Shown here: positions 1-64,000 of the stretch, in pieces
Position numbering within the stretch: the stretch's first letter is position 1
How the letters are laid out: each line of letters opens with the position of its first letter
DNA from: Planctomycetota bacterium
GTDB taxonomy: Bacteria; Planctomycetota; UBA1135; UBA2386
Direction: 5' to 3'
Assembly (NCBI GenBank): GCA_965223545.1
Contig: OZ245006.1
Coordinates: 3,968,001 to 4,032,000 of the forward strand
Length of the DNA stretch: 64,000 nt
Notes under the pieces: generated by a model
The model's database searches: none
What the model was told of the DNA's origin: nothing
What the model saw: only the letters and a program-made list of their open reading frames with translations
Program-made: the position numbers and the translations under genes

Positions 1-2
1 GC

Positions 3-353
3 TCCGGCCGCGGCCACCGCGTTGCCGACATCGAGCGCGCGGTGGCGCTGTGCATCGAAGCCGGCTTCGTGCCGCACATCGACTTCTTGTTCGGGTTGCC
101 CGGCGAGGACCGCGAGGACGTCGAAGACACGTTGCGACTCGCCGAGCGCTTGTCGGCAGCCGGTGGCCGCATCCACGGACACACCTTCATGCCGCTGCCG
201 GGAACGCCGCTACAGGATGCACCGCCGGGCCGCATCGACCCGCACACGCATCGCCGACTGCTGCGGCTCGCCTCGCGCGGCGACCTCTACGGACAATGGG
301 AACGACAGATCGAAGTCGCGCGTTCGCTGGCCGACGGGCGCGCGAGGCGCTGA
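3..353 (+). CDS. Radical SAM protein, C-terminal part (5'-truncated by window edge); resembles B12-binding/radical SAM family
   Basis: Frame open from base 3: RGH..ADIERAV, DFLFGLPGE, HTFMPLPGTPL, YGQW motifs typical of the C-terminal half of these radical SAM proteins. Confidence 0.75.
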   Translation, partial: SGRGHRVADIERAVALCIEAGFVPHIDFLFGLPGEDREDVEDTLRLAERLSAAGGRIHGHTFMPLPGTPLQDAPPGRIDPHTHRRLLRLASRGDLYGQWERQIEVARSLADGRARR

Positions 354-470
354 CACCGGCGCGGCAGCTCCTCCCGACCATGCGTCCATCGCCGCACCCC
401 ATGGTGGACATACCCGCGCCTTCGAGGGAGCGCGATCCTCGTGTTCCGCGCGGATCGGGTCAGATACGCC

Positions 471-1433
471 TCAGCCGCTGAACGCCTCGGCCAGCAGCAG
501 CTCGCGCAGCATGCCCGCCAGCTCGGCGAGGTGGGTGCCCTGCTCGTCGACGTCCACCGCCGGGCGCGTGCGTTCGGCCATGATCGCGTAGACGACGGTG
601 CGGCCATCGCGCTCGCACCAGCCGGAGAGCACCCGACATTGTGGATCGCTGTTCAGCGCACCGGTCTTTTGGAAATGCGCGCCCCAGTTCGGGTGTTGCT
701 CCGACCACATCGCCGCGCGCACCGCGGCGGTGGTCGCCGCGTCGAGCCCGGGTACGTCGCCGCTGGCAAGGGCGCACAGCACCGCCGCCAGCGCGGCCGG
801 CGTGGCGGTGTTGTCGCCGGTCACGTCGCGGGCCGCCAACATGTAGCGCCGCGCGCGCAGACCATCACCGGCGTAGCCGCGCGCGTGGATCGCCGCGGTC
901 ATTCCCGCGGGCCCGCCCAAGACCGCGGTCGTCAGGTTGGCGGCCGCGTTGTAGACCGGGTTGGTGACGCGCACTCCGTCCGGCCCGCGGACGCTGCGCA
1001 CCATCGCCCAACCCACTTCCCGCACCGAGGCGGTGCCCAGCTGAGCACGCACGTCGGCGCGCACCGCCGCATCGAAGTGCGCGATTGCCGGATGGTCGGC
1101 ATCGGCCGCGATGTCCACGCCGCCGGGCAGCGGCGCGTCCAAGGCGTTCGCGTGGGCGGCGAACAGCTCGACCAGATACGCGGTCTTGATCGAGCTCGCA
1201 CAGGCGAGGGGCACGTCTGCCGCCAGCGCGCAGTGCGGCGTCCCGTCCGGCGCGCCGACCCACAAGCCGACGCGGACATCGGCCACGCTGCCCGCCATGC
1301 GCACGACCGGCGCCGACGGCGGCGGCGCTGGCGGCGCGCTGCAGCCCGCCGCCAACGTCAGCGCGGCGGACAGGGCGAGCGCGGTGGAGAGCGACGGTGC
1401 AGGGACGCGCCGGCGGTTCCGCGGAGTGAGCAT
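471..1433 (-). CDS. Serine hydrolase, class A beta-lactamase/PBP-like fold, probable lipoprotein
   Basis: SxxK (CASSIK), KTG (QKTGA), DNTATP motif; N-terminal hydrophobic stretch ending LAAGC lipobox; ATG at 1433 lies 20 nt after upstream stop. Confidence 0.75.
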   Translation of the reverse strand: MLTPRNRRRVPAPSLSTALALSAALTLAAGCSAPPAPPPSAPVVRMAGSVADVRVGLWVGAPDGTPHCALAADVPLACASSIKTAYLVELFAAHANALDAPLPGGVDIAADADHPAIAHFDAAVRADVRAQLGTASVREVGWAMVRSVRGPDGVRVTNPVYNAAANLTTAVLGGPAGMTAAIHARGYAGDGLRARRYMLAARDVTGDNTATPAALAAVLCALASGDVPGLDAATTAAVRAAMWSEQHPNWGAHFQKTGALNSDPQCRVLSGWCERDGRTVVYAIMAERTRPAVDVDEQGTHLAELAGMLRELLLAEAFSG

Positions 1434-1453
1434 CGACGCCGATGCTAACCGCG

Positions 1454-2485
1454 CTACGGGTCGCCGTGCGCCTCGGTCAACGCCACCAGCACCAGCCGGT
1501 CGCCGGTGTAGGGCCGGCGGCCGTGGGACAGCCGCATGTTGTCGAACAAGTGCACGTCGCCCTGCTGCCAGGGCCAGCACAGCTCCTCGGCGGCGTAGGC
1601 GGCGTTGATCTCGGCGATCGCCGCGGGGTCGATCGGGCTGCCGTCGCCGAAGTAGGTCGCGAACGGCAGGCCGGCCTCACCGAACTCGTCGAGGAGCGCG
1701 TCGCGCACCGCCGGGGCGCGCGATGAGATGTGGTAGAACGCGGCGTGGTTGAACCACAGCGGCTCGCCAGTCCGCGGGTGGTGGCGCACGGCGGGCCGCG
1801 TTTGGCAGGTGCGCAGGCGGCCGTCGGCCTTCCACTCGACCTCGATTCGATTCGCCGCGCAGAACCGCTCGACCTCGGCGCGGTCCTCGGTCTGGAACAC
1901 TTCCTGCCACGGCAGACCGAAGCCGTCGTTGTAGTTGCGCACCAGCTGCCACTGTCGGCGGGCGAACTCGGCGCGGACCGCGGGATCGATGCGCTCGTGC
2001 ACTCCGTGCACGTCGGCGATCGGCGTCTCCCCGCCGGTCGCCGCGGGAACCATGCAGGCCATGAAGGCCTTCAGCGACCACTGGCGCCAATAGCTGCCCT
2101 CGTTGTGCTGCGGCATGTGCTGGTCGGCGGGGAACACGGTCGTGCAGTACAGATTGGAGCCGTAGCTCTTGCGCGGCGTGGTCCGGTCCAGATACGGCAG
2201 TCGTGGTCCCTCCGAGACCGCGTCGACGAACGCGCCGAAGCTGCCGGGCCCGTCGCCACTGGCGACGGTGAAGCCGCGAAACAACAGCGAGCGGTGGCGC
2301 TCGAACAGGTGTTGGACGAGGTCGCTGTGCTGCGCTCCCCACTGCGCCAGATCGAGCCCGTCCACTCGGGGGCGCACGACCACGGGATAGGGCTGACCGG
2401 GCAGCAGCGGGGCGACCTCGATCAAGTCATCGGTGGCGAGGCGGACGGCGCGGCGACGGCCGGCGGGCGGAGGGGCGTGGGGCAT
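1454..2485 (-). CDS. TauD/TfdA family Fe(II)/2-oxoglutarate dioxygenase, SyrP-like
   Basis: LLFRGF, HNExSY iron ligands, GGETPIAD, WFNHAAFYH, WQQGDVHLFDNMRLSHGRRPYTGDR. Confidence 0.9.
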   Translation of the reverse strand: MPHAPPPAGRRRAVRLATDDLIEVAPLLPGQPYPVVVRPRVDGLDLAQWGAQHSDLVQHLFERHRSLLFRGFTVASGDGPGSFGAFVDAVSEGPRLPYLDRTTPRKSYGSNLYCTTVFPADQHMPQHNEGSYWRQWSLKAFMACMVPAATGGETPIADVHGVHERIDPAVRAEFARRQWQLVRNYNDGFGLPWQEVFQTEDRAEVERFCAANRIEVEWKADGRLRTCQTRPAVRHHPRTGEPLWFNHAAFYHISSRAPAVRDALLDEFGEAGLPFATYFGDGSPIDPAAIAEINAAYAAEELCWPWQQGDVHLFDNMRLSHGRRPYTGDRLVLVALTEAHGDP

Positions 2486-2518
2486 GGCGTGGCGAAAGAA
2501 GGGCTCCGAGGTCGCCGA

Positions 2519-2550
2519 ACCCTATCGAGCGCCGCTTACGCTCGACTTAC
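2519..2550 (-). promoter_or_regulatory. Putative SARP-type direct-repeat box plus -10 element for the tauD-like gene
   Basis: Minus strand GTAAGTC-N4-GTAAGCG-N8-TAGGGT; same motif and spacing found upstream of the JmjC gene. Confidence 0.55.
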
Positions 2551-4145
2551 GCGCCGGGGACGTCGAGCAGACCGGCGATCCGCCGCGTCGCCGCCATGGG
2601 CGAGATCCCCAGGGCGCACTGCAGCGCGTCGCAGCACGCCTGATACTGGTCGAGCGCCTCGGCACGGCGACCCTGGTCGGCCAACGCTTGGATCAAGCTC
2701 TGATGCAAGTCCTCGCGCAGTGGATCGATCGCGACGCCGCGGCGCAGTGTGGTGATCGCGCATTCAGGCTCACCAAGCCGCAGAGCGGCGTCGCTCAGCA
2801 GCGCGACGATCTCCAACGCGCGCCGGCGCTGATTGACACGCTCGGCCGCCAGCCAATCGCCCTCCTCGCCGGCGAAGAGATCGCCGCGGTACAGCTCCAG
2901 TGCCCGCTGCCAATGATCCACGGCTGCCCGAAGCTGACCCGCCCGGACCGCGCCGTTGGCCGCCGCGGCACGCTCGGCGGCGGCCTGCAGATCGGTCCAG
3001 ATCGGAGCATCGACGCGCAGGGCGTAGCCGTCTGCGGAGCCGTCGATGAACTCGCGCACCCCCGACTCCGTTCCCGCCAGACCCTGCCGGAGCGCGTGCA
3101 CGACGCCGTGCAGCCGGTTGGCCCCGGGCGCGCCCTCGACCTCGGGCCAGAGTCGTTCGACCAGCGTGCTGCGCGGCAATGGAGTGCCCCGGGCCAAGAC
3201 CAACATCTGCAACAACGAGCGCGCCTTGCGCCGGCGGAAGGCGGAGTCCGCCATCGGCACGCCGTCGACCGCGACCTCGAACTCACCGAGACAGCGCGCT
3301 TCCAAGCCGCCCCGCGGTTGCGCCGCCACGCGCGCGGAGCGCACGGAGGACGCCGTCCCGGTCAGCGCCTCGACCACCGGCAGATCGCGGCCCGTCGTCG
3401 CCGGCACGGCATCGCCGTAATCCAAGACCAACCGGGCACCAGGCGACGGCAGCGGGATGCAGCACGGCGACCGCACGCCAACGGCCATCCGGCGGCACGC
3501 GGCGGGCCAGTCGCGACGCGGGCCGCACAGCTGCTGCACGGTGCCGGTCTCGACAGCAGGGCACTGCGCCGCGGCGGCTCCCCCACGACACGCAGCGGCG
3601 ACCCCGCCCTCGGCGACGACGTCGTCGGCCGCGATCCAGGTGACCGACGCGGCGCCGGTGGCGGCCGCAACGCTCTTCAGCAAGACGCGCGTTTCGTCGC
3701 GCGCACTTTGCTCTTCGGCCATCGCCCGCTGCAGCTCTGCTTCGAGCTCTTCGAGCCGGCTGCGTAGCGCGGCGCTGATCATCCGCGCCGCGACACCGAG
3801 CAAACGCGGTGGACGCGCGGGGCTCGGTTGCTCGCCCGTCCACGCGACCACGACCTCGCCGATCGCGGTGTTGGAACCGCCGAGCGGCTGCCGCGCCACC
3901 CCGCGCGCGCTCGGCGCGTGATCGTCCGACAGAGGGGCCGCTTTGGCGGGCACGCGGAACACGGTGACTGCCGACGGCACTGCGTCGCTCGACGGCCGTG
4001 CCCGCAACCGCAGCTCGACCACCGTCGCGCCCAGCGCGCGCCGCAGTAGCTTGGCCGCGCGCTCCAGTCCCTGCATCGGCGGGCCGTCGTCGAGGGCGTC
4101 GACGATGGCGCCGATCCAAGCCTGTTCGCGGCGAGAGGCAGCCAT
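2547..4145 (-). CDS. SARP/AfsR-type transcriptional regulator (N-terminal GAF-like/Cys-rich sensor, winged helix, BTAD)
   Basis: CLGEFEVAVDG..KARSLL..L..LWPE..L...VHALR winged helix; ALELYRGDLF..W..ER..DPLREDLHQSLIQALADQGRRAEALDQYQ..LGISP BTAD. Confidence 0.88.
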   Translation of the reverse strand: MAASRREQAWIGAIVDALDDGPPMQGLERAAKLLRRALGATVVELRLRARPSSDAVPSAVTVFRVPAKAAPLSDDHAPSARGVARQPLGGSNTAIGEVVVAWTGEQPSPARPPRLLGVAARMISAALRSRLEELEAELQRAMAEEQSARDETRVLLKSVAAATGAASVTWIAADDVVAEGGVAAACRGGAAAAQCPAVETGTVQQLCGPRRDWPAACRRMAVGVRSPCCIPLPSPGARLVLDYGDAVPATTGRDLPVVEALTGTASSVRSARVAAQPRGGLEARCLGEFEVAVDGVPMADSAFRRRKARSLLQMLVLARGTPLPRSTLVERLWPEVEGAPGANRLHGVVHALRQGLAGTESGVREFIDGSADGYALRVDAPIWTDLQAAAERAAAANGAVRAGQLRAAVDHWQRALELYRGDLFAGEEGDWLAAERVNQRRRALEIVALLSDAALRLGEPECAITTLRRGVAIDPLREDLHQSLIQALADQGRRAEALDQYQACCDALQCALGISPMAATRRIAGLLDVPGA

Positions 4146-4222
4146 TCGCAAGGAGTCTAGCTGGTCTTCGCCGATCCGGCAGGGCCCTTCGATCCCCCGC
4201 GCAGTCTCCAGTGCACGTGAGG

Positions 4223-4276
4223 GTAGCCCAGCGATCTGATCGCGGTAAGCGCCGGGTAAGCGCGCGCGGATACAGA
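4223..4276 (+). promoter_or_regulatory. Putative SARP-type direct-repeat box plus -10-like element for the JmjC gene
   Basis: GTAAGCG (4245-4251) N4 GTAAGCG (4256-4262) N8 TACAGA; degenerate copy GTAGCCC 22 nt upstream at 4223. Confidence 0.55.
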
Positions 4277-4331
4277 TCTCTCACCAACAACGCGCAAACA
4301 CGCCATGGACCCCGCCCCGCGAGTGCATCCG

Positions 4332-5258
4332 ATGACCGTCACCGAACCCTCGATCACCAAGATCGAACGCATCCACGCCCCGAGCCGCCGCCAGTTCACG
4401 AAAGAGTTCGTCGAGCAACGCAAGCCGGTGATCATCACCGGCGTCGCCGATCAGTGGCGCGCGTTTCGCGATTGGACGCCCGACCGTCTGAAGCGCGTCG
4501 CCGGCGACGCCGAGGTCGCCGTGCACTACAACGCGCGCGGCAGCTTCCACGACTGGTACACGAACCCGACCGCGCGCGAAGACCGGCGCATGAAGCTCGC
4601 CGACGTGATCGACATCATGCGCGGACCGCGCGAGCGCGCGCACCACTACTACATGACCGAGCACTTGCTGGCCGAGATCTCGGCCGAGCTGTGCAACGAC
4701 TTGTCGGTCGGCAGCTTGATCGACGAGCGTCCGGTCCGCGGCGTCTGTACCGGCCCGACCTTCTTCTTCGGCTGCGACACGAGCATGCCGGCGCACTATC
4801 ACTCGACCACGGAGGCGTTCATGTGCCAGCTGCAGGGCACCAAGCAGGTGATCCTGCACGCGCCCGAGCAGACGCCCAACCTGTATCCGCTGCCGTGGTA
4901 TGCGCCGGGCTACAACTTCAGCCAGGTCGATTGGTTCCGTGACCACATCTGGAAGAACGTGGACTACGAGCGGTTCCCGCTGGTCAAGCGCGCCGAAGCG
5001 CTGGAGTTCACCGTGCACCCCGGTGAGATCTTGTTCATTCCGATCCACTGGTGGCACGTGACCAACGTCGACGGCTACCAGCTGTCCATCACCTACTTCT
5101 TCAAGTCGGATCGCAGCCGCTGGTGCTATCCACACCCGGGGCGCGAAGTCGAGAACCACGAGGCCTACCGCTCGTTCCGCGAGCGACGCGCAGCGGAGGG
5201 CAAACCGGTGCCAGAGGGCAGGGCCGGCCTGACGCTGTACGAACGCATGCACCTTTGA
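4332..5258 (+). CDS. JmjC/cupin-like (Cupin_8) Fe(II)/2OG oxygenase
   Basis: RKPVIITG..W.A..W, QLQGTKQVIL..P..LYP, NFSQVD, PGEILFIP.HWWHV; alternative ATG at 4305. Confidence 0.88.
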   Translation: MTVTEPSITKIERIHAPSRRQFTKEFVEQRKPVIITGVADQWRAFRDWTPDRLKRVAGDAEVAVHYNARGSFHDWYTNPTAREDRRMKLADVIDIMRGPRERAHHYYMTEHLLAEISAELCNDLSVGSLIDERPVRGVCTGPTFFFGCDTSMPAHYHSTTEAFMCQLQGTKQVILHAPEQTPNLYPLPWYAPGYNFSQVDWFRDHIWKNVDYERFPLVKRAEALEFTVHPGEILFIPIHWWHVTNVDGYQLSITYFFKSDRSRWCYPHPGREVENHEAYRSFRERRAAEGKPVPEGRAGLTLYERMHL

Positions 5259-5375
5259 GCCGCCGGCGCCACGAGTCTTCGAGCTTCGACAACATTTTCG
5301 AGGCGACGCCGCCGACATGGCAACGTCGCCGCCGCGCCGGAGGCTCGGAGAGACAGTGCCTCCGGGCTCAGCGCG
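5256..5375 (+). repeat. ~120-bp structured dispersed repeat (REP/BIME- or MITE-like), copy 1
   Basis: Matches the reverse complement of 53717-53836 with about 6 mismatches; closed by TGAGCC...GGCTCA; internal stems GGCGACG/CGTCGCC and CCGGAGGC/GCCTCCGG. Confidence 0.9.
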
Positions 5376-5477
5376 CGCTCCCGCCGCTGGCATCGATCCA
5401 ACGACGATCCGACGCACCTCCAACCCACCGGGCGCACGCTTGCCGCCGCCGCCGACTGTGCGTACCCTTGCGGCGCG

Positions 5478-6401
5478 ATGGATTTCGAGCGCGGCGGCGA
5501 CGGGAGCGAAACGCTCGTAGTCGCAGACACTTACGAGCACGCTGACGACCTCGTCCGAGCCGGGGTCGACAGCGCGCACATCGTCGTCAGCAAGGACGCC
5601 GACCAAGCCGCCGCCCTCCAGCACGCCCGGGAGGGCCTGCGCGCGGGGCGCGGGCCTCTGCCACTGCGCCCGTTCGCGCCGGGCGTGCGCTGCCTGGTCG
5701 TGCTGCCGACCTACAACGAGGCCGCCAATCTCGACCGCGTCGTCGCCGATATCCTGGCTTACCTCAGCACCGACCTGCTGATCGTCGACGACGGCTCGCC
5801 GGACGGAACCGGCGCGATTGCCGACCGACTCGCCGCGGCGGATCGGCGCATCCGCGTGTTGCACCGCCAGGGCAAGCAGGGGCTCGGCACCGCCTATCTA
5901 GCCGGTTTTGCCCGCGCCATCGCCGAGGACTATGGCCTGGTGTTCGAGATGGACGCCGACTTCAGCCACCCGCCCTGGGACCTGCCGCGGCTCGCCGCGT
6001 TCGGCCGCCACGCCGATCTCGTCATCGGCAGCCGCTATGTGCGCGGCGGCAGCACCTTGGGTTGGGACATGCGCCGCCGGCTGCTATCGCGCGGCGCCAA
6101 CCTGTACGCGCGCACGCTGTTGACGCTGGGGGTGCGCGACACCACCGCGGGCTTCCGCTGCTTCGCCGTCGACAAGCTGGCCCAGCTCGATCTCTCGAGG
6201 GTTCACGCCGAGGGCTACGCCTTTCAAGTGGAGATGGCGTATCGCATGCGTCGGGCGGGATTCCGCATCCTCGAAGTGCCGATCCACTTCACCGACCGCC
6301 AGGTCGGCGACAGCAAGATGGATGGCCGGATCGCGCGCGAGGCCATCCGGCTCGTGCCCGCACTCCGGCTGCGGGTCCGGCGCAACAACGTCTTGCGCTG
6401 A
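5478..6401 (+). CDS. Polyprenol monophosphomannose synthase (GT2, DPM1/Ppm1-like)
   Basis: VVLPTYNEA.N, VDDGSPDGT, GLGTAYLAGF, EMDADFSH, GSRYV.GG, GYAFQVEM, EVPIHFTDR..G.SKM; alternative GTG at 5685. Confidence 0.9.
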   Translation: MDFERGGDGSETLVVADTYEHADDLVRAGVDSAHIVVSKDADQAAALQHAREGLRAGRGPLPLRPFAPGVRCLVVLPTYNEAANLDRVVADILAYLSTDLLIVDDGSPDGTGAIADRLAAADRRIRVLHRQGKQGLGTAYLAGFARAIAEDYGLVFEMDADFSHPPWDLPRLAAFGRHADLVIGSRYVRGGSTLGWDMRRRLLSRGANLYARTLLTLGVRDTTAGFRCFAVDKLAQLDLSRVHAEGYAFQVEMAYRMRRAGFRILEVPIHFTDRQVGDSKMDGRIAREAIRLVPALRLRVRRNNVLR

Positions 6402-6438
6402 CCAAGCGCGGGCCCGAGACCCGAGCACCGGGTCGCGA

Positions 6439-7242
6439 TCAGCCGCGACGCTCGCGCCGCTCGAAGTCCTGCGGCTCGACCCGGAAGAAGTCGTAGACGC
6501 GCTTGCGAAACGCGGCCTTGCCCAGGTCCGACGCCTCACTGAGCCGGGGGGCGAGGACCAGGGAGCGCGCCATCGTCTGCAGCCGGAGCTCGCTGCGGCC
6601 GTTGTTGCCGGGTGCGCGCAGCGCGTTCCAGGGCAGGACACAGCAGCGCGTGGTCAGGCTGGTCTTGCCGACCAGCCGCGGCGGCACCGCGACCACGGCG
6701 AACGCCGCCTCGGCGGCGGCGGGAGCGATCACCAGTGCACTGGGCGCGCCGATCACCTGGTCGCCGGCGACCACCTGCCAGCGCGACAGCTCGGAGGCGT
6801 GCAGCAGGCCCGAGCCATCGGCGGGGCGCCCGCCAACTCCGGCACGCAACGCCGGCCGGCTGCGCGGCGCGGGCCGCTGGGCGGTCGGCATCCGCCCCAG
6901 GTCGGCGGCCGACAACGCGATGCTGAAGCCCTCTCGGTCCGGCACGTAGGACAGCAGCTTCCAGGGCACGACCACACCCCGCTCGGTCTCGGGCAGGGCG
7001 AGCACGGCCGAGCACAGCCGCCCACTGCGCGCGTTGATCGTCAGATCGACGATCCGCGCCACCACCGCGGGGCTGTCATTCCGAGTGACGGTGGCGCCCA
7101 GAATGCTCCGGTGGTCCAGCAACACCGCCGGCGGCTCGGCCCCAGCGCTGCTTGCGGGGCCTTGGCCGAAGGCGACGCCCACCAGCAGCGCCCAACAGGG
7201 AAGCGACGTCAGAGCCAAGCGCACAGCGCGTCGTGTAGCCAT
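6439..7242 (-). CDS. Exported protein with two PRC-barrel-like domains
   Basis: Signal peptide ending AFG-Q; repeated pattern ILGATV...IVDL.I..RSG...VVVPW..L and ASEL...V..IG...L.I...FAVV...LPWNAL; C-terminal VYDFF. Confidence 0.65.
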   Translation of the reverse strand: MATRRAVRLALTSLPCWALLVGVAFGQGPASSAGAEPPAVLLDHRSILGATVTRNDSPAVVARIVDLTINARSGRLCSAVLALPETERGVVVPWKLLSYVPDREGFSIALSAADLGRMPTAQRPAPRSRPALRAGVGGRPADGSGLLHASELSRWQVVAGDQVIGAPSALVIAPAAAEAAFAVVAVPPRLVGKTSLTTRCCVLPWNALRAPGNNGRSELRLQTMARSLVLAPRLSEASDLGKAAFRKRVYDFFRVEPQDFERRERRG

Positions 7243-7370
7243 CCGTGTCCTCATATCGCCCATGGGAAGGGCTCGGCCGTCAAGACCGGGCGTCCGCCCC
7301 GGTGTTAGCCTCTCCTCCCGGTTGCCGACCCCTCCCCGACGTCAGCGTCGAGGCGGCACCGGCGTCTCGA

Positions 7371-7718
7371 TCATTTCGTCGCGGTTTCGATGTTCGCGGC
7401 GCGTCCGCGACCCCCGCGGGTCGAGTCCACGTCCAATCCGTCCACTCCGCGCTCGCTCGAGTCCAACGGCACCACCTTCTCGGTGGGGATTCCGTCGGCG
7501 AGCGCCGGCTCGGCCGGGCCACCGCCGGCGGGAGCGCGGAACGCCAACCACAGCACCAGACCCGCCGCCGCGGCCATCAGGGTCGCGACCGCGACGGAGC
7601 CCGCCTTGGGCAGCCGGGCGGACGGAGAGTAGCGCTTGGACTCGAGAGCTGCCTCGAGCTCGGCGACGAACGGATCCACCGGCCGCGCGCGACTGTCCCA
7701 CAGATAATCGTCACTCAT
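7371..7718 (-). CDS. Putative short single-pass anti-sigma factor
   Basis: Overlaps stop of the ECF sigma; N-terminal DDYLWD..P.DP.VA.LE..L motif followed by one TM helix (VAVATLMAAAAGLVLWLAF). Confidence 0.6.
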   Translation of the reverse strand: MSDDYLWDSRARPVDPFVAELEAALESKRYSPSARLPKAGSVAVATLMAAAAGLVLWLAFRAPAGGGPAEPALADGIPTEKVVPLDSSERGVDGLDVDSTRGGRGRAANIETATK

Positions 7719-8349
7719 CGCTGTTCTCCCAGGGCCGCAGCCGGCGGCGCAGGATCTTCATTCCTCGACACAGATTGACGCGCACGGAGCCCTCGGTCAT
7801 GCCGACGTGCTGCGCGATCTCCGCGCCGGACATCTCCAGCAAGAGACGCAAGATCAGCGGCTCCCGATAGCACTCGGGCATGCCGCGCAGCTGGTGCAGG
7901 ATCTCGTCCGCTTCGAGCGGATCACCGCTCGGCGGAGCCGCCACCGCCTCGGCCTCGGCCAACGGCAGCGAGCGCCGCTGCCGCCGAACCGCGAGCGCAT
8001 TCCGTCCCATGTTGCGCGCGATCGCGCACAGCCATGAGGGGAAGCTCTCGGGGTTCTTCAGCGAACCGATGGCGGACAGCGCCGAAACGGCGACCTCCTG
8101 CATCAGATCCTCGGCCTCGGCATCGGGCACCATGCTCAGCAAGATCGCGTGCACCGTCGGTGCATAGCGATCCCACAGGCGATCGAACGCCTTGCGGTTG
8201 CCTTGCCGGGCGCGCTCGACGAGCGCCACCGGCCCGCGTCTGGCCTCCGCGCCGGCGTCGTCGCCACGGGAGCCGCGCACGAGCGCACGCCGAAAACTCC
8301 GGCGTCCCGAGCGAGAGTCATCGCCGAACGGCAGTGCGCTTGCGGGCAT
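7711..8349 (-). CDS. ECF RNA polymerase sigma factor
   Basis: Region 2 (AFDRLWDRY..AEDLMQEV..FPSWLCAIARN) and region 4 (PECYREPLILR..MSGAEIA...GSVRVNLCRG); start uncertain. Confidence 0.9.
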   Translation of the reverse strand: MPASALPFGDDSRSGRRSFRRALVRGSRGDDAGAEARRGPVALVERARQGNRKAFDRLWDRYAPTVHAILLSMVPDAEAEDLMQEVAVSALSAIGSLKNPESFPSWLCAIARNMGRNALAVRRQRRSLPLAEAEAVAAPPSGDPLEADEILHQLRGMPECYREPLILRLLLEMSGAEIAQHVGMTEGSVRVNLCRGMKILRRRLRPWENSDE

Positions 8350-8525
8350 GGTGTCTGAGCGAGACCGGAATCGTGAGAGAAGCAGCTGCATCTCACCGCC
8401 GACACGACCTCCAGCCAACCGCATCCCGTCGCTGCGGAGCGCAGCAGCGGAGGCGGCCAGTCCAGGCCCGTCGATGGAACAGCGATCAAACATCCAAGCT
8501 ATGGCTATATCCAAGCAGCGTCGAT

Positions 8526-8769
8526 GGGGGAGGTACCGGACCCGGTCCGCCTGGCGCTGTTAGCGAACCTGCGTAGAAAAACCACCCGGGCCGGAACGGC
8601 CGCGGCTCCCCAGAAGCCCGGTAGCACGGCGCAAAGCACAAACTTTTGTTCGATAACGGGTCGCTTGCCACCAGGTCTTGGGGGCTGAGCGGCGGAAGTC
8701 CTCGCGGACCAAAGCGCTCCGTTCGACCGGCGCTACAGGCGGGCCTCGGGGCTGGGTTGGACTCCCCCC
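8526..8769 (+). ncRNA. ssrS: 6S RNA-like long irregular hairpin RNA
   Basis: Ends pair (GGGGGAG...CTCCCCC), CCGCCTG/CAGGCGG and CGAAC/GTTCG stems, A-rich bubble (TGCGTAGAAAAACC), distal stem CCGC-GGCT-CCCCA/TGGGG-GCT-GCGG; non-coding gap; + strand terminator follows. Confidence 0.55.
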
Positions 8770-8819
8770 GAATTCGACTGCAACTGACGACTACGGCAAC
8801 CAGCGCCCGGTCGCACGTT

Positions 8820-8866
8820 GGGCAGCCACGGATTTCTCCTCCCCGTGGCTGCCCTTCTTTTGTTTT
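8820..8866 (+). terminator. Rho-independent terminator
   Basis: 12-bp perfect stem GGGCAGCCACGG/CCGTGGCTGCCC followed by TTCTTTTGTTTT. Confidence 0.85.
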
Positions 8867-8932
8867 CGGCTGCTCTTCCCGGCTTCTCGTCCCGGCGCGC
8901 TTCGGTGGACGGCGTGACCGCCGGTCTCCGCC

Positions 8933-10399
8933 TCAGGGCGCGGTCGAGGCCAGCCGCTCGGTCTCGATGTCGGCCAGCATCCGGGCGGTCACGTCGCCGG
9001 TCGGATACTCGCCGTTGAAGCACGCCATGCAGAACTCCATCGGGGCGCCCTCGTCTTCGTCCCAGCGGACGGCGTCCACCATGTCGGCGAGCTCCTGGTA
9101 GAGCAGGTGATCACAGCCGAGCTCTCGCGCCACTTCGGCCACCGCGCGTTCGCGGGCGATGAAGTCCCGGCGCGTCGACATGTCGATTCCGTAGGGGCAG
9201 GGGTACTTGAGCGGCGGTGAGTAGGACGCCAGGTAGACCTTGACCGCCCCCATCTCGCGCGCCAGCTTGACGATCTGCCGGCTGGTATGGCCGCGGACGA
9301 TCGAGTCGTCGAGGATCAGCACCCGCTTGCCCTCGAACTCGACGCGGATCGGGTTGAGCTTGTGCCGCACCGAGCGAGCACGCTCATCGTCGGACGCCAT
9401 GATGAACGTGCGCCCGACGTAGCGGTTCTTGACGAACCCCTCCCGATACTTGACGCCGAGCGCCTCGGCCATCGCCTGAGCCGCCGTGCAAGACGACTCC
9501 GGCACCGGAATGACCGCGTCGACTTCCAACCCGGTCTTGCGCCAAGCATCGGCCAGCTTCTGGCCCAGCCGCATGCGCGCGCGATAGACCGAGACGTCGT
9601 CGAGAAACGAGTCCGGTCGGGCGAAGTAGACGTACTCGAAGATGCAGGGCCGGTGCGGCGAAGTTCCCACCTGGAAGGTGTGGACGCGCTGCTCACTGTC
9701 GATCCACATCACCTCGCCGGCGCGCAGGTCGCGCTCGACCGAGTAGCCGGCGACGTCGAGCACGACCGACTCGCTCGCCACGGCGTAGAACGTGCCGGCG
9801 TCCGTCACCTTCTTGCCGACGATCGCCGGCTTGATGCCGAACGGATCGCGAAAAGCGAACATGCCGGCCCCGGCGATGGTGCCGACGACCGAGTAGGCGC
9901 CGCGCACGCGCTCGAACACCGCGGCCACCGCGTCGCGGACCAGCTCCGGTGAGACCCCGCTGTCGCTCCGGCCGCTGATCAGGGCGTCGGCAAACACGTA
10001 CAGCACGGCCTCCAGATCGCAGGCGCTGGCCATCGGCACCTCGCGCTTGGCGAAGTAGTCGCGCTTGAGCTCCTGGAAGTTGCTGACGTTGCCGTTGTGC
10101 GCCATCGCCACCCCGACCGGATACTCCAGCCAAAACGGCTGCACGTCGGTGTCCTCGCCGCGCCCCACGGTCGGGTAGCGCACGTGGCCCACGCCCATGT
10201 TCCCCTTCAGCCGCGCCAGGTGCTTCTCGGTGAAGACCTCGCGCACCAACCCCCGGCCCTTCTTGGCGTGGAACTTGGTGTCGAAGGTCACGACCCCGGC
10301 GGCGTCCTGCCCGCGGTGTTGGATGGCGAGCAGGCCGGCCAAGATCTCCGGCAGGACGTCGGTGCCCGGGGGGCCGTAGATGGAGATGAAACCGCACAT
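8933..10399 (-). CDS. purF: Amidophosphoribosyltransferase
   Basis: MCG N-terminus, QHRGQDAAG, GHVRYPT, AHNGN, RDPFGIKP, CIFEYVYFARPDS, DDSIVRG, YGIDM. Confidence 0.97.
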   Translation of the reverse strand: MCGFISIYGPPGTDVLPEILAGLLAIQHRGQDAAGVVTFDTKFHAKKGRGLVREVFTEKHLARLKGNMGVGHVRYPTVGRGEDTDVQPFWLEYPVGVAMAHNGNVSNFQELKRDYFAKREVPMASACDLEAVLYVFADALISGRSDSGVSPELVRDAVAAVFERVRGAYSVVGTIAGAGMFAFRDPFGIKPAIVGKKVTDAGTFYAVASESVVLDVAGYSVERDLRAGEVMWIDSEQRVHTFQVGTSPHRPCIFEYVYFARPDSFLDDVSVYRARMRLGQKLADAWRKTGLEVDAVIPVPESSCTAAQAMAEALGVKYREGFVKNRYVGRTFIMASDDERARSVRHKLNPIRVEFEGKRVLILDDSIVRGHTSRQIVKLAREMGAVKVYLASYSPPLKYPCPYGIDMSTRRDFIARERAVAEVARELGCDHLLYQELADMVDAVRWDEDEGAPMEFCMACFNGEYPTGDVTARMLADIETERLASTAP

Positions 10400-10508
10400 G
10401 AGAGCAGCCGCTGGGAGGAGGATGGTGCCACCGCGGCAGATCCGTGCCGCGAAGGAGCGGGGAGTTTACCATCCGCCGCTCGCATCGACCCACGCCTGCT
10501 GCCACGAC

Positions 10509-11402
10509 ATGCACGCGCTCTGCAATCTCAATGGCGAGATCACCGCCGAGGCCGAAGCCCGGATCCCGGTGCTCGACCGCGGTTTCCTGTTCGGCGACTC
10601 GATCTACGAGGTGCTGCGCACGCGACACCGAGTCCCGTTCGCCTGGCCGGAGCACTTCGAGCGGCTGCGCCGATCGGCCGACGGCATCGCCCTCGACCTG
10701 GACCTCACCGACGAGCAGATCCTGGCCCGGATCAAGGAGACCCAGCTGGCCGCCGGTGGCGATGGCGAGGCCTACGTGCGGGTGATCGTGACGCGCGGGC
10801 CGGGCAGCGCCCCCAACATCGACCTCGCCTACGCGGGAGAGCGCCCCACCTGGGTGATCCTCGTGCGCCCGCTGCCGGCCGGCGGCGGCGGCCCGGTGCG
10901 CCTGGCGCTGATCGAGCGGTTGCGCAACGACCGGCGCGCGCTGGACCCGGCGATCAAGAGCGGCAACTACCTCAACAACGTGTTGGGGCTGGCAGAGGCC
11001 AAGGCCCGCGGCGCCACCGACTGCTTGTTCCTCAATCAGGCCGGCATGGTGACCGAGGCGTCGACCGCGAACTTCTGCATCGTCGACGGCGACGCGGTGG
11101 TGACGCCGCCGCTCGCCGCCGGTCTGTTGGCCGGCACCACGCGCCGGCTGCTGGCCGAGCTGTGTCGCGAGCAGGAGATCGCCTTCGTCGAACGCGACCT
11201 GTCGCGCCAGCACCTGACCGCCGCCGATGAGATGTTCTTGACGTCGACGATGCGCGACATCGCCCCGGTCGTCGAGCTGGATGCAATCGCGGTCGGCGAC
11301 GGGCGCGCGGGGCCCCTCACGCAACGGTTGCAGCGCGCGTTCGACGAGTTCTGCGAGCGCCGGCTGCGCGAGCGCTACGCACCGGCGTACGAGCGGCTAT
11401 AG
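10509..11402 (+). CDS. Class IV PLP aminotransferase (BCAT/DAAT/ADC lyase family)
   Basis: LDRGFLFGDSIYE, HFERLRRSA, IKSGNYLNN, TEASTAN, LLAGTTR, ADEMFLTST. Confidence 0.92.
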   Translation: MHALCNLNGEITAEAEARIPVLDRGFLFGDSIYEVLRTRHRVPFAWPEHFERLRRSADGIALDLDLTDEQILARIKETQLAAGGDGEAYVRVIVTRGPGSAPNIDLAYAGERPTWVILVRPLPAGGGGPVRLALIERLRNDRRALDPAIKSGNYLNNVLGLAEAKARGATDCLFLNQAGMVTEASTANFCIVDGDAVVTPPLAAGLLAGTTRRLLAELCREQEIAFVERDLSRQHLTAADEMFLTSTMRDIAPVVELDAIAVGDGRAGPLTQRLQRAFDEFCERRLRERYAPAYERL

Positions 11403-11432
11403 GGTTTGGCCGCGCGCGGGCGGCGTCCGCCG

Positions 11433-11849
11433 TCAGTCGTCCAGTGCCTCGTCGAGGATCCGGCCGATCTCTTGCAGCGCGGCGTGGAAGCGATCGCGGT
11501 CTTCCGCCACTTCCTTGAGGTTGGACAGCATCGACTCGAAGCCGTCCAGCGACGTCGAGCCCGAGGCGCGCGTGTAGCTCTTGGCGGAAGCCGCGCGCTT
11601 GGGCATCGCCGGCTCGGACAGCGCCTGCTGCTTCTTGGCCTCGCGCTCGGCAGCGGCCTTCTTCTTCGAGCCCCGCGGCGCCACCTTGACCAGACCGAGC
11701 AGCGCCTTCGCCCGCCCGTACATGATCGGGTAGACCGTCAGCTCCCGGCGACCGGCGGATTCCTTGAGCTCCGCGTAGGACAGCGCCGGGTTGCGCCGCA
11801 GCTGCTCGACGAGGAAATCCATCGCCGGTGAAGACTTCTTCTCGGACAT
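11433..11849 (-). CDS. Small hypothetical protein with basic N-terminal part, paralog of 15747..16139; putative DNA-binding
   Basis: Shares MDFL.E.L..N...Y..LKE.A...T.YPIM.GRAK.LLGLVK.APRG with its paralog; Lys/Ala linker; C-terminal coiled coil. Confidence 0.8.
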   Translation of the reverse strand: MSEKKSSPAMDFLVEQLRRNPALSYAELKESAGRRELTVYPIMYGRAKALLGLVKVAPRGSKKKAAAEREAKKQQALSEPAMPKRAASAKSYTRASGSTSLDGFESMLSNLKEVAEDRDRFHAALQEIGRILDEALDD

Positions 11850-12006
11850 TCGAGGCTCGGGGGATGGTTCCATGGCTCGGATCGCGGGGTCGGCCCGGGC
11901 GACAGGATACCTGCGGCGGCCGAAGCCGGGTAGCGTGCTCGGATCCGCGGCGAGCGCAATAGAAAACTCGGGCGACCGGGGTCCGGCGCTGCCGCCCGTC
12001 AGCCAC

Positions 12007-13836
12007 TCACTTGGGAGCGATGACGTCGATGGACTCGCCCGGCGCCACGATGGCCGAGGCGACCGGCCGCAGGGCGGCCTGTAGCTCGAACACCTGCTCC
12101 AGCGATACGCGGCCGTCCGCGCCCGGGAAGCGCGCGCTGTCCAAGACGCGATCGAAGACCACCCGCCGCGGCGCCAAGCGCTGGACCACGGCCCGCCCCG
12201 CCGGATGCTGCGCCGACAGGATCAGCAGATCGACCGTCGCATCGCCCACCACCGCCCGCACCTGATCGGCGGTGGTCGACTCGGCCGAGTGCACGATGAT
12301 CGGCCCCTCGGGCCACTGGATGACGTAGCCGGCGGTGGGCGGCACCCGATCGCCCGCCGTCTCGCCGATGGGAGTGACGGCGAGCCCGGCCAAGTCGTAG
12401 GTCTGCCCCAGCTTGACCAGGGGCGTTGCCGACGCCGCCACTCCGGGCACGTGAAACACCTGGTGCAGCAGCACACCGCGGTTGGAGGTCGCCATCCGCA
12501 ACAGCGCTTGATCGCTCCGGCGCGTGATGTCGTGCGGACTGGTCAACAGGGCGAACTCGAGTGCTCCCCACAGCAGCTCGGCGACTCCGTCACCGGCGGG
12601 ATCGATCGCCAAGTTGACGCGCTCGCTGCGCAGCAGCCAACCGCCGCTGGGCAAACGGAAGACGCGCACTCCCTGCTCCACCGGCTCGGCGGCGCGGCGG
12701 GCCAGGGACTCGACCACGTGCCCCCAGAAGAACGGCAGACCGACCGCCGCCATGCCGGCGACCTCGCGCCGCATGCGACGCGCCACGCGGTGGTGGTACT
12801 CGAGAAAGTCGACGCGCGGGAAGCTGGCTGCGTGGTGCTCGAGCTCCTCCAGCCGCGCCAGCCGTTCTTCGCCCAGCGCCATCGCGGGCGCGGGCGAATC
12901 CGCACCGACGAACACGGGCTCGGTCTGCCGCAAGCGCTCGAAGAACCGCACCCAGAACGCCTGGCCGGGCACCGCGTCTCCGGCCTGCGGCGCGGGTGAC
13001 GGAAACTCCGGCAGCTCGTCGACGCCGTCGAGATCACCGGCCAGCATGATCGAGCCGAACAGGCCGGGGTCGATGCGCGGCCCGGTGCCGAAGGTCCAAC
13101 CGATCCGCGTCTGCGGAACGGGGTCGGTGGGTTCGTCGTAGTCGCTGACGACCACCTGCAGATCGAACACGTCGCCGCGCTGCGCGGTGCGTCCCACCGG
13201 CAGGATCTCCTTCCACGGCAAGCGGGCCTCGTACGTAGTGATGCCGCGATCGGCATCGCGCACGATCGCCGTCGAGGCGCCCTCCGCGTAGCGCGCCGTG
13301 CCGCGCAGCCGGTCCCACTGCACCACGAGCCGATCCTGGCCATCCACGTCGGCGAGCCAGAATTCGCGATCCTCCACCCGCCCCGGGTCGGCGCCGATCG
13401 CCCGCGTGTCCCGCTCCGGGTCGAATGACACCATCACGTTGTCGGCGGGCGGGATCTCCGAGAGGCGGGGCGTCTCGGCGGCGAGTCGGACGTGCCAGTC
13501 GTCGCGCACCACGATGGCGAGATACAGGTCTTCTTCGTCCCACAGCAGGAACACTCGGGCGGCGAGGTCCTGCTTGCCACGCCAGGCGCCCATCGCGGTG
13601 CCCGACAGCTGGCGGCCATCGTCCAGGACCAACGGCGGCGCCGGCGGCCAGTCCTGCAGAGCGCCGTCCACGACGATGCGGCGGTCGACGCGCTCCTTGA
13701 CCAGCGCCCGGGGCACCGCCATCGGCTCGATGCGCTGTTCGTCTTCGGGTTTCGCCGCGGGCGTTCCCTCCTGACCGGGGGCTCCGGCAGCCAACGCGGC
13801 CACCAGTCCGAATGTCGCGGGACCGGAACGGATCAT
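12007..13836 (-). CDS. Exported protein: CBM9/DOMON-like domain fused to degenerate metallo-beta-lactamase-fold domain
   Basis: Signal peptide; IVVDGALQDW, WDEEDLYLAIVVRDD, YEARLPW (CBM9-like); GWLL....LAIDP, LLTSPHD, GYVI....IVHSAES, VDLLIL (MBL-like). Confidence 0.6.
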   Translation of the reverse strand: MIRSGPATFGLVAALAAGAPGQEGTPAAKPEDEQRIEPMAVPRALVKERVDRRIVVDGALQDWPPAPPLVLDDGRQLSGTAMGAWRGKQDLAARVFLLWDEEDLYLAIVVRDDWHVRLAAETPRLSEIPPADNVMVSFDPERDTRAIGADPGRVEDREFWLADVDGQDRLVVQWDRLRGTARYAEGASTAIVRDADRGITTYEARLPWKEILPVGRTAQRGDVFDLQVVVSDYDEPTDPVPQTRIGWTFGTGPRIDPGLFGSIMLAGDLDGVDELPEFPSPAPQAGDAVPGQAFWVRFFERLRQTEPVFVGADSPAPAMALGEERLARLEELEHHAASFPRVDFLEYHHRVARRMRREVAGMAAVGLPFFWGHVVESLARRAAEPVEQGVRVFRLPSGGWLLRSERVNLAIDPAGDGVAELLWGALEFALLTSPHDITRRSDQALLRMATSNRGVLLHQVFHVPGVAASATPLVKLGQTYDLAGLAVTPIGETAGDRVPPTAGYVIQWPEGPIIVHSAESTTADQVRAVVGDATVDLLILSAQHPAGRAVVQRLAPRRVVFDRVLDSARFPGADGRVSLEQVFELQAALRPVASAIVAPGESIDVIAPK

Positions 13837-14339
13837 GACTTCTGCATTCGTCGCAAGGAGAGGTAGTTGATCACCGCGTGCGCCACGGTCACCGAGAGCA
13901 GCCCGCAGCCGAGCTCGATCATCCAACCGAACAGTATCCCGATGACCAGCGCCAACGCGCTCCACAGCCGTGTGCCCTTGGGTCCGGTGTGCAGCACTCC
14001 GAAGAGCACCGCCGTGGGCCATAGTCCGAAGGCATCCTGCATGGCGAGGCGGAACATGAACTCCTCACCGATGGCGGACGCCAGCGCCAAGACGGTGATC
14101 TGGGTCTCGGAGAGCGGCCCGATGAACTCGGCGAGTCGGGCCTGTAGCCGGGCAACCGGTGGGGAGTAACGCTCGAGGCTCCACAAAGCTCCGCTGACGC
14201 CCAGCGCCGCGGCGATTCCCCATGCCATCGACAGCAAGAGCCCGTCCGGCCCCGCCGCGCTGGGCCCGATGATGCCGGTCCGGTCGCGCAACCACAGCCA
14301 GAACCACGCCGCGGCGACGAAGCCGGCGTAGGTGATCAC
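13833..14339 (-). CDS. CPBP (CAAX protease/Abi) family intramembrane metalloprotease
   Basis: EEFMFR, FGVLH, HAVIN motifs; multiple TM helices; frame extends upstream to an in-frame CTG at 14393 preceded by AGGAGG. Confidence 0.88.
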   Translation of the reverse strand: MITYAGFVAAAWFWLWLRDRTGIIGPSAAGPDGLLLSMAWGIAAALGVSGALWSLERYSPPVARLQARLAEFIGPLSETQITVLALASAIGEEFMFRLAMQDAFGLWPTAVLFGVLHTGPKGTRLWSALALVIGILFGWMIELGCGLLSVTVAHAVINYLSLRRMQKS

Positions 14340-14380
14340 CGCGGCGACGGCCAGAACGCCCCCCGGCGGCCCGTCGTCGT

Positions 14381-15727
14381 CTACCGCAGCCAGCGCACCC
14401 TCCTGGGGGGCGCCACGATCGCCACCGGCTGCCCCACGAGATCGCCCTCGGGATAGGTGCGTCCCGTCCGCGAGTCACGACTGTCGCGGCTGTTGTCGCC
14501 CAGCAAGAACATGCCGCCCGGCGGCAACTCCAGCCAATCGCGCCCCCCCGCCGCCGGGACCCCCAACGGCTGATGGAACAGGTCGTGGAACGTCCGCAGG
14601 GCAGTGATCTCGACCCCACCGCCCGCGGCGGCGATGTGCAGGAGGTTGGGCGTGCACTTGTCGCCGAACCGGGACGGCGGCGGCCCGGCGGTCTCCAACT
14701 CCAGCGCCCAGTGGACCAACAGGGTGTCGTCCGCGATCAGGAACAAGCGGCCGTCCAGATAGCCGTACACCAGCCGAACCGGATCGGCACCGAGCGACGG
14801 ACCCCTCCCGGGCGCCGCGGCGGGGTCCGCGCCGGGCCTCCAGACCTCCCCCATCCGCCGGACCTCGACTGCGCCATCCGAGCCGTACTCGAAGGTGAAA
14901 TAGGTCTCGTGATATTCCAGCACCAGGAGCAGCCCGCGGCAGTCGGCAGCGGCGCGGATCGTGAGCTCCATTCCAATATCACGGTGTAAGGAGTAGACAC
15001 CGTCTCGTTCGCCGGCGTGGTCGAGATATGTCGTATCGACCGGCCGCGCGGTACTGAGAAACCCGGGCAGATAGCGATCCGGCGGAGCCGCGCGCCGACG
15101 GGCTTCCTGCGCGGAGGCCGTCGTGCGCTCCACCAACCCCGCTGTGCGCGGCGCGCCCGCTTCCAGCTGCACCACGCCGCGCTCGCGGTCGGCACGCCAA
15201 GAACCGGTGTCGGCGAAGTAGTCCTCGATCCGCTCGGCGCCGAGCTCGGGGTACGCGAAGTGGGTGACCCGCATGTCGTCGGCCGCCAGCGGGTCCTTGA
15301 CGTGAATCCTCAGGGTTTGGCCGGTCGCGCCGAGCTCGAGATCGCCCGCCCGGATCCGCACACAACGGAGACGATCATCGCCCCACGCCACGAGGCGTTT
15401 GACCAGGTGGCCGGCGCCGCCGTCCGCCGGGCCGCGCACCACGACCAAGTCATAGCGAGCGGGCCGGGTGAACCAGTACGCCGTCTTGTCGACGAGCACC
15501 AGGTCGCCGCCGTCGGTCGCGCCGTGGAGCAGGGGCTCCATACTGCGACTCGGGATCGTGTACCACTGACAGACGTGCGACCGCAGCAGATACGCGGTCG
15601 CGAAGCCGATGACGATTACCGGCAGCAGGAGGCGGCGTACGCGGCCGGCAGCGGGCGCGCACCGCCTGGCGGGCGGCCCGCGCCAGAGCAACTCTGCGCG
15701 GGCCGCGATCGCCGCGTGTACATCCAC
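14381..15727 (-). CDS. lepB: Signal peptidase I with large insertion
   Basis: TM helix then IPSRSMEPLL (Ser), LVKRLVA (Lys), FLLGDNSRDSRDSR box E; ~270-aa insert between boxes D and E. Confidence 0.88.
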   Translation of the reverse strand: MDVHAAIAARAELLWRGPPARRCAPAAGRVRRLLLPVIVIGFATAYLLRSHVCQWYTIPSRSMEPLLHGATDGGDLVLVDKTAYWFTRPARYDLVVVRGPADGGAGHLVKRLVAWGDDRLRCVRIRAGDLELGATGQTLRIHVKDPLAADDMRVTHFAYPELGAERIEDYFADTGSWRADRERGVVQLEAGAPRTAGLVERTTASAQEARRRAAPPDRYLPGFLSTARPVDTTYLDHAGERDGVYSLHRDIGMELTIRAAADCRGLLLVLEYHETYFTFEYGSDGAVEVRRMGEVWRPGADPAAAPGRGPSLGADPVRLVYGYLDGRLFLIADDTLLVHWALELETAGPPPSRFGDKCTPNLLHIAAAGGGVEITALRTFHDLFHQPLGVPAAGGRDWLELPPGGMFLLGDNSRDSRDSRTGRTYPEGDLVGQPVAIVAPPRRVRWLR

Positions 15728-15746
15728 AGACGAAGAGAACGGTGCC

Positions 15747-16139
15747 TCAGAGGACCCGGTCGATCATCTCTCGGACGCGCTCGAGAGTCGCGCGCAGCTG
15801 CGCGTTCTCCTTGCTGGTGGCGTTCATCATGCCCACGAGCTCCTGCACGGCGGCCGCGGCATCGCCACCACTGCTACGACGCGCGGCGGTGCGCGGCGCG
15901 TGCTTGCGCGGACGGCCGGGACCGCGCTTGGCGGCCGCCTTCTTGCGCGCCTTGCCCTGGCCCCTGGGAGCGGTCTTGACCAAGCCCAGCAGCGACTTCG
16001 CGCGGCCGAACATGATCGGATAGATCGTGACGCGCTTCTTGTCCGCCTTTTCCTTCAGATCTCTGTACTCGGCGTGCTTGTTCTTTTTGAGTTCCTCGAG
16101 GAGGAAGTCCATTCCGGCTTTGGTCTTCTTGCTAGCCAT
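15747..16139 (-). CDS. Small basic protein with AT-hook, paralog of 11433..11849; putative nucleoid-associated protein
   Basis: Very Lys/Arg rich, KRGPGRPRK AT-hook, conserved YPIMFGRAK.LLGLV core, C-terminal coiled coil. Confidence 0.8.
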   Translation of the reverse strand: MASKKTKAGMDFLLEELKKNKHAEYRDLKEKADKKRVTIYPIMFGRAKSLLGLVKTAPRGQGKARKKAAAKRGPGRPRKHAPRTAARRSSGGDAAAAVQELVGMMNATSKENAQLRATLERVREMIDRVL

Positions 16140-16662
16140 TTCGTGTTGGTTGCTCGGGTGAAAGAGGAACGCGGAGTGGAACAGAAGCGAGGACGAGCAG
16201 CAAGCAAATGCAGGTCATATGCACACAAACAGGCGGTGGATTCCGTTGCTCTTGCCGGCCTTTGCCGGTCACAGACTCGCAGGCATTGGATCACACTTGC
16301 CCCGATTACAATCGCAAGACAATCCCGCGCAAATGGACCGGCCGGGCCACCCGGGGTCGGGGCGCGGATCGGTGCTGCCGGTCGCGCGCGACGGCGCTCG
16401 ACGCGGACCCGGTACCGAGCTGCCGGGTCAGGCGGGTGCGCCGCTGCGCCCCCGCGCGAATCAGGTAAAAATGCCTCGGTCTGGCCAGCGGCGGCGGGGC
16501 CTGATCGCGCTGCGTCCTTGCCGTGCAACGGGTTCCACGAGCGTGGAAAAAAGTCCCGGAACCGCGGCGGCAACGGTGCCTTGCGCGACTCCGCCGCGGG
16601 TCGGATCATGGCTCGGCTCCAGTCGGCGCTATCCTTGCTTAGCATCGAAATTGTAGGCACTT

Positions 16663-17802
16663 ATGAAGACCACCAAGAGAGTTGAAGCGCTGCGTCGGTT
16701 GCTCGACCTGTGCGACGACCTGCGGCGCATCCGGCATCGCATGAGCGATCCCGATCTCCGTCGCGACGCACGCGCGCGGCTGCGGCGCGAGAGCGCGCGC
16801 AAGAGTGAGTCCCTTGCTCGTGATTTCGGTGCCTACCGCTACCGCGGCCCGCTCGGTCGCATGCTGCGCGAGTGCAAGCTCAACACCGAGCACTTTCAGG
16901 TGTTGGCGACGCTGCTGCAGGCCCACCTGCGTGAAGACGAGCCCGCGTGTCAGGGACGACACATTCTCTCGGCGGTGTTCGACACGTCGTTCGACGTGTT
17001 GTCCGGAGTGCATCTCTTGCACGAGACCAGCCCGCTGCGCACCAGCGGACTGGTGGTGCTCGCCTTCGACGAAGAGGAGGTGAGCGACGACGTGCTCGAG
17101 GCCAGCTTCCGACTGTCGGACGACGTGCTTTCCACATTCCGCGACGAGGTGCACGGCGGCACTCCCGAGGATCGCCGTCGGCCGCGCCGGCTCGAGTACG
17201 GCAACAACCGCGACTTCCTGCTCGACTTGCGCATTCTCCACAACCTCTACCAGCTGCGCTGCGAACGAGTTTTCAACAGCGACCGGTGGAATCGTGTCCA
17301 CAACATCAGTCGCGATCCCGGCCACGCGGTGACGCAGCGGATCGAGGCCTTCTGGGCGCGGCTCCGCACCAGGCTCGACGCCACCCCCGGCGCCGCCGAG
17401 TTCCCGGTCGTGCGTTTCATGACCGAACACGGCCTCGAGGAGGAGGAGACGGTAATCGTCGTCCACCTGCTGTTCCGCGAGCTGTACGAGGGCAACGCCT
17501 ACACCGACGCCGCGGAGCTGCTCAAGCTGGTCAGCGCGAGCGAGAGCGACCTGATTCGCAACCGCCGCCTGTTCCACAAGAGCGGCAGCCTCGTCAGCCA
17601 CGAGATCCTCGAGCTGGAGCCGATGCTGGAGTCCCGGGAGATGACCGCCGAGGTGCATCTGGCCGATTGGGCCGTCAACTCCGTGCTCGGCAACTCCGCG
17701 GCCGAGCGCGAGATCCAGCCCGACGAGCGGCTGGACTGGCACTTCTACTTGAAGAATCTCGAGGACACCGGCGCGTTCTATCGCGACCTGGACGCCAACT
17801 GA
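16663..17802 (+). CDS. Hypothetical protein with two tandem winged-helix-like modules
   Basis: Strong coding bias; internal repeat P..R...E..L.....V...LL....L..V.....D......L.....L.S...(V/L).L......A...L.D.. Confidence 0.75.
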   Translation: MKTTKRVEALRRLLDLCDDLRRIRHRMSDPDLRRDARARLRRESARKSESLARDFGAYRYRGPLGRMLRECKLNTEHFQVLATLLQAHLREDEPACQGRHILSAVFDTSFDVLSGVHLLHETSPLRTSGLVVLAFDEEEVSDDVLEASFRLSDDVLSTFRDEVHGGTPEDRRRPRRLEYGNNRDFLLDLRILHNLYQLRCERVFNSDRWNRVHNISRDPGHAVTQRIEAFWARLRTRLDATPGAAEFPVVRFMTEHGLEEEETVIVVHLLFRELYEGNAYTDAAELLKLVSASESDLIRNRRLFHKSGSLVSHEILELEPMLESREMTAEVHLADWAVNSVLGNSAAEREIQPDERLDWHFYLKNLEDTGAFYRDLDAN

Positions 17803-19097
17803 TCCAGACGCGCGTGCAGCGCGCGCAGGCCGTCGACGAGCCGCTCCTGGGGGACGAACAGCTGCAGAGCCATGCCGGTGGCGCTGGTGGCGACGCCCCG
17901 CAGGCCGACGCCTGCCGATCGCAGCGTGCCGGTGGCCCATGCCGCGACCTGCGCATCGCGGCCGGCCGCGGCGCCGACCAGCCCGATCGTCGCGTCCTCT
18001 TCGACGGAAACGGTCTCCGCGACCTCCGCCAACTCCGCCAGGACCCCGTCGCCCAGCTCGGTCGCGGTGCTCAACGCAACCGCACCGAGCGCCAGTGAGA
18101 TGCGATCGACGACCACCCCGTGGCGGTGGGCGAGCGCCAGCAAGCGCCCCAGTGGATCGCCATCGCCGCGGATTCCAGCCAGACGCACCGTCGCGACGTG
18201 CGGCTGATGCGCGATGGCGCAGACGGCGCGCCCGGCCGAACCCGGGGTCGGCGTGAGGGTTGTCCCCGCCGCGGCCGGCCGCAGCGCGTTGCGGACCCGC
18301 AGCGGAATCCCGGCGCGCATCGCGGGCTCGAGCGTCGACGGGTGCAGCACGCGACCACCCCAGCGCGCCAGCTCGACCGCCTCGCCATAGCCGAGCTCGG
18401 CGATGCAGCCGGCGTCGGGGACCAGGCGCGGGTCGGCCGACATCACGCCGTCGACGTGCTTCCAGATCTGGATCTCGTCCACCGACAGCGCCTCGCCGAA
18501 CAGGGCGGCTGAAAAGTCCGAGCCGTTGCGACCCAGCGTCGTGACGTTGCCGGCGTCGTCGGCGCCGATGAAACCGGTGACCACCGGCGTCGACGCCAAG
18601 CCGGCGAAGAACGCGGCGATTCGACCGTCGTCCGCGCGCGGGCGCGCCCGACCAAACGTGCCGTCGGTGCGCAGTCCCGCCTCGCCCGCGTCGACCGCGG
18701 CCGCTGCCACACCGCGCGCCGACAGCGCCGCCGCCACGACCCGTGCCGAACAACGCTCGCCGTAGCTCAGCAGCTGGTCCATCAACCGGGGCGAGAGCCG
18801 GCCGACCATCCCGATCGCCGCCAAGAGCTCGCCCAACTCGCCCAGCAGCGGGTCGAGGAGGTCGGCGGACAGCCCGAGATCCGCCAGCAACTCTCGATGG
18901 CGCTGGCGGATCGCGTCGATGTCCGCGCTGCCCCCAGCCGCCCGGTGGCCGGCCTCGACCAACAAGTCGGTGACGCCAGCGTGGGCCGAGACCACGACCA
19001 CGGGCCGGCGGTCGAGCTCGGCCCGAATCAGATCGAGTACGCCGCGCACGGCCTCGCCGCTGCCGAGCGAGGCACCTCCGAACTTCATTACGATCAC
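17778..19097 (-). CDS. lysC: Aspartate kinase
   Basis: VMKFGGAS, VVVSA..GVTD.L, LSYGER.S, VTGFIG, TTLGRNGSDFSA, VDGVMSADPR, VLHP; ACT-like C-terminus. Confidence 0.93.
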   Translation of the reverse strand: MIVMKFGGASLGSGEAVRGVLDLIRAELDRRPVVVVSAHAGVTDLLVEAGHRAAGGSADIDAIRQRHRELLADLGLSADLLDPLLGELGELLAAIGMVGRLSPRLMDQLLSYGERCSARVVAAALSARGVAAAAVDAGEAGLRTDGTFGRARPRADDGRIAAFFAGLASTPVVTGFIGADDAGNVTTLGRNGSDFSAALFGEALSVDEIQIWKHVDGVMSADPRLVPDAGCIAELGYGEAVELARWGGRVLHPSTLEPAMRAGIPLRVRNALRPAAAGTTLTPTPGSAGRAVCAIAHQPHVATVRLAGIRGDGDPLGRLLALAHRHGVVVDRISLALGAVALSTATELGDGVLAELAEVAETVSVEEDATIGLVGAAAGRDAQVAAWATGTLRSAGVGLRGVATSATGMALQLFVPQERLVDGLRALHARLDQLASRSR

Positions 19098-19162
19098 GCG
19101 TCCAAGTCCTATTCGTCCGCTGCCCGGCGGGTCGCGCGCACCACGCGGCTATGATTCGCAGC

Positions 19163-20386
19163 ATGGAGCCTATCGAGGAACTGATCTACGACTGGAACCG
19201 CCCGGACGGCGGTGCGCCAGAGATCTCCGGCATCGAGTTCGACGACGAAACCCTCCGCGACGGTCTCCAGTCGCCCTCGGTCTCCGATCCGTCGATCGAG
19301 CAGAAGCTCGAGCTCTTGCACCTGATGGACGCGCTCGGCATCCAGACCGCCGACGTCGGTCTGCCCGGCGCGGGCGGGCGACCGCGAGAGGACATCCTCC
19401 GCATGACTCGGGAGATCGCCGATGCCAAGCTCCGCATCCGGCCCAACGTCGCTTGCCGGACGGTGGTCAGCGATATCGAGCCCGTGGTCGAGATCACGCA
19501 GCAGACCGGCATCCCGGTCGAGGTTTGCGCGTTCATCGGCAGCAGCAGCATCCGGCAGTATGCCGAGGACTGGACGTTGGAGCGGATGCTCCAGCACACG
19601 CGCGAGGCACTGCGCTTCTGCCGCGACCACGATCTGCCGGTGATGTACGTCACCGAAGACACCACCCGCGCCCACCCCGACACCCTGCGCGCGCTGTATT
19701 CGGAGGCCCTCGAGCTGGGTGCCCGGCGCCTCTGCGTCTGCGACACGGTCGGCCACTCGACGCCGCGTGGAGCGCGGGCTGTGGTCGGCTTCGTCAAGGA
19801 GCTCGCCGCGCAGCACGACCCGACGGTGAAGATCGACTGGCACGGGCACCGCGACCGGGACCTCGGCATCGCCAACTGCCTGGCCGCCGTCGAAGCCGGC
19901 GCGCAGCGCATCCACGCCACGGCGCTGGGCATCGGCGAACGCGCCGGCAACGCGCCCATGGACCTGTTGCTGGTCAACTGCCGGCTGCTGGGCTGGATCG
20001 ACAACGACCTGAGCAAGCTGCCCGAGTACGTCCGGGCGGCAGCGGACGCGGTCGGAGTGAGCATCCCGCACAACTATCCGGTCGTGGGCGACGACGCCTT
20101 CGAGACCGGCACCGGGGTGCATGCGGCAGCGGTGATCAAGGCCTTCCGCAAAGGCGACGCGGCGCTCGCCGATGCGGTCTACAGCGGTGTGCCGGCGCAT
20201 CTCGTCGGCCTCGAGCAGAACATCCGCATCGGCCCGATGAGCGGTCGCTCCAACGTCGTCTGGGTGCTGGAGAAGCTCGGCCTCGAAGTCACCGACGCCC
20301 GGGTGGAGCGCGTGCTCGCCGCCGGCAAGCAGAGCAAGCGACTGCTGCGAGACGACGACGTGCGGCGCGTCGCGATCGCGGACTGA
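19163..20386 (+). CDS. 2-isopropylmalate synthase family (DRE-TIM) protein, short form without regulatory domain
   Basis: DETLRDGLQ, EDTTRA, CDTVG, HGHRD..LG.AN, GIGERAGN, GVHA; alternative ATG at 19151. Confidence 0.85.
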   Translation: MEPIEELIYDWNRPDGGAPEISGIEFDDETLRDGLQSPSVSDPSIEQKLELLHLMDALGIQTADVGLPGAGGRPREDILRMTREIADAKLRIRPNVACRTVVSDIEPVVEITQQTGIPVEVCAFIGSSSIRQYAEDWTLERMLQHTREALRFCRDHDLPVMYVTEDTTRAHPDTLRALYSEALELGARRLCVCDTVGHSTPRGARAVVGFVKELAAQHDPTVKIDWHGHRDRDLGIANCLAAVEAGAQRIHATALGIGERAGNAPMDLLLVNCRLLGWIDNDLSKLPEYVRAAADAVGVSIPHNYPVVGDDAFETGTGVHAAAVIKAFRKGDAALADAVYSGVPAHLVGLEQNIRIGPMSGRSNVVWVLEKLGLEVTDARVERVLAAGKQSKRLLRDDDVRRVAIAD

Positions 20387-20582
20387 AAACCGCGCCCGGC
20401 ACCCGGCCACCGCTGCTGGAGTGGTGGACGCGATGCCATCGCGGGCTCGGGGGGCTCCCTCCGGCCGGGGCACCCAGTGCGTCCGCGCGGTCACCCCCCA
20501 GCCGTGACGCTGTGGTCAAGCTGCGCCCGGACGACGGCCGATAGGCCTGCCCAGGACCGCCCGTGCGGAAGAGGAACCCAGG

Positions 20583-20942
20583 ATGACCGAACCGATCGAC
20601 ATGGCCGTCGTCGAAGAGCTGCTCTCGCTGTCGGACGAAGGCGATCCGGAGCTGCTCGTGGACTTGATCCAGATGTACTTGCAGGACGGCCCCAACAAGC
20701 TGCGCGAGATCGTCGAGGGCCTCGAGACCCAGGACTACGATCGGGTGGAGCGCGCGGCGCACTCGCTGAAGGGGGCCGCCGGCAACCTCGGGGCGATCCA
20801 CGTGCAGGAGGACTGCGAGGTCCTGCAGAACGCCAGCCGCGATCACCAGCTGCAGACCGTGCAGCAGGGCGTCGCCAGTCTCCGCGGCCACTTCCAAGAG
20901 GCCGAGACCGCGCTACAGCAGCTGCTCAACAAGTACCGCTGA
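20583..20942 (+). CDS. Stand-alone Hpt (histidine phosphotransfer) protein
   Basis: AAHSLKGAAGNLGA motif, 119 aa, all-helical. Confidence 0.93.
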   Translation: MTEPIDMAVVEELLSLSDEGDPELLVDLIQMYLQDGPNKLREIVEGLETQDYDRVERAAHSLKGAAGNLGAIHVQEDCEVLQNASRDHQLQTVQQGVASLRGHFQEAETALQQLLNKYR

Positions 20943-20946
20943 CCAA

Positions 20947-21174
20947 CTATGACGCGGTCGCGTCACCCGCCACGGCATCGTCGGCGGTGACGTAGTCCGC
21001 GGGCTTGCCGCGGTACTGACAGCGGTGGCACTTGTGGTAGAACTCGCGCTGCCGCTTCAGGCAGAGGCTCACGCCGATGGTGTGCGCAATCAGCGGCCGC
21101 ACGTCGCCCGGCTGGGTCGGGCACTGACGAACGCGAACCCCCGTGGGGCGCGCCGTCTCGCTGGAATCGGTCAT
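20947..21174 (-). CDS. Small Cys/His-rich hypothetical protein (possible metal-binding)
   Basis: 75 aa, C-P...C...YHKCHRC; GC3-rich codon usage; fits the gap between neighbours. Confidence 0.55.
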   Translation of the reverse strand: MTDSSETARPTGVRVRQCPTQPGDVRPLIAHTIGVSLCLKRQREFYHKCHRCQYRGKPADYVTADDAVAGDATAS

Positions 21175-21235
21175 TGCGTTTGCACCGGGTGATGCCCGCG
21201 ATCGGCGCGCGACGATAGTCGCTGGCGCCCGCGGA

Positions 21236-22057
21236 TCAACGACCCGCGGCTTCCCAAGTCTCCCTACAGAGCGCCAGCATCGCAGGGGCGCAGTGACTGG
21301 ATCGAGACAGCTCGAAGCACACGGCGCCGGTGTAATCGGCGGCTTCGAGCGCGGCGCGCACCGCGCCGAAGTCGACATCCCCCTCTCCCGGCGGCAGGTG
21401 CTCGTGTACGCCAAAGCGCATATCTTCGAGATGGATCTGCGCCAGCCAGGGCGCGTGTGCGGGGATGGCGATCTCCGGAGCGGCCTCGCCGGTCACCAGG
21501 AGATGGCCGACGTCGAGGCAGAGCCGCGGCGCCGTCTCCGCCAGCGCGGCGCGCACCTCGCCCCATTGGGCCACCGTCTCGACCGCCATTCCGGGCTCGG
21601 GCTCCAACGCCGGGGTGAGGCCCACGTCGCGGACGAGCGCGCAAGTGCGCTCGATCCCCTCCATCAGCCACTGTCGTGCGGCGGCGTCGGGGCCGGGCGT
21701 TCCACCGGCCCAAAACGACAACACCGGCGCGCCCAGATCGCGACCGATCGCGGCACAGCGGCGGTAGAACTCCAGCCGTCGCTCCCGCCCCTGCGGGTCC
21801 CGCGTCATCAGGTTGGGTTCGTGCTTGGCCGTCGGGCTCAGCAGGAACCGCCCGCCGGTCTCGATCACGATCTGCAGCGACAGACGAGAGGCCAGTGCCG
21901 CGATCGCGTCGACCTCCGCCGAGGTCGCGCGCAGCGGGTCGAGGTGGGCGATGTCGGGGGTCAGCGCGACCGCCTGGTAGCCGTGGTCCGCCAGCAATCG
22001 CAGCCCGTCGTCGAGCCGGTGGCTCTGCAGGCCGTTGGTGTTGTAGCCGAGGAGCAT
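21236..22057 (-). CDS. Sugar phosphate isomerase/epimerase (xylose-isomerase-like TIM barrel)
   Basis: LGYNTNG...HRL, IETGGRFLL, ALEPEPG, LDVGH, QIHLEDM...HEHL..GEG.VDF, ELSRSSH. Confidence 0.88.
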   Translation of the reverse strand: MLLGYNTNGLQSHRLDDGLRLLADHGYQAVALTPDIAHLDPLRATSAEVDAIAALASRLSLQIVIETGGRFLLSPTAKHEPNLMTRDPQGRERRLEFYRRCAAIGRDLGAPVLSFWAGGTPGPDAAARQWLMEGIERTCALVRDVGLTPALEPEPGMAVETVAQWGEVRAALAETAPRLCLDVGHLLVTGEAAPEIAIPAHAPWLAQIHLEDMRFGVHEHLPPGEGDVDFGAVRAALEAADYTGAVCFELSRSSHCAPAMLALCRETWEAAGR

Positions 22058-22086
22058 GGCCTTGGGGCGGCGAAGCGTGGACTCGC

Positions 22087-22647
22087 CTACCGGGTTTGGC
22101 GCATCGGCTTGAACTTGCGCACCCGACTCCGCAACGGATCCCAGCGGTCGAGCCGCTTCTGTAGCGCGAGGTACTCCGGCGGCATCGCCCAGCCCTCGAG
22201 GTCGGCCTCCTCCAACCACTCGGTCTGCGCCGCGATGCGCGCGTAGATTCCTTCCAGCGCGTCCCACGCCGCCGACAAGGCCTGGGAGTAGTCTGCGGTG
22301 CGGCCGGCGACGCGGGCGTCTTGCGCCTCGTTCCAGTGACCGACCACGTCGTCGAACCGCTCATCGAGCTCGAGGAACGCAGCCGCCTCGATCGCCGGCG
22401 CGGGCCGGTCGGGGGGGCGGCCGGTGCGGCCGACCCCCGGCACCGCCGTCTCCACGTCGCGCTCCACGCGCTCGCCGGCGGCCCGTGCGGCACCGCCCAT
22501 GGCGAACACGATCGCCAGCACGGCCACACCGAAGACCAGACCGGCGATCAGCATCGGCGGGGGCGCGCTGTGGGCGGCCGCCCGACGCGCCCGGGCTGCG
22601 CGCGTCTGCCGCGGGGAACGAACACGGGTGTGACGGGTGGCTGCCAT
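22087..22647 (-). CDS. Hypothetical single-pass membrane protein
   Basis: Basic N-terminus, TM helix (LIAGLVFGVAVLAIVFAM), helical C-terminal domain; co-oriented in the fmt-rsmB operon. Confidence 0.65.
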   Translation of the reverse strand: MAATRHTRVRSPRQTRAARARRAAAHSAPPPMLIAGLVFGVAVLAIVFAMGGAARAAGERVERDVETAVPGVGRTGRPPDRPAPAIEAAAFLELDERFDDVVGHWNEAQDARVAGRTADYSQALSAAWDALEGIYARIAAQTEWLEEADLEGWAMPPEYLALQKRLDRWDPLRSRVRKFKPMRQTR

Positions 22648-22711
22648 CGGTCGGCGGCGCACTACACTAGTTTTTGCCCGCCGGCGTGTCGATCACCGCC
22701 GCTCCCCGGCG

Positions 22712-24022
22712 CTAGCCAGGTGCCCGGAGAACCGCGTAGTAGCCGCCGTCCGCCCGGCTGTCGGGGAGGGTGAGGCACTCGGCGACGAGCTCGAACCCCC
22801 GCGCCAGCGCGCGTTCGACGACCTGGCGATTCTCCTCGGGCTCGAGGCTGCACGTCGAATAGACCAGGGTGCCGCCGGGGACGACCAATCGCGTGGCGTC
22901 GCTCAGCAAGCCGTGCTGCACGAGCGCGAGGGCGTCGATCGACGCGGCGCCCAGCCGGCGCCTCACCTCCACCCGGCGGGCCAGCACCCCCGTGTTGGAG
23001 CACGGCGCGTCGACGAGCACGCGCTCGCATGGCGGCAGCGACTCGGGCCGCTCGTGCACCTGGACGATCGCGGTGACGCCCAGGCGCTGGGCGGCTGCGA
23101 GAATCGGCCTGCGCCGCGCGGCGCTCTTGTCGTAGGCGTGCACGACACCGGTCTCGCCGACCGCGTCGGCGAGCACCATCGTCTTGGTCCCCGGACCCGC
23201 GCACAGATCGAGCACGCGATCCCCCGGCCCCGCGCGCACGGCTTCGGCCGCGCGCAGAGCGGTCCGGTCCTGCGCCAGGCACTGGCCGCGTGCAAAGGTC
23301 TGCGTCGCGAATGGCGAACGGCCGCCACACCAATGCACGACGCGCGGGTGGTCGTCGGTCTCGACCTGCACGCCTTCGCTCATCAGCGCGGCCGCCAGTC
23401 GGCCGGCGTCGCGGCCAACGCCGCTGGTTGCGCACAGCGACACGCGCGGGCGGCGGGCGCTGGCCGCCGCGATCCGCTGCGCCGCCGCGACTCCGTGCGC
23501 CTCGGCCCAGCGGCCGACGATCTCCACCGGCAGCGCATGGCGCGTCGCGGCAAACTCCACCGGCTCGCTGCCCGGATCGGGCAACCGCACGCGGTCGAGC
23601 CGCAGCACGCGATCGCCGGGCAGCGACACCTGCTCGCGGGGCCGCGCCGGATCCGCCGGCCGCGGCTCGATCCGCGCCGCCAACGCGCGCAGCGCCGCGT
23701 TGACGAAACCGCGGGAGTGGCGCACCAGATCGACTGCGGTGTGCACCGCGGCGTGCGGCGGAATGCGCTCGAGCTCCAGCAGCTGGTAGGCACCGACGCG
23801 CAGCGCGGTCTTCGCGTTGGCGTCGCGCGGCAAGCGCTCACAGGCGCACGACAGCAGCACGAAATCGAGCCAGCCGCGCTGGCGTTCCACCCCCCGCGAC
23901 AGCTCGAGCGCCAGGTCGCGGTCGCGCTCGGGAAGCTCGGCCGGCGGCGGCGCCAACCGCCGCTGATCGCCCTTCTCGACCGCGAGCAAGCTGCGCCAGG
24001 CGGCGCGCCGGGCGGCGCTCAC
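22712..24022 (-). CDS. rsmB: 16S rRNA m5C methyltransferase RsmB/Sun (NusB-like N-domain)
   Basis: LRVGAYQL, GFVNA.LR, QD, VLDLCAGPGTKT, VLVDAPCSNTG, YSTCSLEPEEN; downstream of fmt. Confidence 0.9.
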   Translation of the reverse strand: MSAARRAAWRSLLAVEKGDQRRLAPPPAELPERDRDLALELSRGVERQRGWLDFVLLSCACERLPRDANAKTALRVGAYQLLELERIPPHAAVHTAVDLVRHSRGFVNAALRALAARIEPRPADPARPREQVSLPGDRVLRLDRVRLPDPGSEPVEFAATRHALPVEIVGRWAEAHGVAAAQRIAAASARRPRVSLCATSGVGRDAGRLAAALMSEGVQVETDDHPRVVHWCGGRSPFATQTFARGQCLAQDRTALRAAEAVRAGPGDRVLDLCAGPGTKTMVLADAVGETGVVHAYDKSAARRRPILAAAQRLGVTAIVQVHERPESLPPCERVLVDAPCSNTGVLARRVEVRRRLGAASIDALALVQHGLLSDATRLVVPGGTLVYSTCSLEPEENRQVVERALARGFELVAECLTLPDSRADGGYYAVLRAPG

Positions 24023-24951
24023 CCGAATCGGGCTTCCGGCGGCACCGGGTGCCCCCGCACCCACTCACCGGCGGTCATGTTGCGGCCGTTGTCGGGCTTG
24101 ATCCGCGTGATGCGGAACAGATCCTTGCCGGTGCACACGCGGATGCCCTCCTCACCCGCGGTTTGGATCAGGCCGGCGACGCCGGCGCCGTAGAGATCCT
24201 GCTCGACCTCGCCTTCCATGACGATGAAGCGCTTGGCATTCAAGCGCGTCTGCGCGCCCGGCTTCGGCGTCATCGCACGCACCAGGAGATCGATCTCGAC
24301 GGCCGGACGGTTCCAGTCGATCACGCCGTCGGGCTTCTCGATCGATTTCGCCCAGCTCGCCTTGGAGTCGTCTTGCGGCGCGAACTCGTGGCTGCCGGCG
24401 CCGATCTTCTCCAGGGCCTCGAGCAGGGTCTTGCCGGCCATCTCCGCCAGCCGCGCCCGCAGCTCGCCGGCGGTCTCGCGATCGCCGATCGCGGTCTTCC
24501 TCTGCATCATCACCGGCCCCGCATCGAGCTTCTCGGCGATCTGCATGATCGAGATGCCGGTCTCGGTGTGGCCGTCCTTGATCGCGTGCTGGATCGGGGC
24601 TGCGCCGCGATACAGCGGCAGCAGGGACGCGTGCGCATTGATGCAGCCCTGGCTCGGGGCTTTGAACAGGGCTTTCGACATGATCACGCCGTAGCTGACC
24701 ACGATGCCGAGGTCGAACCCCTCGCCTGCGAGCTTCTTCACGAAGTCGGGGTCGTTGGCATCCTCGGGCTGCTCGCACGGCAACTCGAGCTCTTCGGCCT
24801 CGAGGCGGACTTCCGCCGGCCAAATCTTGCGCCCACGACCTCGGGGCGCATCGGGCTTGGTGACCACGAGTGCGGGCGCGTGGCCACCTTGGGCCAGCGC
24901 CCGCAACGCGGGCCGCGCAAAATCACTGCTGCCGAAGAAAACGATCTTCAA
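24019..24951 (-). CDS. fmt: Methionyl-tRNA formyltransferase
   Basis: KIVFFGS.DFA, VVTKPD.PRGRG, INAHASLLPLYRGAAPIQ, ETGISIM...LDAG; TTG start. Confidence 0.96.
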   Translation of the reverse strand: MKIVFFGSSDFARPALRALAQGGHAPALVVTKPDAPRGRGRKIWPAEVRLEAEELELPCEQPEDANDPDFVKKLAGEGFDLGIVVSYGVIMSKALFKAPSQGCINAHASLLPLYRGAAPIQHAIKDGHTETGISIMQIAEKLDAGPVMMQRKTAIGDRETAGELRARLAEMAGKTLLEALEKIGAGSHEFAPQDDSKASWAKSIEKPDGVIDWNRPAVEIDLLVRAMTPKPGAQTRLNAKRFIVMEGEVEQDLYGAGVAGLIQTAGEEGIRVCTGKDLFRITRIKPDNGRNMTAGEWVRGHPVPPEARFG

Positions 24952-24982
24952 GGTTCCCGGAGTGCTTCGGTTGCTGGACGGA

Positions 24983-25861
24983 ATGCAACGTAGCGGGCAG
25001 CATCTCGGCCTGCAAACCAGCTTCTGGCGGCACGGGGTTTCCGCCGCGACACACATGCTCGCCACGCTTCCCGACGACCCTTTCGCGCTGACGCCGACGC
25101 CGCCGTTTCGGCCGGCCGGTCGGCGGGCGCTGCGCGTGTGGGGCGCGCCGGTGGATGTCACCTGGCTGCCCGAGCGCGCCGGCCGGCAGGGAGCGCCGAC
25201 TGCCGAACGACCGGTGCTGGCGCCGAGTCCGGCCGCGCGCATCTTGGCGACCGAGGCGGTGTGGACCGCCGGCGGCTGCGCGATCACGCCCAACCCCTAC
25301 CCGATCGCCGAGCGCGAGCTGCTGCTCTGGTCGACCGACCCCGTGCGCGAGCTGCCGCTGCCACTGATCGAGCTCGCGCTGACGCTCGAGGAACGCGTCG
25401 ACGGCGCGCTGACCATCAACAGCGTCGGCGCGGCGGCCTCGATCACGCGGGCGCACGTCCACCTCATGGGCGAGCGCACCGAGTTCTTGCCCGCCCTGCC
25501 CCGGCGCACGGTGCGACCGGACTACCTCGCCGACTGCGCCGGGGTGGAGTCGCTGCAGCTCGACGTGCCCGTGCTGACGCTCGGGCTGCGCGGTCCGGTG
25601 CCGGCGCGCGCGGTCGCCCTGCACCGCGTGCTCGAGCTGCGGCGCTGCGCCGCCTACAACGTCGCCAGCCAGGGCGGCGAGACCTGGCTCTTGCCGCGAT
25701 CCGCGGTGGAGATCACCGCCCCCCACTTCCCGCAGGCCCTCGGCGCGGCCGAGTTCTGGGGCCGCTGGTGTTTCGCCGACCGGGCCGCCTTCGAGCGCGC
25801 GGACGGCGCCTCGCTCGAGCGGGCGCTCGCCCTCGGTGGTGTTCCGGCCGAGGGGGCGTGA
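24983..25861 (+). CDS. HIT-like nucleotidyltransferase/phosphorylase-related protein (DUF4922/GDP-hexose phosphorylase-like)
   Basis: TPNPYPI, NSVGAAASI..AHVH, YNV.....W..PR, GAAEFWG motifs; alternative ATG at 25055. Confidence 0.55.
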   Translation: MQRSGQHLGLQTSFWRHGVSAATHMLATLPDDPFALTPTPPFRPAGRRALRVWGAPVDVTWLPERAGRQGAPTAERPVLAPSPAARILATEAVWTAGGCAITPNPYPIAERELLLWSTDPVRELPLPLIELALTLEERVDGALTINSVGAAASITRAHVHLMGERTEFLPALPRRTVRPDYLADCAGVESLQLDVPVLTLGLRGPVPARAVALHRVLELRRCAAYNVASQGGETWLLPRSAVEITAPHFPQALGAAEFWGRWCFADRAAFERADGASLERALALGGVPAEGA

Positions 25862-25873
25862 GCTTCGCCGAGC

Positions 25874-27652
25874 TCAGCGCAGGACGACCTGGTGCGCGTC
25901 GGTGAACCGGACCCCCGTCGCGTCGACTCCGACCCCCTGCATGAAGACCTCGAGGGCGCCGATGGCCGGCGGGACGGGCAGGGTGATGCTCGCCCCACCG
26001 GTGGGCAGCGCGCTGCCCGACCCGCCGAGCACCGAGACGAACGGCGCGGTCGGATCGATCCACAGGCCCGGGGTAGTCGACAGCGGCAGCGAACCCGCGG
26101 GCAAGGGCTGTAGCAGCAGCAGGTAGGGCGCGCCGGCCAGCGCACCCGCCGGCGACGAGAGCGTGGCGTGGACCAGATCCCCCGCGCTCGCGCCCAAGAC
26201 GAACAAGCCCGGACCGTGCGCCGGCACCCAGTTGATGCCGGTCGCCAACCGTAGATCGGCGCCCGAGCCGGGAAACGGGTTCGTGTCCAGGGCCCAGATC
26301 GCGTCGTTGTCGCTGGTCGGGTGCTGCACGCAGATGTACATCCGGTACGGATCGTTGGGATCGGCGATGAGGCCGCTCGGCTCGGTGCCGGCGACGCCGA
26401 GGCTGGCCAACATGCCGATGGCCTCCGCCACGCCGTCGCGATCGGCGTCGAACACCTTCCACACGTCGCCGGGCTCCTCGTCCTCGACGACATACAGCCC
26501 GCCGAACGCATCCTGCGCCATGTTGTCGGGGTCGTCGAAGTTGGTCTGCGCGTCCGGTCCCGGGTCGCCCAGGGGATCGTTCTGGGTGGGATTGACATCG
26601 GCGCCCGTCGCCAGATTGATGGTGTCGAAGTCGACCAGCACCCGCACGTCGACCGTGGTCGCGTCCAGCAGCTCGATGGTCAAGACGCGGTTCTCGCTGG
26701 TCAGCGCGACGTAGACCGCCTCGTTGCCGTTTGCCAACCGACCGATCTCGATGTCCTCGGGCCGCCCGTAGGGGGTGCCGCCGACCTCGTCGGCCGCATC
26801 GCGCCCGCCGGTGACGGTGACGTAGGCGAACGGATTGGCCACGGTCAGCGGAACGCCCATAGGGTCGGTGAGCGGCACCCAACGGCCGGGCCCGAAGCGG
26901 CTGGCGTTGAGATTGATCGGCGTGGACCAGGGCTCGGCTGCCCTGGTCGAAGTGCTGGCGGCAAACGCGTCGATGCTGAGCGCGAAGCTCTGCCCCACGG
27001 TCAGATCTCCAGGAGTCTGCGGGGTGAACTTGTAGATCGAGCCGGAGTCGTCCTCGTCGACGAAGTACAGACTGCCGGCCGCATCGAACCGCAGGCCCTC
27101 GTGCGCGACCGCCGGGACATTCGACAGCCAGCGCACCCCGTACGGCTCGGCGCCGAACGGGTTCTGCACTTCGAACAGGCGGCCGCCCGTGGTCTCCTCG
27201 CCGGTGAGGATCGAGTTCCACGGCGTCAGCGTCGCCGGATCGAGCTGCTTGTAGTCGCCGACGTTGGGGACGAACAGCTGAGGGTTGCTCTGCCGGTTGC
27301 CCGAGCCATCACCGCGCATCAACACCACGAACGTGGCAGTCTGCATGTCGTAGCGGAACAGCCCCGACCCGGTACCCACCTCGCACGGCACGACCAGGTA
27401 GCGACTGCTCGGGTCGACCGCCAACATGTCCCAAGTGCGGAAGCTGTTCGGCAACCCGGACGGCAACAACGTGGCGCGGTCGGTGATCCACGTCTGCGTC
27501 ACGCCCTGCGGCAACAAGAACGGAGCTGTGTTCTCCAGATGAGTGCGGGGCGGCGTTGTCTGTGGCAGCGGAAACAACTGCCCGGCGGCGGCCGGACAGA
27601 GCACGATGCCAACCAGGACAGCGCGCGCGAGCGATCCTGAGTCTTCGAACAT
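25874..27652 (-). CDS. PhoX-family (DUF839) alkaline phosphatase-like exported protein with extra C-terminal domain
   Basis: LTPW..ILTGEE, AHEG, DEDDSGSIYKF, YGRPEDIE, FDDPDNM, VEDE, EPSG, VQHP; Sec-type signal peptide. Confidence 0.85.
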   Translation of the reverse strand: MFEDSGSLARAVLVGIVLCPAAAGQLFPLPQTTPPRTHLENTAPFLLPQGVTQTWITDRATLLPSGLPNSFRTWDMLAVDPSSRYLVVPCEVGTGSGLFRYDMQTATFVVLMRGDGSGNRQSNPQLFVPNVGDYKQLDPATLTPWNSILTGEETTGGRLFEVQNPFGAEPYGVRWLSNVPAVAHEGLRFDAAGSLYFVDEDDSGSIYKFTPQTPGDLTVGQSFALSIDAFAASTSTRAAEPWSTPINLNASRFGPGRWVPLTDPMGVPLTVANPFAYVTVTGGRDAADEVGGTPYGRPEDIEIGRLANGNEAVYVALTSENRVLTIELLDATTVDVRVLVDFDTINLATGADVNPTQNDPLGDPGPDAQTNFDDPDNMAQDAFGGLYVVEDEEPGDVWKVFDADRDGVAEAIGMLASLGVAGTEPSGLIADPNDPYRMYICVQHPTSDNDAIWALDTNPFPGSGADLRLATGINWVPAHGPGLFVLGASAGDLVHATLSSPAGALAGAPYLLLLQPLPAGSLPLSTTPGLWIDPTAPFVSVLGGSGSALPTGGASITLPVPPAIGALEVFMQGVGVDATGVRFTDAHQVVLR

Positions 27653-27775
27653 CGGGTGGAGAACGGTACCCCGCCCGCAGCGGTGTCGGCCAGCCGCGGG
27701 TCTTCCGCAGCTTGGGTGGCGCCCCATTCTGAAAAACCCTGATCCGCTTCTCGGGGACGGACGTCCGCGCGCGCT

Positions 27776-30685
27776 TCAGCGGCCGATCGTCAGCAAGCCC
27801 GCGTCGGACAGCACCACTCCCGCGGTGTTGGCCGGCGGATCGGCGATCGCCCATTGAGAGACCAGCTGCCCGCCCACCAGGGCGGCGTTGGCCGGGATCA
27901 CCAGGGGGAACGCCACCTTGCCCAGGGAATTGGTGGCGATCGGCAAGCTGATGACCGGGGTCGTGTAGAGGGTGCACCCGGGCATGCCCAGGGCGGCCAG
28001 CGGCAGCGCGGTCGGCATCGCTCCCACGGCCCACGCCCCGGGCATCAGCCCCGGCGCGGTCCGCAGCTGGGTGAGGAGCGGGGCGCCAATCTTGACGACA
28101 CCAGCGAACTCGCTGCGCGGCAGCGCGCCGGCGGAACCCGCACACGGTGCGCCGAACACCACCACGTCGCCCGGATCGGCGGCGCGCTGGCTGGCGAACA
28201 CCTCCACCCGACCGTTCTGCTGCGCGCCGGGCGCGCCCGGTGAGCCGACGCCGATCTCGGGCAAGCCATCGCCGTTCAAGTCCCCCAAACCGCGCGCCAC
28301 GCGGGTCTGGTCGAACGGAAGCGTGCCCGTGAAGGTCTGCAGGACGCGCCCGTCGAAGCCCGAGTAGATCGACACCCATCCGGTGGGCAAGCCCGACGAC
28401 AGCCCGTTGGTCGCCCCCGCGGCGAAGTCGTCGTATCCGTCGCCGTCGTAATCACCGATGCCGCCCACCGCCTCGCCGAGCTGGTCGCCCGGGTCGGTGC
28501 CGAACACCGTGTGCAGCACGCTGCCGTCCTTGCCCGAGAACACTCGCGCCATGCCAGCGTCCTGGATGGCACCGCCGTTGGGATCGTGCCGGTACGCGCC
28601 GACGATGAGATCGGGCACCCCGTCCGCGTTGGCATCGCCGATCGGCGCCAAGTCCCAGCCAAACAGGTCGCGCGTGCCGAGACCGTTGAACGTCTGCAAG
28701 ACGCCACCGGTGCCGGTCGAATAGACGGTGACCGTGCCGTTGCCGATCGGCACCGTCTGGCCCGAGGGCGCGCCGACCGCCAAGTCGTCCTTGCCGTCGC
28801 CGTCCCAGTCACCCACGTTGGCGGCGGACCAGCCGAACCACGCGCCCAAGGGACCGACGAACGTCAGACCAGGAATCGCAGTGCCGGTCGCCCCGCTGTA
28901 GATCACCACCTGGCCCGTGCCGCTCGCCGACGGATCCGAATCGGAGATGAAGTAGTCGTCGACACCATCGCCATCGAGATCACCCATGGTGCCGACCCGG
29001 GTGCCGCGATGCATGCCGAACAGCGTCCCGGTGTGGGAGCGCAGCAAGTTGAAGTTGGCTCCGCTGTAGATATCCGCCCGACCCGCGTCGAGCAGGGACC
29101 CGCCGACCGCGTCGTAGTGATAGACGCCGATGATCAGGTCCATCACCCCATCCGAGTCGATGTCGCCGGCGCGTTCGAAGTCGATGCCGAACCAAGTTCC
29201 GACCTGCTGGGTCTCGGTCCACGACTTGATGACGGTGTGCGTCGCGCCGGAGTACAGCTCCACCTGACCAAAGCCGGTGGGCGCCGGACCACAGCACATG
29301 TAGTCCGGGACCTGGTCGCCATCGATGTCGCCGACCGACTTGATGACCGAGCCGTACTGCGTGCCGGCGATGCCCGGCGAGTGGGTCGCCACGACGGTCT
29401 CTCCATCGCGCGGACCACCGCCGTGCAGCCGGGCCTGGCCGGCGTCGGCCCCCGCCGTATCGTCGCCGGGAACGCCGACCAAGACGGCGCCATAGCCGTC
29501 GCCACTGGTGTCTCCGCCGACGGAGACCGCGGTGCCGGCCGCATCGCCGGCGGTGCCGAGATAGCTCGCCAGCGGCCAGCCGCTCGCGCCGGAGAACAAC
29601 CGCGCCAAACCCGCGCCGACGCCACCGAGATCGTGGCCGGGCGCGCCGACCAAGGCGTCGCTGCGGCCGTCGCCATCGGCGTCGTGCCCAAGCGCGACTG
29701 CGCTGCCGAACGCATCACCGGCGGCATCGCCGGTCCAGCTCCAGAGGAGAGCACCGGTCGCGCCCGAGAGAACCGCGGCGGCACCCGCATCGATCCCCGC
29801 GGTGTCGTCGCCGGGGATCCCGACCGCGACATCGGGGGCGCCATCGCCATCGACGTCCGCGCCACCGCTCAGCGCGGTGCCGGCCGCGTCGCCGGCGACC
29901 GCACCCTGCCAGCTCCACAGGACGGCAGCCGTCGCGCCGGAGTGGACGTGGATGGCGCCCGCATCGGTGGCGGTCGCGTCGTCACCGGGCACGCCGACGA
30001 CGAACTCGGCGCGACAATCCCCGTCGAGATCGCCCACCGCCGCCACCGCGCTGCCGAGCGCATCACCGGCCGCGCCGCCGGTCACGGTATGGAGCAGCGT
30101 CGCGGTGCGCCCCGACCAGATCTGGCAGCGGCCGGCGTCCATCGCCGCGGCGGAGAGATCGAAGCCAGGTGCGCCGATGCCGACATCGGCGTAGCCATCG
30201 GCATCGACATCGCCGACTCCCGCCACCGCACTGCCGAGCGCGTCACCGGCGGAAACGCCGTCCACGGTGAGCAGCACGGCACCCGTGGCGCCGGAGAACA
30301 CCTGGGCGCGGCCCGCATCGGTCCCGCCTTGGTCGGCACCGGGGATGCCGACCACGACATCACCAACGCCATCGCCGTCGAAGTCGCCGGCAGAAGCCAC
30401 TGCCGCGCCGAGCTGATCACCGGCATTGGCACCGGTGAACGTGTGCAGGACCGCACCGGTGGCGCCCGAGTACAGCGTCGCGGTGCCGGCTCCCGCGGTC
30501 GGCGCGCCGACCAACACGTCGGCGCGCCGGTCGCCGTCGGTGTCGCCGACCACGGCGACCGCCCGACCGGCCTCGGCCCCCGCGCCCCCTCCATTCACCG
30601 CGAACTGCAGGGGTTGTTGGGCTGCGACCGGTACCAGCAGGACCGTTGCCAGGGAGGTTCCAAAAGACAGGCTGCGCATGATCAT
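27776..30685 (-). CDS. Exported FG-GAP (integrin-alpha-like) repeat protein, 14 repeats plus C-terminal domain
   Basis: 14 G..(F/L)G.....GD.DGDG..D...G.P repeats with DxDxDG Ca loops; signal peptide ending VAA-Q; alternative ATG at 30679. Confidence 0.92.
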
Positions 30686-30903
30686 GGTTTCCACGTCCGC
30701 AAACGCCGCGGGGAGACGCGCCGGGGCTCGGACAGCCAAGAAAGGTGTGTGTGTTGTCGAGACAGTTCCGACCCGAACGGGCCTTGGGACTCTGCCCCTG
30801 CATAAGGCTAACTCACGTCTCCGGAGGTTGCCTAGCCCCGACGGCAGCGCGCGTTCGGCGCTGAGCGGGCCCCGCTTGCAAGGGCCGGGTGTATGGGCCG
30901 GGG

Positions 30904-31776
30904 TCAGTCGGCGGGAGGGGCGCTGGCGGCGGGTCCGAGGCCATTGGCCTCGTCGGGCGCCGATCCGGCCACCGCATCGTCGACATCCGTCTCCGCGTCC
31001 TCGCTGGCGTCCTGGTGCTGCAGGGCCAGAAGCTGATCCACCGACAGGTGTTGCGGGCCGACGAAGACCACCAGGATGGGGTCGTCCCACTGCTGCTGGT
31101 GCGCCCGCAGCAGTCCCTGCTTCATCAGCTCGAGCACTGCCGAGAACACCCCGATGAGCCCGTAGCGCCCCTCGGCCCGGTCGAACAAGTGCTCGAACTG
31201 CACCTCGCCCTTGCCGACGAGCCGGTCCAGCACCTGCCCGGTGTAGTAGCGCACGTCGCGACGCTCGACGTCGACGTGCATGGTGGTGTCGGTGCCGGTC
31301 TCTTCCAGCAGCTTGGCGAACGCCGCGGTCAGGCTCCAGATCTCCACCGAGCCCAGGTCGAGCTCCGGCCCCTCCGGCTCGCGCGCGCGCAGCGCCTCGG
31401 GCAGGGGCAGGCGCGGACTCACCATGCGGCCGCGCTGCTGGCCCATGCGGTCCAATCGACGCGACAGGTCGCGGTAGCGCTTGTACTCGAGCAGTCGCCG
31501 GATCAGGTCGTCGCGCGGGTCGAGCTCCTCCTCGACCGACACTTCCTCGCCCGGCAGGAGCTCACGCGACTTGATCTCCATCAGCGTGCTCGCCATCACG
31601 ACGAAGTCGCCGATGTCGGCCAGATCGAGCGTCTTCAGCACGTCGAGGTGCGCGAGGTAGCCCTCCAAGATCTTGGCGATCGAGACCTCGTGGATGTCCA
31701 CCTCCTGCTGCTTGATCAGGTGCAGCAAGAGGTCCAGTGGACCGGCGAACACCGGCAGCTCCACGCGGTAGGACAT
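30904..31776 (-). CDS. scpA: Segregation and condensation protein A
   Basis: F.GPLDLLLHLI...EVDI, DFVVMASTL.EIKSR.LLP, DPRDDLIRRLLEYKRY, F.AVLELMK. Confidence 0.93.
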   Translation of the reverse strand: MSYRVELPVFAGPLDLLLHLIKQQEVDIHEVSIAKILEGYLAHLDVLKTLDLADIGDFVVMASTLMEIKSRELLPGEEVSVEEELDPRDDLIRRLLEYKRYRDLSRRLDRMGQQRGRMVSPRLPLPEALRAREPEGPELDLGSVEIWSLTAAFAKLLEETGTDTTMHVDVERRDVRYYTGQVLDRLVGKGEVQFEHLFDRAEGRYGLIGVFSAVLELMKQGLLRAHQQQWDDPILVVFVGPQHLSVDQLLALQHQDASEDAETDVDDAVAGSAPDEANGLGPAASAPPAD

Positions 31777-31906
31777 CGGCCGAATCGTCGGGCAAGGCCG
31801 GCGAAGATGCCAGCCGAGGACGGCGGAAACGGCGGCTTGGCGGGCTGCGGCGCGGCGCCACCTGCGCGCGGGCTTCGGGCGAGCCCGCCTGCTAATCTCT
31901 GCGCGC

Positions 31907-32878
31907 ATGGATCCCAGGATCGAACGCGCCAAGGACATCGTGCGGCGGGAAGCCGACGCGGTGCGCATGGTCGCCGACCGCCTCGACGACACCTTCGCGG
32001 CGATCGTCGACCGAATCCTGGGATTGCCCGGCCGGGTCGTCACGGCCGGAATGGGCAAGGCCGGCATCATCGCACAGAAGATCTCGGCAACGCTGTCCTC
32101 CACCGGCACGCCGTCGATCTACCTGCACCCGGCCGAGGCCATCCACGGCGACCTGGGCCGAGTGGTCGGTGGCGACTTGCTGCTGGCGTTGTCCAAGTCC
32201 GGTGAAACCGAGGAAGTGTTGCGGCTGCTCGGGCCGGTCAAGGCCGCGGACTGCGCCGTGGTGGCCATCACCCAATCGCGCGAGTCGACCCTCGGCCGGC
32301 ACGCCGACCAAGTGCTCGAGCTGGGCCCGATCGAGGAGGTGGGACCTCACCAGCTGGCGCCGAGCGCTTCGACGACCGCGATGTTGGCGCTCGGCGACGC
32401 GTTGGCCCTGGTGGTGCAGGACGGCCGCAACTTCGGCCCCGAGGAGTTTGCCCGCTTCCACCCCGGCGGCGATCTCGGCCGCCGGCTGATGCGGGTCGAG
32501 GAGCTGATGCGCACCGGCAAGCGCAATCCCGTGGTGCGGGCGGGCTGCACGGTGCTCGATGCGATCGAGACGATGACGCAAACGCTGGGACGACCCGGTG
32601 CCACCAGCGTGGTCGACGAGAACGGCACTCTGGTCGGGTTCTTCACCGATGGTGACCTCCGTCGCCTACTCACCAGCCTGACCGCGCCAGTAGATAAGAT
32701 GCGCATCGAGGACGTGATGACGCATCAGCCGCGCACGATCTCGCCGGACACGTTTGCCAGCGAAGCCATCGCCTTCCTGCACCAACACAAGATCGACCAG
32801 CTACCGGTCGTCGACGATCGGGGCTGCATCGCCGGCATGCTCGACGTGCAGGATCTCTTGGACTTGAAGATCACATGA
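31907..32878 (+). CDS. kdsD: Arabinose-5-phosphate isomerase (KpsF/GutQ; SIS plus CBS)
   Basis: GMGKAG.IA.KISAT.SSTGTP, HP.EA.HGDLG, SKSGET.E, APSAST, FHPGG.LG, TDGDLRR. Confidence 0.95.
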   Translation: MDPRIERAKDIVRREADAVRMVADRLDDTFAAIVDRILGLPGRVVTAGMGKAGIIAQKISATLSSTGTPSIYLHPAEAIHGDLGRVVGGDLLLALSKSGETEEVLRLLGPVKAADCAVVAITQSRESTLGRHADQVLELGPIEEVGPHQLAPSASTTAMLALGDALALVVQDGRNFGPEEFARFHPGGDLGRRLMRVEELMRTGKRNPVVRAGCTVLDAIETMTQTLGRPGATSVVDENGTLVGFFTDGDLRRLLTSLTAPVDKMRIEDVMTHQPRTISPDTFASEAIAFLHQHKIDQLPVVDDRGCIAGMLDVQDLLDLKIT

Positions 32879-33408
32879 CCGCGATCCCGGCCGCCGAGAT
32901 CCTGGCAGGAGTTCGCCTGCTCCTGACCGACGTCGACGGTGTCCTGACCGACGGCCGCATCCACTTCGACGGCGCCGGCACCGAGTTCAAGACGTTCCAC
33001 GTCCACGATGGCGCCGGCTTGGTCTACTGGAATCGAAGCGGCGGAATCAGCGGCTTCCTCTCGGGGCGCTCCAGCCAGGTCGTGCGCGACCGCGCCGCCG
33101 AGCTCGGCGTGCAGGAAGTCCACTTGGGTCACTTGGCGAAGGTGCCGATCCTCGAGGAGATCGTCGAGCGTCGCGGCTTGCGCCCGGCGCAAGTGGCCTA
33201 CGTCGGCGATGACCTGCTCGACCTGCCCGTGCTGTCCCGCGTCGGCTTCGCCGCCGCGCCGGCCAACGCCCGCCCCGAAGTCAAAGCCAAGGTGCACTAC
33301 GTCACCGAGACGCGCGGCGGCGAGGGCGTGGTGCGCGAGGTCATCGAAGTGCTGCTCAAGGCGCAGGGCAAGTGGGACGCCGTCGTCCGGCAGGACGGCT
33401 TGCCGTGA
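32875..33408 (+). CDS. kdsC: KDO-8-phosphate phosphatase (HAD family)
   Basis: DVDGVLTDG, KTFHVHDG, YVGDD..D, GG.GVVRE; ATGA overlap with kdsD. Confidence 0.93.
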   Translation: MTAIPAAEILAGVRLLLTDVDGVLTDGRIHFDGAGTEFKTFHVHDGAGLVYWNRSGGISGFLSGRSSQVVRDRAAELGVQEVHLGHLAKVPILEEIVERRGLRPAQVAYVGDDLLDLPVLSRVGFAAAPANARPEVKAKVHYVTETRGGEGVVREVIEVLLKAQGKWDAVVRQDGLP

Positions 33409-36293
33409 TCGGGCGCATCGCTGCATTCCTGCTGCTGGCCGGCGGCGGATTCGCGGGACTGTGGTGGGCGACCGGCGGATCGGCGCTCGCGGGGCGCGGC
33501 GAAGGCCTCGTGCTCGACGCCGACACGGACCGGACCGCTCCGGTCCCCAGCGTACTGATCCCCGGGGCCGCGCCCGAGGGCGAACAGGACGGCGACGAGT
33601 TCGGCACCGACGTGCGCTTCGCCTACCGCGGCGCGTTCGAGGACCTCGGCACCTACCGCGAAGTGCCCCTCGGCGATGGCTCGTTCCGGCGCCTGCCCAT
33701 CTACAAGCTCAGCGCCGCCGACATGGAGCCGCGACCGTTGGGCCGCGTCTTGCTGCACGAGGTCACGGTCGAGCTGTTCGAGCGCGACCGAGACCGACCC
33801 ACCGAATCGGTGCACGCCGGCACCCTGACCGCCGATCGCGCCGATGTCGTCATGCAGCCCAACGAGGACGGCACGCCGTCGATCGACACCGGCAAGGACA
33901 TCACCCTGCATCGAGCGGTGTTGGTGACCACCGCCGCCGCACAGGTCAAGAACGCGCGGCTCGAGCTCGACGAAGCGATCGTACGCATCGACGAGCGGGC
34001 CATCGATCTGCGCACGGTCAAGGACGACCAAGCGTTCTCCTTGACCATCGACGACCGCGGATCGATGGCCCTGTCCGGCCTGGGCCTGACCGCGCGGCTG
34101 CCGCTCGACCGCGGCGAGCAGCGGCCCGATCCCACCGACCGGCTGTCGATCCGGGTGAAGTCGGCGGCCGACCTGCGCCACCGCGGGCGGCGCGGAGGAG
34201 TGCAGCTGCGCTCGGCGGGACCGATGAGCTACGTCGAGGATCCCTCGTTCGGCACCGCCATGGTGACCGCCGCGCGCGAGGTGGTGCTGACCGACGGCGG
34301 CGCACCCGAGCCGGCCGCGGCCGGCGACCAACAGCAGCCCGATCGGGGGGGCTTCATCGCGACCGGCGATCGTGTCACCGCGCGGCTGCGCCGGGGTGAG
34401 CGCGTGGCCGGCCGCGTCACCGGCGCCTGGCAGCGCATCGAGCTGAGCGGTGCCAGCGATGTGCCGGCGACGCTGACGATCGGCGGGGTTCGCATCCGCA
34501 GCCAGACCCTGCGCGGCTCGCCCAACTTGGTCGGTGAACCCTACGCCTTCACCGCCAGCGGCGCGCCCGAGCTCGACCAGGTCGGCGACGAGACCGGCAT
34601 GCGGTTCGCGTGTTCGGATCGGGTGCACGTCGTGCAGATCCACGACTACTGGCAGCCGTGGATGGGCGCGCGCGGCTTCGGCCCGCGCAGCTTTCCGGCC
34701 CACGTGCGCCTGCTCATGACCTTCGTCGGCAAGACTTCGGTGGTCGTTCCACGCGGCGACGACACCTTGCAGCTGGAAGCCGAAGAGGGCCTTTGGGTCA
34801 TGCGCCCACAGACTCGACAGTGGCCAGCGGTGGTGCGCGGCAAGGGCGCGGTCGCGGTGCGGGGCGCGGGCGCCGGTCCCGGCGCCATCGACGTCAGCGG
34901 TACGGACGGCTTCTTGCTCTACGGCGACGCGCGCGGCCAGCACGTCCGCCTCGGCCCGGAGGTGGCGGACCTCGAACATCGATTCTCGATCCGCACGCCG
35001 CAGCTGGTGGCCGAGGGCAGCGGCGCATGCTCGCTGCGCCAATCGACGGACGTCGACCAACCGCACCAGCTGCGCATTCACGCACCGGGCAACGATGCGG
35101 TAGTGACACTCGTCGAGCAGGACGGCGAGCTGCGCAATCTGCAGCGGCTCACCGCAACCTTCGACGACGGCGGGATCCGCGACTTCGAGGCATCGGGACC
35201 CGACAGCGCGCTGCACTGGACCGACGGCGAGGACGTGATCGTCGGTCACGCGGATCGCCTGGTCGGTGCGGCCGATGGCCCGATCCGGTTGTTCGGCGCG
35301 CCTGCGAAGATCGACTCGGAGCGACGCGGGGAAGTGCACGGCGAAGCGCTGTCGGTGTATCGCTTCGGCGAAGACTCCATCGGCCTGCGCGCCGACGGCG
35401 CCGCCCGCGCTTTGGGCAGCCACCGGACCAGCGACGGGGCCGTGGTGCGCTTCGACCTCACCGCTGAGCAGGCGTTGCTGCTCCCGTTCGTCGTACCGAC
35501 TCCGCTGTTGGCCGTGCACACGTGGTTTCTGCCGCCGAGCGCCGCGGCCGCCCTCAGCGGCCTCGATCAAGAAACACTGGTGGCGACGCGCGCGATCGAT
35601 CTCGAGCTGACTCGCGGCGAAGAGTCCCCGGTCCGCGGCGATGGCGACGCGTTGCGACTGCGCTTCACCGATGACGGCGCCGACGGCGCGCTCCGCGGGG
35701 CACCGGCGACGATCACTTCGCGCGATCACGCCGGCCAGCGCCTCACGGCAATCGCGACCGTGCTGCAGCTCGCCCGCGACGGCGACGGTCAGGTGTTGCG
35801 CATGCCCCACGATTCGGCCCGGCCGCCCCTCCTGGAACTCGGCGACCGCCGCGGCGCGCTGGCGCGGTTCGGCGATCCGGCGGGCAGCACGCGGTTGTCC
35901 TGCGCTGGCGACATCACGGTGGCCCCGGCGGCGATTTCCTTCGGCGGCAGCACGGCGATCTCCGCCTGGCTTGCCGACGGCACCCCCGATGAAGACGGGT
36001 TCACCGCCGATGCGCGCACCCTGCACATCGAGCGAAACGCCGATGGTCGCGTGCGCCGAGTGGTCGGCGAGGACGTGCGCGATTTGCGTTGGAACAGCGT
36101 GCGCGCCCGCGCCCGGCACCTCGACCTCGACTTGGCCACCGGCACGTGCCAGGTCTACGATCCGGCCGGCGGCGTAGAGCTCACGCTGCCCGGACGCGGC
36201 TGGGCGTTGTGCCAGTGGGCGGAGTTCAACGTCGATACCTATCACGCCCGCATTCGACGCGGCGTGGTCCGGGAGGAACTGGCCGGTCGATGA
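33405..36293 (+). CDS. Very large membrane-anchored LptC/LptA(OstA)-like beta-rich protein
   Basis: N-terminal TM helix; LptC-like pattern YKLSA...LL.EV.V..F..LTADRA...SGLG..A.L; beta-strand periodicity throughout; GTGA/ATGA overlaps with kdsC and lptD. Confidence 0.6.
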   Translation: MIGRIAAFLLLAGGGFAGLWWATGGSALAGRGEGLVLDADTDRTAPVPSVLIPGAAPEGEQDGDEFGTDVRFAYRGAFEDLGTYREVPLGDGSFRRLPIYKLSAADMEPRPLGRVLLHEVTVELFERDRDRPTESVHAGTLTADRADVVMQPNEDGTPSIDTGKDITLHRAVLVTTAAAQVKNARLELDEAIVRIDERAIDLRTVKDDQAFSLTIDDRGSMALSGLGLTARLPLDRGEQRPDPTDRLSIRVKSAADLRHRGRRGGVQLRSAGPMSYVEDPSFGTAMVTAAREVVLTDGGAPEPAAAGDQQQPDRGGFIATGDRVTARLRRGERVAGRVTGAWQRIELSGASDVPATLTIGGVRIRSQTLRGSPNLVGEPYAFTASGAPELDQVGDETGMRFACSDRVHVVQIHDYWQPWMGARGFGPRSFPAHVRLLMTFVGKTSVVVPRGDDTLQLEAEEGLWVMRPQTRQWPAVVRGKGAVAVRGAGAGPGAIDVSGTDGFLLYGDARGQHVRLGPEVADLEHRFSIRTPQLVAEGSGACSLRQSTDVDQPHQLRIHAPGNDAVVTLVEQDGELRNLQRLTATFDDGGIRDFEASGPDSALHWTDGEDVIVGHADRLVGAADGPIRLFGAPAKIDSERRGEVHGEALSVYRFGEDSIGLRADGAARALGSHRTSDGAVVRFDLTAEQALLLPFVVPTPLLAVHTWFLPPSAAAALSGLDQETLVATRAIDLELTRGEESPVRGDGDALRLRFTDDGADGALRGAPATITSRDHAGQRLTAIATVLQLARDGDGQVLRMPHDSARPPLLELGDRRGALARFGDPAGSTRLSCAGDITVAPAAISFGGSTAISAWLADGTPDEDGFTADARTLHIERNADGRVRRVVGEDVRDLRWNSVRARARHLDLDLATGTCQVYDPAGGVELTLPGRGWALCQWAEFNVDTYHARIRRGVVREELAGR

Positions 36294-38743
36294 CACGCGC
36301 CAGATGGGGGGGGGCCGCGCTCGGTTGCGCGATCTTGGTCGGCGGCATCGGTCTGCGCGCGCAAGCACCGGGAGCGGACGGGGTTTGGTTCGAGGACTTC
36401 GAGACCCACCCCGCCGGCGACGACGTCGTCACCACCGTGCGCAACGGCATCGTGGTGATCCGCGACGGTCTCGAGCTGCGCGCGGACGGGGGGGTGTTGA
36501 TCGCGGATCGCGATGCGGTGCCGCCCTTGAGTCGCTCGTCGCCGGGCTTGCCACGGCGGGGTGCGACGCCACCGGCGGCGCGCCGCGCGGTCGACGATGG
36601 CCTGATGGCGGCGCGCTTGGCCGCGTTCGCGCACGCCGCCGGCGTCGACAGCGGTGCGCCGGCGCTGTCGCCCCGGCAGTGGTCGCCCAGCAGCTGGAAG
36701 AGCCTCTATCTGGAGGGCGACGTCGTCGTGCGCCGCGACGGCCGTGACCTGGTCAGAGCGGCGCGCTTGCACCTGTCGACCGTCGACGACCGTCTGGTCG
36801 TGGAGGACGCGGAGCTGCGCCTCTGGCTGGACTCCGATGCGCCGCAGCGCGTGCTGGTGATCCGCGGCGAGCGGCTAGTGCGGCAGGGCCGGCGCATCAC
36901 CGGCCGCGACGTGTCGGTGACGACCTGCACCGCCGGTGAGCCCCACGTCGAGGTCTGCTCCGGCGAGATCGAGGTCATCGAACGCGGCGACGATCTCGAA
37001 GTCCGCACCGCGGGCTCGTCCCTCGTCATCGGCGGGGTATCGCTGTTGCCGCTGCCGAACGCGCGCTTCATGGCGGGCGAGCAAACCCAGACCCTGGTCC
37101 AGGGCGTATCGGCGGGCTACTCCAGCAACGAAGGCGTGCGCGCCAACATCGATCTCGGCGGCTCGCTCAACGCCCTCGGCGGCGCTCTGCACGAGCAGCT
37201 CACGGGTCGGGCGGCGGCGGAGTTCCGCGGCGATTGGCGGCTCGGGCTCGGCGTCATCGAGGAACGCGGCGCGCCGGTCGAGCTCGAGCTGCGCTACGGC
37301 GCAGCCGACGTCTACTCCGGGCGCATGCTGGCCTATGGGCTGGACGACGACGGGCCGGACCGCCGCGAGATCCGTCGGCGTCTCGACGGCAGCCCGATCG
37401 ATGCGCGCGGCAGGTCCTTGCTGCACACCGAGAACCGCGTCCACCTCGGCGAGAACACGCGCCTCGACGTCACCGCGTTCGCCGCCTCCGACCCGGCGGT
37501 CTACTCCGAGTTCTTCCGCCGCGAATACCGCGAAGACGAGCTCCCCGAGACCAGCGTGCTGCTGCGCGACGCGCGCGACAACCGTCTACTCATCGCCAAC
37601 GCGCGCCTCAACATGTCGACGTTCGCCTACCGAGACGACCGCTCGCTGGCGCCGGCGTTCGACGAGGAGCTGCCGCTGCTCGGCTACCACTGGTTCTCCG
37701 AGCCGGTCGCGACTCTGTGGGGCGACACCGACGTCCTGCTGACGTCGTCGACCGGTGCCGGCTTCCTGCGGCGCGACTACGACCGCACCGCCGTCGAGGT
37801 CGACGACGACGTCTTTCGGCTGGACCAGGAGCTGGTGCTGGCGACGCCCTTTCACCTCGGGCCGATCGGTATTCGGCCGTTCGTCGCCGGTCGCGTGACC
37901 CACTACGACGAGACCGTCGGCGGCCGGGACGACACGCGGCCCGCCTTCGCGGCGGGCGTGCGGGCCGCGACCTGGATGGCGCGCACCTGGACCTGGCGCG
38001 GCGATGACGGCACCGGTCAGGCGCTGCGCCACGTGATCTCGCCCGCGATCGTCTACCGCGACCAGTTCCACGTCGGCGGCGAGCCCGGCGACTACTTCCA
38101 ATACGACGCAACCGACGCGATCGACGAGCGTGCCACCGTGCGTTTCGAGCTGCTCAACCGGCTCCAGCACCGGGATGGCGACCGCGCGCCCCGCGACGTC
38201 GTCTGGCTCGACCTGGCGCAGACCCTGACGCCGATCTCGAGCCGCGACAACCGAGGCCACCATCTCGCCGAGCTCGAGTACGAGCTGATCCTGCGGCCCG
38301 CCCCCGACGCGGGGCCGTTGCCGGGGCTGCAGCTGTTGGTCGAAGGCGAGCACGACTGGCATGCGTCCAAGCAGCGCACCTTCAACACCGGAGTGCGGTT
38401 CGGCAAAGTGCTGGGCTTCCACTGGCACGCCGGCTATCGCTCCGACCGCACCACCGACGGGGCGGTCATCTACGGCGCGCGCACCGACCTCTTCGGCCGC
38501 TGGCTGCTGGCGGGCGGCAGCCAGTACGACCTACAGCGCGACGAAACCCTCAACTACGGCGCGCAGATCGTCCGCGTCGACCACGACTGGCGACTCTCGC
38601 TCGGCGTGACGTTCGACGAGATCGACGGCGACACCAGGTTCTTCGTCAACTTCGAACCCACGCTGGGCGGGCTGCTGGCGCCGCGGCGCACGCGCTACCT
38701 GAGCGGGTCGGCCTGGGACGCGGACCGGATCTACCAGCCCTGA
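36290..38743 (+). CDS. lptD: LPS-assembly outer-membrane protein LptD-like
   Basis: Signal peptide, jellyroll N-domain (GDVVV..A..L), VTTC...PH motif, GYSS..G, SDP.VY.EF, amphipathic barrel strands to the C-terminus. Confidence 0.8.
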   Translation: MTRARWGGAALGCAILVGGIGLRAQAPGADGVWFEDFETHPAGDDVVTTVRNGIVVIRDGLELRADGGVLIADRDAVPPLSRSSPGLPRRGATPPAARRAVDDGLMAARLAAFAHAAGVDSGAPALSPRQWSPSSWKSLYLEGDVVVRRDGRDLVRAARLHLSTVDDRLVVEDAELRLWLDSDAPQRVLVIRGERLVRQGRRITGRDVSVTTCTAGEPHVEVCSGEIEVIERGDDLEVRTAGSSLVIGGVSLLPLPNARFMAGEQTQTLVQGVSAGYSSNEGVRANIDLGGSLNALGGALHEQLTGRAAAEFRGDWRLGLGVIEERGAPVELELRYGAADVYSGRMLAYGLDDDGPDRREIRRRLDGSPIDARGRSLLHTENRVHLGENTRLDVTAFAASDPAVYSEFFRREYREDELPETSVLLRDARDNRLLIANARLNMSTFAYRDDRSLAPAFDEELPLLGYHWFSEPVATLWGDTDVLLTSSTGAGFLRRDYDRTAVEVDDDVFRLDQELVLATPFHLGPIGIRPFVAGRVTHYDETVGGRDDTRPAFAAGVRAATWMARTWTWRGDDGTGQALRHVISPAIVYRDQFHVGGEPGDYFQYDATDAIDERATVRFELLNRLQHRDGDRAPRDVVWLDLAQTLTPISSRDNRGHHLAELEYELILRPAPDAGPLPGLQLLVEGEHDWHASKQRTFNTGVRFGKVLGFHWHAGYRSDRTTDGAVIYGARTDLFGRWLLAGGSQYDLQRDETLNYGAQIVRVDHDWRLSLGVTFDEIDGDTRFFVNFEPTLGGLLAPRRTRYLSGSAWDADRIYQP

Positions 38744-38744
38744 G

Positions 38745-39233
38745 TCAGGTCCCGACCACGCCGACACCGCCGTCGGACAGTGAGAACGCCGCCTGCGTCG
38801 CGCCGCTGGGAATCCATGCGGTGACCCACTGCTGATAGAACGTGAAGCCGACCAGGCCGACGTTGTTGGGGATGGTGATCGCGACCGACAGTGGACCGGG
38901 CGGCACCAACAGCACGGCATCGGGTGACACCCGCAATGGACAGGGCCCCAGCGCGGCTAGCGAAACCGGCAGAGCGAAGCTGCTCCACACGGTGTTCGAC
39001 GTGCCGGTCAACAGCACGTCGACGAAGGTGCCCGCCGCCGCCCGGCCGCCGTCCTCGACGGCGACCGTGAACGCCTTGCCGGGGCGCAGCGGGCCCTCTT
39101 GCACCAACCGCGGCGGCTGCGCGCTGACGCCGGAGCTGCACCCTGTGCCGAAGAACGAGTAGGTGCCGCTCTGGCCCAGGGCCGGCAGCGCCAGCCCGAG
39201 GGCGGTGAGGATCGCGCGCACGCAGAAGGGCAT
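38745..39233 (-). CDS. Small exported protein consisting only of the shared C-terminal domain
   Basis: Signal peptide ending ALG-Q then Y..FG.GC...L..LG.C.L.V.P...IPN...L.G..FY.QW...LSDG. Confidence 0.75.
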   Translation of the reverse strand: MPFCVRAILTALGLALPALGQSGTYSFFGTGCSSGVSAQPPRLVQEGPLRPGKAFTVAVEDGGRAAAGTFVDVLLTGTSNTVWSSFALPVSLAALGPCPLRVSPDAVLLVPPGPLSVAITIPNNVGLVGFTFYQQWVTAWIPSGATQAAFSLSDGGVGVVGT

Positions 39234-39298
39234 CGCCTCGACACTGTAGCCGAGATCGCCGCTGGCTGCCGGTCGAACGACCACCGCGAACCAAGCGC

Positions 39299-40888
39299 TT
39301 AGAGCGTGTCCAAGAACCGACCGGTCTCGTAGTTGCCGAGATCGATGATCTTGCTGCAGATGCGGTCCAGGAAGTAGCGGTCGTGACTGACGACGACCAT
39401 GCAACCGGGGAAGTTTTGGATCGCCTCTTCCAGGACGCGCAGGGTGTCCAGGTCGAGATCGTTGGTCGGTTCGTCCAACAGGATCATGTTGCCACCCCGG
39501 CGCAGCATCTTCGCCAGCTGGACGCGGTTGCGTTGGCCCCCGGACAGAGTGCCGACCGTCTGCTGCTGGTCCGGGCCGGTGAAGTTGAACTTGGCGACGT
39601 AGCTTCGACTGTTGATCTCGATCTTGCCGAGCTTGAGGTTGTCGAGCCCGTCGGTGATCTCCTGCCACACGGTCTTCTCGGGGTCGAGCGTCTCCCGCTC
39701 CTGGTCCACGTGGCACAGCTCCACCGTGGGACCGACCACCACGCGGCCGTCGTCCGGCTCGAGCTTGCCGGTGATCAGCTTGAGCATCGTGGTCTTGCCG
39801 GTGCCGTTGGGCCCGACGACGCCGAGGATGTCGCCCGGCTGCATCTCGAAGTCGACGTTGTCCAGCACCTTGTGGTCGCCGTCGTAGCTGAACGAGACAT
39901 TCTCGAAGCGCAGCACGACATCACCGAGTCGCTTGCCGGAGGGAATGTGCAGCTCGACCGAGTCCTCGCGCTCCTCGACCTCCTGCTCCACCATGCGCTC
40001 GTAGTTCTTGACGCGCGCCTTGTTCTTCGCCGACCGCGCCTTGGGATTGGAACGAATCCAGTCGAGCTCGCGCTCGATCATCTTGCCGCGCTGCCGCTCT
40101 TGCTTCTCCTGCTGCGCCATCCGTTTGGCGCGCTGCTCGAGGTACTCGGAGTAGTTGCCCTTGTACGGCGTCGCCCTGCCGTGGAAGATCTCGAGCATCC
40201 AGCCGACGACGCGGTCCAAGAAGAACCGGTCGTGGGTCACCACGACCACGGTGCCGGTGTACTGCGCCAGAGTCTCCTCGAGCCACGACACCGTCTCGAC
40301 ATCGAGGTGGTTGGTCGGCTCGTCCATCAACAGTAGGTCGGGGTGCTCGAGCAGCACCTTGCAGAGCGCTACGCGGCGTCGCTCGCCGCCGGAGCACTCG
40401 CTCACGTTCTTGTCGCCAGGCGGTAGGTGCAGCTTGGTCATCGCCACCTCCAGGTGACGATCGAGCTCCCAGGCGTCCCTGGCCTCGATCTCGGTTTGCA
40501 CGCGATCGAGCTCGGCCATGACCTTCTCCATCGCGTCGGCGGCCAGGTCTTCGCCGAGCTTCATGCTGAGCTCCTCCTGACGTTGCAGGAGGGCGCGAAT
40601 CGGCGCCACCGCGATCTCGACGTTCTCGCGGACCGTCTTGTCCTCGACCAGCGTCGGCTCCTGCGGCACGTAGCCGACGGTGCGTCCCTCGGCCAGCCGC
40701 GCGGTGCCGTCGTACTCCTTGTCCTGACCGGCCATGATGCGCAGCAGGGTCGACTTGCCGGCACCGTTCTGACCGATGACGCCGATCTTGGCGTTCTCCA
40801 GGAACACCAAGCTGACCTCCTTGAGCACGGTCTTGCGGCCATGGCTCTTGGTCAATCGCTCCAGGGCGAAGATAGGCTTGTCGCTCAT
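39299..40888 (-). CDS. ettA: ABC-F translation throttle protein EttA
   Basis: AKIGVIG.NGAGKSTLLRIMAG.DKE, SGGERRRVALC, VTHDR.FLD, ELDWIRSNPKAR.AKNKAR linker, LSGG.RNR. Confidence 0.93.
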   Translation of the reverse strand: MSDKPIFALERLTKSHGRKTVLKEVSLVFLENAKIGVIGQNGAGKSTLLRIMAGQDKEYDGTARLAEGRTVGYVPQEPTLVEDKTVRENVEIAVAPIRALLQRQEELSMKLGEDLAADAMEKVMAELDRVQTEIEARDAWELDRHLEVAMTKLHLPPGDKNVSECSGGERRRVALCKVLLEHPDLLLMDEPTNHLDVETVSWLEETLAQYTGTVVVVTHDRFFLDRVVGWMLEIFHGRATPYKGNYSEYLEQRAKRMAQQEKQERQRGKMIERELDWIRSNPKARSAKNKARVKNYERMVEQEVEEREDSVELHIPSGKRLGDVVLRFENVSFSYDGDHKVLDNVDFEMQPGDILGVVGPNGTGKTTMLKLITGKLEPDDGRVVVGPTVELCHVDQERETLDPEKTVWQEITDGLDNLKLGKIEINSRSYVAKFNFTGPDQQQTVGTLSGGQRNRVQLAKMLRRGGNMILLDEPTNDLDLDTLRVLEEAIQNFPGCMVVVSHDRYFLDRICSKIIDLGNYETGRFLDTL

Positions 40889-41027
40889 CAGGCGGGGGAA
40901 CGTATCGCCGGACGGCGCGGTCGCAACCGACTGCGCCGAGAACCGCGCTGGCGCGCGCTCGCCCGCCGCTCCCGTTGACAGCACCGCCGCACGCCACGAA
41001 GATCCGGAAGTGAGCGTCGCGGCCGTA

Positions 41028-41393
41028 ATGGCATTTGGCATGCCGAGCTATGGAGAGCTGATGATCCTGGCGATCATCGGCGTGCTCCTGTTCGGCCGCC
41101 GGCTGCCAGAGGTCGGCCGCGCCCTCGGACAGACGATCGTCCAGCTGCGGCGGGGCCTCAACGACTTCAAGACGCAGATGAATGCCGACGAGGACTTTCG
41201 CGAGGCCAAGTCGGCGATGCACGAGATCCGCCAGGCGACAGAAGCGCCCAGAGTACTGGCCAACCCCCGCCGCTGGTTCGAGGACGCCACCGACGAAAGC
41301 CGGTCGACGCCGATGCCGGCGGCTCCTCCCGCCGATCCCCCGGCCGGGGACAGCACGGACGGTGCGCCCGGCAAGACCGCCGAGCAATCCTGA
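41028..41393 (+). CDS. tatA: Twin-arginine translocase TatA/TatB family subunit
   Basis: EL.IL..IG.LLFG.RLPE.GR.LG TM plus amphipathic helix. Confidence 0.88.
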   Translation: MAFGMPSYGELMILAIIGVLLFGRRLPEVGRALGQTIVQLRRGLNDFKTQMNADEDFREAKSAMHEIRQATEAPRVLANPRRWFEDATDESRSTPMPAAPPADPPAGDSTDGAPGKTAEQS

Positions 41394-41975
41394 TCAGTTC
41401 GGTCGCTTGCTCGACTGCACCGCTTCCTCGGCGGCGTCGAAGATGTTCATCCAGTCGCGCTGGTTGGGGTCCTCGACTTCCTTGCTCTTGGCGACCTGCT
41501 TGTCCTGCTCGGTCTGCCACTCGTGGAAGTCGGAGAAGTGCTCCTGGATGACGGTCTTGTTCTCGGAGATCAAGCCGACGTGCGGAAACAGATCGACGTT
41601 GTACTCGCGCTGGATCTGATCCAGGACCTCGTAGGAGGTCAGGATCGGCATGGCGATGCTGACCCCGCCGTCCCCGAAGGTGTCGAGGGCCACGATCTGG
41701 TTCTTGAAGATGATCTCCTTGGGCAGCGACTCGCACGCTTCCTTCGAGATGTCGAAGTGGCTGGCCATGATGAAGGGCACTTGAAAGTGGTCGACGACGA
41801 TCTTCGCCAGGTCCCACTCGCTGACGTAGCCGCCCGACACCAAGACGTCGACGAAGGACTCACCGAACTGGTCCTGGCTGTACAGCGCGTCCGTCAGGAC
41901 GTCACCCGCCACCAGGCTCTTCTGCGAGAGCACCTCGGCGAGCCGAACGCTGGTGAGCTTTTCGAGACCCTTCAC
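41394..41975 (-). CDS. Stand-alone MshEN/GspE-N-terminal-like domain protein (no ATPase)
   Basis: RLAEVL....LV....L..AL..Q then F.DVLV..GYVSE.DL, F.VPFI, LP.E......IV.L, IAM; GTG start. Confidence 0.7.
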   Translation of the reverse strand: MKGLEKLTSVRLAEVLSQKSLVAGDVLTDALYSQDQFGESFVDVLVSGGYVSEWDLAKIVVDHFQVPFIMASHFDISKEACESLPKEIIFKNQIVALDTFGDGGVSIAMPILTSYEVLDQIQREYNVDLFPHVGLISENKTVIQEHFSDFHEWQTEQDKQVAKSKEVEDPNQRDWMNIFDAAEEAVQSSKRPN

Positions 41976-42089
41976 ATCGTGTCTTGTCGACTGCTGGGAG
42001 ATCGATCTTGAGTCGTGGTCGGCTGCCGCTGGGCCCGCGGCCAAGCTGCCATGCCACCGAAGCTCGGCGCACCTCGCTGGCGGCGCCGG

Positions 42090-43586
42090 TCAGGCGAACT
42101 GGACCACCGTCAGCAGACTGTGCACCAGGAGAATCGTCACCATCCCCAGCACGATGCACGAGTTGACGGCATTTCCGACATCGCGGCCGGATCGTTTGGG
42201 GCCGATCGCGAGGTGGTAGGTGAGGGTGGCCACCAAGAAGCCCGACAGCACGGTCTTGAGCAGGATGTAGCGCAAGTCCTGGCGTTCTACGGTGCGAAAG
42301 AACGACTCGAGCCAACCAAGCGTCGATGCATCGGTGAACAGCTTGTAGGCGATGAACGACGACAGCGAAGCGCCGACGATCCCGGCGGCGGTGACGATCG
42401 GCATCGCGATACTCATCGCCCACACCAGCGGCGTCAGCAGGTAGTCCGCCGGCCGCACCCCCATCAGCTGCAGGGCGGCGACTTGGTTGGTGCGCTTCAT
42501 CGTGCCGATGCGCGCTGCCGCGCCGGCAGCCATCCGCGCCGTGAAGAAGAAGCCCGCCATCAACGGCACCAGCACCGCGACCAGCACCTTGCCGACACCG
42601 GTCAACAGCTGGTTGGTGAACGCGCTCTCCAGCGGGTTGTTGTCCAACGAGAAGAACGTCGCCAGGCCACCGATGGTGACCCCGGCGAGCACGGTGAACA
42701 GCACTGGCTCCACCGTGTAGCGCAGGACGGCGCGCGCGACGACCCGGGCAAAGACCGGCGGCAACCGAAGCACGGCCTCGACCGCGGTGTGCGTCAGTGC
42801 CGCGGCGCTGAGGACGACCTGTCGCATGCCGTACAGCGCCGGGTCCTCGTCCACCTCGACGCCACCGGGCTGCTCGCCGTCGACCTCTACCAACTCGGTG
42901 CCACAATCGTGCAGCGTCCGGGTGGCCGGGTCGAGGCGCAGCACGCGATCCGCCAGGCCGGCGAACGCCTGCACTTCGTGGGTGATCACGATGGTCGTGC
43001 GGCGCGGCGCGGCCCGGTGCGTGTCCGCCAACAGTTTGGCGATCTCGCGCGCCGACTCGGCGTCGAGGCCGGCGGTGGGCTCGTCGTACAACATGAGCTC
43101 CGGATCGAGCGCCATGGCGCGCGCCACCGCGACCCGCTTGCGCATGCCGCCCGACAGCTGTGCGACGCTCGCCGGCGGCGCCGCCAAACCGGCCTGCGAC
43201 AGCAGGCCGAGCGCGAGCTTCGGCGAACGCCCGGCAGTGCGCAGGGCGAACTCGACGTTGCGCCGCGGAGATAGCTCGTCGAGAAGCCCCTCGTCCTGCA
43301 GCACTGCGGCGACCCGTCGCCGCAGCGCGGCCGGCAGCGCGCCGCGGACGCGATGCCCGAGCACGCGGACCGCGCCGGTCAGGCGAGGCGCCGGCTCCCG
43401 CGTCTCCCACAGACCCGTCAGCAACCGCAGGATCGTCGACTTGCCGGAGCCGCTCTCACCGACCAGCAGGCAGAACTCGCCGCGCTCGACCACCAAGTCG
43501 ACGCCGCTGAGGATCGGGAGATCCCGTCCCGCGCGGCGGTGCGCGAGCCCGAACCGCTCGAACTCGATCGCCGCCCCGGTGGTCAC
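42090..43586 (-). CDS. Fused MlaF-type ABC ATPase plus MlaE-type permease
   Basis: GESGSGKS, LSGGMRKRVAVARA, YDEPTAGLD, ITH; C-terminal P....F.AR.....A.IGTM....Q..AL..MG..P..YL..P MlaE signature. Confidence 0.9.
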   Translation of the reverse strand: MTTGAAIEFERFGLAHRRAGRDLPILSGVDLVVERGEFCLLVGESGSGKSTILRLLTGLWETREPAPRLTGAVRVLGHRVRGALPAALRRRVAAVLQDEGLLDELSPRRNVEFALRTAGRSPKLALGLLSQAGLAAPPASVAQLSGGMRKRVAVARAMALDPELMLYDEPTAGLDAESAREIAKLLADTHRAAPRRTTIVITHEVQAFAGLADRVLRLDPATRTLHDCGTELVEVDGEQPGGVEVDEDPALYGMRQVVLSAAALTHTAVEAVLRLPPVFARVVARAVLRYTVEPVLFTVLAGVTIGGLATFFSLDNNPLESAFTNQLLTGVGKVLVAVLVPLMAGFFFTARMAAGAAARIGTMKRTNQVAALQLMGVRPADYLLTPLVWAMSIAMPIVTAAGIVGASLSSFIAYKLFTDASTLGWLESFFRTVERQDLRYILLKTVLSGFLVATLTYHLAIGPKRSGRDVGNAVNSCIVLGMVTILLVHSLLTVVQFA

Positions 43587-45070
43587 GGGGTCGGCCTCAG
43601 ACCCTCCGGCACCAGGGACAGCGAGACCATGCGACCCGCCCCGGACTGACCGCTCTCGTTTCCGCGCAGCGCCACCACGCGCTCGCCGACCACTGCTGCG
43701 GCCCCTCGAGTGGCGGCATCGTCGGCCAACGCCGATGGATCGGCCGGCGCCTTCGACACGACGCGGTCGTCATCGATCGAGTACAGCTGCACCGAGTCGA
43801 CGCCCTGCCAGTCGTCCGTGAACTGCAGCCGGCCCGCCGCCGTCAACGGCACCGCAGCCTTGTCCGCGCCCTCGAGATCCAACATGAGCAGGGTCAGATC
43901 CTCGCCGTCGGGAGCGACCCAAGTGCGCATCGCGCGCAGCACCGTGCCGTCGGTCAGCTGAATGCTGATCCCCTCCTTCTTGATCTCCGGATCGGCACCG
44001 AACGCGTCGCGCTCGAAGTAGCTCGCGTCGCTGACCGTGCGCGTAGTGGCCACCAGCACACGTCCTTCGCGATCTTCGTACAGCACTCCCGTCCCCTCGC
44101 GGCGGATCTCGTCATCCGGACTCCACCAGTCCTCCTCGACCGCCTCGTAGATCACGCGCGCCAGCCGGATGCCGGTCTCCGCCGGCGGCTCGTCCTGGTT
44201 CGTGGCCACGCGTTCGACCGGGATCTTGTCCAGCGTGAGCTCGGGACGCTGGGTCTCGGCGGCGAGGACGCTGCCATCGGACAGGGGCAACCCCGCGCCG
44301 GGTTCGGTGAAGTAGCTGACGAACGGCGCCAACAGAGCACCGATGTCGTGCACGTCGATCCCGCGCAACAGAGCGCCGGACAGCCGCGGCCGCGCGACCC
44401 AGAACTTCGTTTTATCGGTGACCGTGGCGCGCTGGTCTCGCTCGATGCGGACGTGCAGCCGCACGTGGCCGCCGTCCGCCGCGAGTTCGATCCGCCGCAC
44501 CTCCCCGGTCTGCACGCCGCGGTACATCACCGCCGAACCGGGCTGCAGACCGTGGTTCTCGGGCAACAACAGCACCAGCTGCAGATCGCCGCGCTTGGCC
44601 GGGGCGAAGCTCAGGTCCGTCGCGTCGGCGAACGGTTGCTCGTCGCCGGCGACCGAGCTGCCGTTGGCGAGCTGCACGCCGAACGGATCGGGCGTGTAGA
44701 ACGACAGATACGCATCCCGCACCAGGGTGTCGAGTCCGGACGCCCCCCCCGTGATGCCGCCGAACCGCGGAGTCACGATCCAGAAGTGGCTGTTGGTGCG
44801 CGCCAGCCCTTCGCGGCTGGGCTCCAGCACGATCGTCGCGATGCCCTTCTTGCCGTCTTCACGCAAGGTCACGTGTCGCACGCTGCCGACCAGGACGCCG
44901 CGGTACTTGACGTCGGCACCGGGCAGCAAGCCCCCGACGTCGCGGAATTCCACGTTCAGCCGGAAGTAGCGACTCTTGTCCTCGTCCTGCAGCAGCTCGA
45001 CCAAATACCAACCGCCGGCGACCGCCAGCGCCAACGTGACGACACCGAGGAAGTAGCGAAAGCGATCCAT
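43583..45070 (-). CDS. MCE (MlaD/PqiB-like) protein with two MCE domains and a C-terminal degenerate trypsin-like domain
   Basis: TM anchor; F.DVGGL.PGADVKYRGV.VG.V...FW.V.P and GLQPGS.VMYRGV.TGEV...KFWV.RP. Confidence 0.88.
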   Translation of the reverse strand: MDRFRYFLGVVTLALAVAGGWYLVELLQDEDKSRYFRLNVEFRDVGGLLPGADVKYRGVLVGSVRHVTLREDGKKGIATIVLEPSREGLARTNSHFWIVTPRFGGITGGASGLDTLVRDAYLSFYTPDPFGVQLANGSSVAGDEQPFADATDLSFAPAKRGDLQLVLLLPENHGLQPGSAVMYRGVQTGEVRRIELAADGGHVRLHVRIERDQRATVTDKTKFWVARPRLSGALLRGIDVHDIGALLAPFVSYFTEPGAGLPLSDGSVLAAETQRPELTLDKIPVERVATNQDEPPAETGIRLARVIYEAVEEDWWSPDDEIRREGTGVLYEDREGRVLVATTRTVSDASYFERDAFGADPEIKKEGISIQLTDGTVLRAMRTWVAPDGEDLTLLMLDLEGADKAAVPLTAAGRLQFTDDWQGVDSVQLYSIDDDRVVSKAPADPSALADDAATRGAAAVVGERVVALRGNESGQSGAGRMVSLSLVPEGLRPTP

Positions 45071-45159
45071 TCGTTCCTGCCGCGATCAACCCGGGGTCGC
45101 GGATTTGCTCCGTCGCCGGCGGTATCGGTCGGTGCGGGGTTTGTTCAACGCACCTTCGG

Positions 45160-47887
<2,728 letters not shown>

Positions 47888-47895
47888 CGGTGCCT

Positions 47896-49008
47896 CTAAG
47901 AGTTGCTGATCGGCATCAGCACGTAGGTCGTGGACTCGCCGAGCGTCAGCTTGGCCGGCGTCTCCTCGTCCGTCATGTCGAGCCGCACCGTCTCCAGCTC
48001 ACAGATCTTGAGCGCGTCCAAGACGAAGTCGGGGTTGAAGCCGATGGTGCCGCCCGGCCCCTTCACGTCGACGTCCATGACGACGTCGCCGCGACCGATG
48101 CCCGAGCTCTCGGCAGAGAGCTCCAGGCTCGAGCTGCTGAAGCGAAAGTGCACGAGACGCACATCCCCGCTGCTGAGCACTGCCACCCGCCGGAGGTTGG
48201 CCTCCAGGGTCGTGCGGGGGATCTCGACGGTCGTGTCGGCCGCCCGCGGAATGACCCCCTCGTAGTCCGGAAACTGTCGATCCAGCACGGTGGAGACCAG
48301 CATGGTCTCGCCCGAGGCCTCAGGGCGCATCAGGAAGCCCGCCTGATTGGGGCTGAAGACGATGTTGACCTCTTCGTCGCCGGTCTCGGGCAACGCCTTG
48401 GTGAGGGCCTGCAGCGCGCGCAGGGGCACGATCATCTGCACGTCGGGCAAGTCGGTGTCCAGATTGCGGTAGCACAGCGCCAGCCGGCGGCCATCGGTCG
48501 CCACCAGCCGCAGGCACGAGTCGCGGACCTCGACCATCACACCGTTGATCGCATAGCGCGACTCCTCGCGCGCCGCCGAGAACGCGGTGGACCGCACCAT
48601 CCGCAGAAACTCGGCCGCCGGCAGCTTGAGGGTGTGGCCCTCCTCCAAGTTGGCCTTCTCGGGGAAGTCGGAAGGATCCGACCCCACCAGCTCGAACTGG
48701 CCACCGCCGGCGTGCAGGCTGCTCTTGAAGTCCTTGGTCTCCACGGTGACCGTCGCGTCCTCGAGCTCCCGCAACAACGCGTAGGTCTCCTTGGCGGGCA
48801 ACAACGCGGTGCCAGGGGTCTTCACCTTGACGGAGTCGAGGTGCAGGCGCGCCGAGATCTCGAAGTCGGTGGCGAACAAGGTCAGGCCGTTCTCGTCCGC
48901 GCGCAGCAGGGCGTTCTTGACCACGGGGTTGGTCGTCTTCAACGGCGCGATCCCCGCTGCGACAGCGAAGAGTTCGGTCAGCTGGTGCCGGTCACAGAGG
49001 ATCTTCAT
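47896..49008 (-). CDS. dnaN: DNA polymerase III beta sliding clamp
   Basis: ATD.EIS, DFP, RYAINGV, VATDGRRLA, FPDYE.VIP, GFNP.F..DAL, YVLMP. Confidence 0.97.
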   Translation of the reverse strand: MKILCDRHQLTELFAVAAGIAPLKTTNPVVKNALLRADENGLTLFATDFEISARLHLDSVKVKTPGTALLPAKETYALLRELEDATVTVETKDFKSSLHAGGGQFELVGSDPSDFPEKANLEEGHTLKLPAAEFLRMVRSTAFSAAREESRYAINGVMVEVRDSCLRLVATDGRRLALCYRNLDTDLPDVQMIVPLRALQALTKALPETGDEEVNIVFSPNQAGFLMRPEASGETMLVSTVLDRQFPDYEGVIPRAADTTVEIPRTTLEANLRRVAVLSSGDVRLVHFRFSSSSLELSAESSGIGRGDVVMDVDVKGPGGTIGFNPDFVLDALKICELETVRLDMTDEETPAKLTLGESTTYVLMPISNS

Positions 49009-49054
49009 TCGGGGCTCCCGGGGACATGTGCGTCACCGCGCGGGGGTCGCTCCG

Positions 49055-49410
49055 CGTGGTAGAGATGAAGTAGATCTTAAGAAGATCCTCATCCTCTTAA
49101 ACGTCCTGTTTCGAGTGTGGAGAGCGTAACCGTCCGTGCCCGAAAGAGCGACTCTGGACCTCGCCGGAAGCCTCCTTCCGGGGGCCCCGGAATGGGGACA
49201 ACCTGCCCACAATTCGCGGGCGGTTGTCGAGAGCACGCGACAGTCTGGGGATGGTTGTTGGCGGTCGCTCCGCCCGTCCAGGAATCGACCACGCCACCCC
49301 CCAGGAAACTCAGCGGCGACTGACGAATCTCTCGACCAGTAGCGGCTCCAGATGTCGGGGGCGGCGGGAAGATCGAGCGCGCGGAGTGTCAAAAGTTGTC
49401 CGCCCGGGAC
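49055..49410. other. oriC: Probable chromosomal replication origin (oriC) in the dnaA-dnaN intergenic region
   Basis: AT-enriched DUE-like tract 49058-49100; DnaA-box-like TGTGGAGAG (49116), back-to-back TGGGGACAA/CTGCCCACA (49193-49211), TTGTCGAGA (49224), TGGGGATGG (49246), TTGTCCGCC (49396). Confidence 0.75.
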
Positions 49411-49516
49411 AGTCACACCCCACTCCCGTGATCGTGCAGGGTCGGGGATCGACCGGTGTGCGGAACGCTGGGTCCGCAATCGAGCAGCAGCGCGGCCGGA
49501 GCCGGCGCGCATCGAT

Positions 49517-51055
49517 TCAGCTGTCGTCGCGGGCGACCTGGGTCAGGTGCTCGCCGAGCTGCTCGACCTGGCTCTGGAAGGCGTGGTCCTTGGCGCAGCG
49601 CTCTTTGATCTTGGCGACGGCGTACAGGACCGTGGTGTGGTCCCGCTTGCCGAAGAAGCGGCCGACCTCTTCGAGCGAGTGCTCGGTGTGCTCTCGTGCC
49701 AAGAACATGCCGATCTGACGCGGCAGGCTGACGGCTTGGGTGCGGGCCTTGCCGAGGATCTCCTTCGCGGTGACGGAGAACTCCTCGGTGATCAGCTTGA
49801 GGATCGCCGGCAGGGTGACGACGACCGGTCGACGTCCAGGAGTGCTCTTCAGGGCTTGCTTGGCCAGCGCGAGGTCGGCAGGGCGGCGCTCGACGGTGGC
49901 CAGGCCGAGCACCTTGATGAGTGCTCCCTCGAGCTCGCGCACGTTGCTGGTCACCGACTTGGCGATGAAGTCGGCGACCTCGTCCTCCACGCTCGAGCCG
50001 CGCAGGAACGCCTTGCGCTTGACGATCGCCGCGCGCGTGGCGACGCACGGCGCTTCGATCTGCGCCTCGAGGCCCCAGCGAAACCGCGACACGAGCCGGT
50101 CTTCGAGCGTCGGAATCTCGGGTGCCGGTCGGTCGCTCGACAGGATGATCTGCCGGTGCGAGTTGTACAGCGCGTTGAACGTGTGGAAGAACTCGACCTG
50201 TGTGCGCGTGGTGCGGGCCAGGAACTCGACGTCGTCGATGACCAGGATATCGGCGGACCGATAGAAGGCGCGGAAGGCCTCCAACTGTTGGTTCTGTGCC
50301 GCCTCGATGAAGCGGTTGGTGAACTCCTCGCAGCTGAGATACACGACCCGACAGTCCTGGTGCATCTGCTTGAGGGCGTGGGCGATGGCCTGCAACAGAT
50401 GCGTCTTGCCCAGGCCGACGTTGCCGTGCACGAAGAAGGGGTTGTAGGCCTGACCGGGGTTGGCGCCGATCGCCATCGCGGCGGCGTGCGCCAGCCGGTT
50501 GCAGCGGCCGACGACGAACTGCTCGAACGTGTAGTGCCGGTTCAGCTCGCTGCGCGGCTGAACCAGATCGAAGGCGTAGTTCGGGGTCGCCGCCGCGCCC
50601 GAGGGCAGGGAGCCCGCCGGCTTTCCCGCGCCGGGCGGCGCGTGCGGTGCATCGTAGATGCTCTCCTGGATGTTCTCGACGACGCGCTGGACGTCGGTGC
50701 CGATGGGGAGCTCGCTGCGCGCCGGAGGTCCGTTGGGCTGCGCCTGCGCCGGGTCGACCGTCGCCCCATCGGCAGCGCGATCGGCCGGGGCGGCAGCCTC
50801 GGCGACGCCGATGCGCACGTCCATCGGGCTGCCGATCGCCTTCTCGACCGCTTGCCGCACGCAGGGCATGAAGTGCTTGGCGATCCAGTCGCGCATGAAC
50901 CCGTTCGGGGCGACGAACTCGATCGCCCGGTCATCGGATTCGGCGACCGAGAAACCGCGAAACCAGGTCTCGTACTGCTCTTGCTGCATGAGCAGCTTGA
51001 GTTCCGACAACACCTTGGTGCGGATCGACTCGGCAGGAGGGTGCGAGTAGGGCAT
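49517..51055 (-). CDS. dnaA: Chromosomal replication initiator
   Basis: YTFE.FVVG..N, YNPFF.HG.VGLGKTHLL, IDDVEFL, EFFHTFN, RL.SRF.WGL, NVRELEGAL, RDHTTV. Confidence 0.98.
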   Translation of the reverse strand: MPYSHPPAESIRTKVLSELKLLMQQEQYETWFRGFSVAESDDRAIEFVAPNGFMRDWIAKHFMPCVRQAVEKAIGSPMDVRIGVAEAAAPADRAADGATVDPAQAQPNGPPARSELPIGTDVQRVVENIQESIYDAPHAPPGAGKPAGSLPSGAAATPNYAFDLVQPRSELNRHYTFEQFVVGRCNRLAHAAAMAIGANPGQAYNPFFVHGNVGLGKTHLLQAIAHALKQMHQDCRVVYLSCEEFTNRFIEAAQNQQLEAFRAFYRSADILVIDDVEFLARTTRTQVEFFHTFNALYNSHRQIILSSDRPAPEIPTLEDRLVSRFRWGLEAQIEAPCVATRAAIVKRKAFLRGSSVEDEVADFIAKSVTSNVRELEGALIKVLGLATVERRPADLALAKQALKSTPGRRPVVVTLPAILKLITEEFSVTAKEILGKARTQAVSLPRQIGMFLAREHTEHSLEEVGRFFGKRDHTTVLYAVAKIKERCAKDHAFQSQVEQLGEHLTQVARDDS

Positions 51056-51355
51056 GGGGAGCGCGGAGCGAACTCGGACGACCCGAGGTACGCATCCCGG
51101 GCGGGGCAGGTCCGAAGCGGAGCGGGAGGGAAGGGCAGCTACACCGCAGCGCGTGACGACCGGCGCGCAGCGATCTCGGCTTCTTCACTCACTCTTAGCG
51201 AACTTCGCCGCGCTTTGAAAGCGCGTGCGAATCGAACTTCGCAAAGCCGATGGCAGCGGCGATCAAAGTGCGTTGTGCAACTGCCCCATCGGCGTTCGAA
51301 GAAATTGCGAAGTGGTAAGATTCTCGGAGGCCGCGCACCGCGCCGGGGCTCGGAT

Positions 51356-52462
51356 TCAAGGACGCGCCGCGCGTCGGGCGCGCAGGTGTGCGATGGCGTC
51401 GGCAACGGCGTGGCCGGCAGCGCGCGCGTCGTCGATCGAGGTCGTGTGCGATACGCTGAAACGAACGCAGCTGCGCGCGTCGTGTTCGTCCAGACCCATG
51501 GCCGTCAACACGCGCGGTGGTGATGGTGCACCCGATGAACACGCCGAGCCTTGCGATGCCTGCACCCCGGCGAGATCCAGCGCCGGCATGAGGGCGCGGC
51601 CGTCGATTCCGGCGAACAGATATGCTGCGGTGTTCGGTATGGCGTGCGTCGGCGTCAGCCGGCGCGCATCCGCGGCGGCCATCGCGGTCTCGAAGGCGTC
51701 GAGGGCGGCGCCCATGTGGGCCGCGCGCTGCGCGCGTTCGTCGACCGCGAGCTGGACCGCCAGCGCGGTCGCCGCCGCCAGTGCCGGCGAGACCGTGCCC
51801 GCGCGGTGGCCGCGTTCTTGGCCACCACCGCGGATCAGCGGGGCGATCGAGGCGGGGTGGCGCAGCCACACGACGCTGGCTCCGCGCAGTCCGGCCGCCT
51901 TGTGGGCGGAAAAGGTGATCGAATCGGCCAGCTGGAGCACGGGCCGGAGATCGACGCGGCCGAGGGTCTGCGCCGCGTCGACGTGCAGCGGGACACCGGC
52001 GTCGTCGGCGACGGCGCGGGCTTGTTCCAGCGGCTGCAAGGTGCCGACCTCGCTCTGCGCGTGCACCAGGCAGACCAGCCCGATGGGTTGGTCGACCGCG
52101 GTGACGGCAGCGGTTGCGTCCGGCCGCACTTGCCACCACACCGCGCCGCGGCGCTCGGCGCCCACCGTCACCGACGGGTGCTCGACCGGCGCGAGCAGAA
52201 CCGGCAGCGCGGTGTCGCCGGCGCCGTTGACGATCAGGTTGTTGGCCTCGGTGCCGCCGGAGACGAAGACGAGCTGGTCGGGCTGGGCGTCGAGCGCCCC
52301 GGCCAGCGCGTCGCGCGCGTCCTCCACGGCGCGTGCCGCGCTCCGCCCGCTGCCGTGGAGGCTCGCGGGGTTGGCCGGCGTCGCCCGCTCGACTTCGATG
52401 AAACGTCGCAACACCCGCGGGTCCACCGGGGTGCAAGCGTTGTGATCGAGGTAGATCTTCAT
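51356..52462 (-). CDS. Cysteine desulfurase (group I, IscS/NifS-like)
   Basis: IYLDHNA.TP, NPASLH, SGGTEANN, HVDAAQ, SAHK, GGGQERG.R.GT, GSACSSG. Confidence 0.92.
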   Translation of the reverse strand: MKIYLDHNACTPVDPRVLRRFIEVERATPANPASLHGSGRSAARAVEDARDALAGALDAQPDQLVFVSGGTEANNLIVNGAGDTALPVLLAPVEHPSVTVGAERRGAVWWQVRPDATAAVTAVDQPIGLVCLVHAQSEVGTLQPLEQARAVADDAGVPLHVDAAQTLGRVDLRPVLQLADSITFSAHKAAGLRGASVVWLRHPASIAPLIRGGGQERGHRAGTVSPALAAATALAVQLAVDERAQRAAHMGAALDAFETAMAAADARRLTPTHAIPNTAAYLFAGIDGRALMPALDLAGVQASQGSACSSGAPSPPRVLTAMGLDEHDARSCVRFSVSHTTSIDDARAAGHAVADAIAHLRARRAARP

Positions 52463-53571
52463 CCACCGGCCACGACATCACGGTACAGCTGGAAGTACCG
52501 CTCCAAGATCTTGGACTGGTCGAACTCGGTTTCGGCGCGCTGGCGCGCCGCGACGCTGAGGCGGCGGTGCAGCTGCTCGTCGCGCAGCAGAGACAGGCAG
52601 CCGCGGCCGAGCTCGTCCGGCCGAGCGCATTCGGCGTAGACGCCGGTGTCGGCCACGACTTCGCGCACGCCACCGACGTCGGTCGTCGCGCACGGCACGC
52701 CGCAGCTCATCGCCTCGAGCATCGTCATGCCGAAGCTCTCGGTCTCCGACGCCATCAGGCAGAGGTCGGCGTCGGCGAAGATCCCCTCGGGGGAGGTGAC
52801 CTGCGGCACGTGCTGTACGCGGTCGAGGCAGCCGAGATCGGAAGCGACCGCGAAGGCGTGCTCCCGATCCGGCCCGTCGCCGACGAGCACCAAACGGGCC
52901 GGCAGCTCGTCGGTGATGACCTTGAACGCGCGCACCACATCGGCGACCCGCTTGACTGGCCGGAAGTTGCTGGCGTGCACGATGATCCGCTCCTCGTCCG
53001 CGCGTTCGTAGTAGCGCCCCTGGGTGCCGGGCACGTAGCGCTCGGTGTCGACGAAGTTGGGAATCACCGCGATTGGCTGGCGGGTGCCGAACAGCAGCCG
53101 GGTTTCGTTGGCCAGGAACTCGCTGACCGCGGTGACCCCGTTCGACTGATCGATGGCAAATCTGGTCGGCCGCATGTAGGCGCGGTCCGCGCCGACGACG
53201 GTGATGTCGGTGCCGTGCAATGTGGTGATGAAGCGCAGTTTGCCGCCCGACATCGAGCGCGCCAGGTAGGCGCTGACCGCGTGCGGAATCGCGTAGTGCA
53301 CGTGGAACACGTCGATGCCCGCTTCTTCCTGCACCTCGAGCATGCGCGTGGCCAGCGCCAGGTCGTACGGAGGGAAGCGCAACAGCGGGTAGCCCGCCAC
53401 CCGCACGTCGTGGTAGCGCAGACCGGTCACGTTGCCGCGCAGGCGGTGCGGACGGTCGTAGCTGATCAGGTGCACTTCGTGACCGCAGGCCGCCGCATGC
53501 AGGGCGACTTCGGTCGCGATGACGCTGCTGCCACCCACGGTCGGGTAGCAGACGATGCCGAGCCGGAGCAT
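52459..53571 (-). CDS. bshA: N-acetyl-alpha-D-glucosaminyl L-malate synthase
   Basis: GI.CYPT.GGS.V.ATE, HVHYAIPHA, TTLHGTDIT.VG, H.SNFRPVKR, ESFG...LEAM. Confidence 0.93.
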   Translation of the reverse strand: MLRLGIVCYPTVGGSSVIATEVALHAAACGHEVHLISYDRPHRLRGNVTGLRYHDVRVAGYPLLRFPPYDLALATRMLEVQEEAGIDVFHVHYAIPHAVSAYLARSMSGGKLRFITTLHGTDITVVGADRAYMRPTRFAIDQSNGVTAVSEFLANETRLLFGTRQPIAVIPNFVDTERYVPGTQGRYYERADEERIIVHASNFRPVKRVADVVRAFKVITDELPARLVLVGDGPDREHAFAVASDLGCLDRVQHVPQVTSPEGIFADADLCLMASETESFGMTMLEAMSCGVPCATTDVGGVREVVADTGVYAECARPDELGRGCLSLLRDEQLHRRLSVAARQRAETEFDQSKILERYFQLYRDVVAGG

Positions 53572-53635
53572 TGGGCGCGATTCTACGAGGCGTGCGGCGG
53601 ATCCGTTGGGCGCGAAATCGCGCGTTCCCGCGGTC

Positions 53636-53875
53636 GGCTCAGCGCGGCCACGGCGGCAACCGAACTCGGATGCCGCTCTTGCCGGAGCGCTTTGGAGGGT
53701 CCGACCCATCCGCCGCCGCGCTGAGCCCGGAGGCACTGTCTCTCCGAGCCTCCGGCGCGGCGGCGACGTTGCCATGGCAGCGGCGTCGCCTCGAAAATGT
53801 TGTCGAAGCTCGAAGGTTCGAGGCGCCGGAGGCTCAGCGCGGCCACGGCGGCAACCAAACTCGGGCTCAGCCCGG
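53636..53875 (-). repeat. BIME-like mosaic containing copy 2 of the 120-bp element plus 34-bp direct repeats
   Basis: 53717-53836 is the reverse complement of 5256-5375; GGCTCAGCGCGG units alternate in orientation at 53636, 53716 and 53831; 34-bp near-perfect direct repeat 53636-53669 / 53831-53864. Confidence 0.88.
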
Positions 53876-54448
53876 CAGGGTGAGGCGGAACTCCACCTCG
53901 CGCCCCGCTGCCTGCCAGGTCAGCTTTGCGCCGAGCGCGCGCACGAAGTCCTCGAGCGAGCGGAAGTGCATCTCCGGCGGGATGGCGGGTGACTCGCCGA
54001 GGGGGTGGCGCGCGCGCACGAGCAGGACGGCATCGCCCTCGCTGGTCGTCGGTTGGATGCAGACATCGCCGCCGTCACCGGCGTGATCGCTGGCCAGGTG
54101 CAGCACGCGCTCGATCGTCGTGCCGAGGACCGCCGCGTCGATCGGTGGCGTCGGCGGGGGCTCGGCGGGCGCGATGTAGTCGACGTGCTGATCCAACGAC
54201 TCGATGGCGCGCTGCGCGCAACCGCGCACCAGCGCGCAGAACGGGTCGTCGTCGCGCGCCGCCGGCGCCGGCAGCGCGTTGCGGCCGCCCATCAGCGAGG
54301 CCAGCGCGTCCTGCAAGCCCGCCGTCTCGCGCTCCAGCGCCGAGGCGATGGTCTCGGGGTCGGCGAGCTCGACCCCGTCACAGATCCGCGCCGCGGCCTC
54401 GTCGATGGCATGCAGCGAGCGTTCCAGGGGTTTCTCGTCGGGCGACAT
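53867..54448 (-). CDS. Histidine-kinase-like protein with degenerate ATPase domain (ChpT-like pseudokinase candidate)
   Basis: N-terminal H-x8-I-x-DGVEL helix; C-terminal D...L...I..VL..A..H...GG.V.I....L.V...F...LG..L.....EF.LTLP without N/G1/G2 boxes. Confidence 0.55.
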   Translation of the reverse strand: MSPDEKPLERSLHAIDEAAARICDGVELADPETIASALERETAGLQDALASLMGGRNALPAPAARDDDPFCALVRGCAQRAIESLDQHVDYIAPAEPPPTPPIDAAVLGTTIERVLHLASDHAGDGGDVCIQPTTSEGDAVLLVRARHPLGESPAIPPEMHFRSLEDFVRALGAKLTWQAAGREVEFRLTLPG

Positions 54449-54579
54449 CGGCACTCTCCGCCGGTGTGATCGACCGCGGGCGGGCTCGGGCTTGATGGCG
54501 GCTGCGGCGAATGTCGCGTTCTTGGACGGTGCGGCGCTGGTGATGAATGGGAGCCTGGCTCCGTACGTTCACCGTACGT

Positions 54580-55404
54580 TCAGTCGGCGCCGAGGTCGGC
54601 GAGGACTTCGTCGTCTTGGTCGGGGGCCGTGGGCCGCTCGATGGGCATGCCGAGGAACTCGCGGGCGAAGGTGTCGTGGTCGAGGGCGCCGTTGGATTCG
54701 GGGGCGTGCTCGAAGATCGTGCGGCCGAAGCTGGGAGCTTCGGCGAGCTTGACGTTGGCGCGAATGACGGTGTCGGCGACCGCGGCGCCGAAGTGGGCGC
54801 GGATCTCGGCGAGGACTTCGCTGGCGAGGTTGGTGCGCAGGTCGACCATGCACGCAAGGACGTGGCCGACGCGCAGCTGTGGGTTGAGGCGTCGCTGGAC
54901 CAAGTCGATGACCTCGAGCAGCTTGGCCATGCCTTGCAGCGCGAAGTACTCGGTCTGCATCGGGATCAGCACCGAGTCCGCGGCGACCAGCGCGTTCGCC
55001 GACAGCACCCCCAGCGATGGTGGGCAGTCCATCAGCACGTAGTCGAACGGCGTGCTGCGCTGCAGCTGCTCGAGGGCTTCGCGCAGGATCATCTCGCGGC
55101 CGATGCGGTCGGACAGGGCTTGCTCGACCGAGGCGAGCGCGGTGTCCGCCGCGGCCAAGAACAAGCCGTCGGTCGCGGTCGGGGTCACCGCGTCGGCCAA
55201 CGGCACGTCGTGCAGGAAGAGATCGGTGATGGTGCGCTGCGTGGTCTCCGGCCGACAGTCGACGTGCAGAGTGCAGTTGGCCTGTGGATCCAGGTCGAGC
55301 AGCAGGACCCGCTGGCCGTGCCGGGCAAGGGCTGCTCCGTGGTTGACGGTGGTGGTGGTCTTGCCGACCCCGCCCTTCTGATTGATGACCGCCACGCGCT
55401 TCAT
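54580..55404 (-). CDS. parA: ParA/Soj family ATPase
   Basis: NQKGGVGKTTT, DLDPQAN, DCPPSLG, Q.EYFALQG, NVKLAEAPSFG. Confidence 0.93.
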   Translation of the reverse strand: MKRVAVINQKGGVGKTTTTVNHGAALARHGQRVLLLDLDPQANCTLHVDCRPETTQRTITDLFLHDVPLADAVTPTATDGLFLAAADTALASVEQALSDRIGREMILREALEQLQRSTPFDYVLMDCPPSLGVLSANALVAADSVLIPMQTEYFALQGMAKLLEVIDLVQRRLNPQLRVGHVLACMVDLRTNLASEVLAEIRAHFGAAVADTVIRANVKLAEAPSFGRTIFEHAPESNGALDHDTFAREFLGMPIERPTAPDQDDEVLADLGAD

Positions 55405-55504
55405 GCCGATAGCCCCCTGCTGCTTGTCTATGCGGGTGATTCTCGGGGCAGCGTCGCCGAGCCGCAAAACAAACCGTGGTTCGAGCGGCGCGCGAGTTCC
55501 CGCT

Positions 55505-56218
55505 TCAGAGCAGGGCGGTGAGGTCGTCGACGCGCAGCGGCCCGTCCAGCCAGAACGGTTCGGCCGCCTGGCAGGCCGCGCGGGCACCGTAGAACGCGTC
55601 GCGGGCGCGGGCGCGCTCGACGATGTCGAGGCCGACCATGTGCCGGCGATCGCCGCCGGGCAGCTGCGAGGCGTAGCAGCGCAGTGCTTCGAGCTTGGCG
55701 TCGGCCTGCCCCGAGGTGTCGACGCACAGGGTCGCCACTGGCAGCTCGTGGTGTAAGGGGTAGCGCAAAAAGAGCTTGGGTCGATGGGCTGCGCCGAGCT
55801 CGGGCCAGAGGGCGGCGAGGCCGGCGGTGAAGAACGCGCGGCTGGCGAGCGCTCCGGTGGCGGCGTGGTCGGGGTGCACGTCGCGCTCGAGCGGGGCGAT
55901 CAGGATCGAGGGCCGCAGCGCGCGCAGCGCCTCGATCAGGGCGCGCAGGGCGGTCTCGTCGTCGCGCAGCCGGGCATCCGGCAGGCCCAGGTTGCGCCGC
56001 TCCGTCAAGCCGAGCCGCGCGCTCGCGGCGGCGCACTCGGCTGCCCGGGTCTGCGGATCACCCAGGCTGCCCATCTCGCCCCGGGTGAGATCGACCACCG
56101 CGACGCGGCGACCGGCCGCGGTGAGTTTGAGGATCGTGCCGCCGCAGCCGAGCTCGGCGTCGTCGGGATGCGGACCCAGCACCACCACGTCCATCGCCTC
56201 GGTCCCGCGGTTGGCCAT
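55505..56218 (-). CDS. bshB1: Bacillithiol biosynthesis deacetylase (PIG-L family)
   Basis: PHPDDAELGCGGT, DLTRGEMGS.G, NLGLPD, HPDH, CYASQ, AEPF; adjacent to bshC. Confidence 0.9.
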   Translation of the reverse strand: MANRGTEAMDVVVLGPHPDDAELGCGGTILKLTAAGRRVAVVDLTRGEMGSLGDPQTRAAECAAASARLGLTERRNLGLPDARLRDDETALRALIEALRALRPSILIAPLERDVHPDHAATGALASRAFFTAGLAALWPELGAAHRPKLFLRYPLHHELPVATLCVDTSGQADAKLEALRCYASQLPGGDRRHMVGLDIVERARARDAFYGARAACQAAEPFWLDGPLRVDDLTALL

Positions 56219-57774
56219 CAGAGCTCCACCACCAGATGCTCGAGGGCGAACGGGTCGGCGGCGTCGACGAGGGTGTCGGCGAGCTCGATGCCGTGCGCCA
56301 CCATGAAGGGCACTGGACCGAGCACGCGCTCCTGCAGCCGGCCGCCCGGCAGCAGGTTGCTGCACAGCCGGCGCACCTGCCGCATCCCGGTGCCCTCGCG
56401 GTTCTGCCGGGAGCGCCGCACGCGCCCGCCGAGCCGCTGCAGCTCGTCGACGAGCTTGCTGCGGGTGCGCTCGAAGGGGCCGACCATCTGGCCGTCGAGC
56501 TTGCGCATCTGGCTCGCCAGCTCTGCCAGGCGCTCGCCCAGATCCGCCGCCAGCGCGTCCAAGCCCATCTCGACCGGGCTGTTCTCGCCCTCGTTGAGGG
56601 TCTGGCCGAGCGCGACCGGACCGCGGGCCAAGTCCGGCAGATCCCAGCCGAAGCGGTGCAGCAGCTTCTTCTGCGACGGCTCGATCAGCGAGAGCGAGGC
56701 GCGCGGCACGAACACCGGGGCGGGGACGCCGAGGTGGCGGTACAGCGGACCCGCGACGGACAGATACGCCAGCTCGCCGGGGCCGGCGATGGTGGCGATG
56801 TTGGGCAGACACGCGTCCTGCCACAGTGGCCGCAACAGGACGCCGGGGCTCATCGCGGTGGATCGCGGCATCACGTCGCCGTCGGCGAGCGGCAAGCGGC
56901 GCTGCCCGGTGTCCTGGAACATCAGCGTCGCGGTCGGATCGAAGGTGACGTCGACGCCGACGTCGCCGAGGTGCTCGATCGCGCCGCGCACCACTTCGCG
57001 CAGCTCGGCAGCGGACTCGAGCCACCGCGGTAGCACCTCGAAGGCCTGCTCCGGCAGGTCGCGCGGCTCGATCACCAGTAGACCGTGGTGACCGAACAGC
57101 GCGAACAGCATGCGCGCCATCGTCGAGCCGAAGGTGTCGTCGTCGCTGCGCGGCCGCACCGTGTCCATGGCCCAGTCGCGGAACTCGGACTTGGGCATCA
57201 AGTCGTCGAGCGCCGGCAGCGCCTGCTCGAGGGCGTGGCCGATCGGGATGTGGCGCAGCGAGGCGCCGGTGCGCGGCAGGTCGAGCCGCACGCGCTGGGT
57301 GTCGAGGTTGGCGTTGACCAAGAACGCGCGGTTGGCCTCGTCGAAGTCGTGGTCGTCGGTGTGGTTCCAGAACACCGGCACGACCGGCGCCGCGCCGGGC
57401 AGCGCCGACAGCTCGCGCGCCAGCCGAATCGCCGTCGCCGCCTTGTGCACGCTGTAGAGCGGACCGCCGAACAGACCCGGCTGCTGGCCGGTGACCACAG
57501 CACAGGTGCGCTCGTCGGCGAGCGCGGCGGCGTTGCGCAGCGCGGCCTCCGGGGCCTCGTGGCGCTCGGCGTAGGCGGTGAAGGCGGCGGCGAGCGCGTC
57601 GGCGGGCACCAACCGGCGGGCCCGCGCCGGGGCGGCCTGCTGCAGCTGATGGGCGGTCGCCGGGCGAGTGCCCAAGAACCGGTGCAGGTCCGGGTCCTCT
57701 TCGAGGTAGCGCAGGTGGACGTCGGAATCGGAGCCCAGCAGGCGGAACGGCAGGCGGCGCACGCGGTGGCTCAC
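56218..57774 (-). CDS. bshC: Bacillithiol biosynthesis cysteine-adding enzyme
   Basis: VVTGQQPGLFGGPLY..HK, VPVFW...DHDFDE, SP.VLLRPL.QD, GPGELAY, P.G.LQER; GTG start. Confidence 0.93.
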   Translation of the reverse strand: MSHRVRRLPFRLLGSDSDVHLRYLEEDPDLHRFLGTRPATAHQLQQAAPARARRLVPADALAAAFTAYAERHEAPEAALRNAAALADERTCAVVTGQQPGLFGGPLYSVHKAATAIRLARELSALPGAAPVVPVFWNHTDDHDFDEANRAFLVNANLDTQRVRLDLPRTGASLRHIPIGHALEQALPALDDLMPKSEFRDWAMDTVRPRSDDDTFGSTMARMLFALFGHHGLLVIEPRDLPEQAFEVLPRWLESAAELREVVRGAIEHLGDVGVDVTFDPTATLMFQDTGQRRLPLADGDVMPRSTAMSPGVLLRPLWQDACLPNIATIAGPGELAYLSVAGPLYRHLGVPAPVFVPRASLSLIEPSQKKLLHRFGWDLPDLARGPVALGQTLNEGENSPVEMGLDALAADLGERLAELASQMRKLDGQMVGPFERTRSKLVDELQRLGGRVRRSRQNREGTGMRQVRRLCSNLLPGGRLQERVLGPVPFMVAHGIELADTLVDAADPFALEHLVVEL

Positions 57775-58640
57775 GGCGTGCTCCGCTGGCTCGCGGCCTC
57801 GCGCGCGCGCTTGGCGAATGCGTCCGCCGCTGCCGACAGCTGCGCGCGCCAGTCGGCGGCGCTGGGTGGTGCGGCGTGCATGACACCGCGGCTCTGGCTG
57901 ATCAAGCCGCCGAGGCCCGTGTCGTCGAACGCGGCGGCGGTGTCCGCCTCGGTGGCGCCCTGCGCGCCCACCCCCGGCAACAGCAGCCAGGCGCGCGGCA
58001 TCAGGCCGCGCAGCCGGCGCAGATCGTCCGGGCTGGTCGCGCCGACCACGGCGCCGACGGGCGTGTAGTCGTCGCCGTCGCCGGCCAGCTGCGCGCCCCA
58101 TTGGTGCACGGCGCGGGCGACGCGGTCGCACAGCCGCTCCTCCCCCACGTCCAAGTCCTGCAGCTCGGCGGCGGACGGATTGCTGGTGCGCACCAGCACG
58201 AACACGCCCTTGCCGTCGTCGACACAGCGGGCGAAGAACGGCTGCAGCGAATCGGAGCCGAGGTACGGCTGCAGGGTGACCGCGTCGGCGAGATCGAGGT
58301 GATAGGCGGCGTAGGCCTCGGCCGTGCTGCCGATGTCGCCGCGCTTGATATCGCCGATCACCAAGACGCCGCATTCCCTGGCTTGCCGGCAGGTCGCCTC
58401 GTACGCCGCCAGCCCGGCGGCCCCGTAGCGCTCGAAGAAGGCGATGTTGGGCTTCACCGCGGCGACGTGCGGAGCGAGTACGGGCAGCGCTTCGCGGTAA
58501 TACGCCTGGATGCGGTCGGCCGGAGGAGCGCCGGGCGCAATGTTGTCGGGAAGAGCCTGAATCCGCGGGTCGAGTCCCACCACGACCGGGCCGGCGCGTC
58601 GCACGGCGTCGGCGAGGCGGGAGGCGAAGTCGGGGCTCAT
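57771..58640 (-). CDS. pyrF: Orotidine-5'-phosphate decarboxylase
   Basis: VGLDP, KPNIAFFE, D.KRGDIG.TA.AY, RTSNP, GAVVGAT, LPG.GAQG, SR. Confidence 0.95.
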   Translation of the reverse strand: MSPDFASRLADAVRRAGPVVVGLDPRIQALPDNIAPGAPPADRIQAYYREALPVLAPHVAAVKPNIAFFERYGAAGLAAYEATCRQARECGVLVIGDIKRGDIGSTAEAYAAYHLDLADAVTLQPYLGSDSLQPFFARCVDDGKGVFVLVRTSNPSAAELQDLDVGEERLCDRVARAVHQWGAQLAGDGDDYTPVGAVVGATSPDDLRRLRGLMPRAWLLLPGVGAQGATEADTAAAFDDTGLGGLISQSRGVMHAAPPSAADWRAQLSAAADAFAKRAREAASQRSTP

Positions 58641-58811
58641 CGCGCAAGAGCCTAGCAGACCGCCGGCAAGTTGCTCGGCCGGTGTGGCGTCGATTCCGCG
58701 GCGTCCGCGTTTCCTTCTCAGTCTCGGCAAAGGGGTGGCGTCGCGCTGCCAAAACCGTTTGCATGCCGCGATCTCGCCCCGTGCCGACCCCGTCGAGAGG
58801 TCTTTGCCGCC

Positions 58812-59963
58812 ATGGTTTCAGTCTTCGTCCCTGCAGAATCGGAGCCCGGTGAGACCCGGGTCGCGGCGGTTCCCGAGACCGTCAAGAACATGGTCAAGCA
58901 CGGCCTCTCGGTGACCGTGCAGGCCGGCGCCGGCACGGCGTCGGGGTTTCTCGACAACGACTATCAAGAGGCCGGCGCGACCATCGCCGCCGACGATGGT
59001 GCGATGCGCGCCGCCGACTTGGTCCTTCGGGTGCGGCCGCCGCGCGACGGCTCGGCCGAGTGCGAGCTGAAGGAAGGCGCGATCTTGATGTGCAGCCTGC
59101 AGCCGATGCTGCGCCTGCCCCTGGTCGAGGAGCTGCGCAAGCGCAAGATCACCGCGGTGGCGATGGACTTGATGCCGCGCATCACGCGCGCGCAGAAGAT
59201 GGACATCCTCAGCAGCCAGGCGACCACGGCGGGCTACCACGCGGTGCTGCTCGCCGCAGCGTCGCTGCCGAAGATGTTTCCGCTGTTCATGACCGCGGCC
59301 GGCACGTTGACCCCGGCCCGCGTGGTCGTGCTCGGTGCCGGCGTCGCCGGTCTGCAGGCGATCGCCACCGCCAAGCGCCTCGGCGCGGTGGTGGAGGCCA
59401 ACGACATCCGGCCGGCGGTGGCCGAGCAGGTCGAGAGCCTCGGCGCCAAGTTCATCGACACCGGGACGCCGCCCCAGGCGGAGACCGCGGGGGGCTACGC
59501 CAAGGAGACCTCCGAGGAGTACGCCCGAAAGCAGAAGGAGATCCTCACCCGGCACCTCTCCGCCGCCGACGTGGTGATCACCACGGCCCTGATTCCGGGC
59601 CGCAAGGCCCCGGTGCTGGTCAGCGACGAGATGCTGCAGGCGATGCGGCCGGGCTCGGTGGTCGTCGACCTGGCGGTCGAGATGGGCGGCAACGTCGAGG
59701 GCAGCGTCGCCGGTCAGACCGTCGAGGTGCACGGCGTCAAGATCATCGGCGAGCCGAACATGCCGGCAAAGGTCTGCACCGACGCCAGCCGGATGTTCGC
59801 CCGCAACCTCAACGCGTTCCTGTTCGACGGCTGGATCGACAAGGAGGGCAACATGGCGGTGAAGCTGGACGACGAGTGCGTCGTCGCGACGACCGTCACC
59901 CGCGACGGTGAGGTGAAACACAAGGGCGCGGCCGAAGCGCTGTCCGCCAAGGGAGCTTCGTGA
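58812..59963 (+). CDS. pntA: NAD(P) transhydrogenase subunit alpha, part 1
   Basis: GETRVA..P, PRITRAQ.MD.LSSQ, GAGVAGLQAIATAKRLGA, GGYAKE, TTALIPG..AP, DLA.E.GGN. Confidence 0.95.
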   Translation: MVSVFVPAESEPGETRVAAVPETVKNMVKHGLSVTVQAGAGTASGFLDNDYQEAGATIAADDGAMRAADLVLRVRPPRDGSAECELKEGAILMCSLQPMLRLPLVEELRKRKITAVAMDLMPRITRAQKMDILSSQATTAGYHAVLLAAASLPKMFPLFMTAAGTLTPARVVVLGAGVAGLQAIATAKRLGAVVEANDIRPAVAEQVESLGAKFIDTGTPPQAETAGGYAKETSEEYARKQKEILTRHLSAADVVITTALIPGRKAPVLVSDEMLQAMRPGSVVVDLAVEMGGNVEGSVAGQTVEVHGVKIIGEPNMPAKVCTDASRMFARNLNAFLFDGWIDKEGNMAVKLDDECVVATTVTRDGEVKHKGAAEALSAKGAS

Positions 59964-60250
59964 TGGTCGACATCAGTCTCTATCTGTTCGTCTTCATGCT
60001 CGCCGCGTTCGTCGGCTTCGAGCTGATCACCAAGGTGCCGCCGACGCTGCACACGCCGCTGATGTCCGGCAGCAACGCCGTCTCGGGCGTGACCATCGTC
60101 GGCGCGCTGCTGGCGGTGAGCACCGCCGAGGGCTATCCGCAGCTGGCGATGATCTTCGGCTTCGTGTCGCTGGTGTTCGCCACGATCAACGTGGTCGGCG
60201 GTTTCCTGGTCACCGACCGCATGCTCGGCATGTTCAAGAAGAAGGGCTGA
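59963..60250 (+). CDS. NAD(P) transhydrogenase subunit alpha, part 2 (membrane)
   Basis: KVPPTLHTPLMSG.NA.SG, INVVGGF.VTDRML.MF. Confidence 0.95.
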   Translation: MVDISLYLFVFMLAAFVGFELITKVPPTLHTPLMSGSNAVSGVTIVGALLAVSTAEGYPQLAMIFGFVSLVFATINVVGGFLVTDRMLGMFKKKG

Positions 60251-60260
60251 GGGCGCTACC

Positions 60261-61679
60261 GTGCAGATCAATCCGACCTATCTGTATCTGGCCGCGACCG
60301 CGCTGTTCATCCTCGGCATCAAGGGCTTGTCGAAGGTCAAGTCCGCGCGCAACGGCAACCGCCTGGCGGCGACGGGCATGCTGATCGCCATCGTCGGCGC
60401 GCTGATCGAGGGCCAGGTCTTGAGTCCGATGTGGATCGCGATCGGCATCGCGGTCGGCGCGGCGATCGGTGGCTTCCTTGCCGGCCGCGTGCCGCTGACG
60501 CAGATGCCCGAGCTGGTGGCCGCCTTCAACGGCACCGGTGGCGGCGCGTCGGTGTTCGTCGCGCTGGCCAGCCTGTTCGCCTGGGAGAGCATGATCGGCG
60601 CCGGCCCCGACGCGCCGGCCAACGTCGCCGCCCTGGGCATCCCGCAGGCGATCACCCTACCGCTGACCATCGTCATCGGCATGGTGACCGCGACCGGCAG
60701 TGCGGTGGCCTACTTCAAGCTCGCCGGCAAGAAGATGACGCACCCGGTTCCGGGCGCGGCGCGACAGGTGCTGCACGCGGGCTTGGGAATCGCCGCCATC
60801 GGCTGCTGTGTCTGGTTGGTCACCGCCGGTGAGTCCGGGGCGATCAACACCGCGGCGATCGCGGTCGTGGTGCTCGCCGGCCTGCTCGGTGTGCTGTTGG
60901 TGCTGCCGATCGGCGGTGCCGACATGCCGGTCGTGGTCGCGCTGCTCAACTCCTATTCGGGCTTGGCGGCGGCGGCCAGCGGCTTCGTCATCAGCAACTC
61001 GCTGCTCATGGTCGCCGGTGCGTTGGTCGGCGCGTCGGGTCTGATCCTGACCAAGATCATGTGCAAGGCGATGAACCGCTCGCTCGGCAACGTGCTGCTC
61101 GGCGGCATCGGCGACGACGCACAAGCCGAAGATGCGCGCGACTACGCCAACATCAAGGAGACCAGCCCCGAAGAAGTCGCGATGCTGTTCGACGCGTCCA
61201 GCTCGATCATCATGGTGCCGGGCTACGGCCTCGCCGTCGCGCAGGCGCAGCACACGATGCGCGAGCTGGGCGAGCTGCTGGAGAAGCGGGGCGCCAACGT
61301 GCGCTACGCGATCCATCCCGTCGCCGGTCGCATGCCGGGGCACATGAACGTGCTGCTGGCCGAGGCGGACGTGTCCTACGACAAGCTGTTCGAGCTCGAG
61401 CGCATCAACGGCGACTTCAAGAACACCGACATCGTGGTCATCGTCGGCGCCAACGACGTCGTCAATCCCGCCGCGCGCGAGGATCCGCAAAGCCCGATCG
61501 CCGGCATGCCGATCCTCGACGTCGACGAAGCGGGCACGGTCGTGGTGGTCAAGCGCAGCCTGAGCCCCGGCTACGCCGGCATCAAGAACCCGCTGTTCGA
61601 CAAGGACAACTGCCTGATGGTGTTCATGGACGCCAAGAAGGCGCTCGAGGACATGGTGTCCGAGGTCAAGGAGCTCTGA
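60261..61679 (+). CDS. pntB: NAD(P) transhydrogenase subunit beta
   Basis: QMPELVA, IGGADMPVV..LLNSYSG, VPGYG.AVAQAQ, HPVAGRMPGHMNVLLAEA, GANDVVNP. Confidence 0.97.
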   Translation: MQINPTYLYLAATALFILGIKGLSKVKSARNGNRLAATGMLIAIVGALIEGQVLSPMWIAIGIAVGAAIGGFLAGRVPLTQMPELVAAFNGTGGGASVFVALASLFAWESMIGAGPDAPANVAALGIPQAITLPLTIVIGMVTATGSAVAYFKLAGKKMTHPVPGAARQVLHAGLGIAAIGCCVWLVTAGESGAINTAAIAVVVLAGLLGVLLVLPIGGADMPVVVALLNSYSGLAAAASGFVISNSLLMVAGALVGASGLILTKIMCKAMNRSLGNVLLGGIGDDAQAEDARDYANIKETSPEEVAMLFDASSSIIMVPGYGLAVAQAQHTMRELGELLEKRGANVRYAIHPVAGRMPGHMNVLLAEADVSYDKLFELERINGDFKNTDIVVIVGANDVVNPAAREDPQSPIAGMPILDVDEAGTVVVVKRSLSPGYAGIKNPLFDKDNCLMVFMDAKKALEDMVSEVKEL

Positions 61680-62799
61680 GCAAGCGCTCGCCGACGGTAT
61701 CGGCGAGCAGCAGGCCTTGCGGTGTCAGGCGGACGACATCGTCGTCCTCCGCCAGCAGCTTCTCGGCGCGCAGCGTTTGCAGCGCCTCTTGGAGCGGCGG
61801 TTGCAGCTCGGTTTCGAGCCGAGCGCACACTTCCGACAGCCGCACACCGTCGCGGCGGCGGATGCCGAGCCAGAGGGCCTCGCGGAGCCGGTGGCTGCGA
61901 TCCAGCGCCTCTGCGTCGGCGACCGGCGGCACGCCCGCGTCGATCGAGCGAGCCCACGCGTCGAGGGTCTTGAGGTTGGTGCTGCGGATCCCCGCGCGGT
62001 GGCTGGCGGCGCCCGGACCTACGCCGACCGAGTCCCCCTGCAGCCAATAGTGGTCGTTGTGGCGGCAGACCCCGCCGCGGCCGGCGAAGTTGCTGATCTC
62101 GTAGGCGCGGAAGTCGTGCTCGGCGAGCACTTGCCGGGTGGCGAGGAACATCTCGCGGTCGACGGGCTCCGGGTTGGCGGCGAGCTCACCGCGGGCGTGC
62201 TCGCGGCCGAGTCTGGTGCCGGTCTCGAAGGTGAGGTTGTAGCACGACAGGTGATCGGGCTGCAGCGCCAGCGCCGCGCGTAGGTCCGCCAGCCATTCGT
62301 CCGGCGTCTGGCCCGGTAGAGCGAACATGAGATCGAGGCTGACGTTGTCGAAGTCGGCCGCGCGCAGGGCGGCCACCGCGGCGCGGGTCGCGTCGGCGTC
62401 GTGCGCGCGATCGAGGAACTGCAGCCATCGCGGCGCGAAGCTCTGCGCGCCGACGCTGGCTCGGTTGACGCCTGCGGCGCGCGCGATGTGCGCTTTCTCT
62501 TGCGTCAAGCTCTCCGGGTTGGCCTCCATCGTCACCTCGCTGCACGCGCTCAGGTCGGCGCGCGCGGCGATGAGAGCAAACAGTCGTTGCAGCTGGTCGG
62601 GGTTCAGGTAGCTCGGCGTTCCCCCACCGAAGAACACCGAGACCGGCTCACGCGGGATCCACACCAGCGCGAGCTCGCGCTCGAGGTGGTCCAGATAGTC
62701 GTCGAGCGCGTCCTCGGCGTCCGGCACGTACGACACGAAGTCGCAATAGCCGCACTTGACGACGCAGAACGGCACGTGCACGTACAGCGAGGTGGCCAC
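61666..62799 (-). CDS. hemW: Radical SAM heme chaperone HemW (HemN-like)
   Basis: LYVHVPFC..KC.YCDF, FGGGTPS, EANP, GAQSF, DL.F.LPGQ, YEISNFA, HN..YW, G.GPGA.S. Confidence 0.9.
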   Translation of the reverse strand: MATSLYVHVPFCVVKCGYCDFVSYVPDAEDALDDYLDHLERELALVWIPREPVSVFFGGGTPSYLNPDQLQRLFALIAARADLSACSEVTMEANPESLTQEKAHIARAAGVNRASVGAQSFAPRWLQFLDRAHDADATRAAVAALRAADFDNVSLDLMFALPGQTPDEWLADLRAALALQPDHLSCYNLTFETGTRLGREHARGELAANPEPVDREMFLATRQVLAEHDFRAYEISNFAGRGGVCRHNDHYWLQGDSVGVGPGAASHRAGIRSTNLKTLDAWARSIDAGVPPVADAEALDRSHRLREALWLGIRRRDGVRLSEVCARLETELQPPLQEALQTLRAEKLLAEDDDVVRLTPQGLLLADTVGERLLRAP

Positions 62800-62865
62800 T
62801 ACGTCGGGAGCGTAGCGCCACCATCGATCCGCGTCGCCGGCGCTGCCGGGGCGCGGTGCCGAGGA

Positions 62866-63723
62866 TCAGCCGTCGAAGGCGTCGGCCTGCTCGGTGGGCT
62901 CCTCTTCGCCGAACTCGCGCGCCATGGTGGCGTTGAGCTTGCGCAGCGCCTCTTGCTCCATCTGCCGCACGCGTTCGCGGGTGACGCCGATCTGTTCGCC
63001 GATCGCCTTGAGGGTCATCGGCTTGGGGTTGTCGGGGCCGATGCCGTAGCGCAGCCGCAGCACCCGGGCCTCGCGCTCATCGATTGCGCACAAGAGCTCC
63101 TGCAGCCGCTGCACCTCGAGGTTGTTGAAGATCTCCTCTTCCGGCGACCGCGTCCGCGTATCGACCAGCGCCTCGGCGTAGACCGAAGAGGCGTCCTCGT
63201 TCATCGAGTGGGTCGGCTGCGAGTTGGCGAGCACCGTGTCGCGCACCACGTCCCAGTTGGTCTGCGGCAGCTCCAGCTCCTGCGCGATCTCCGCCGACGT
63301 CGGGGCACGGCCCAGCATGTAGGTCAGCTCCATCGACATCGTCTTCCAGCGCGAGACGATCTCCGACATGTAGGACGGCACGCGCACGGTCTTCACCGTG
63401 TTGACCAACGCGCGGCGGATGCCCTGCTTGATCCACCAGGTCGCGTAGGTCGAGAAGCGGCAGCCGGCGTCGGCGTCGAACTTCTCGACCGCCTTCATCA
63501 GCCCGATGTTGCCCTCCTCGATCAGGTCCATGAACGACAGGCCGCGGTTGATGTAGTTCTTGGCGATGGAGACCACGAGCCGCAGGTTTGCGCGGATCAT
63601 GTGCTCGCGCGCGGCCATGTCGCCCTGCGCGATGCGCCGCGCGAGCGCGATCTCCTCCTCCGGTTTCAACAACGGCACTTCGTTGATGTCCGACAGATAG
63701 GTATCCAGTCCGTTGTCTCTCAT
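62866..63723 (-). CDS. RpoD/SigA-family sigma-70 factor (short, no region 1.1)
   Basis: YL.DI...[49 protein letters not shown]...[10 protein letters not shown]. Confidence 0.93.
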
Positions 63724-64000
63724 CCCGGTCCACCGCCCGTCCCACGGGCCTCCACTCCCTCTGAACAGGCGAGATATCGGGCAGTCGTCGGGGCGACTTG
63801 ACGCACCTTGTCGGGGAATGCGACACCCGCGCACCGCATTGTCGCACGAAACGACGATACGAGGGGCGGCTCGGTGGGGTTCCGAGAGCCGGTCAGGCCT
63901 CCAGCGGCCAGCGCGGCGCGGAGATCGGCCCGGGGCGTTCGACCCCGGCGTAGGCGATGTGGGGGTCCGGAGTCGGTTCCGGCGACTGCGCGCCGTGCCG

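Follow-up and report, generated by a model that had tools for sequence, protein, structure and literature searches.

A single 962-residue protein, here called X, very probably serves a planctomycete as a one-piece LptC-plus-LptA bridge carrying LPS from LptB2FG to LptD, and it is likely to stand in for LptC and LptA as separate carriers. What is observed for this reading is gene order, conservation, single copy, the presence of lptB, lptF, lptG, lptE and lpxC, and a fusion in a sister family, while the folds of the two ends of the chain are predicted. Its core is supported by the fold matches at both ends, the failure to find separate lptA and lptC genes and the in-frame fusion of X with LptD, and coupling to Kdo genes together with lpxC points to LPS as the probable cargo.

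Gene order and the Lpt set of the genome

The window, a stretch of 64,000 nucleotides from a Planctomycetota genome (GCA_965223545.1, contig OZ245006.1, positions 3,968,001 to 4,032,000), carries on its forward strand a four-gene chain of kdsD, kdsC, X and an lptD-like gene, with 4-nt overlaps at each joint. The first gene, kdsD (31907..32878; 323 aa), encodes an arabinose-5-phosphate isomerase with one SIS and two CBS domains (TIGR00393 274 bits, cut-off 203.7; Pfam SIS and CBS) and overlaps by 4 nt with kdsC (32875..33408; 177 aa), the KDO-8-phosphate phosphatase gene (TIGR01670 147.7 bits, cut-off 107). X follows at 33405..36293 with a GTG start, and the lptD-like outer-membrane translocon, a gene of its own here, at 36290..38743 (817 aa). 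The coordinates given in the first-pass annotation proved correct, and the overlaps of X with both neighbours were re-found in the sequence as GTGA (kdsC/X) and ATGA (X/lptD), each of 4 nt. The start at 33405 is favoured over an upstream GTG at 33372, since 17 of 19 relatives begin with the same -4 overlap, and X is regarded as a real gene because of its codon composition (GC3 0.87 versus GC2 0.53) and its relatives in 33 of the 36 genomes of the same family in a genome search. X matches no Pfam or NCBIfam family above cut-off, its single match being DUF7120 (E 0.12), and the lptD-like protein has no meaningful match of its own in either collection; the names of both therefore rest on relatives and folds.

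Long relatives of X follow kdsD/kdsC throughout Planctomycetota, with lengths of 630-1122 aa (878-1122 aa for 88 full-length relatives). Directly upstream lie kdsD and/or kdsC in 19 of 19 relative loci, lptD lies downstream in all 18 loci that reach that far, and Kdo genes are coupled to X in 19 of 20 further loci of the phylum. Profiles were needed for such searches, as a single-sequence genome search with X recovered none of the 24 genomes from the order's other families; a word-indexed homologue search returned X itself only.

The genes lptB, lptF, lptG, lptE and lpxC are present in the genome away from the X locus, and lptB does not adjoin X. The check proposed at the outset, a search for separate lptA or lptC genes, found none in this 91%-complete genome with PF03968, PF06835, TIGR03002 and our own profiles, and no candidate next to lptB or lptFG. 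A second genomic match of the C-terminal profile (E 0.0044) was rejected as a spurious frame over a DNA tandem repeat. Given the completeness of the genome and the insensitivity of Lpt profiles here, which miss X too, an LptA that is small and divergent might have escaped detection. X might then be mainly a spacer or tether that sets the membrane distance while the undetected protein carries the lipid, a role for which a rigid rod would serve, and planctomycete inner membranes are described as invaginating except at contact sites (PMC5394234, available part). We consider this extremely unlikely, as no other LptA candidate was found in the genome and, with X running seamlessly into the N-domain of LptD in the fused model, there is no free end to which a further LptA could attach; a tether role can, moreover, add to transport by X.

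Predicted architecture and membrane anchoring of X

X is predicted to start with a membrane helix and to continue in about five jellyroll units of Lpt type. Its structure model is confident (pLDDT 90) and all-beta after the N-terminal helix. The hydrophobic helix, a predicted inner-membrane anchor that coincides with a conserved hydrophobic segment, spans residues 2-22 (33408..33470) and leads through a low-confidence linker at about residues 23-72 (33471..33620; pLDDT <50 over most of 26-70) into an LptC-like part at residues 73-342 (33621..34430). Confident beta strands fill the middle part, residues 343-819 (34431..35861), which would hold about three more jellyroll units, and an LptA-like unit closes the chain at residues 820-959 (35862..36281), all on the forward strand.

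In the fold search, which covered 48,161 chains, LptC at the N-end and LptA/LptH at the C-end took the two highest ranks. The LptC-like part superposes on 6mit_C (Z 14.2, rmsd 2.4 over 146 residues) and residues 99-266 on LptC 3my2 (Z 11.8, rmsd 2.4), and the C-end matches LptH/LptA 4uu4 (Z 13.4, rmsd 2.4 over 122 residues) and LptA 2r19 (Z 12.9), with an rmsd range of 2.2-2.9 for superpositions of residues 820-959; thanatin-LptA structures were among the chains listed. X itself matches no Lpt profile and does not reach the TIGR04409/PF06835 cut-off. Its relatives match TIGR04409 near residues 50-250 (E down to 6.9e-7 and 2.2e-9), mostly below the cut-off with one above it (L223, 39.6 versus 38), and TIGR03002 (E 1.7e-5) and PF03968 near the C-end. 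The polarity of the fold, with LptC first and LptA last, agrees with the pathway, and the relatives' profiles give the same polarity, both of which count for the bridge reading. The N-terminal helix, LptC-like first part, beta build and LptA-like end that had been proposed from the letters alone thus all appear in the model and fold search, while the motif quoted for that end, ARARHLDLDLATG (residues 901-913), does fall within the LptA-like unit, yet its conservation is weak and it is no signature (best columns D909 in 75 of 92 and A901 in 66 of 93).

The unit count suggested earlier as a check gives about 5.4 LptA-sized beta units, or ~21 nm if straight, by strand count rather than measurement on coordinates. 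In the middle part the matches listed are MORN-type sheets (Z about 9-11), which for residues 343-600 stand in place of any direct Lpt-protein match among those listed. The second half of this part superposes on LptA 2r19 in a fused relative (Z 13.8, rmsd 2.1), and the C-terminal profile of X repeats weakly inside it (E 0.01-0.2). Other comparisons were uninformative or weak: Foldseek with the whole model gave TM-scores <=0.16, the X profile found LptA among PDB sequences only at E 1, and X scored low in ESM Atlas recognition (1803). When X(1-290) was modelled together with LptF and LptG, the outcome (score 0.24, mark 0.32) counts neither way.

Single long inner-membrane-anchored beta-groove chains across the periplasm are also known in the AsmA-like bridges TamB and YhdP. 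These belong to another family with other partners, whereas X lies with Kdo and Lpt genes and best matches LptC/LptA; the 50 matches listed for X include neither a TamB nor an AsmA chain, which does not in itself exclude that family. X could accordingly be an Lpt-fold bridge for another lipid or for lipoproteins, or an AsmA/TamB-like lipid channel merely resembling Lpt, as the generic long beta sheets matched by its middle part would allow. In the portions available of the two sources, Borrelia, which is free of LPS, is reported to have an Lpt-like system (PMC10353723) and lipoprotein traffic through LptDE is described (PMC12065857). Such a different cargo appears very unlikely in view of the Kdo-gene coupling in those 19 of 20 loci, the presence of lpxC, lptB, lptF/G and lptE together, the LptC and LptA identity of the best folds, and the fusion of X to an LptD-like barrel.

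Sequence features across the X family favour an uncleaved anchor, with the window's own X holding A-L-A at residues 27-29, a possible signal-peptidase site. Judged by a crude motif rule rather than SignalP, an A-x-A close to where the hydrophobic stretch ends is found in 2 of 20 X proteins of the family, 1 of 10 split X proteins of the sister family f10 and 3 of 59 fused proteins, versus 10 of 18 stand-alone LptD proteins. The X segments are also more hydrophobic than those of stand-alone LptD (median 2.5 versus 1.6) and mostly end in aromatics. These contrasts make it unlikely that the segment is a cleaved signal peptide, X then being a soluble giant LptA-like rod that docks LptF unanchored, and the fused form not a two-membrane chain but an LptD bearing a very long arm in the periplasm. 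The A-L-A, the ~50 low-confidence residues after the helix and the reported ability of E. coli LptC to function without its helix speak for cleavage.

LptD and its fusion to X in a sister family

In the PDB, a profile of the lptD-like protein and nine relatives matched LptD chains and nothing else (best E 3.4e-6), and the gene is single-copy in the genome. PF04453 does not match the window's protein and matches one fused relative below cut-off (E 4.7e-4); in close Atlas clusters it is found on 71-80% of members. Stand-alone planctomycete LptD copies have few cysteines.

Of 138 matching genomes in the sister family f10, at least 113 encode X and LptD in a single reading frame: in 109 a single in-frame match runs through the X/LptD junction, and 4 more were confirmed at the locus. 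The 59 distinct full-length fused chains measure 1596-1930 aa, and split X proteins also occur in the family (10 were examined for A-x-A). The junction holds no signal-like segment and is modelled as continuous strands (pLDDT 85-89) ending in a 26-strand LptD-like barrel. The fused relative matches LptD (5IV9, 8H1R, 4Q35) in a jellyroll N-domain and 26-strand barrel (Z 22.5, rmsd 3.3 over 468), and the alignment of full-length LptD 5iv9 starts right at the junction, model residue 376. The 26 strands were counted in this homologous model (Foldseek E 1.9e-26), the window's own copy being known from sequence; likewise, the predicted continuity of the LptA-like C-end with the LptD N-domain applies to fused relatives only, as the window has two chains. 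The fused profile, run against PDB sequences, gave no match. LptE was detected in 1 of 5 fused genomes with a weak profile, and no loss is claimed.

Candidate fusions outside f10 were rejected: L186 and L189 are GC-rich open frames, as seen on reading out, L185 has a separate X ORF, and L188 was dismissed as a GC-rich open frame from low GC3 alone. Two separate origins of the f10 fusion are suggested by a tree of the LptD part only (30 of 52 main fused rows, quick method), in which one clade of fused rows is not rejected (AU test, p 0.076). No natural fusion of this kind was found in the literature searched.

Bridge length, proposed mechanism and significance

X resembles LptC (PF06835, TIGR04409; 6MIT, 3MY2) in its slot after kdsD-kdsC, its N-terminal helix and its predicted jellyroll at residues 73-342, but is five times longer than the one-unit, ~190-aa LptC of E. 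coli or Enterobacter and has insertions in the LptC-like part. With LptA/LptH (PF03968, TIGR03002; 2R19, 4UU4) it shares a predicted jellyroll at residues 820-959 adjoining the LptD N-domain; unlike LptA, a separate small soluble protein, it repeats the unit within one 962-aa chain, and lptB is not adjacent. In f10, by contrast with LptD alone, LptD makes up the C-terminal portion of a chain whose N-end is LptC-like.

Following the E. coli pathway, the helix of X would lie in the inner membrane beside LptF/LptG, its N-terminal unit would take LPS from LptF, ATP hydrolysis by LptB would drive LPS along the continuous groove, and the last strand would pair with the strand that opens the N-domain of LptD, a joint that the f10 fusion would make covalent. 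According to the available part of PMC12065857, an engineered LptC-LptA fusion bound LptB2FG and gave ATP-dependent LPS cross-linking to LptD in vitro; that fusion has two units, is artificial and is active when reconstituted, whereas X is natural with ~5 units.

With X at ~21 nm by strand count, the whole bridge is estimated at near 29 nm, compared with a minimal bridge of 16 nm and a periplasm of 21 nm in E. coli (PMC5575297). The first-pass annotation had proposed that this length suits a wide planctomycete periplasm. Its idea of a chain of several Lpt-type jellyroll units that occupies the lptC/lptA slot and leads into LptD is supported, but the wide-periplasm fit stays a conjecture, as the estimate only modestly exceeds E. 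coli, falls far below the large invaginations described for planctomycetes (PMC5394234, available part) and comes with a 630-1122-aa spread among relatives. A bridge of such fixed length would serve where both membranes lie close. We consider it reasonably probable that the Planctomycetota LPS bridge acts as a fixed-length molecular ruler, and that f10 has gone further, perhaps twice, to one chain with an inner-membrane helix and a BAM-folded 26-strand outer-membrane barrel, a covalent trans-envelope LPS conduit pinning both membranes.

The number of LptA copies in the E. coli bridge and the need for its assembly and disassembly are still unsettled (PMC5575297). The natural series described here sets the bridge by gene, from separate LptC and LptA through one chain of 630-1122 aa to a chain that includes LptD, and makes testable whether bridge dynamics are dispensable and whether the length of the bridge dictates the spacing of the membranes or is dictated by it. 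It also opens to test the folding by BAM of a barrel that may keep its link with the inner membrane; LamB on a short tether fails to assemble in the outer membrane and is toxic (PMC4817254). For the structure of an entire LPS bridge, one continuous chain is also a convenient target. Thanatin targets the LptC-LptA and LptA-LptA joints, and X is without these joints. Finally, a reduced-looking Lpt set has been reported for planctomycetes (PMC8871954), and the apparent reduction would arise because the parts are present but missed by standard profiles.

Operon structure and predicted fold of X

Four genes on the forward strand of the window form a chain with a 4-nt overlap at every joint: kdsD (31907-32878) and kdsC (32875-33408), which both pass curated cut-offs, X (33405-36293, 962 aa) and an lptD-like gene (36290-38743, 817 aa), the latter two without a meaningful Pfam or NCBIfam match. 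The kdsD-kdsC-X-lptD arrangement is real, as these coordinates bear out the gene order and the coupling of X to kdsC and lptD described in the first-pass annotation, and X shows coding-type base use (GC3 0.87). Upstream, scpA (PF02616; 30904-31761, reverse strand) is divergent from kdsD. The reverse strand of 25874-31090 encodes an FG-GAP-like repeat protein (27776-31090) and what is probably a PhoX-like phosphatase (25874-27727); these two names were given by eye, and the C-terminal tails of the two proteins look alike. Approximately 3 kb from the lpt operon, 42090-45070 (reverse strand) encodes a fused Mla/Pqi-type lipid transporter, in which a 497-aa ORF unites ABC ATPase (PF00005) and MlaE permease (PF02405) in a single polypeptide and is immediately preceded by a 494-aa protein that contains two MlaD stretches. 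Past the signal region, stand-alone planctomycete LptD proteins (36290-38743 and its relatives in alignment A4) carry 0-3 cysteines, usually a single one in a common position, whereas E. coli LptD contains two disulphides, which therefore cannot form likewise here. A profile of the lptD-like protein and nine relatives had six matches in the PDB, every one an LptD entry (best E 3.4e-6), and also matched 238 of 251 phylum genomes, in agreement with the spread of LptD reported by Speth et al., whose accessible text deals with LptD and not with bridge proteins (PMC3422733).

An AlphaFold2 model of X (99 rows; mean pLDDT 90.2, pTM 0.75) starts with a helix at residues 2-22 and a linker of low confidence that ends near residue 70; the remainder is almost exclusively beta strands. 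When this model was searched against 48,161 chains, LptC ranked first (6mit_C, Z 14.2, rmsd 2.4, 146 residues, model 73-342) and LptH second (4uu4, Z 13.4, rmsd 2.4, model 820-959), other matches were LptA (2r19) at Z 12.9 and the N-domain of LptD at Z 12.1, and MORN-repeat sheets ranked below the Lpt chains (Z 9-11); residues 343-600 had no direct match to an Lpt chain in this search. These matches were confirmed, and weak profile matches of relatives have the same polarity, LptC-like at the N-end and LptA-like at the C-end. The model thus agrees with the LptC-like start and LptA-like end proposed in the first-pass annotation, and its predicted strands would amount to 5.4 LptA-sized parts (43 rungs, counting strands of at least 10 residues as two half-strands), the jellyroll count which that annotation had left to an AlphaFold model. 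At 0.48 nm per rung, X would be ~21 nm long if straight, an estimate from strand count rather than coordinates.

Genes for lptF/lptG, lptB, lptE and lpxC were detected above cut-off in the genome. The lptB locus (source contig G000:C1, 4188081-4192281, reverse strand) comes after lepA-lepB, with neighbours named by eye, and has no lptA beside it. PF03968, PF06835 and TIGR03002 yielded nothing credible in this 91% complete genome, and these profiles also miss X; a six-frame genome search with profiles of X, its N-end, its C-end and LptD revealed no locus besides kdsD-kdsC-X-lptD. Separate lptA and lptC genes, in whose slot X had been placed, are therefore best described as not found, which is weaker than absent, because of this completeness and the insensitivity of the public profiles to X. 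The same contig also contains a tandem DNA repeat (about 5215600-5216804; ~195-bp unit, approximately six near-identical copies), recognised via its periodic translation.

Distribution in Planctomycetota

As a single query, X had matches in 33 of 36 same-family genomes and none in 24 genomes from elsewhere in the order. In the best 19 relative loci, X is 927-992 aa long and its start overlaps kdsC by 4 nt (-4) in 17, while the X/lptD overlap is 4 nt in 15 and -1 in two of the 17 determined. An X profile gave 262 matches at E <=0.001 among 1.84 billion representatives, and in the 99-row alignment the 88 full-length rows are 878-1122 aa long. Planctomycetota supply most of the nearest Atlas clusters, and clusters of these bridge proteins carry the name "hypothetical protein". 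A broader profile, built from 27 rows partly drawn from the same 251-genome set, matched 122 of 251 phylum genomes, the weak matches among which may include LptD N-domains. Among 39 out-of-class loci picked via lptD, a complete long X (826-1112 aa) lies between a kds gene and lptD in 10 and a partial or broken one in two, with no recognised X in this position in 27. In 20 further loci picked by X match (630-1062 aa), kdsD and/or kdsC is directly upstream in 19. Therefore, a long chain after kdsD/kdsC is widespread in the phylum; X-lptD linkage is not universal. At one relative locus (L232:1264-5339, reverse strand), kdsD-kdsC is followed by consecutive ORFs of 927 and 432 aa, both matching the X profile and both starting with signal-like rather than anchor-like segments, possibly a two-piece or even longer bridge.

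Fusion of X with LptD

The same order contains a sister family, f10, in which the reading frame behind kdsC frequently extends into LptD. Of 142 f10 genomes, 138 were matched by a profile of the fused protein, and in 109 of these a single in-frame match spans the X/LptD junction (one of the 109 is broken within X, and three have a stop at another point of the match); 15 of the other 29 were read at the locus, four being fused and 11 split into separate genes. The 59 distinct full-length fused proteins span 1596-1930 aa. Eight fused genomes have a single LptD match in seven cases and two in one, and lptF/lptG occurred in all five tested. Fused proteins of 1819-1930 aa (L123, L125, L126, L120 and L132) carry an X part enlarged by 100-200 residues, which means that the length of the bridge is not constant even inside the fused family. 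Three other fused genes (L143, L072 and G138:C66, a relative's contig) show a break or frameshifts in the X part, reflecting assembly error or true splitting.

One fused protein was modelled over its C-terminal 1148 residues (59 rows; pLDDT 80.9, pTM 0.51); in this model, strands run through the junction into a barrel of 26 strands by our own count. Foldseek ranked LptD first (E 1.9e-26). The alignment with full-length LptD begins at the junction, and the X part superposes on LptA (Z 13.8, rmsd 2.1). A-x-A occurs at the N-terminus of 3 of 59 fused proteins versus 10 of 18 stand-alone LptD, and by this crude rule fused N-termini look anchor-like rather than cleaved. A short-tethered LamB is reported as toxic and not assembled (PMC4817254); in the fused form, a long arm could let the barrel reach BAM, or the N-terminal helix may be cleaved. 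In LptD trees, seven fused proteins, with mostly longer and variable linkers, group with 11 split f10 forms (SH-aLRT 96), which suggests a second origin of the fusion; a single origin was not rejected by an AU test (p 0.076).

A candidate single-chain bridge

X is very probably a single-chain LptC-plus-LptA bridge, the most likely reading of the observed gene order, conservation, predicted folds, single copy and fusion in relatives. By analogy with E. coli, X would be anchored beside LptF/G, LPS would enter at its N-end and be driven by ATP along its groove, and the C-end would hand it over to LptD. In this predicted role X resembles LptC and LptA together; it is assigned to neither family, since for each it fails on both size and profile match. 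An engineered LptC-LptA fusion has been described as functional in vitro (PMC12065857). In the full-text literature searched, which held few subscription papers and included PMC8871954 and PMC13067283, no natural multi-unit LptC-LptA protein and no LptC-LptA-LptD fusion was found described, although supplements may list such proteins.

With X in place of two units of the E. coli bridge, the whole would measure an estimated ~29 nm, longer than both the minimal E. coli Lpt bridge (~16 nm) and the periplasm of that species (21 nm; PMC5575297). Planctomycetes are described as having large invaginations and membranes that lie close together at contact sites (PMC5394234); a ~29-nm bridge cannot cross the large invaginations, and the fit to a wide periplasm suggested in the first-pass annotation is hypothetical. 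The shortest forms of X, of 630-664 aa, occur at L225, L226, L227 and L241, three of which are from low-GC genomes of 2.5-4.4 Mb, and these forms offer a natural contrast for relating bridge length to membrane spacing.
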